IMG/VR virus record: IMGVR_UViG_3300047272_000017
Location: 1 to 25,187 of that record
Source of the DNA: a virus
Taxonomy: Duplodnaviria; Caudoviricetes
Length of the DNA stretch: 25,187 nucleotides
Strand: one strand, 5' to 3'
Positions 1 through 25,187 of the stretch are shown here, piece by piece. The notes under the pieces are model-generated. The model ran no database searches and was not told where the DNA came from. It saw only the letters and a list, made by a program, of their open reading frames with translations. Positions within the stretch are counted from its first letter, which is position 1; every line of letters starts with the position of its first letter. A program made the position numbers and the translations under genes.

Positions 1-990
1 ATCACAAATGATCACGGCTGAAGTGCCACTGGCCAAGGCGTATGTCAACGCGCCGCCCACGGCAGTCTTGAACGTCAAGCTGTAAGCGCCTGCGGTCAAG
101 TTCGACATGTAGTAAATCTGCACTGTCGATGGCAGCACGATGATTTGGTTCGATGTTAGCGTGCCTGTGTACTCTTGGATCACGTTGGCGTACTGAACAG
201 GCGACAGGGTTACTGTGCCACCCGTGACTGGCAAAACGAGCTGGGTGTAGGTGAAGGTCGATGACTGGCCCAAACCGAATGAGCTGTAGCCACCTGAGCC
301 GTTTGAACACACGCAGAACGAGTTGGAGATTTGCAACTGCTGCGATGACAGGCCGTCGATGGTGTCGGTCCCCGTGGGGGTAACCGTCAAGATGCCAGTG
401 CCGCTGTTGCGGATCATGCAGAACCAGTTGTTGCCAACAGAGCCAGCGCTTGGTAGTGTGATTGCGCCCACGCCACCGTTCCACACAATGAAGCTGGCGC
501 GACTTGTCGACGTCAGGGTTGTGTTGGAGAAGTAGGTAGTGACTGGATATGCTTGATTCAGCGTGGTGCCGATGGCTGTGAGGCCGTAACCAGCCAATGT
601 TGCAGCGTTGGCGGACGATGTGCCAGCACCAAACGTCACGGACTCCCACACACCGTTGATGGTGGTGTTGTCGGTCACATAGATGTACTCGGCAACGCCT
701 GACGCGATGCTGACGATGGTGTTGCCACCTGCATCAGTCACTGTGAAGGTGTTTGAGCCAATGTTGCGGATTAGCGTGCTTTGGCCAGTCGACACTTCGA
801 CGGCTGGTGGCATGAGCAAGTTGAGACCGGCCACCGTGGCGGTCACTTCAACAATGTTGGCCACCACGCTCGTGGTGTTGCCGTTGATTGGCCACTCAAG
901 CGTTGTGTTTGCGCTGATCGTCAGCTCTTCATACCCAACTTGCGATGGGTTGATGGTTTGACCCGTGTAGGGCGAGGTGTATGTTGTCAT
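1..990 (-). CDS. Virion tail structural protein, 3'-truncated by window edge
   Basis: Not in the ORF track. ATG at 990, 2 nt after the stop of 993..1631. Hand translation MTTYTSPYTGQTINPSQVGYEELTISANTTLEWPINGNTTSVVANIVEV... is T/V/G-rich and beta-type. I translated about the first 150 codons without a stop, and the frame appears to run off the window. Confidence 0.75.
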   Translation of the reverse strand, partial: MTTYTSPYTGQTINPSQVGYEELTISANTTLEWPINGNTTSVVANIVEVTATVAGLNLLMPPAVEVSTGQSTLIRNIGSNTFTVTDAGGNTIVSIASGVAEYIYVTDNTTINGVWESVTFGAGTSSANAATLAGYGLTAIGTTLNQAYPVTTYFSNTTLTSTSRASFIVWNGGVGAITLPSAGSVGNNWFCMIRNSGTGILTVTPTGTDTIDGLSSQQLQISNSFCVCSNGSGGYSSFGLGQSSTFTYTQLVLPVTGGTVTLSPVQYANVIQEYTGTLTSNQIIVLPSTVQIYYMSNLTAGAYSLTFKTAVGGALTYALASGTSAVIICD

Positions 991-992
991 GA

Positions 993-1631
993 TTAAGAAT
1001 CCACAGCTACGGCTTGACGATCTGCAACACGCGCCATGTCCTCAGTCTTGAGGGCTGCGATTGCTTCGGAATATTTTTGTTGGAAGATGGCTCGTGCATC
1101 GTTCTTCAAGAACGGCATGGCCTGCAACAACGTGCCGTACAGCATGGCGTTTGGCGCGTACTGAGTCAGCCAATTGGTTTGGTTGGTCGAGCTCAATGGG
1201 GCGATGCGCTCGTAGTACAGCACTTCAAACGTGTACGCTTGGTCTGGCGTTGGGGCCAAGTACCAATGTTCGTAATCGGTGTCGGCGTAGTACACAGGCG
1301 TGTCCGTCTGCGTCACGTCTGGCCAATAATTCTTGAGGTATTCAAACTTACGAACAAGCACTGGCTGCATTGAGGTGCCGTTGTTCACCGACATCGACAC
1401 CGTCTTGCGCCAACGAGCTGGCTTGGCCAAGACAGGGTTGTCTGGCGTCATTGTGGAGTTGGCAACAGTCAACTGACCCAACGTCTTGATTTCCTGCGCG
1501 ATTTCAAACTCGCACAAGGTGATGAAAGTGGGAATGGCGTTGACGACCGCTGCGTCTTGGCGCTCCAAATATTGAAGCACTGTGCTTGTCAGCGAATCGT
1601 AAGTCATCACCCAAGATGGGGTCGTGCTCAT
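993..1631 (-). CDS. Head-tail adaptor / tail tubular-like protein
   Basis: 212 aa. The N-terminus MTYDSLTSTVLQYLER..IPTFITLCEFEI and the motifs YLAPTPDQAYTFEVLYY and TNWLTQYAPNAMLYGTL resemble podovirus adaptor proteins. RBS AAAGGA upstream. Confidence 0.7.
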   Translation of the reverse strand: MSTTPSWVMTYDSLTSTVLQYLERQDAAVVNAIPTFITLCEFEIAQEIKTLGQLTVANSTMTPDNPVLAKPARWRKTVSMSVNNGTSMQPVLVRKFEYLKNYWPDVTQTDTPVYYADTDYEHWYLAPTPDQAYTFEVLYYERIAPLSSTNQTNWLTQYAPNAMLYGTLLQAMPFLKNDARAIFQQKYSEAIAALKTEDMARVADRQAVAVDS

Positions 1632-1653
1632 GTTGATCCTTTACGGTTGCGTG

Positions 1654-1682
1654 ATTGTCGCATCTGGCCGTCCGTCAGGCAA
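1654..1682 (-). promoter_or_regulatory. Putative sigma70-type promoter for the downstream adaptor/tail genes
   Basis: Minus strand TTGCCT-17 nt-GACAAT with an extended -10 TG, in the only gap after the lysis cassette. Confidence 0.35.
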
Positions 1683-2316
1683 GTGTAGCGCTGGCGTCAA
1701 TGATACCCAAAGCCATCTCGGTGTGACCAACTCGTTCCCGCAGTCCGATAACCCCGCCGTTGATCTTTTTGGTCAATGCGCCCCATGTGCGGCGGCCCAA
1801 ATTGTCCATGGGCATGCCAGACTCGGCCAACTCGTTGCAGCCATGGGTGAACCAGAACCACCCAGCGGTCAAAGCGGCGTACTGTGGCGTGGCCACGAGG
1901 TCAGGATTGGCTACGAAGTCCACCCCAAGAGCTTTACCAGCATGGTAGTAATTGTCGTGACCAGTAAGTTGAATGCAACCACGACCCCTAAAACGATAGC
2001 CATCACCACTAGACTCGTCACGATTGCCCATGCGGCTGCCGTATACGTTATTGGCGATTTTCTTGGGATTACCTGCATATTGGTTTGCGATTTCGAGGGT
2101 GGGGAAGCGTTTTGGCCACAGCTTCATGAGCGTGGCGGCCTTGTAATTGAGGTTTTCCTCCAAGATTCGGAAGTTGCCGCACTCATGGCCACATTGGCCA
2201 ATGAAGGCCGCTTGTTGGCGTGGCGTGGCAATGCCCCACTTGGCAAAGGTATCGTTGAGTGCAGGCACCCATTCGATGCCAATGTGCATGCGTTGTAGTT
2301 CTTCAGCGTTGACCAT
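1675..2316 (-). CDS. Endolysin, glycoside hydrolase family 19
   Basis: GH19 motifs AAFIGQCGHECG, LEENLNY, YRFRGRGCIQLTGHDNY and TKKINGG. No signal peptide. Confidence 0.93.
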   Translation of the reverse strand: MVNAEELQRMHIGIEWVPALNDTFAKWGIATPRQQAAFIGQCGHECGNFRILEENLNYKAATLMKLWPKRFPTLEIANQYAGNPKKIANNVYGSRMGNRDESSGDGYRFRGRGCIQLTGHDNYYHAGKALGVDFVANPDLVATPQYAALTAGWFWFTHGCNELAESGMPMDNLGRRTWGALTKKINGGVIGLRERVGHTEMALGIIDASATLA

Positions 2317-2731
2317 TGAGGGTGCTCCTTACTGCTTCGTACCTGTCGATGCAGGAATTGAGTTCGATGATGGCTCTGTCACCTTCGGCGACGAGGCGGA
2401 CAAGGTCTTCAACAGTCTGTCCGTCAAGTTCGGCTCGCGCTTGATCATTGTTGGCGGCAGAGGGGGCACATCCACCCTTGGAGGCGACATTGACGTACAG
2501 CCTTGGGCGAGTAGACAGAATCCCAGACAACTTAGTTTCAAAATCTTGCTTGACAGTGGCATCTTTGGCATCTTGCTCATCCTTTTGTTTGGTCATCTCG
2601 CCGTTCAATCGGGCGATCTCCAAGGTGTCCTCCATCTCCTTTTGTGCATAACCGGCATGGTGGCCGTAAAAATATGCACTTAAAGCGACAGCTATAGCCC
2701 CGAGGATCATCCAAGGGTTTGGCATCATCAT
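2303..2731 (-). CDS. Rz-like inner-membrane spanin (i-spanin)
   Basis: N-terminal TM segment (WMILGAIAVALSAYFYG), helical periplasmic part, C-terminal AEGDRAIIELNSCIDRY typical of Rz-like proteins. Contains an embedded lipoprotein ORF. Confidence 0.85.
   Translation of the reverse strand: MMMPNPWMILGAIAVALSAYFYGHHAGYAQKEMEDTLEIARLNGEMTKQKDEQDAKDATVKQDFETKLSGILSTRPRLYVNVASKGGCAPSAANNDQARAELDGQTVEDLVRLVAEGDRAIIELNSCIDRYEAVRSTLNGQR
2329..2580 (-). CDS. Rz1-like outer-membrane lipoprotein spanin (o-spanin), embedded in Rz
   Basis: Alternative frame fully inside the i-spanin gene. Basic N-terminus, hydrophobic stretch, lipobox LAQG-C, then Pro-rich mature part (SPPRVDVPPLPP). Start is uncertain (three in-frame Met). 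Confidence 0.8.
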   Translation of the reverse strand: MSKMPKMPLSSKILKLSCLGFCLLAQGCTSMSPPRVDVPPLPPTMIKREPNLTDRLLKTLSASSPKVTEPSSNSIPASTGTKQ

Positions 2732-3234
2732 TCTGATTCCAGCTTGGCGGCTGCTCGTTCATGGGCGATTTCCTCACGCTCTGGGTGTTCGTAGTTCGGT
2801 GGAGTCGTTGGGGGAGGGGGAGCACGCCACTCGTCGTCGAACTGCACAGGGGCAGCACCCATCCAATTAAAGTTGGGCATGACAGAGGCCGTAGGAGCCA
2901 CCGCAGGGGCCGCAGGTGGCACGGTTGGGGGTATGCCAAGGCTTGGAGCAATCTTCTCGGCCACCACTTGCGCAGCCTTGTTTACGGCGAACATACTGAT
3001 GATCGTGGTGATGGAGCTGGCCATGATCAGCACGATGTCATTCAGCATCTTGGTGAACGCTGTGTCGATTGGCGACATGGACTTCATTGGTTGACCAACA
3101 AACATCACCGAGTAAAGCATGGAGCCGACGATGCCACCGAACACCAACATCAAGACAACGGCAACGAATGCCCAAACACAGACCTGAATCAATCGAACTA
3201 GGTCTTCAACCGTTTTGATCTCTAGGCTCTTCAT
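2728..3234 (-). CDS. Two-TM membrane protein, holin candidate
   Basis: True start is probably ATG 3234 (ATGA overlap with the upstream stop), giving 168 aa. Two hydrophobic helices, then a Pro/Ala-rich and charged C-terminal tail. Lies in the lysis cassette. Confidence 0.6.
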   Translation of the reverse strand: MKSLEIKTVEDLVRLIQVCVWAFVAVVLMLVFGGIVGSMLYSVMFVGQPMKSMSPIDTAFTKMLNDIVLIMASSITTIISMFAVNKAAQVVAEKIAPSLGIPPTVPPAAPAVAPTASVMPNFNWMGAAPVQFDDEWRAPPPPTTPPNYEHPEREEIAHERAAAKLESE

Positions 3235-3446
3235 TTGATCTCCGATGCTGATGATGCGGGTTGTTGGGCTTGCTTCTCCAACACGGGAGCAACGAGATAA
3301 TCTGGGCAATCCTGAGTGAACAGGCAGTCAGGTCGTTGGCAGCGCTTCTTGCTGAAGTTGGCCGGATCTTGGCAGAAGTAGCGGTAGCGATCTTCGCAGG
3401 CCGCCAAACTACTCAACATCAGGAGGATCAATGCGAGTTTTTTCAC
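3231..3446 (-). CDS. Small Cys-rich lipoprotein
   Basis: GTG start with AAGGA RBS. Signal peptide and lipobox MKKLALILLMLSSLAA-C, with four more Cys in the mature part. Confidence 0.85.
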   Translation of the reverse strand: MKKLALILLMLSSLAACEDRYRYFCQDPANFSKKRCQRPDCLFTQDCPDYLVAPVLEKQAQQPASSASEIK

Positions 3447-3591
3447 GTTTCTTTTCCTTGTCTTCCATGCGCAAAATGATCGCGTCCAACTTCTTAATCT
3501 TCTTGTCCTGATGAACGATCAGGAAGGACAGAAGCATCATGCCAAAGATGATGAGCGAGACGATCACCACCCAAAATTTAAATTCGTTCAT
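3409..3591 (-). CDS. Small single-TM membrane protein (60 aa)
   Basis: Start is probably ATG 3591 (ATGA overlap with stop at 3588). MNEFKFWVVIVSLIIFGMMLLSFLIV followed by a charged helix. Overlaps the lipoprotein gene by 38 nt. Confidence 0.65.
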   Translation of the reverse strand: MNEFKFWVVIVSLIIFGMMLLSFLIVHQDKKIKKLDAIILRMEDKEKKREKTRIDPPDVE

Positions 3592-4319
3592 AGAGCGGAA
3601 TACAGTCCAATCAGTTCTAGCATTCCCATTACCACTGCTACTGCGTACACCAGCTTGGCCGTTAGGATCTCTTTTCGGTGCTCTAGTTGCCATGCTGTAT
3701 CTCGCTCTTTCTTGCGTTTCAACTCACGCGCAACTTCCTGCTCTTCCAAAATCTCGTCGTACTTCTCAAGGAACTCTTGGTACATCGAACCAAGTCCAAG
3801 CTCTTCTGGCGTCCCATAAATCATGGACTGCTTGAGCTGCTTATTCAACTCTCGCATTTGCCATTGGATCTCAATTCGATCAATCGCACTGTCGGCAACC
3901 TTCTCTGTGGTCAGAGCTTCTTCTTCAAGTTCTCGACAGTGTGCTTTTAATTGGCGTATGGCTTCAAAGTAGACCTTCAGGTTTTCGCAGATTTCGTGGA
4001 CCGCACGCGCTTGGAACTCTTCGTAACTAAGCTCGGGCTCTGGCTCTGCTTTTGACTTTTTCGCGGATGGCTTTGCTGACTCGGTGGCGGTAGGAAGTAT
4101 TGGCGCAGACGGCTTTTTAGGCGCTGCACCAAAGAGTCCTGTGATCCATCCCCAGATGCCTGCGACTTCGCCGTAGATGGCTTTAGCGTCAGCCACGCCG
4201 CCTTCAACTTGCTTTTTAAACTTTCCAATCTCAGCCTTGCCTTCACTGAGCATTTGGCAGCCAGCGCGGATAGCACCGACGGCACTTTGCGCCATGAGAA
4301 GGAGGGAGATTGGGTCCAC
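3588..4319 (-). CDS. Coiled-coil protein with C-terminal membrane anchor, lysis-region hypothetical
   Basis: 243 aa. MDPISLLLMAQSAVGAIRAG N-terminus, long E/K-rich helices, terminal hydrophobic helix LVYAVAVVMGMLELIGLY. Confidence 0.75.
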   Translation of the reverse strand: MDPISLLLMAQSAVGAIRAGCQMLSEGKAEIGKFKKQVEGGVADAKAIYGEVAGIWGWITGLFGAAPKKPSAPILPTATESAKPSAKKSKAEPEPELSYEEFQARAVHEICENLKVYFEAIRQLKAHCRELEEEALTTEKVADSAIDRIEIQWQMRELNKQLKQSMIYGTPEELGLGSMYQEFLEKYDEILEEQEVARELKRKKERDTAWQLEHRKEILTAKLVYAVAVVMGMLELIGLYSAL

Positions 4320-4323
4320 ATCG

Positions 4324-4518
4324 TTAGATGCCGAACAGCTTCTTTACGAACTCTGCGGCCACACCGGGGCCAAGCAACACGGCAGCCATAACTGCATAAA
4401 GCAGGTACTCGATCTTTGCCATGCGCTTGTCGCCATTGGTCAGTTGGCCGTCAATGCGGTTGTATCGCTCCGCACAAATTGCTTCATGCACAGCCAGTCT
4501 TGTGTCCACGGTATCCAT
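4324..4518 (-). CDS. Small coiled-coil plus TM protein (XhlA/holin-associated-like)
   Basis: 64 aa. RLAVHEAICAERY helix followed by a C-terminal hydrophobic segment. First gene of the lysis block. Confidence 0.65.
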   Translation of the reverse strand: MDTVDTRLAVHEAICAERYNRIDGQLTNGDKRMAKIEYLLYAVMAAVLLGPGVAAEFVKKLFGI

Positions 4519-4521
4519 GCC

Positions 4522-4686
4522 TTACTCCGCTGGTGTGTCGACAGGGTTTGATTCGTCAGGCTCCACAAATGGTTTTGCGGTGCTTTGGACGCCCTCAATC
4601 AGCTTGTAGACCTCTTGGTATGGTTTGGTGCCCAAATAGCCCATGACGGCGTTTAAAGCCTCTTCTGAAAGGATGGCACGCTTCAT
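4522..4686 (-). CDS. Small hypothetical protein (54 aa), tail-fibre-associated
   Basis: Below the ORF-track cutoff. MKRAILSEEALNAVMGYLGTKPYQEVYKLIEGVQSTAKPFVEPDESNPVDTPAE. ATGA overlap with the upstream stop; fills the gap exactly. Confidence 0.75.
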   Translation of the reverse strand: MKRAILSEEALNAVMGYLGTKPYQEVYKLIEGVQSTAKPFVEPDESNPVDTPAE

Positions 4687-4889
4687 GGAGCTGGCTCCTC
4701 TGGTGTCGTCTCTTCAACCACGGGAGCTACGAACTCGCCGTCCACATAAGTCCACTCAGGGGTTACCTCGTCAGGGCAAGCAACCAACTGAGCAACGATG
4801 TCAGGGTGATAGCACTGGTCAATTGTGAAGCCAGCGACAGGTGTACAGATTTCAAAAACGTCTGTGCCGTTTACTCGTGCATATTTCAT
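4683..4889 (-). CDS. Putative tail fibre assembly/chaperone protein (68 aa)
   Basis: True start ATG 4889 (MKYARVNG...WTYVDGEFVAP), 4 nt after the upstream stop. This acidic type of protein typically follows Gly-rich fibre genes. Confidence 0.65.
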   Translation of the reverse strand: MKYARVNGTDVFEICTPVAGFTIDQCYHPDIVAQLVACPDEVTPEWTYVDGEFVAPVVEETTPEEPAP

Positions 4890-4893
4890 ATTC

Positions 4894-5637
4894 TTACCAC
4901 TCCACAATAACCATGCCTGAACCTGCGAAATACGGGGCGTTACCACCACCACCGCCGCCGGGGTATCCACCGCTTGCGCTAGTAGAGCTTCCACCCCCAT
5001 TAACACCCGCTGCGCTACTTGGTCCTGCGCCGCCGCCAGTACCAATAAAGTCAATTGAAAAAGTTGGCATGCCTGTAGATGAGGGGGTTGCAGTTGTCAT
5101 ACCGCCAACACTAATCATCCCGTTGCCCCCGTATTGCCCGCCAGTTCCACCACCACCAGCCCCACCAGAAGCCCCTGAAGCTCCACTATTTGTGGATGTC
5201 AACGAGCTTGCGCCGCCTGTGCCAAATAAGTTGCCTGCGCCACCGCCGCCTACGTTATGGAAGCCTGCGCCGCCAGAGGTGTTAATGTCACCACCAACAC
5301 CCGTTCCACCGGGTCCAGATGCAGCCGTAACCCACAAACCGCCAGTGGCGGAACAATACGCGCCAAATGATGATGTACCACCAGATGCGCTGTTGGCAAA
5401 ACCTCCCGCTCCAACAATGACTGGGACAGACGTAACGCCTGTTAAGTCATAAATCGTCTTGAGGGTGAAGCCTCCGCCACCTGCACCGCCAGCGCCCCAC
5501 ATACGAACTCGGCACTTACCGACGCCAGCGGGGACAGTCCAAGTGCCAGTCATTCCTTGGCCAAAGATTTGCATTTGACCTGTGCCAAAAACCCCAGTGA
5601 TGGGGTTATAAATTTGAGATTGGACTGGAATTGTCAT
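4894..5637 (-). CDS. Glycine-rich tail fibre/adhesin protein
   Basis: TWTVPAGV...MWGAGGAGGGG...SSFGAYCSATGG...GSGMVIVEW, the typical phage Gly-rich domain. Confidence 0.8.
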   Translation of the reverse strand: MTIPVQSQIYNPITGVFGTGQMQIFGQGMTGTWTVPAGVGKCRVRMWGAGGAGGGGFTLKTIYDLTGVTSVPVIVGAGGFANSASGGTSSFGAYCSATGGLWVTAASGPGGTGVGGDINTSGGAGFHNVGGGGAGNLFGTGGASSLTSTNSGASGASGGAGGGGTGGQYGGNGMISVGGMTTATPSSTGMPTFSIDFIGTGGGAGPSSAAGVNGGGSSTSASGGYPGGGGGGNAPYFAGSGMVIVEW

Positions 5638-8493
5638 TTAGTTAGTTCCTTGCAAAAGTACGTTGCGGCCAGAGATGGAGCCCTTGACACCAGACACTGC
5701 CGTGCCGTTTGGCGATTGGAAGTCAAAGTTTTGCACCGTGCCTGATGGGTAGTTGCTATTGAGCTGCGCCAAACCATTGGTCTGAACAAGCCCTGTACCA
5801 CCAGCGGTTGCTGTTGTCATCGCGACACCAGACAAAACAGTGTTTGTCACATCAGAAGCGCTTGCAGACGTGTACGGAACCACATCAACAAATTCAGACA
5901 CGGTCACTCCGCTCGTATACGAGGCAATCGCCACGTTCGGCATAGCCTCCATGAACGCAAAGGTTGGGTAGTTGCTTGAGTTCAACCAAGCCACTACGGC
6001 GTAATCCCCGTAACCCGCAGCAATGCTTGTGCAGTTGTCTGTCACTGACGTGTACCCAGTCAATGTGAACTTGTTTGTTGAAGGGTACGTGAACACAGGT
6101 AAAGTTGTAGCACTAGCAGAAAGGCCAGAGCTAAACCCATAAAGCGAGCCAGCCACAAAAAAGACTAGGCTTCCGTTACCTGTTGTGCCAAGAGCAGAGT
6201 TGTTAATCGCGCCGGAAACACTTGGACCATCAAAGTATTGGCCAATAATGTCAGGATCGCCGCCGTCGTAGGCACGGATGTTAGACACGTTTGAGCTAAT
6301 AAAGTCTGTGAAGTAGTAGCCACTGCCCGGCAAATACGTAAGGCACTGAGAAGTTGTTCCACTAGCCACTGCGGTAGTGACTGTCGTATTACCTGTGGCT
6401 GTGTAGGTCGTGGAGTTCTGCTTATAGTACGATGAGAACGTGTAATTTGTTCCGTTCCAACCATAGTGCGCAAAGCCACCACTCTTATTGGCGACCACGT
6501 TTACATATTGCGTAACACCACCGATTGTTGCAATCCAAATTTGAGCAAGCGTGGTGACATCGAACACCGCAACACGAACTGCGCTGCTGGTATTTCTGAA
6601 TGTGAACACCAAGTTTCCGTCACTCAAAGTGCTCAGACCGATGGTTCTGCCTGTTGATATGTTTTCGGCGACTGTAGTAGCCGTGCCTGCGGTAACAAGA
6701 CTCCCAGCAGATGAATAAGTCGACAAACTGATTGTTGCTGCGGCAGTGAAATATGCTATCGCAAAACCACCGTTTAAAAGGCCCGTCATCTTTATCAATC
6801 CACGGGTGCCGCTGGTGTCAATGGCCGCCAATACATACGCAGGACCAACGGTGATGGTCTGCTGAAACACACCAGTTTGAGAGTAGATTGCAACGTACAG
6901 AGTGGCCGTTGAGAACACCAAGTACGCAATTGCAATCCGTCCGTCAGTCAAGTTTGTAGACGTCATCGTGCAACACCCAGAGGTCGCGATAACCGTTGGC
7001 GTTCTTAAATATCCCATTGCTGTAGATAGCACGGAAGAGCCCGTAGCGCCAGCGTAATACTGGAGCGAGGTGGCTGTGGCCGATCCCAGAATGGGTGCTC
7101 CTGTTGGGACGCTGTAAGACGTAACCTGTTGTGCCGTCGACAAAGAAAGCACAGGTTGGAATGTTGTCTTATTGATGCTCGCTTTGTACATGTACCAACT
7201 AGACTTTCCTGATGGTGAGCCCTGCCAGTAAAATGTAATGTTTGCACCAACCTCAATCATGGTTGGCTTCGTCCCCGAAAACACATAAGGGCCACGGATC
7301 GTGATTGGCAACGCTCCGGCTAAATTTGTTCCGCTTTGGACAACTCCAGCGGAGTTATAAACAACATACTGCATTTGCTGCATGCAGTCACAAAACATAA
7401 AAATAAAGTTACCAGTGCTCAGGCCAAAAACTGAATTGAAGTTGGGTGCGTAAGAACCAAACACGTTCATGTTTGAGTTAGGTACGGTATTTTCGGCACT
7501 GAGCACGTTTACTGCCGACAACGTGCGGAAGCAAGGCGTAAGGTTTCCAGAGGCGTTGTTGGTGTATGCGAAAACGATAGTCATACCATCCGACAACACG
7601 GTTGCGTCAGGGTTGTTTTTTCCTGCGGTCACAGCAAATGTCGAACTGATGATTATCGCGCCTGCGGAGTTAACAACAACATAATTGTAAGCAGCACTTC
7701 CAAGGTTGAAGATCACAAAAGACCCGTCGCTACGCGCCGCCAAAGCTGGGGCGTTTAACGAAAAACTGTTTGGTGTGATTGACGCGGTCCATGCGTAAGC
7801 GCCAACGCCAGTGGCACTGAAGCCTCGGAAATAAGTGCTTACATCCGACGAATCGCCGAGGGCCAACGCAAAGCCGCCGCCAGATAGGGCAACCCCGTTT
7901 ATTGCGGAGGAGGGTGCTGTCGTTTGGGAGAATGAGGTGTCGTTTACCGCCGATGTGACAACGGACCCTGTATTTGAGTACACAGCGTAACAAGGCTTGT
8001 TAGCAGTGCCGCCAGAAGCGTTAACCCAATAAACAACAAAACCCCCACCTGTTAATGCAACAACGCCGACGTTATTGTGTTGAGTTGAAGCAATATACGT
8101 GGAGGATGCGGATGTAGGTGATACAACGATTGCGCCAGACGCATCGACGACTTGAAAATACGCTTGGTTGTTTGACCTGTTTTTCCAAGATTGAACAATG
8201 TTCCCGTTCGTCAAAACCGCAGCAAACTTGTAACGGGAACCACCGTAAAACCCTGTTGCCGTATCAAAAACAGACGAGATTGAGGTTCCCCCAGAGGCTG
8301 CAAAAACAGAAGAATTTGGAGTGTATGGGAATGAGATGGATGAGGGTACTGGCAGGTTGGCAGGAGACACATAATCCCCTGTTGTGCCCTTGTAATACAC
8401 CAAGTCGCCAGCATTGAAACCAGTTGTCGTTGGAACAACAACAGCGTTGCCTGTTGTGTTTGTGTTTGGAAGTTGTGGTGCGTTGCGTGACAT
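5638..8493 (-). CDS. Large beta-repeat virion appendage / receptor-binding protein (951 aa)
   Basis: S/T/G/A-rich with recurring L[ST][DNG]G[GN][FI]xxx[YWF] blade-like repeats. Sits in the tail fibre block. Confidence 0.75.
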   Translation of the reverse strand: MSRNAPQLPNTNTTGNAVVVPTTTGFNAGDLVYYKGTTGDYVSPANLPVPSSISFPYTPNSSVFAASGGTSISSVFDTATGFYGGSRYKFAAVLTNGNIVQSWKNRSNNQAYFQVVDASGAIVVSPTSASSTYIASTQHNNVGVVALTGGGFVVYWVNASGGTANKPCYAVYSNTGSVVTSAVNDTSFSQTTAPSSAINGVALSGGGFALALGDSSDVSTYFRGFSATGVGAYAWTASITPNSFSLNAPALAARSDGSFVIFNLGSAAYNYVVVNSAGAIIISSTFAVTAGKNNPDATVLSDGMTIVFAYTNNASGNLTPCFRTLSAVNVLSAENTVPNSNMNVFGSYAPNFNSVFGLSTGNFIFMFCDCMQQMQYVVYNSAGVVQSGTNLAGALPITIRGPYVFSGTKPTMIEVGANITFYWQGSPSGKSSWYMYKASINKTTFQPVLSLSTAQQVTSYSVPTGAPILGSATATSLQYYAGATGSSVLSTAMGYLRTPTVIATSGCCTMTSTNLTDGRIAIAYLVFSTATLYVAIYSQTGVFQQTITVGPAYVLAAIDTSGTRGLIKMTGLLNGGFAIAYFTAAATISLSTYSSAGSLVTAGTATTVAENISTGRTIGLSTLSDGNLVFTFRNTSSAVRVAVFDVTTLAQIWIATIGGVTQYVNVVANKSGGFAHYGWNGTNYTFSSYYKQNSTTYTATGNTTVTTAVASGTTSQCLTYLPGSGYYFTDFISSNVSNIRAYDGGDPDIIGQYFDGPSVSGAINNSALGTTGNGSLVFFVAGSLYGFSSGLSASATTLPVFTYPSTNKFTLTGYTSVTDNCTSIAAGYGDYAVVAWLNSSNYPTFAFMEAMPNVAIASYTSGVTVSEFVDVVPYTSASASDVTNTVLSGVAMTTATAGGTGLVQTNGLAQLNSNYPSGTVQNFDFQSPNGTAVSGVKGSISGRNVLLQGTN

Positions 8494-8495
8494 GT

Positions 8496-8804
8496 TTAAC
8501 CCTCGTAACCGTAGACGTTGACGTTGACCCCAGCAATCGTGGACAGTGCGACCACGTTCTTGCCTGTTGTGGCGACGATGCCGCCGCGCTCAAGAACACC
8601 ACCAGCGGGGATCAAGGTTTGGTACTCAAGGTACTCACCTGCGGCTGGCGTTGATGTGGCGGAGATGGCAAGATTGACCGCAGCCAAGTAGCCCGTTGTG
8701 TTCACAATCTCCACGTTGAAAACGCTTGGCGTAGCGCCGACGTTGTAAACCGTGGTATTTGTGCTTGCGGCAAGCGATGCTTGACCTAGTGTTCCTGATG
8801 CCAT
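8496..8804 (-). CDS. Small beta-sandwich virion structural protein
   Basis: 102 aa, AAGGA RBS, all-beta pattern (TNTTVYNV...YLEYQTLIPAGGVLERGGIV...VNVYGYE), located between fibre genes. Confidence 0.75.
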   Translation of the reverse strand: MASGTLGQASLAASTNTTVYNVGATPSVFNVEIVNTTGYLAAVNLAISATSTPAAGEYLEYQTLIPAGGVLERGGIVATTGKNVVALSTIAGVNVNVYGYEG

Positions 8805-8813
8805 GGTTTTTCC

Positions 8814-9971
8814 TTAAAACTGAGCCATGTAATACGTTTTTGCCGTCGATGGTCCTGTCACTGGTGCTGGCAAACTTGCCCAGCCAGTACCAGTCGACGT
8901 GAGCAAATTGCCAGCGCCTCCGGGTGATGTTAGACCAGTACCGCCATAAGCTGCCGCAAGCGCATTCGCAAGCTGCAAACCAGTGGATGTGAGCTGCATT
9001 TTCCATGCACTCTTAGCCTGTGTAAAGCCCCCGACGTACCATTGGTGAGCATTTGCTGTACCAGTGCTGTCGGTAGCGTAAACCAAGTTGCCAGTCGTTC
9101 CAGAGCCCGATGGAGCAGAGCCAAAAACGTAGGCTTCGCAAGCGCCTGTAACGGTGTACACGGGATCAGCGTAGCCTGAGCTTGTGTAGCCCAAGTCAGC
9201 CCACCCATGCACGTCTGTACTCAAGTCGGAGTAGGCAACGAAGTCAGCCGAAGCGCTTGCACCAGCGTTTGCGTTGTAGATATACGACTGCACGTACAGG
9301 TCTTGATCGCCTGTGGCCGCAAATGTTGGGTTTGTCGCGCCGCTCAATGGAGCCGTGTCGCCAACACGCAAGTACGTGCCGTTGAATTGAAAGTTCGGAC
9401 TGAACTGAGTGGTGTTCGGTGCCGATTGATAAGGCACCTCAAAAGCCGCTCCGCCAGCCAAATTGGTTGCAGTGGTAGCTGCGGGTGCGGCGACCCAATT
9501 GAAGGCCGTGCCGGTCCATCCAAGCACCAAGCCAGCCACAGAGGGAGCTGGGGCAAACGCCGTCACACCCGTGGCCGATTGATACACGATTTGGCTTGCA
9601 GCACCACCCGCAATGTTCGTTGCGTTGGTGGCGTTGTTGGCGGTGCCCACCGTCAGCGTGTTTGGGTTGATGTATGCGGGTGCAGAGGCACCAGCGGCCA
9701 ACACAAAGCCTGCGGTGGCCAACGGAAGGTATGCAGTGACGCCAGTGGCGCTTTGATACACCACGGTGCCTGTGTTGCCGCCGGGCAAGTTGCCAGTAGC
9801 ACCAGCCGAACTAGCGATGATCTTGACCGCGCCCGTGTTGTCCTTGTAGTACAGCTTGCCATCGGTGATGTTGATGGCCAATTCGCCCGAGGCGAGGTTG
9901 GCTGCCAACGGCTGTTGGGAGACTGTCGTGCTGTAGTAAAGCTGAATGGGGGTGTAGCCTGCTGCTGACAT
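8814..9971 (-). CDS. Tail fibre protein with Mtd/gp34-like N-terminal attachment motif
   Basis: N-terminal PLAANLASGELAINITDGKLYYKD and three internal GG..xxYQSA repeats. GAGGA RBS. Confidence 0.8.
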   Translation of the reverse strand: MSAAGYTPIQLYYSTTVSQQPLAANLASGELAINITDGKLYYKDNTGAVKIIASSAGATGNLPGGNTGTVVYQSATGVTAYLPLATAGFVLAAGASAPAYINPNTLTVGTANNATNATNIAGGAASQIVYQSATGVTAFAPAPSVAGLVLGWTGTAFNWVAAPAATTATNLAGGAAFEVPYQSAPNTTQFSPNFQFNGTYLRVGDTAPLSGATNPTFAATGDQDLYVQSYIYNANAGASASADFVAYSDLSTDVHGWADLGYTSSGYADPVYTVTGACEAYVFGSAPSGSGTTGNLVYATDSTGTANAHQWYVGGFTQAKSAWKMQLTSTGLQLANALAAAYGGTGLTSPGGAGNLLTSTGTGWASLPAPVTGPSTAKTYYMAQF

Positions 9972-9973
9972 GT

Positions 9974-10246
9974 TTATTCCTCAACTAATCCGCCATAAGG
10001 GACTTCTGATCCTGACAGGTCATCAAGATTCACGTCTGGCCGTGGGTATTGTAAAGTGATCCGCTCAGTTTTGCGAGCAGGAAGTCGATAAGGATCTTTC
10101 TCGTCCGCGCATCCTTGCTGGCACACCTTGAGGCCGGGGAAGTTTGGATCAGGCATGGCTTCAACAATCGGGCGCTTCATCTTGCAACGGTCGCAAACAA
10201 AGATTGCAACCGAAGCGTTTCCACGGGTGTCTAAAAATTTAGGCAT
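9974..10246 (-). CDS. Small Zn-finger-like virion-associated protein (90 aa)
   Basis: Start is probably ATG 10246 (TAATG overlap). MPKFLDTRG...CDRC...VCQQGC...PRPD. Confidence 0.75.
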   Translation of the reverse strand: MPKFLDTRGNASVAIFVCDRCKMKRPIVEAMPDPNFPGLKVCQQGCADEKDPYRLPARKTERITLQYPRPDVNLDDLSGSEVPYGGLVEE

Positions 10247-11319
10247 TACCGTGTGTACACGCTGACGTTGGGCGCAAAGTAGATCGGCGACTTGTCGCGC
10301 TCTTCTTGCTCGGCCATGATGAAATACTTCTCGGCTTGGCCTTCCAAATACTGGATCTTTGCCAAGTCGACCGCAGGCAATTGTTGGCTCATCTGGTGGG
10401 CCAGCATGTTTTGGATCGCCATCAACCAACGGTCAGGGACCGCCAATTGGCCATTCAACGAGCCGACGTCCTGAATTTGCGCTGAGTACCACACCGTCAT
10501 TTGATAGAAGGCGCTCTGAGGCGTTGGCCACAGGGTGATTGTTGCTTGTGGGATCGTGCGGTTCAACCAATACTGGAATGGCTGGTTGGCCGTGAAATTC
10601 TTGTTGGGCAGGTTGGTGTAGTCATCACGGTTCAAGCGAGCCATGGTGATCTCTGTAGAGTTCACACCGAGGTACCACTCACGGATGGCCAGCGTTGTTC
10701 CGCCAAACGCTTGGATTCGGTAGTACAGCACGTTTGAGCCGGGATCAATGTCTTGCCAAATCCACTGGCCATCGGTCACCGTCACAGCCGTCTCGGTGTA
10801 CAGCGTGGTCCATGTGACACCATCAGGCGACGATTGGTACCGGTAGCTCCAAACCGCAGAGCCACCACCTGCCACGTATGGCATCATGCCAATCGAGCCG
10901 ATGTATTGGGGGCTGTTTGCGGGGTAGGTGACAACGATGTCACCGTTGGGATTAGTCTGCTGGCAGTATGTATCGACGTTGTCATCCGCCACGTTGGCGG
11001 CAGTGCCGCCAGCGGATGAGACGTAAGAGCCTGTAGGCTGCGTCATCCAGCGGTACAAGGCGTTTAAAACGTCATTCCCACCCACAGGTAGCAGGTACTC
11101 GTATTCGTTCGGCTGGAGGCCAAATACGTGCTTCTTGATGGCGAAATACTGAATACCCTGATTGATCAGGTTGCTCAGGATCATGAACAGCGACTGTTTG
11201 GAGGCTTGCACCTGCTCAACGGTCAACTCTTCCGCCAGCTTACCAGCGCGTCTAGCCCCGTCGTCGATCAAATTTTGAACGGTGACGACTGTTTGTCCTA
11301 CTGTTCCGCTGTATGCCAT
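10246..11319 (-). CDS. Head-tail connector/adaptor with inserted beta-sandwich domain
   Basis: MAYSGT...LIDDGARRAG N-terminus and LNRDDYTNLPNK...ITLWPTP C-terminal half resemble podovirus adaptors. The central ~125 aa look discoidin-like. Confidence 0.7.
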   Translation of the reverse strand: MAYSGTVGQTVVTVQNLIDDGARRAGKLAEELTVEQVQASKQSLFMILSNLINQGIQYFAIKKHVFGLQPNEYEYLLPVGGNDVLNALYRWMTQPTGSYVSSAGGTAANVADDNVDTYCQQTNPNGDIVVTYPANSPQYIGSIGMMPYVAGGGSAVWSYRYQSSPDGVTWTTLYTETAVTVTDGQWIWQDIDPGSNVLYYRIQAFGGTTLAIREWYLGVNSTEITMARLNRDDYTNLPNKNFTANQPFQYWLNRTIPQATITLWPTPQSAFYQMTVWYSAQIQDVGSLNGQLAVPDRWLMAIQNMLAHQMSQQLPAVDLAKIQYLEGQAEKYFIMAEQEERDKSPIYFAPNVSVYTR

Positions 11320-11328
11320 CTTGTTTCC

Positions 11329-11718
11329 TTACCAGCCGGGGCAGTTCCAACGCTGCATTGATGCACGCGCTCTGCTGCCCTTTTCACTTTTCTCTGCAAC
11401 AGGCTCCATTCTCGCGCAAAAAGAGTCGCGTCGGGCACCGCCTTGAGGCTGTGGAGCCTTTAAATTGCTGCCAGTCTCACGGTTGTACTTTGCACGACCT
11501 TTTGCAGTCAAACCAGCGCCCTTGTCCGCAGGCAACTTCTCTCCACGACCAACCGCAAGCGACACGCCACCCTCTTTCATCTTGGCCGTCTTTGCAGACT
11601 CCTTAAATGCTTCGGCGGTGGGCGCACCTTTGCTGCCGACCTTGCGCATCTTCTCTTTCGAGCCTGCTGCGATCCGATCGCGCTTTGCGTTGATGTTGGC
11701 GTAAAGACCGTTGGCCAT
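11329..11718 (-). CDS. Basic two-module hypothetical head-region protein
   Basis: 129 aa, K/R-rich. Module 1 is GLYANINAKR...SAKTAK, module 2 is GLTAKGRAKYNRETGSNLKAP...SFCARM; they are joined by MKEGG. Confidence 0.85.
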   Translation of the reverse strand: MANGLYANINAKRDRIAAGSKEKMRKVGSKGAPTAEAFKESAKTAKMKEGGVSLAVGRGEKLPADKGAGLTAKGRAKYNRETGSNLKAPQPQGGARRDSFCARMEPVAEKSEKGSRARASMQRWNCPGW

Positions 11719-11720
11719 GA

Positions 11721-12164
11721 TTACCAGCAGCTCTTTACTTTGCCGCCATCCTTCTTGCCACGAGAGGCCATCAGTTTTTTGTTGGCTTCTTTGATTTCGC
11801 GCAGCTTGGCCAAAGATCGCTCAATGCCTTCCATTGAAGCACGCTCCTTCTCTGGGTCACGACGCGGCACAACGGGAGCCTTGTAAGGCTCTGCCTTGTA
11901 TGGCTTTGCGTTGATGATTGCATCACGATCAGCTTTTGTGTAGCCACGTGGACGCGCAGGCAGACCAGCCTTTTGACGAGCCTCGTAGTAGTCCGTGTCG
12001 CTGTCGTAATCCATCGGATTAGTCGAGCCACCGATAGCCTTCTTGGATATGCGCTTGGTGTTGTAGGCGATGGCTACTGCCTGCTTCACTGGCTTACCAG
12101 CTTTGACTTCGGTGGAGATGTTCTTCTTGAACGCCTTGTCAGATTTTGATTTGATGAGTGGCAT
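11721..12164 (-). CDS. Basic hypothetical head-region protein (147 aa)
   Basis: Start is probably ATG 12164 (MPLIKSKSDKAFKKNISTEVKAGKPVKQAVAIAY), 2 nt after the upstream stop. Two GG motifs. Confidence 0.85.
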   Translation of the reverse strand: MPLIKSKSDKAFKKNISTEVKAGKPVKQAVAIAYNTKRISKKAIGGSTNPMDYDSDTDYYEARQKAGLPARPRGYTKADRDAIINAKPYKAEPYKAPVVPRRDPEKERASMEGIERSLAKLREIKEANKKLMASRGKKDGGKVKSCW

Positions 12165-12166
12165 AT

Positions 12167-12898
12167 TTAATCCGAGTTCTTGATGAGATAGCCCTCTTGG
12201 GCAACTGCGACTGAACCTGTTCCGCTTTGAATCTTGCACTGAAGCTGAATGTCTGTTTTCTCAAGGAATGGACGAGGCATGATGCGCAAAGCGTCGTAGC
12301 TCATGGCAAATGGCGCTTGCTGCGTCAACTGGACCACACCAGCAGAGCTGATTGTCTTGTTGCGATACGTCACGTAATCGTTGCCATTGAGCGATGTGTA
12401 AATCGCCACGCGCTGCAAGAAGAACGTGTAGCCAGCGGGAACCGTGTAAATGGCAGATTGTGTTCGTCCAACGCCAGTGTTGATCTGAGCGTAGGTAACC
12501 GTTGCGCCTGCATTCTTCAGGTACACGGCACCTGCTGGGTTCGTTGCGCTGCCAGTAGAGACAAACATGCTGTTGATGCGCAAATAGCTGTTGACCGTTG
12601 CAACTGGCGTTGTGCCATTGAGGGTCACCACTTCGCTGATTTGAGCGTAATTGGCATCCAAACCAACAACCGTGATCTTGGCGGTGTCACCGTTGGAGCC
12701 GGACATGTACATGACTGCGGCAGCCGTTGGGTACGTGTAATCAGTGGCGTTCTCCCAAACAGGGATGAAAGTCGTACCGATGGTTGGTTGGTAGCCGTAG
12801 ATGTTGACCGTGCTGTGGCCTTGAATCTGTCCGCGTGCAACCTGCAAGTCAAAAGGCTCGTAAGCCCCTTGACGCGACACTGATGAGTACGTTCCCAT
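12167..12898 (-). CDS. Virion structural protein (beta-rich)
   Basis: 243 aa with FDLQVARGQIQGH, GLDANYAQISEVVTLNG and IYTVPAGYT. Lies among head and neck genes. Confidence 0.75.
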   Translation of the reverse strand: MGTYSSVSRQGAYEPFDLQVARGQIQGHSTVNIYGYQPTIGTTFIPVWENATDYTYPTAAAVMYMSGSNGDTAKITVVGLDANYAQISEVVTLNGTTPVATVNSYLRINSMFVSTGSATNPAGAVYLKNAGATVTYAQINTGVGRTQSAIYTVPAGYTFFLQRVAIYTSLNGNDYVTYRNKTISSAGVVQLTQQAPFAMSYDALRIMPRPFLEKTDIQLQCKIQSGTGSVAVAQEGYLIKNSD

Positions 12899-12902
12899 GG
12901 CT

Positions 12903-13184
12903 TTAGCCGCAGAAGACTGTGATGGTGGCGCTCGTTGGGAGCGTCACGTGGATGTTTGTTGTGAACCGCAGACCGTTGCCGGGGATCAACATTGTGACCA
13001 CGCTGGTGTCGGTTGTGAGGTCGATTGTTGCCACGACTGTGCCGCTTGCGCCGCCGTCACGAAGGACGACTGAGCCTGCTGTGCCGCCGGGCTTGATGTG
13101 GTAGCCAGCCACGTTGGTTGCGCCTGCATACAGAGCACCTGTCGCGCTTGCATAGGCCGAGAATACGTTTGTTAGAGTGCTCAT
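12903..13184 (-). CDS. Small virion structural protein
   Basis: 93 aa, GGAG RBS, all-beta pattern (VVLRDGGASGT...IPGNGLRF). Confidence 0.75.
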   Translation of the reverse strand: MSTLTNVFSAYASATGALYAGATNVAGYHIKPGGTAGSVVLRDGGASGTVVATIDLTTDTSVVTMLIPGNGLRFTTNIHVTLPTSATITVFCG

Positions 13185-13197
13185 GAAAGCTCCAATT

Positions 13198-13222
13198 AAA
13201 AGCAGGGGCCGAAGCCCCTACT
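13198..13222 (-). terminator. Rho-independent terminator
   Basis: Minus strand AGTAGGGGC-TTCG-GCCCCTGCT followed by TTT: a cUUCGg-capped GC stem just after the stop at 13228. Confidence 0.85.
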
Positions 13223-13227
13223 CAGGT

Positions 13228-14295
13228 TTAGCACACCTTGCCGCCGCGCTTCTTTGTGGGAGGCGCAACTGTGACGGACTTTTCAGTCTTGGTCACGCTA
13301 CCAGCGGGATTCATCTTGCCCTTGACAAAGTCACGGATCTTTCCGAAGCCCTCTTTGGCCATGCTGATGGGATTCAGGGCATCTTCAAGCTCACGGCTTG
13401 CTTTGTCCGAAATCGCTTTTGCATCGACCACGTCACCTTCTGCATACTTAGCGACTTTGCCGCCTTTCTTGAAGGTGCCTGATTGCAAGCTGTTGGCCAC
13501 GGGACGTGACACAGGTTTACGTGGCATTGCTACTGCTTTGCCGTCGTCAACCTTACCCCCCGTGGCATAGGCTTTTTTTGCTGAACCGCCTTTTTTGAAG
13601 CCACCAGCATTGCCATTGCGCACGCCACCTGTTGAGGTGCCGCTCACGCCAGCTTTTGCAGTGTCAGCAGGACGGTTTTCCCAATCAACCTTGCCGCCTT
13701 TAGCGAAGCCACCTGCGTTGCTCATTTTGACGCCCTTGGTACCCTTTGCGGTATCAGTCTTGTCGCCATCAACAACTTTGGTGTTGGCAAATTTGCCGAC
13801 GTTGCCTTTGATAGTGCCGCCCATGGCAAAGCCACCAGCATTACTATTCTTGACGCCGCCAGTGCCCTTAGCGCTGTCGTTCTTGTCACCGTCAACCACT
13901 TTAGTCTTGGCGAACTGCTTGACGCTGTTCTTCAAGGTTGTCTTGGTTGAAGCTGAGTCGATCTCACCGCCAGAAGCGAACTTCTTGCCAGCCATTGCCT
14001 TCTTGATCATTGCGCGATCTTGAGCTGCATCTTCGTGCTCTGCCTTACCACCCTTTTTGTAAAGGTTGGGGTTCATAGCGCGACGACGCATGGCCATTGA
14101 AGGCTTCATAGGAGCAGCAGCAGGTGCCATACCGCCACGGGCAGGCATACCAGCAGGCATTTGAGCAGGCATGGATGACTGCATTGGCATGAAGCCACCG
14201 TCAGCCTTACCTTGCACTTTGCCGCCTTTTTTGAGCTTCAGAATAACTGAAGGCTCTGTGGTCATCATTTTGACCATTGGCTTAAATTGACCCAT
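13228..14295 (-). CDS. Highly basic low-complexity protein with ~12 xxGGxV repeats (putative internal head/DNA-binding protein)
   Basis: 355 aa, K/G/A/M-rich, strong AGGAGG RBS, two genes after the MCP. Confidence 0.85.
   Translation of the reverse strand: MGQFKPMVKMMTTEPSVILKLKKGGKVQGKADGGFMPMQSSMPAQMPAGMPARGGMAPAAAPMKPSMAMRRRAMNPNLYKKGGKAEHEDAAQDRAMIKKAMAGKKFASGGEIDSASTKTTLKNSVKQFAKTKVVDGDKNDSAKGTGGVKNSNAGGFAMGGTIKGNVGKFANTKVVDGDKTDTAKGTKGVKMSNAGGFAKGGKVDWENRPADTAKAGVSGTSTGGVRNGNAGGFKKGGSAKKAYATGGKVDDGKAVAMPRKPVSRPVANSLQSGTFKKGGKVAKYAEGDVVDAKAISDKASRELEDALNPISMAKEGFGKIRDFVKGKMNPAGSVTKTEKSVTVAPPTKKRGGKVC
13590..13920 (-). repeat. Intragenic ~41-aa tandem repeat (2 full copies plus 1 partial)
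   Basis: FAKTKVVDGDKNDSAKGTGGVKNSNAGGFAMGG / FANTKVVDGDKTDTAKGTKGVKMSNAGGFAKGG / ..TGGVRNGNAGGFKKGG. Confidence 0.85.
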
Positions 14296-14307
14296 GATGG
14301 CCTCCTA

Positions 14308-15273
14308 TTAGGCTTGAGTTACGCCGAGAGCACCTTGACGCGTAGCGTTAGGGCCGACTTGGATGGCGTTACATGCAATCGTCAAGATCAAGCGGCTGAT
14401 GCCGTTTGTTGCTGAAGATGGAACGTAAGTGCCGCGCACGTCACCAGTTGTGGTGGTAGCAGCAGCCGTAGCAGCAGCAACGAATGTGCCTGCGTCACGA
14501 GCCAGTGTGTTAGCCCAACCAGCGCCAACGATGTAACCAGCGTCAACCACACGAATTGGCAAGCCAATGATGTCGGTTGTGCCAACGGTCACAGCAGTTG
14601 CAGAACCTGCAATCGCCACGTTAGAAACTTGGTAGAAAGCCTTCTTGCCGTTCACGGGAGTGGCAGCAACAGACACTGTGATCACTTCAGACATGGGTTG
14701 ACCGTAGTAGTCATAGCCAGTCACGGTGAATGCACGAGCGGTTGTTGAGCTGTTCACGCTCAGAGCGCGAGGGACGTCCAACTGGATCACGGTAGTGCCA
14801 TCAGAGCGAACCACAGACTTGGCCGATGCGCCAGCAGTCAAAGTCAAGTTGCCAGCGGCAGCAGGAGCTTGAGAAGCGGCAACAGCGGTTGTGCTGAGTG
14901 CTTGAGGGATCACGTCAAACGTGTAAGTGCGGCCAACAGGACCAACGCCCAAAGACATTGGAGATGGATCGCCCAGCAATGAATTGCCAGAAGCAAACAG
15001 GTTGATAGCACCAGTAGCGCTTGAAGAAGCACTCAGGGTGTATGTACCTGCGCCGCCGGAACCAGTACCGAAAGCAGTGATGTACGAACCGGCAGTCACG
15101 CCTGTACCGCCGATGAATTGGCCCAAGACCAAAGCGTCGCCAGACAGTTGAGCTGTCACAGTCATTGTTGTACCAGACACGGAGCCAGCGAACACACCCT
15201 CAACAGGTGATGTGGCCGTACCCATGTACGTTTGGGCTGGACCTAAAAACAGGTCGTCAGAAAATTGAGGCAT
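14308..15273 (-). CDS. Virion structural protein, probable capsid decoration
   Basis: 321 aa, A/T/G/V-rich, AGGAG RBS, immediately after the MCP. Confidence 0.7.
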
Positions 15274-15306
15274 TGATCTTCTCCTTGAAAAGCATGATCA
15301 GGTTTT

Positions 15307-15337
15307 AAAAAGGGAGTGCAGTTTAACTGCACCCCCT
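15307..15337 (-). terminator. Rho-independent terminator after the major capsid gene
   Basis: Minus strand AGGGGGTGCAGT-TAA-ACTGCACTCCCT followed by TTTT. Confidence 0.8.
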
Positions 15338-15345
15338 GTTCGACT

Positions 15346-16260
15346 TTAGACGCCGGGTGTACCGTAGGCACAACGTGGGTCTGTGAAGCCGAGGTCGTAA
15401 CGCTCTGTCGCTTTGTAGCGCATAGAGTCAGTTTCGAAGTCGCCTTCCATGGTCTTCTCCAGACGACGGCGCATCAAGAGCTTGAAGCCCTCTGGTGCAT
15501 CGGTCTGAACCCACCATGCTGTAGAAGAAGTCAAACGTGACAACACAGCAGCGCCTTCGTCCAACAAGCCAATCGCTTTGATTGGGTTGATGTCGTTGTT
15601 AGCGTTGCCAGTGCGGAGCACAGACTTCAACAACACTTCGGCTTGGAAGATGTTGCCGGGAGCCACGATCAATTGACGTGGAACCAAACGGATCTTCTTG
15701 CCGTTGTTGTCAACAGCTTGACGGATCTGGATCAACATTTGCTCAAGCGATGTTTGTGACAACACAGCAGCAGTAGCCAATTGGTTACTGAATGTGCCGT
15801 TCACGATTGGGTGAGCGGTGTTGATCAAGGAGACGCCGTCGCCACCAGCGTAGCTGTTGTTGAAGGCGGTGTTGAGCACGTTAGCGGCCAACAATTCTTT
15901 GGTTTCCACCAAAGATTGAGCCAAGTGGCGTGCATAGACTTGACCGATACGGATGTGATCGCCGTCCTCAACCAACACTTTGGTCAAAGCGAAGGCCAAG
16001 CCATACACTTTGTACACATAGCGCTTCAAGAACAGGACACCACCTTGTTGGTAAGTCACTGGAGTACCGTCGGGCAACTGTGGAGCTGCACCGAAACCGT
16101 AGAGCACGGGCTCTTCGTGGTAGTTACGTGGGATGCCGTCTTCTTCGCGGAACACACGGCTCCACTCGTCGGCACGTTGGTCATAGACTCCGTCGAAACA
16201 TTCGTTGAGGATGGGTTCAACAATCGAACGGAAGTCCGTACTGCGCATTGGGGCTGCCAT
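15346..16260 (-). CDS. Major capsid protein (HK97 fold, Mu gpT-like family)
   Basis: 304 aa with YGFGAAP..PDG, GDGVSLINTAHP, PRQLIVAP and GDFETDSMRYKATERYDLGFTDPR. AAGGAG RBS; followed by a terminator. Confidence 0.9.
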   Translation of the reverse strand: MAAPMRSTDFRSIVEPILNECFDGVYDQRADEWSRVFREEDGIPRNYHEEPVLYGFGAAPQLPDGTPVTYQQGGVLFLKRYVYKVYGLAFALTKVLVEDGDHIRIGQVYARHLAQSLVETKELLAANVLNTAFNNSYAGGDGVSLINTAHPIVNGTFSNQLATAAVLSQTSLEQMLIQIRQAVDNNGKKIRLVPRQLIVAPGNIFQAEVLLKSVLRTGNANNDINPIKAIGLLDEGAAVLSRLTSSTAWWVQTDAPEGFKLLMRRRLEKTMEGDFETDSMRYKATERYDLGFTDPRCAYGTPGV

Positions 16261-16275
16261 TTGTTAGCTCCTTAA

Positions 16276-16890
16276 TTAAACGATAGCTGTCACGCTACCG
16301 AAGTATTGTGAGGAAGCGTTAACGACACGAACGATAACGTAGGCATCACCCCAGTTATTGTCCACATAGGGAGCGATGTCCACAACGCGCATCTGACCTT
16401 GAGCGCCGTTGGCCACAGCAGTAGACACGCCCAAGCAAGTCGAAGACAAGCCAGTAGTGGTAGAGCCAGAGGTCACGGTCAAGCCGGTAGTTGCGGAGAA
16501 GTTGTATTCGCCACCCAGAGATGTCTGAGCAATAGTTGCGTCAGTTTGGATCTCGTACACGATGTTTTGATCGTTGTAGAAGTAAGCAACGCACGAACCA
16601 GTTTGGAACGTAGTGCTGGCAGGCCAGTAGTTGCTAACGCGACGACGACCAGTAGTGTCGGTGTACTCAACGCCAGCGAAAGCGCCAGACCAAACGCCAG
16701 TAGCGGCAGCATTGGTGATGGTACCAGCGGCGACGGATGTACCGGCAGTGCTGTTGTAGCGCACAGGTGCGCCCTTCAAGATGTCAGTGGCGTAGCCAGA
16801 GACGATACCGTTAGCGAGCGCCTGAGCGCGGTCCAAACCGGAGGGATGGAACGCAGGACGCAAGCCGAACGGAGCAGAGGTTGAACTCAT
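16276..16890 (-). CDS. Head protein upstream of the MCP (probable cement/decoration protein)
   Basis: 204 aa with APFGLRP, ILKGAPV and GAFAGVEYTD. Strong AAGGAG RBS; position between scaffold region and MCP. Confidence 0.7.
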   Translation of the reverse strand: MSSTSAPFGLRPAFHPSGLDRAQALANGIVSGYATDILKGAPVRYNSTAGTSVAAGTITNAAATGVWSGAFAGVEYTDTTGRRRVSNYWPASTTFQTGSCVAYFYNDQNIVYEIQTDATIAQTSLGGEYNFSATTGLTVTSGSTTTGLSSTCLGVSTAVANGAQGQMRVVDIAPYVDNNWGDAYVIVRVVNASSQYFGSVTAIV

Positions 16891-16905
16891 GTGAAACTCC
16901 TTTGA

Positions 16906-17454
16906 TTAACCCGAAAATACGGGCAGTTTGCTTGGTTGTTGATCAAAATTGCCAAGACCCTCGCCCTCGACATTCACAAGCGACTTGCCGTTACTGTCAC
17001 GCTGGCCTTGCAGGCTTTCCAACTGGACACGTACTTTTTCAGCCTCTTCACGAGGGAGCTCGTGATGGTGATACAGCATGTGGTCTTGGTAGACATCCAT
17101 TGGCAGTTTGAACAGCAACATCTCGTTGCAAGAAATATACCCAACATGCTCACCGGCTTTCACTCGATAATTTTCATAGCCCGGCAACTCTTCCGACTTA
17201 ACGGGAACGTAACCGAGGCGAATCCTCTTATCAATTGAATCGTAGCTATTGGTTGTCGAAAGCCAGCAAAGGTGCCACCCATCCATGTTGGGCAGTTTTG
17301 GCAATGCTGATTGCGTCCATTCCTCACTCCACATCTTGCGACGTTCCTGTGTCGAAATGAACTTCTCTTCGGGTGCTGCGCGGCTTGCGTCCCCGCTTGC
17401 GCGGTCATTGCGTCCACCAGCATTCAAAGATTTTTTGAGACGTGATTCTGTCAT
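16906..17454 (-). CDS. Conserved head-module hypothetical protein
   Basis: ATG 17454 with GGAG RBS preferred over TTG 17466. Core GWHLCWLSTTNSYDSIDKRIRLGYVPV...EMLLFKLP. Confidence 0.8.
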   Translation of the reverse strand: MTESRLKKSLNAGGRNDRASGDASRAAPEEKFISTQERRKMWSEEWTQSALPKLPNMDGWHLCWLSTTNSYDSIDKRIRLGYVPVKSEELPGYENYRVKAGEHVGYISCNEMLLFKLPMDVYQDHMLYHHHELPREEAEKVRVQLESLQGQRDSNGKSLVNVEGEGLGNFDQQPSKLPVFSG

Positions 17455-17469
17455 GTGATTCTCCAAGTA

Positions 17470-18468
17470 TTAGTTGCGGTTACCGTTTGCACGGTCGTAT
17501 TTAACAAAGCTGTCAATCATTGCTTTCTTGCGCGATGGGTTGTCCCACGCACCAGCTTCTTTCATTGCCTTCACTCGCTCGGGCGACAAAATAAACTGAT
17601 TGCGGTTCGTACCACCGAATGCGCCAGAGGCTTCACGACCTGAGCTTCCCACTACGTTCCTCGGTTTTCTCACAGCAGAATTACTGTCAGTGTTTGTAGT
17701 ATAGCGGTGTGGCATAGCTTTTTGCAAGCGACTATCGAGCTCGTCCCAATAATCTGGGTCTTTTGGATCCCAACCCTCAGTGACCATGGCTTCGTCATGC
17801 TTCTTGGCAATCTGAGCGTCACGATCTGTACTGTTTGGGTCGTACCAAGTATTGCGCTTCATCCACTCGGCAGCGTTGCGTTGAATAGCAGGATCTGGTG
17901 CCTGATATTCGGGCTGGCGCTGTTGAGGTTGACGCAACTCTTGCTCGGCTTGTTGCTTGCGATACTTCAGTTGACCCAAAGCATCTTCAGCTTGACGCCA
18001 CAACGTCTGCGCTTCCACCATGGCTTCGCCGTCTGAATTGGTGGCAGCTTCTGCCAGCTTCATCTTGGCGTATTCAAGGCGGACTTGTTGGTCTTCAATG
18101 TCCTTGTCCATGCGAGAGATGCGACCCTGCTTGGATTCGTTCTCCACATTGGCCAAACGACGCTTGAACTCTTCGTTTTCACGTGCCAACTGCTGCAAGC
18201 GGAGGTCTTTTTCCTCGTTGGTCTTGCGGATCAGGTCTTTCTTGGCACGGCGACGGTTGCGTTTGGCTGCACGCAGCTCTTCACCGTCATCTGGATGGTC
18301 TGCATCGTCGTCGAGTTCGGCTTTGTCGGCTTTTGGCTCATCTTTTGGCTCTTTTGCCTCTTCGATGAAGTCATCACCACCCATGCCGTCGACTAAATCG
18401 ACCACTGCGGAGCCGTCTTGGCCCTCTTCAACGACCAAGTCGTCGGTTTTATCTTGATTTTTGCTCAT
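17470..18468 (-). CDS. Capsid scaffolding protein
   Basis: 332 aa. Acidic N-terminus, long coiled coil, WMKRNTWY...YWDELDSRL, C-terminal ILSPERVKAMKEAG helix. Located between portal and MCP. Confidence 0.8.
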   Translation of the reverse strand: MSKNQDKTDDLVVEEGQDGSAVVDLVDGMGGDDFIEEAKEPKDEPKADKAELDDDADHPDDGEELRAAKRNRRRAKKDLIRKTNEEKDLRLQQLARENEEFKRRLANVENESKQGRISRMDKDIEDQQVRLEYAKMKLAEAATNSDGEAMVEAQTLWRQAEDALGQLKYRKQQAEQELRQPQQRQPEYQAPDPAIQRNAAEWMKRNTWYDPNSTDRDAQIAKKHDEAMVTEGWDPKDPDYWDELDSRLQKAMPHRYTTNTDSNSAVRKPRNVVGSSGREASGAFGGTNRNQFILSPERVKAMKEAGAWDNPSRKKAMIDSFVKYDRANGNRN

Positions 18469-18480
18469 GTTTGTGTCCCT

Positions 18481-18939
18481 TTAGACATAGGCTTTGAACG
18501 AAAGCGGATCGTCTGTGATCTTCGCAATCAATTCGTGGTCGTTGATGGTCATAAACAGCACTGGATCTTCATCCTTGTCTGCACCGGGCACATTACGCTC
18601 CCAGCGATCACCACCCCAGCGTGGTACGCGCACAAAATCACCGATCTGTGCCCAGCTACCCTCTGGCCATGACGTCATCGTGTCGCGGTTCTTGTAAGCC
18701 AAAGGCCCAAAAGCCACGACCTTGCCGATCATGTTGTTCCACTTCTCGTTTTCTTTCGTCTCGTCGACGATGATGATGCGGCCCGACGTCTTTTTGATTC
18801 GACGCAGTTGCACAATCACTCGACCACCCATCGGCGCTTGGCCGGGGTTGACGTCTGGAAACGCCCATGCCAACTCAGCGGGGTCCGATGCTTGCGCACT
18901 TCCCTCGATTGTTGGGATCTTCTCTTTCTCGTCACTCAT
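18481..18939 (-). CDS. groES: GroES-like (Cpn10) co-chaperonin
   Basis: PMGGRVIVQ, KKTSGRIII (mobile loop), GKVVAFGP, QIGDFV and MTINDHELIAKI follow the GroES pattern. ATG 18939 lies 5 nt after AAGGAG. Confidence 0.85.
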   Translation of the reverse strand: MSDEKEKIPTIEGSAQASDPAELAWAFPDVNPGQAPMGGRVIVQLRRIKKTSGRIIIVDETKENEKWNNMIGKVVAFGPLAYKNRDTMTSWPEGSWAQIGDFVRVPRWGGDRWERNVPGADKDEDPVLFMTINDHELIAKITDDPLSFKAYV

Positions 18940-18949
18940 ACTCACTCCT

Positions 18950-19017
18950 TAAACACCATATTGCAGGTGCATCATCAAAGCGCTTTTCAGCGCGGCCTCA
19001 CCCACAGGAGCGTGGGT
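18950..19017 (-). promoter_or_regulatory. Three-hairpin structured leader upstream of groES
   Basis: ACCCAC/GTGGGT, GCGCT-GAAA-AGCGC and GCACC-TGCAATAT-GGTGT fill the intergenic gap up to the RBS. Confidence 0.55.
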
Positions 19018-19199
19018 TAATCTTCTCTGCCTTCGTTCTGCTCCAAGATACGGTCGAGAGCGTCAAGGGCGAACTGAATGCCCTGAGCTTCACCGACCAT
19101 TCGTTGGTAGCCTTCCCAAGAGTGGGCGTTTCCCGAGGCAAGGGAAGACCCGATCTCTTGTTGGCGCAACTTGATCACATGGATCAGTTGGTTGATCAT
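19017..19199 (-). CDS. Small helical hypothetical protein
   Basis: 60 aa with LASGNAHSWEGYQRMVGEAQGI. ATGA-coupled to the upstream ORF; lies between portal and groES. Confidence 0.8.
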   Translation of the reverse strand: MINQLIHVIKLRQQEIGSSLASGNAHSWEGYQRMVGEAQGIQFALDALDRILEQNEGRED

Positions 19200-19342
19200 T
19201 TTTTCTTAGCTTGAGCCAAGCCGCCTTGAGGCTTCTTAGCGTCGCTGCCTTTGAGGCTTTGACCAGTCAGCTTCTCACCCATGGCGAGGCGCTTGTGTTG
19301 GGGCACGTTCACGCCCTTTTGTTCTTGATCAGAAATTGCCAT
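19196..19342 (-). CDS. Small basic hypothetical protein (48 aa)
   Basis: Below the ORF-track cutoff. MAISDQEQKGVNVPQHKRLAMGEKLTGQSLKGSDAKKPQGGLAQAKKK. AGGAG RBS; start overlaps the portal end by 14 nt. Confidence 0.75.
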   Translation of the reverse strand: MAISDQEQKGVNVPQHKRLAMGEKLTGQSLKGSDAKKPQGGLAQAKKK

Positions 19343-21860
19343 TTGGCGCTCCTAGTTGTTGTGGCATACCTTCAGGCATTGCCGGTGGTTGAGGCGCTGC
19401 CATTGGCATTGCCGGTTGACCTGCGCCCATTGTAGGGGCAGGTTGTGGCGTTACCGCCAATTCGTTTGCATGTTGGATCGTTTCGTGAGTCAGTTTCTGA
19501 TTCTCGATGTCGATCTTCGTGTCGTTGTCCATCTTGTGCATCTGGACGTCCGCGAGCAACTTGGCTTGCGCCTCTTGTGCTTTCTGTGCGTCGGCTTGCT
19601 TCTTGCGCTCGGTCTCTGCCATGCTGGTGTCTTTGACGACCTGTGCATCTGGTGGCAACTGACCTTTGGCCGCTTGCTGGCGCTGCTGGGCTTGCTGAAT
19701 GAGCTGCTGGAAGGCTGGAATGAACTGCTCGAACACTTCCTTGGTATCCAACGCTACGTGGCCTCCAACAGCCGTATAGAGCTTGTCAATGGACGCGGTG
19801 AGGGCAGGGTCGTCGTAGTTGTCCACGGGCTTGCCATTCTGCGATTTAGCCACGTAGCCATTCGAACGGTTGAGGTACCACAGCGTCATGTGTTGCTTGA
19901 TGTGTTCGATCAAGTGGTTGAGGTAACCGGGGTCCGCGAATGGCGACTGGCCAAAGAACGGGTTCAAGCCAAACTGCAAGTGGTCTTGGATGTGGGCGAT
20001 GTGATCTTGCTGCATGTACGCATAGGCTGGTTGGCCAATGAGCATTGCGGCGTTCTCGTCTGCCGATGTGCGCTGCTCTGGTGATGGTGTTTCCTTCATC
20101 AGTTCGTTGATGTTGGGCACCTTCATCTGCTTGAGCGAGCGAGACAGCACGGCGTTCATGTTGAACTCTTGCGGGTGCTTGTCGGCCAACTGAATCACAG
20201 CCTGCATCTGAGCCATACGCTGGGTCTCAGAGAAGATGTGTGGATCAGAGACGGGGATCACGTCGGTGTTGCGTGCGAAGTCTTCGCGTGTGATGTCGAG
20301 GTCGGCCACGACTTCAGACTTGCGCATGTCGTCGAAGTGCCAACGGTTCAAGCGGCAAAGGATCTTCAGCACACGTGACTGCGACTCATGCAAGCGTGCA
20401 TGGATGGCAGAGAACACTGACGCGCCTTGTTCGATCAAAGCCTGCGTGGTGCCCACTGGTGCGTTGGCGTTCACGTCGGCGATCTTCTCTTCCGATGTGC
20501 TCACCACGCCCTTGGCGGCATTGTCCAGCCAGCCCAAGAGCTTGAACAGCACTTCGCTTGGTGGGTTGAACGGCATTGGCATGGCGATCTGGCGGATGTC
20601 TTGCACGCCGGGTGCGCCTTCGATCTCAACGATCTGCGTCACTTCCACTTGCTGTGACTGGCCGCTGATCTTCGCGCCCTTGAGCTTCAGCATGGTCGCG
20701 GCGTTGTTGATGTGAGCCGAGTCCATCAAAGCACGCAGGGAGCCCGTCAAAGCGGCACTGAGGCCACCGATCAGGTGAGGCAAGCCAATGGCATAGGCAC
20801 CACGCCATGGGATGAACTTGAACTCGACGATCCAATCCAGCTTGGTCATTGTCTCGTCGGTCTCTTCCCAATTGCGGTACAGGCCCACCACCTCGTTGTC
20901 GAGCTCGTCGATCATCAAGATGTACGGAGCCATCTCGCCTTTGCTGTACTTGTCGTCTTCCAACTCAAGGTAGGTGTAGACGTGGTAGACCTTACGCAGA
21001 CCGTCTTCGTTGTCTTCGTACTGCTTACCTTCGATCTTGTTGTTGGCCTTCTCGACCTTGTTCTGCTCAATGGTGCCAGAGGCTTGCACCATGTTGATGT
21101 CGCGGTACATGCCGCTGGCAATGCGTCGGTTGAACTCCCAATGGGTGATCTCATGCACTTCAGCCGCACGCTGGGCGGTGTAGAAGTTGGTCGCAGCGAA
21201 TGGGAGGATCACGCGGTCGATTGGCAAGAACTCCACGCATGGGCGCTTCTTCTGTTCGTCGAACCAAATCTTGAAATACTGTGAGCCACCCAATGGCAAC
21301 TGAGTCAACAACTGCTCTTGCTCGTCACGGAACTCTTCAATCTGTTCGGTGATCTGCCAATTGAGGTAGTCCTTCTTGCGCTCGGCGCGGTCGGCCTTGA
21401 TGTCGTCCATCTTGCCAAGGATCTTGGTGCGCACAGGACCGTCTGGTGGGTACATCTCTTTGATGGCCTTGGCAGCGAAGTCAACGCAGCCCTCGGCCAT
21501 GGCGGGGTGAACCACCTTAGATGCGCCCATGAAGGTTGCGCCGCCGGGTGCATCGCTGCCCATGCCAGTGCGGCGAATGCCCTCTTCGTATTGCTTGTCG
21601 CGCAGTGATCGCGCTTCTTTGTCCTTTTGCAACAAGTCGATGTAGCGCATCGAAATCTTGTTCAACTCGTAATCGTCGTAGTCCTCTGACATGTTGGCAT
21701 AGAAGTCGGGGTTGACCTCTGGGCCGTCATCTTCCATCGTCACGATGGCCGAGCCGTCTGGCAGCTCTTCAGTGTCAAGATCCACCTCTGGCATGTCGAC
21801 GGCAGCAGAGCCGTCTAGGTTCTCGGTGATCTGTGGGTCTTCTTGATTGAGTTCGTCCAT
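19329..21860 (-). CDS. Portal protein (large, P22-like podoviral type)
   Basis: ~843 aa with FMGASKVVHPAMAE, PPDGPVRT, LPLGGSQYFKIWFD, FIPWRGAYAIGLPHLIGG, APVGTTQALIEQG and IPVSDP, plus a Q-rich C-terminal coil. Start is ATG 21860 or GTG 21863. Confidence 0.9.
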   Translation of the reverse strand: MDELNQEDPQITENLDGSAAVDMPEVDLDTEELPDGSAIVTMEDDGPEVNPDFYANMSEDYDDYELNKISMRYIDLLQKDKEARSLRDKQYEEGIRRTGMGSDAPGGATFMGASKVVHPAMAEGCVDFAAKAIKEMYPPDGPVRTKILGKMDDIKADRAERKKDYLNWQITEQIEEFRDEQEQLLTQLPLGGSQYFKIWFDEQKKRPCVEFLPIDRVILPFAATNFYTAQRAAEVHEITHWEFNRRIASGMYRDINMVQASGTIEQNKVEKANNKIEGKQYEDNEDGLRKVYHVYTYLELEDDKYSKGEMAPYILMIDELDNEVVGLYRNWEETDETMTKLDWIVEFKFIPWRGAYAIGLPHLIGGLSAALTGSLRALMDSAHINNAATMLKLKGAKISGQSQQVEVTQIVEIEGAPGVQDIRQIAMPMPFNPPSEVLFKLLGWLDNAAKGVVSTSEEKIADVNANAPVGTTQALIEQGASVFSAIHARLHESQSRVLKILCRLNRWHFDDMRKSEVVADLDITREDFARNTDVIPVSDPHIFSETQRMAQMQAVIQLADKHPQEFNMNAVLSRSLKQMKVPNINELMKETPSPEQRTSADENAAMLIGQPAYAYMQQDHIAHIQDHLQFGLNPFFGQSPFADPGYLNHLIEHIKQHMTLWYLNRSNGYVAKSQNGKPVDNYDDPALTASIDKLYTAVGGHVALDTKEVFEQFIPAFQQLIQQAQQRQQAAKGQLPPDAQVVKDTSMAETERKKQADAQKAQEAQAKLLADVQMHKMDNDTKIDIENQKLTHETIQHANELAVTPQPAPTMGAGQPAMPMAAPQPPAMPEGMPQQLGAPNGNF

Positions 21861-24100
21861 CACTTGGCCTTTTTGCGTTTATTGCTTAATTCTAAGTTAA
21901 TGGTGTCCATGTCTGCATGCATTTTCACCTTGCCGCCTTTTTTGTAGCCAAGGCGCTTCTTCATGGCTTGCTCATACGCGCCCATTTGATTGATGAACTG
22001 TTCGTCAATCGGTTCGCGGATGATGTTCATCTTGGCTTGGTTGAAGGGCACAACCTTCTTACCCATGGCCGCGATCTCCTTCTTGGCGTTGGCCATAGAG
22101 CGAGGTGCCAGCAAGTCAGCGGGTGTGAGGTACTTCGTCTTGCCCACTAAGCGCGATGGGATGTCGTGGCCATACGTTGGGTGAGGGGAGATGCTTTCCT
22201 TCAGGCTGCGCGATGGGTCGAACTGGATGATAGACGAGCCACCGGCACCAGTCTCGATGTTGCGCAACTCGGGGTGGCTGATCGCGTAGATGATGTCGTC
22301 GAGCTTTTGCTTGCCGCCGGGGAAATACTTCTCTTTACCCAACAAGCCAATGATCTTCTTGCGCATGCCCGAACTCATTTGGCCGTGCAACATCACGTCC
22401 TCTGGGTTCTCAAAGCCGGGGAACTCGGGGTAAGGCACATCGTGCTTGCTTGTCGTAGTCGTCTCTTCACGCATCAAGCGGTTGAGCATGGCGATACGCT
22501 CCATGGGAGACGCATGTGGCTTGTGGTGGGAGATGACCGCGTCGAGCATGTGGACCGCGTGGTTCAACGCCTCGGGCGACATCTTGTGGTAATGGCCATA
22601 GACCTTGCGCTCTGGGTTCTCTTCGGCCAACTTCTTGACCACGTTAAACATGCCAGCGCTTGCGCCCAAGTCACTTGCCCAGCCTTCTGGGTGGCCAAAC
22701 GCGCCATAGTCTTTGCCGCCGTACAGGCCCACGGGCTTGTCCAGCTTCTCGCCACCGATGGACTCAAGGTACTCACCTGCCTTGGGTGCGCCCATGCTCT
22801 TGCCCTTGGTGGGCTTGACACCACCACGGCTTGTATCGCCCGGCACGCCCACGGAGTACGAGTCCTTCAAGTCCTCATAGTTGATCACGGGCACGTCCAT
22901 CTTCTTGGAGCCCTTGATACCCACGGGCAAGTCCTTCTCACGTGCGATCTGTTGCAACGTCTTCTGATTGGGATTGTCCACGCCTTGCATCTGACGGACC
23001 ATGCGCTCGGCCATGGCTTCAATGTCAGCCTGCTTCAGCACTGGCGATGGCTCATAGTGCAAAGACTTCTCGACCTTGCCGCCCTTGGCCAACTGTTGGA
23101 AGTTGTCGATGCTGTAGTTCGTCGCGCCGTTGTCCATGTTCTGGTTGTCAGGCGTGGTGGTCATGCTGCTTGGGTCTTTGATGACCGTGGGCAGTGGACG
23201 TGGCTCAAGGCCACCCTGTGCCAACTGAGGCACGCTAGGCGAGCTTGCAGTGCCGCTTAATTGACTTAGCGTAGTGATGCCACCACCGTCGGCCATCTGA
23301 GGCATTGGTGGCTTCATGGCGGCCATTGCTTGACCTTGGGGCGTCATCTGCAAGATGTTGCTGCCGCCTTGTGGTGGAGGGGCACCAGCGCCACCCAATG
23401 GTGATGGAGCGCCTTGTGGTGCGCCTTCTGGTTGACCTTGAGGTGCAGGCTGTGCCATGTTGGCAGGCATCAGTTGGTTGCCGGGCTGGCCTTTGTTCAT
23501 GTCCACGCCACCCATTGGCAGCGGTTGATCACCCATGCTCACACCACCCACAGGGAATGGGCCTTGGTCGGTGCGCGTCGGTGGCACGAAGGCTTTGATG
23601 TCGAGGCCGGGCGCTTCATTCGCGCCGATGTTGCGCATGTCGTTGAAGTTTGGCTTGGCCTTCTTGACCAATGCTTGCTTCATCTCGTCAAGAGATGGCT
23701 GCACTGCGCCGCCCATGGCCTTCTTGACCACGAAGGGTGTCAGCTTCTTGCCAGTCTTCTCAAGGGTGTGGTAGCCACCGAAGCCAGCCTTCTTGATCGC
23801 GCCAAGGATGCGGGGGTCTTCAATGTGCTTGTAGTTACCAGTGCTCAACACCTCGCCCATCAGCTTGGGGTCGTAGGCTTTGAAGTCTTTGTGCTTGGCG
23901 ACATGGCCAGCGACTGAGCTGACGTGCTCAGGGTTCTCGTAATCGAATGCGTTCACAGTGCCTCCTTCGGCTTTCTTGTTGGCCATTGCCTCTGCGTTGG
24001 CTAGAGCTTGCTTTTGGCGTTGATCTGTCTGAGCTTTCAATGCGAACTCTTGCTTGAGTTGCTCCAGCTTGGCGCGAATGTCGTCGTTGGGTTGGGCCAT
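21860..24100 (-). CDS. Mosaic multi-module protein between terminase and portal (putative internal virion cargo)
   Basis: Start is probably ATG 24100 (GAGG RBS), giving 746 aa. Modules are separated by six xxGGxV motifs; P/Q/G/M-rich linker; ~370-aa globular C-terminal domain. Confidence 0.8.
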   Translation of the reverse strand: MAQPNDDIRAKLEQLKQEFALKAQTDQRQKQALANAEAMANKKAEGGTVNAFDYENPEHVSSVAGHVAKHKDFKAYDPKLMGEVLSTGNYKHIEDPRILGAIKKAGFGGYHTLEKTGKKLTPFVVKKAMGGAVQPSLDEMKQALVKKAKPNFNDMRNIGANEAPGLDIKAFVPPTRTDQGPFPVGGVSMGDQPLPMGGVDMNKGQPGNQLMPANMAQPAPQGQPEGAPQGAPSPLGGAGAPPPQGGSNILQMTPQGQAMAAMKPPMPQMADGGGITTLSQLSGTASSPSVPQLAQGGLEPRPLPTVIKDPSSMTTTPDNQNMDNGATNYSIDNFQQLAKGGKVEKSLHYEPSPVLKQADIEAMAERMVRQMQGVDNPNQKTLQQIAREKDLPVGIKGSKKMDVPVINYEDLKDSYSVGVPGDTSRGGVKPTKGKSMGAPKAGEYLESIGGEKLDKPVGLYGGKDYGAFGHPEGWASDLGASAGMFNVVKKLAEENPERKVYGHYHKMSPEALNHAVHMLDAVISHHKPHASPMERIAMLNRLMREETTTTSKHDVPYPEFPGFENPEDVMLHGQMSSGMRKKIIGLLGKEKYFPGGKQKLDDIIYAISHPELRNIETGAGGSSIIQFDPSRSLKESISPHPTYGHDIPSRLVGKTKYLTPADLLAPRSMANAKKEIAAMGKKVVPFNQAKMNIIREPIDEQFINQMGAYEQAMKKRLGYKKGGKVKMHADMDTINLELSNKRKKAK

Positions 24101-24125
24101 GTGAACCTCATTGGGGATTGGCGAC

Positions 24126-24154
24126 ATTATGCCTTTGTCAAGCGAATTATTCAA
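24126..24154 (-). promoter_or_regulatory. Putative sigma70-type promoter for the head operon
   Basis: Minus strand TTGAAT-17 nt-CATAAT in the AT-rich gap after terL, 25 nt upstream of ATG 24100. Confidence 0.55.
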
Positions 24155-24172
24155 ATGTGATGTGGCGAGCAA

Positions 24173-24189
24173 GTGCAGTTAAACTGCAC
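24173..24189. promoter_or_regulatory. 17-bp palindrome GTGCAGTT-A-AACTGCAC (operator or hairpin)
   Basis: Perfect 8-bp inverted repeat. The exact reverse complement occurs at 15316..15332. Confidence 0.6.
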
Positions 24190-24201
24190 CTTACAGCTTT
24201 C

Positions 24202-25185
24202 TTACACAGCGTAAGGGTTGGTGCTCTCACGTTTGTTGTACTCGTTCGCATCCAAGATGTCGTCTTCGTCAAGGTCGTCCCGTGGTGGGGCGTCGATGCT
24301 GATCCATCCATAGTCACGCAGGTAGCGCAGTCCCTGTGAGATGCAGTCGACGAACTCGTCATGCACTGTGCCCTCTGGGAACGAGCAAATCTGGCTGACC
24401 ATACCTTCGGCCCAATCTTTGACGTAACCCTTGTTCACGCTGCTCTCAGGCACCCACACGCGGCCAGCACGGATGATGTTGGCCACGATGCTCAGGCGTT
24501 GGACCTTGTCAGCCCTGCCGGGGTTGTAGGCGTGGACGGGCAGGTGAGCCTGACGCAAGTCTTGCAGCAGGGAGATGCCAGCGCTCTTGTCCTCAATCAG
24601 CAGCAGGTCGACCCGCTTCTTCTCTTTGCCGTCGCCGTACACCACCTCGAACTCGTCGATCACCTTGGGGCGGAGCTGGGGATACTGAAGGTGCTCTTGC
24701 CAGCAGTCGATGATCATCACGCACATGCCGCCATCCAATGGCTTGAACACGCCCATGGTGATGCAGCCTGTCGGGTCGTTGTGCGTCTTGTCTGACGTGG
24801 CGCAGTCGTAGGACTGAATGATGTACTCGAACTTGGGGAAGGCGCGGCCATTAGGCCACAGCTTGAACCAATCGCGCTTGACGATACCGCCCTCTTCAGG
24901 GTCGATGATCTCGGCGTAAATCTCTTGGCGGCCCAGCTTCGTGCCCTCGTACTGAAGGATCTGCTTCTGGAACGATGCGGCCAAGTTGGCCACGTTCACG
25001 TAGGTGGACGCCTTGGTCACCACCACGTCGTCGCCTTCGCGGTCGATCAGGTCCATCACCAGCGGCTTGGGCTTGGGCGTGGTAGACGCAATGATCTTGG
25101 TCTTAGACCCCAAGCGCACGGCGAACATGATCATGTCCCACGCTTCTTGCAGGTAGTCCCATGCGGCCAGCTCGTCTAGCCATGC
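24202..25185 (-). CDS. terL: Terminase large subunit, 5'-truncated
   Basis: The frame stays open past the track start to the window edge (AWLDELAAW, Walker B). Coupling motif STTP; RNase H-like nuclease motifs QSYDCA, IEDKSAG and HDEFVD. Confidence 0.93.
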   Translation of the reverse strand, partial: AWLDELAAWDYLQEAWDMIMFAVRLGSKTKIIASTTPKPKPLVMDLIDREGDDVVVTKASTYVNVANLAASFQKQILQYEGTKLGRQEIYAEIIDPEEGGIVKRDWFKLWPNGRAFPKFEYIIQSYDCATSDKTHNDPTGCITMGVFKPLDGGMCVMIIDCWQEHLQYPQLRPKVIDEFEVVYGDGKEKKRVDLLLIEDKSAGISLLQDLRQAHLPVHAYNPGRADKVQRLSIVANIIRAGRVWVPESSVNKGYVKDWAEGMVSQICSFPEGTVHDEFVDCISQGLRYLRDYGWISIDAPPRDDLDEDDILDANEYNKRESTNPYAV

Positions 25186-25187
25186 CC

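Follow-up and report, generated by a model that had tools for sequence, protein, structure and literature searches.

A short Gly-Gly tag on otherwise unlike late proteins of a freshwater podophage, possibly a signal for packaging head cargo

Several otherwise unlike late proteins of a freshwater podophage carry one or more copies of a seven-residue tag: an aromatic residue, Met, Leu or Lys; Ala or Lys; any residue; Gly; Gly; any residue; and Val, Ala or Ile. The tag is restricted to a few genes, lies at the seams between protein modules and near protein tails, and is conserved among relatives. The DNA analysed (the window, 25,187 nt in all) is a 25-kb fragment with 32 ORFs from an HTVC023P/Caulobacter-RW-like, short-tailed freshwater phage. 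We favor, with about an even chance of being right, the view that the tag is a docking or packaging signal, uncut at Gly-Gly, that brings swappable proteins into the assembling head. That the tagged proteins are head cargo is inferred from gene position and analogy, which make it probable.

For counting, the core pattern [FYMLKH][AK]xGG was used. It occurs 19 times in four of the 32 ORFs, all four confirmed on the minus strand: once in a 129-aa protein, twice in a 147-aa protein, 10 times in a 355-aa protein and six times in a 746-aa protein. The other 28 ORFs have none, and these include the major capsid protein (MCP), portal and scaffold, from which the tag had been said to be missing. Composition-matched shuffles gave 0.12, 0.05, 0.59 and 0.42 copies, respectively. 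The counts in the 355- and 746-aa proteins were matched by none of 2000 shuffles, and that in the 147-aa protein (scanned as a 172-aa ORF) had a p of 0.001; the single copy of the 129-aa protein is not significant alone (p = 0.12). The earlier figure of about 20 copies agrees with the core pattern but not with the pattern taken literally with x-[VI] at its end, which matches only 13, and two of the copies listed do not stand: YAEGDVV has G-D in place of Gly-Gly, and ARGGM falls outside the pattern. The four proteins are otherwise as unlike as first described (best BLASTP E 0.019 over 20 aa, the weak short matches overlapping the tags). It should be noted that the pattern was fitted to the window, and out-of-sample tests therefore carry more weight.

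More than half of the copies lie in the 355-aa tag-array protein (13228-14295, minus strand, as are all the genes below), which is basic, rich in Gly, Lys and Ala, and without a match in Pfam or PHROG; all 69 homologues are tagged. Its tags are the tandem pair LKKGG (14221-14235) and KADGG (14194-14208), then YKKGG (14047-14061), FASGG (13966-13980), FAMGG (13816-13830) and FAKGG (13693-13707), a second tandem pair, FKKGG (13585-13599) and YATGG (13555-13569), a further FKKGG (13459-13473) with the variant YAEGD just after it, and KKRGG (13240-13254), which is followed by KVC at the end of the protein. A predicted −1 frameshift heptamer, A_AAA_AAA (13573..13579), lies between the tags of the second pair. 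The site is slippery in 54 of the 54 genes that carry it (53 homologues and the window), as against 26 of 540 other Lys-Lys pairs. The hairpin at the window's site is weak (−9.6 kcal/mol), and the −1 frame would read SLCHGG before a stop at 13553-13555.

The 746-aa modular protein (21860-24100; tags at 23960-23974, 23708-23722, 23282-23296, 23210-23224, 23078-23092 and 21932-21946) occupies the slot between the terminase large subunit, present as its C-terminal part (24202..25134), and the portal (19329..21863). Relatives encode polyvalent proteins in this slot, with ART-PolyVal, GP88, ASCH and DUF7178 domains; among 11 slot relatives scanned, ART-PolyVal was found in three, GP88 in four and ASCH in two. 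The 746-aa protein is of the same kind in being multidomain, in lying between terL and portal and in having exchangeable domains: its modules 50-134, 134-257 and 347-720 are found separately in relatives. None of the named polyvalent domains was found in it, and the ESM Atlas gave no named family for residues 345-720. The 147-aa basic protein (11721-12164) starts with a module of ~42 aa (PHROG 2423), followed by KAIGG (12027-12041), a variable part and KKDGG (11742-11756), and ends SCW. The 129-aa basic protein (11329-11718) has a module of ~46 aa (PHROG 16028), the tag MKEGG (11566-11580) and a DUF6321 module, and ends in W.

The untagged head genes could supply a partner for the tag. The MCP (15346..16260) may be a reader and the portal an anchor. 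The portal has two DGSAxV/I motifs in its N-terminal region (21798-21815 and 21741-21758), and one DGSAVV (18400-18417) lies in the probable scaffold (17470..18468), which is so called by position and composition (PHROG 28737, function unassigned). The conserved head-module protein at 16906..17466, singled out in the initial annotation, was modelled with confidence (pLDDT 85.5). It had no Foldseek match at E 0.001 and no protease fold, its best VIA Z of 5.2 covered a long helix only, and the ESM Atlas gave no named family. It is present also in the tagless CRP-901. A role as protease or reader has so far found no support.

The out-of-sample evidence comes from 80 related loci, which are non-independent samples: ORFs on the coding strand hold 1157 tags in 487,477 aa, and those on the opposite strand 38 in 392,528 aa. 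In each of five complete relatives, 4-8 ORFs carry 21-28 tags between them, where shuffles average 4.4-6.8, and nearly all fall in late genes, so that the scan of related phages proposed at the outset bears out the restriction. Three gene classes are marked: the polyvalent proteins between terminase and portal, the small basic proteins and tag-array protein downstream of the capsid gene, and the first ejection protein. Tags are found in 0 of 80 MCPs, 9 of 70 scaffolds and 2 of 68 portals. Tags often come in tandem, with 244 of 882 spacings in the range of 2-13 aa. The first Gly codon is mostly GGC (484) or GGT (464), with GGA (58) and GGG (56) making up the 1062; since both Gly codons vary freely, the motif is a feature of the protein and not a DNA repeat, and an origin as a Shine-Dalgarno sequence or DNA repeat is ruled out. 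A genome-specific dialect of the tag, with His beside it (rho 0.46, 41 loci), was also considered and dropped: background His covaries as much (rho 0.51), which makes the test uninformative. The literature searched, mainly the main text of open papers, contains no description of the tag, in line with the earlier statement that no function was known in tailed phages; the accessible text of PMC10386132 and PMC8954989 has nothing on it.

The placement of the tag was also as first described, at module junctions and C-termini. Homology between proteins ends within 15 aa of a tag in 89 of 179 cases, compared with an expectation of 19.4; near random masks there are only 7-9 ends. In relatives, ART, ASCH and GP88 domains are flanked by tags on both sides, and one small module directly follows a tag in 15 of 30 cases and otherwise often starts at Met. 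This excess at seams fits cleavage equally well, and the main rival takes the tag for a protease site, at which polyprotein modules would be released in the prohead or after injection. The cut would come after Gly-Gly or, more likely, before Ala/Lys-x-Gly-Gly, by a host or an unrecognised phage enzyme, and the tag might also serve targeting before the cut. We regard this as rather unlikely. Of 170 non-array ORFs, 79 have their last tag no more than 25 aa from the stop, where 36 would be expected, and so do 20 of 23 tagged ORFs of up to 100 aa. Small tagged proteins that are unrelated to one another finish with Trp in 37 of 64 cases, and none of 711 untagged ones does, which suits a docking tag. 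In 44 of 251 ORFs, tags are 1-6 residues from the stop, where cutting would remove few residues only. The protease envisaged by the initial annotation did not turn up: two complete relatives (G001 and G004) have no recognisable peptidase family among 137 ORFs, 105 of them without a Pfam match, which leaves room for an unrecognised phage protease, as well as for a host protease.

Proteins of other phages bear on the same rival. In crAss001 gp45, the portal-bound segment is 425-552 (in the accessible text of PMC10172136) and begins AFGGW, so that the virion model includes this copy (425-428) with its Gly-Gly intact; since the density begins with the Ala of the tag, a cut immediately before A-x-G-G is allowed. 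Lambda gpH has FATGG (733-737) and YATGG (778-782) and loses a C-terminal piece of ~14 kDa, at a site left undefined in the accessible text of PMC12617516, but a cut at FATGG would yield 12.2-12.3 kDa. P22 gp7 loses 20 residues to the host protease OpdA, according to a note in its sequence record, and KGGKGG is thereby exposed, but this falls outside the tag pattern. In sum, the initial annotation offered two roles for a portable tag: such a tag on unrelated, probably head-carried proteins has statistical support, and cargo docking fits it best; maturation cleavage has gained no positive support, with no peptidase family found in the two complete relatives and the gp45 copy modelled intact.

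The tags could also be low-affinity stickers: by binding to each other or to DNA, they would gather the basic, disordered 355-aa protein and its tagged clients into a core, and there would be no dedicated reader. The composition of the array-protein family (net charge +8.8 per 100 aa, 14.7% Gly, 14.1% Lys), its variable number of tags (from about 8 to 16 among relatives) and the low confidence of the modelled tag region of the ejection protein (pLDDT <50 at residues 1-15 and 22-47) suit this idea. We consider it improbable, because the single tags of small proteins and the fixed C-terminal Trp suggest binding in a defined pocket, and Lys often replaces the aromatic residue at position 1 (22%). 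Still less credible is a flexible linker spread by recombination, serving as microhomology for module swaps with no role at the protein level. Modules are exchanged at tags, but synonymous codons vary while the residues are kept, proteins of crAss001, F116 and lambda carry the motif as well, and C-terminal copies have nothing to link. Bacterial ubiquitin-like proteins have a C-terminal Gly-Gly and enzymes for conjugation and deconjugation, and mimicry of them, as decoys or substrates of such host enzymes, would suit Gly-Gly at or near C-termini, including that of the predicted −1 product; it is very improbable, as most tags are internal, the residue class after Gly-Gly is conserved (Val/Ala/Ile in 70%) and no such enzyme family was recognised among the 137 ORFs of the two genomes.

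If the tag is a docking signal, the tagged proteins would be taken into the assembling head, stored and then injected. Each small module would gain access by its tag, often within a C-terminal peptide made up of tag, basic tail and Trp/Cys, and the tags at the seams of polyvalent proteins would be what remains after tagged modules have fused. The 355-aa protein, being multivalent, might then face the DNA as a core or spacer protein. Our preferred candidate for the reader is a portal-proximal assembly around the first ejection protein, a protein whose conserved C-terminal domain co-occurs with tags. Of 12 reference phage sets, 7 have the domain, and all of these have tagged late proteins; CRP-901, QDWS535, MW202796, MW202785 and JC1 are without it and have 0-2 tags each (in JC1, 26 of 27 late ORFs are untagged, and the two matches are incidental, in the 4515-aa DarB). 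First ejection-locus proteins are tagged in 26 of 28 cases, and most second to fourth genes are untagged. These genes, along with crAss001 gp46 and gp49 and P22 gp7, gp20 and gp16, which are also untagged, indicate that the tag is dispensable for some cargo. F116 p58, p59 and p60 carry tags (p60 is listed as an IVP-D homologue; PMC4819975), and the whole-set tag counts of RW (4, maximum 4) and F116 (4, maximum 5) are within shuffle maxima. The domain itself (model pLDDT 69.9) had no Foldseek match, a best fold-search Z of 3.4 and no PDB sequence match. Its comparison with the portal-bound domain of gp45 was not significant (hhalign probability 0.1%), and PF25725 (crAss_CARG1) matched no protein of the window and no ejection protein of the relatives. 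A complex prediction that paired the domain with part of the 355-aa protein (residues 190-291) scored 0.00, which counts for neither side.

A broader reading is more tentative: one ancient tag code, common to the freshwater group, HTVC023P-, F116- and crAss-like podophages and perhaps siphophage tape measures, would have the first ejection protein as its reader at the portal. Any gene acquiring a tag would have its product packed in the head and injected ahead of the DNA, a plug-and-play delivery of effectors tuned by the frameshifted multivalent array protein. The choice and loading of internal proteins in podophages are poorly understood outside T4. If the tag does serve docking, its seven residues would allow virion cargo to be recognised from sequence in a group that is very abundant (the capsid gene matches an estimated 2300 or so IMG/VR stretches). 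It would also account for the continued packaging of polyvalent proteins while their enzyme domains come and go, and it might be used to load engineered phage particles. The tag is present in cultured phages (Caulobacter RW, F116, HTVC023P and crAss001), which makes the question open to experiment.

Adenovirus, ASFV, Ulp1 and C39 peptidases act at Gly-Gly maturation sites of the L-x-G-G type. The tag resembles these in its Gly-Gly core, its upstream hydrophobic residue and its presence on basic core-like proteins, but its hydrophobic residue lies one position farther upstream than in L-x-G-G, conservation extends to the downstream side, and no such peptidase family was recognised among the 137 ORFs. 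Encapsulin cargo-loading peptides are short, uncut and often C-terminal, and bring unrelated cargo into an HK97-fold shell; the tags are likewise short, often C-terminal and, on the docking view, uncut signals on unrelated cargo, but differ in sequence. In lambda gpH, two [FY]ATGG copies bracket a small segment that contains GEFV and follows a Gly-rich stretch, an arrangement shared with the ejection proteins. However, gpH is a tail-lumen protein of a siphophage, and its relatedness to the ejection-protein domain is suggestive and not significant (hhalign E 0.017, probability 2.6%).

The capsid-targeting sequence (CTS) of T4 is a single N-terminal 10-mer on IPI-III that the prohead protease gp21 removes after L/I-x-E, and it was proposed to let related phages load varied cargo (accessible text of PMC9026906). 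It too is a short peptide common to unrelated, swappable, basic internal proteins. The present tag, by contrast, is internal or C-terminal, multicopy and based on Gly-Gly rather than a single N-terminal propeptide of ~10 residues, and no prohead protease was found among the 137 ORFs. Polyvalent proteins are multidomain late proteins encoded beside portal and terminase genes, and their processing by built-in zincin metallopeptidases has been proposed (Iyer et al., 2017, PMC5512222, as far as its accessible text goes; the word glycine is absent from the accessible main text). The slot relatives share their ART-PolyVal, GP88 and ASCH domains but, in the slot proteins scanned here, no Pfam peptidase and no built-in MPTase zincin domain was detected. 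A further similar case is cargo protein C1 of crAss001 (gp45; Pfam PF25725), which has been shown to be part of the virion, where it binds the portal wing (Bayfield et al., 2023, PMC10172136, whose accessible text makes no mention of the motif and has no instance of "cleav"). Like the first ejection protein here, gp45 is encoded by the first gene after the nozzle, and it consists of small basic modules split by x-A-x-G-G copies of the tag, with KAKGGKV at its C-terminus. The tags of crAss001 are mostly in this one protein, whereas in the present phage they are spread over several genes.

The Gly-Gly tag is a real, signal-like feature, undescribed in the literature searched, and its mechanism as a signal is putative. 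Its core pattern, [FYMLKH][AK]xGG, has 19 copies in the window, confined to 4 of the 32 ORFs (129 aa, 11329-11718; 147 aa, 11721-12164; 355 aa, 13228-14295; 746 aa, 21860-24100), where shuffling predicts 0.05-0.59 copies per tagged protein. The exception is the lone copy in the 129-aa protein, not significant by itself (p = 0.12). The motif excess presumed in the initial annotation holds, although the pattern as written there matches only 13 copies. Val, Ala or Ile fills the second residue past the glycines, which the pattern leaves free, in 70% of cases. In 80 related loci, 1157 copies lie on the coding strand vs. 38 on the other, and the tag codons are variable. Tagged ORFs make up 69/69 of the 355-aa family, 37/37 of the 746-aa family, 47/61 of the 129-aa family and 12/16 of the 147-aa family. 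In each of five complete genomes, 4-8 ORFs together carry 21-28 copies, where shuffles give 4.4-6.8; the count includes a few poly-Gly runs in fibre genes and, in one relative (G005), two copies that lie in replication genes.

The window is an entire 25-kb viral contig with genes read on the minus strand in the order terminase, 746-aa protein, portal, GroES, probable scaffold, two conserved head proteins and capsid protein, followed by the 355-aa protein, small genes, adaptors, fibres and lysis genes. Complete relatives, with genomes of 53-57 kb, have a nozzle and an ejection block like those of P22. The capsid protein shares 96% identity with that of MW202545, 77% with that of Caulobacter phage RW and 42-43% with those of CRP-901 and HTVC023P; MAG matches (4/7) hint weakly at betaproteobacterial hosts. 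The GroES-like co-chaperonin gene (18481-18945), between portal and scaffold, is a core gene in HTVC023P-type phages according to their description (PMC9599517); in related loci GroES is tagged in 0/61. The initial annotation had not seen the tag in capsid protein, portal or scaffold; it is indeed absent from all three in the window and from the capsid protein of relatives (0/80), but not from all of their portals (2/68) and scaffolds (9/70). The acidic N-termini of portal (21798-21815 and 21741-21758) and scaffold (18400-18417) have a second motif in common, DG[SG][AV]x[VI], present in 45/54 portals and 45/64 scaffolds, vs. 4 copies in the other named families (209,293 aa); it is possibly an assembly-docking signal common to the two. 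Past the portal, a 48-aa basic ORF not in the gene list (19196-19342) ends PQGGLAQAKKK, and 5/51 of its homologues have the full tag at this C-terminal site.

Tagged genes fall into three classes. The first comprises proteins of the terminase-portal slot, which look like polyvalent proteins as described in PMC5512222: among 11 scanned in relatives, ART-PolyVal was found in 3, GP88 in 4, ASCH in 2 and DUF7178 in 1, with tags about 10 residues downstream of the ART domains. The second is the basic 355-aa tag-array protein and small basic proteins 3′ of the capsid gene; RW lacks accessory tagged proteins. The third is the first ejection-block gene, tagged in 26/28, subsequent ejection genes being mostly untagged. 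The ejection-protein domain is present in two copies in the tag-rich group and one in RW (L099:5857-6351 vs. L082:22070-23812). Long Cys-rich runs (CCSCCC...) occur in the MW202545 ejection proteins (L081:11375-14536) and were not seen in RW. Several relatives (L081:14980-15924 and 16077-16358; L127, L149, L158, L163) have a ketoacyl-synthase-like gene between the nozzle and first ejection genes, adjoined in L081 by a 93-aa gene that by inspection is acyl-carrier-like. Met-Gly is a frequent start of ejection proteins, whose lipidation is possible.

Both positional claims of the initial annotation, that tags sit at module junctions and near C-termini, were borne out. In 51 tagged proteins of at least 300 aa, 89 of 179 internal homology ends (unmasked sequences) are no more than 15 aa from a tag, against 19.4 by random placement (maximum 32 in 500); random control masks draw just 7-9 ends. 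Because related proteins are not independent, the p-value is inexact, though the size of the effect is solid. In the 746-aa protein, blocks 50-134, 134-257 and 347-720 are found separately in relatives and start just past tags. In 79/170 complete non-array ORFs (expected, 36.3) no more than 25 aa separate the last tag from the stop, and by hand count the same holds for 20 of 23 tagged ORFs of up to 100 aa; some three of these 23 may be spurious. Unrelated small modules end alike, in a tag, a short basic tail and then CW or NW. A final Trp closes 37/64 small tagged proteins vs. 0/711 untagged, and a final Cys 36/60 of the array family vs. 1/711; the window C-termini (SCW, PGW, KVC) match. One terminal peptide shared by unrelated small proteins, as if grafted onto them, is what a targeting signal would be expected to look like.

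A −1 frameshift is predicted at a conserved site in the array gene (13553-13579). The heptamer at codon 240 (13573-13579, minus strand) is slippery in 54/54 genes with the site vs. 26/540 other Lys-Lys pairs. In 33/54 genes the −1 frame ends in [SA][LF]RxGGxC, and hairpins in these average −24.3 kcal/mol vs. −11.8. The window tail is SLCHGG, its hairpin is weak, and the Cys is shifted upstream, as in three relatives. A GGG codon marks the site in 45/54 genes vs. 8/688, a bias that could serve the hairpin equally well as the alternative tail. Both predicted array-gene products tend to have one Cys near the C-terminus.

The tag precedes an ejection-protein C-terminal domain in 7 of 12 reference sets, several of them partial: MW202545 (20 profile tags; shuffle maximum 6), MW202675 (11; 5), DSL-LC04 (10; 6), HTVC023P (6; 5), MinM2 (5; 3), RW (4; 4) and F116 (4; 5). 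CRP-901, QDWS535, MW202796 and MW202785, without the domain, have 0, 1, 2 and 2; in JC1 the domain was not found. All four F116 copies fall in p58-p60, p60 being given as an IVP-D homologue in PMC4819975. In crAss001, gp45 is proven to be virion cargo (PMC10172136); it has about eight x-A-x-G-G-type copies read by eye, of which the profile scores only the last, KAKGGKV; its portal-bound segment starts AFGGW at 425. Lambda gpH (L086) has two [FY]ATGG copies at 733-782, near its C-terminus and the approximate region of its cleavage. Since tags cross very different capsid proteins, the capsid protein is less likely to be their reader.

We favor a docking signal, at roughly an even chance. Cleavage at the tag, perhaps before A-x-G-G, seems unlikely; it would suit the seam positions and has precedents in P22 gp7, a processed ejection protein (sequence-record note), and lambda gpH, a processed tape protein (PMC12617516). 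However, only trivial fragments would come from cuts at terminal and tandem tags, and the structural model of gp45 has its Gly-Gly uncut. The protease sought outside the window did not appear: 137 ORFs of complete relatives G001 and G004 (those of at least 70 aa among 158 called) gave no peptidase family, 105 lacking any match. The conserved head-module protein at 16906-17466 (minus strand), with 409 representatives at 50% clustering, has a confident model without fold match; a role as tag protease finds no support, since it matches no protease fold and occurs also without tags. That tags are stickers is improbable, that they are neutral joints more so, and ubiquitin mimicry hardly credible.

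The literature searched, of incomplete coverage and without supplements, yielded no description of the tag; the account of HTVC023P-type phages, where accessible, has eight unannotated core genes and no such motif (PMC9599517). New here are the controlled seam test, the C-terminal Trp/Cys extension and the co-occurrence of tag and ejection-protein domain, and F116 and RW are cultured systems in which the tag can be tested. In its putative working, the tag most resembles the loading peptides of encapsulins. The other close parallel is the T4 capsid targeting sequence, which differs in being a single N-terminal propeptide (PMC9026906).
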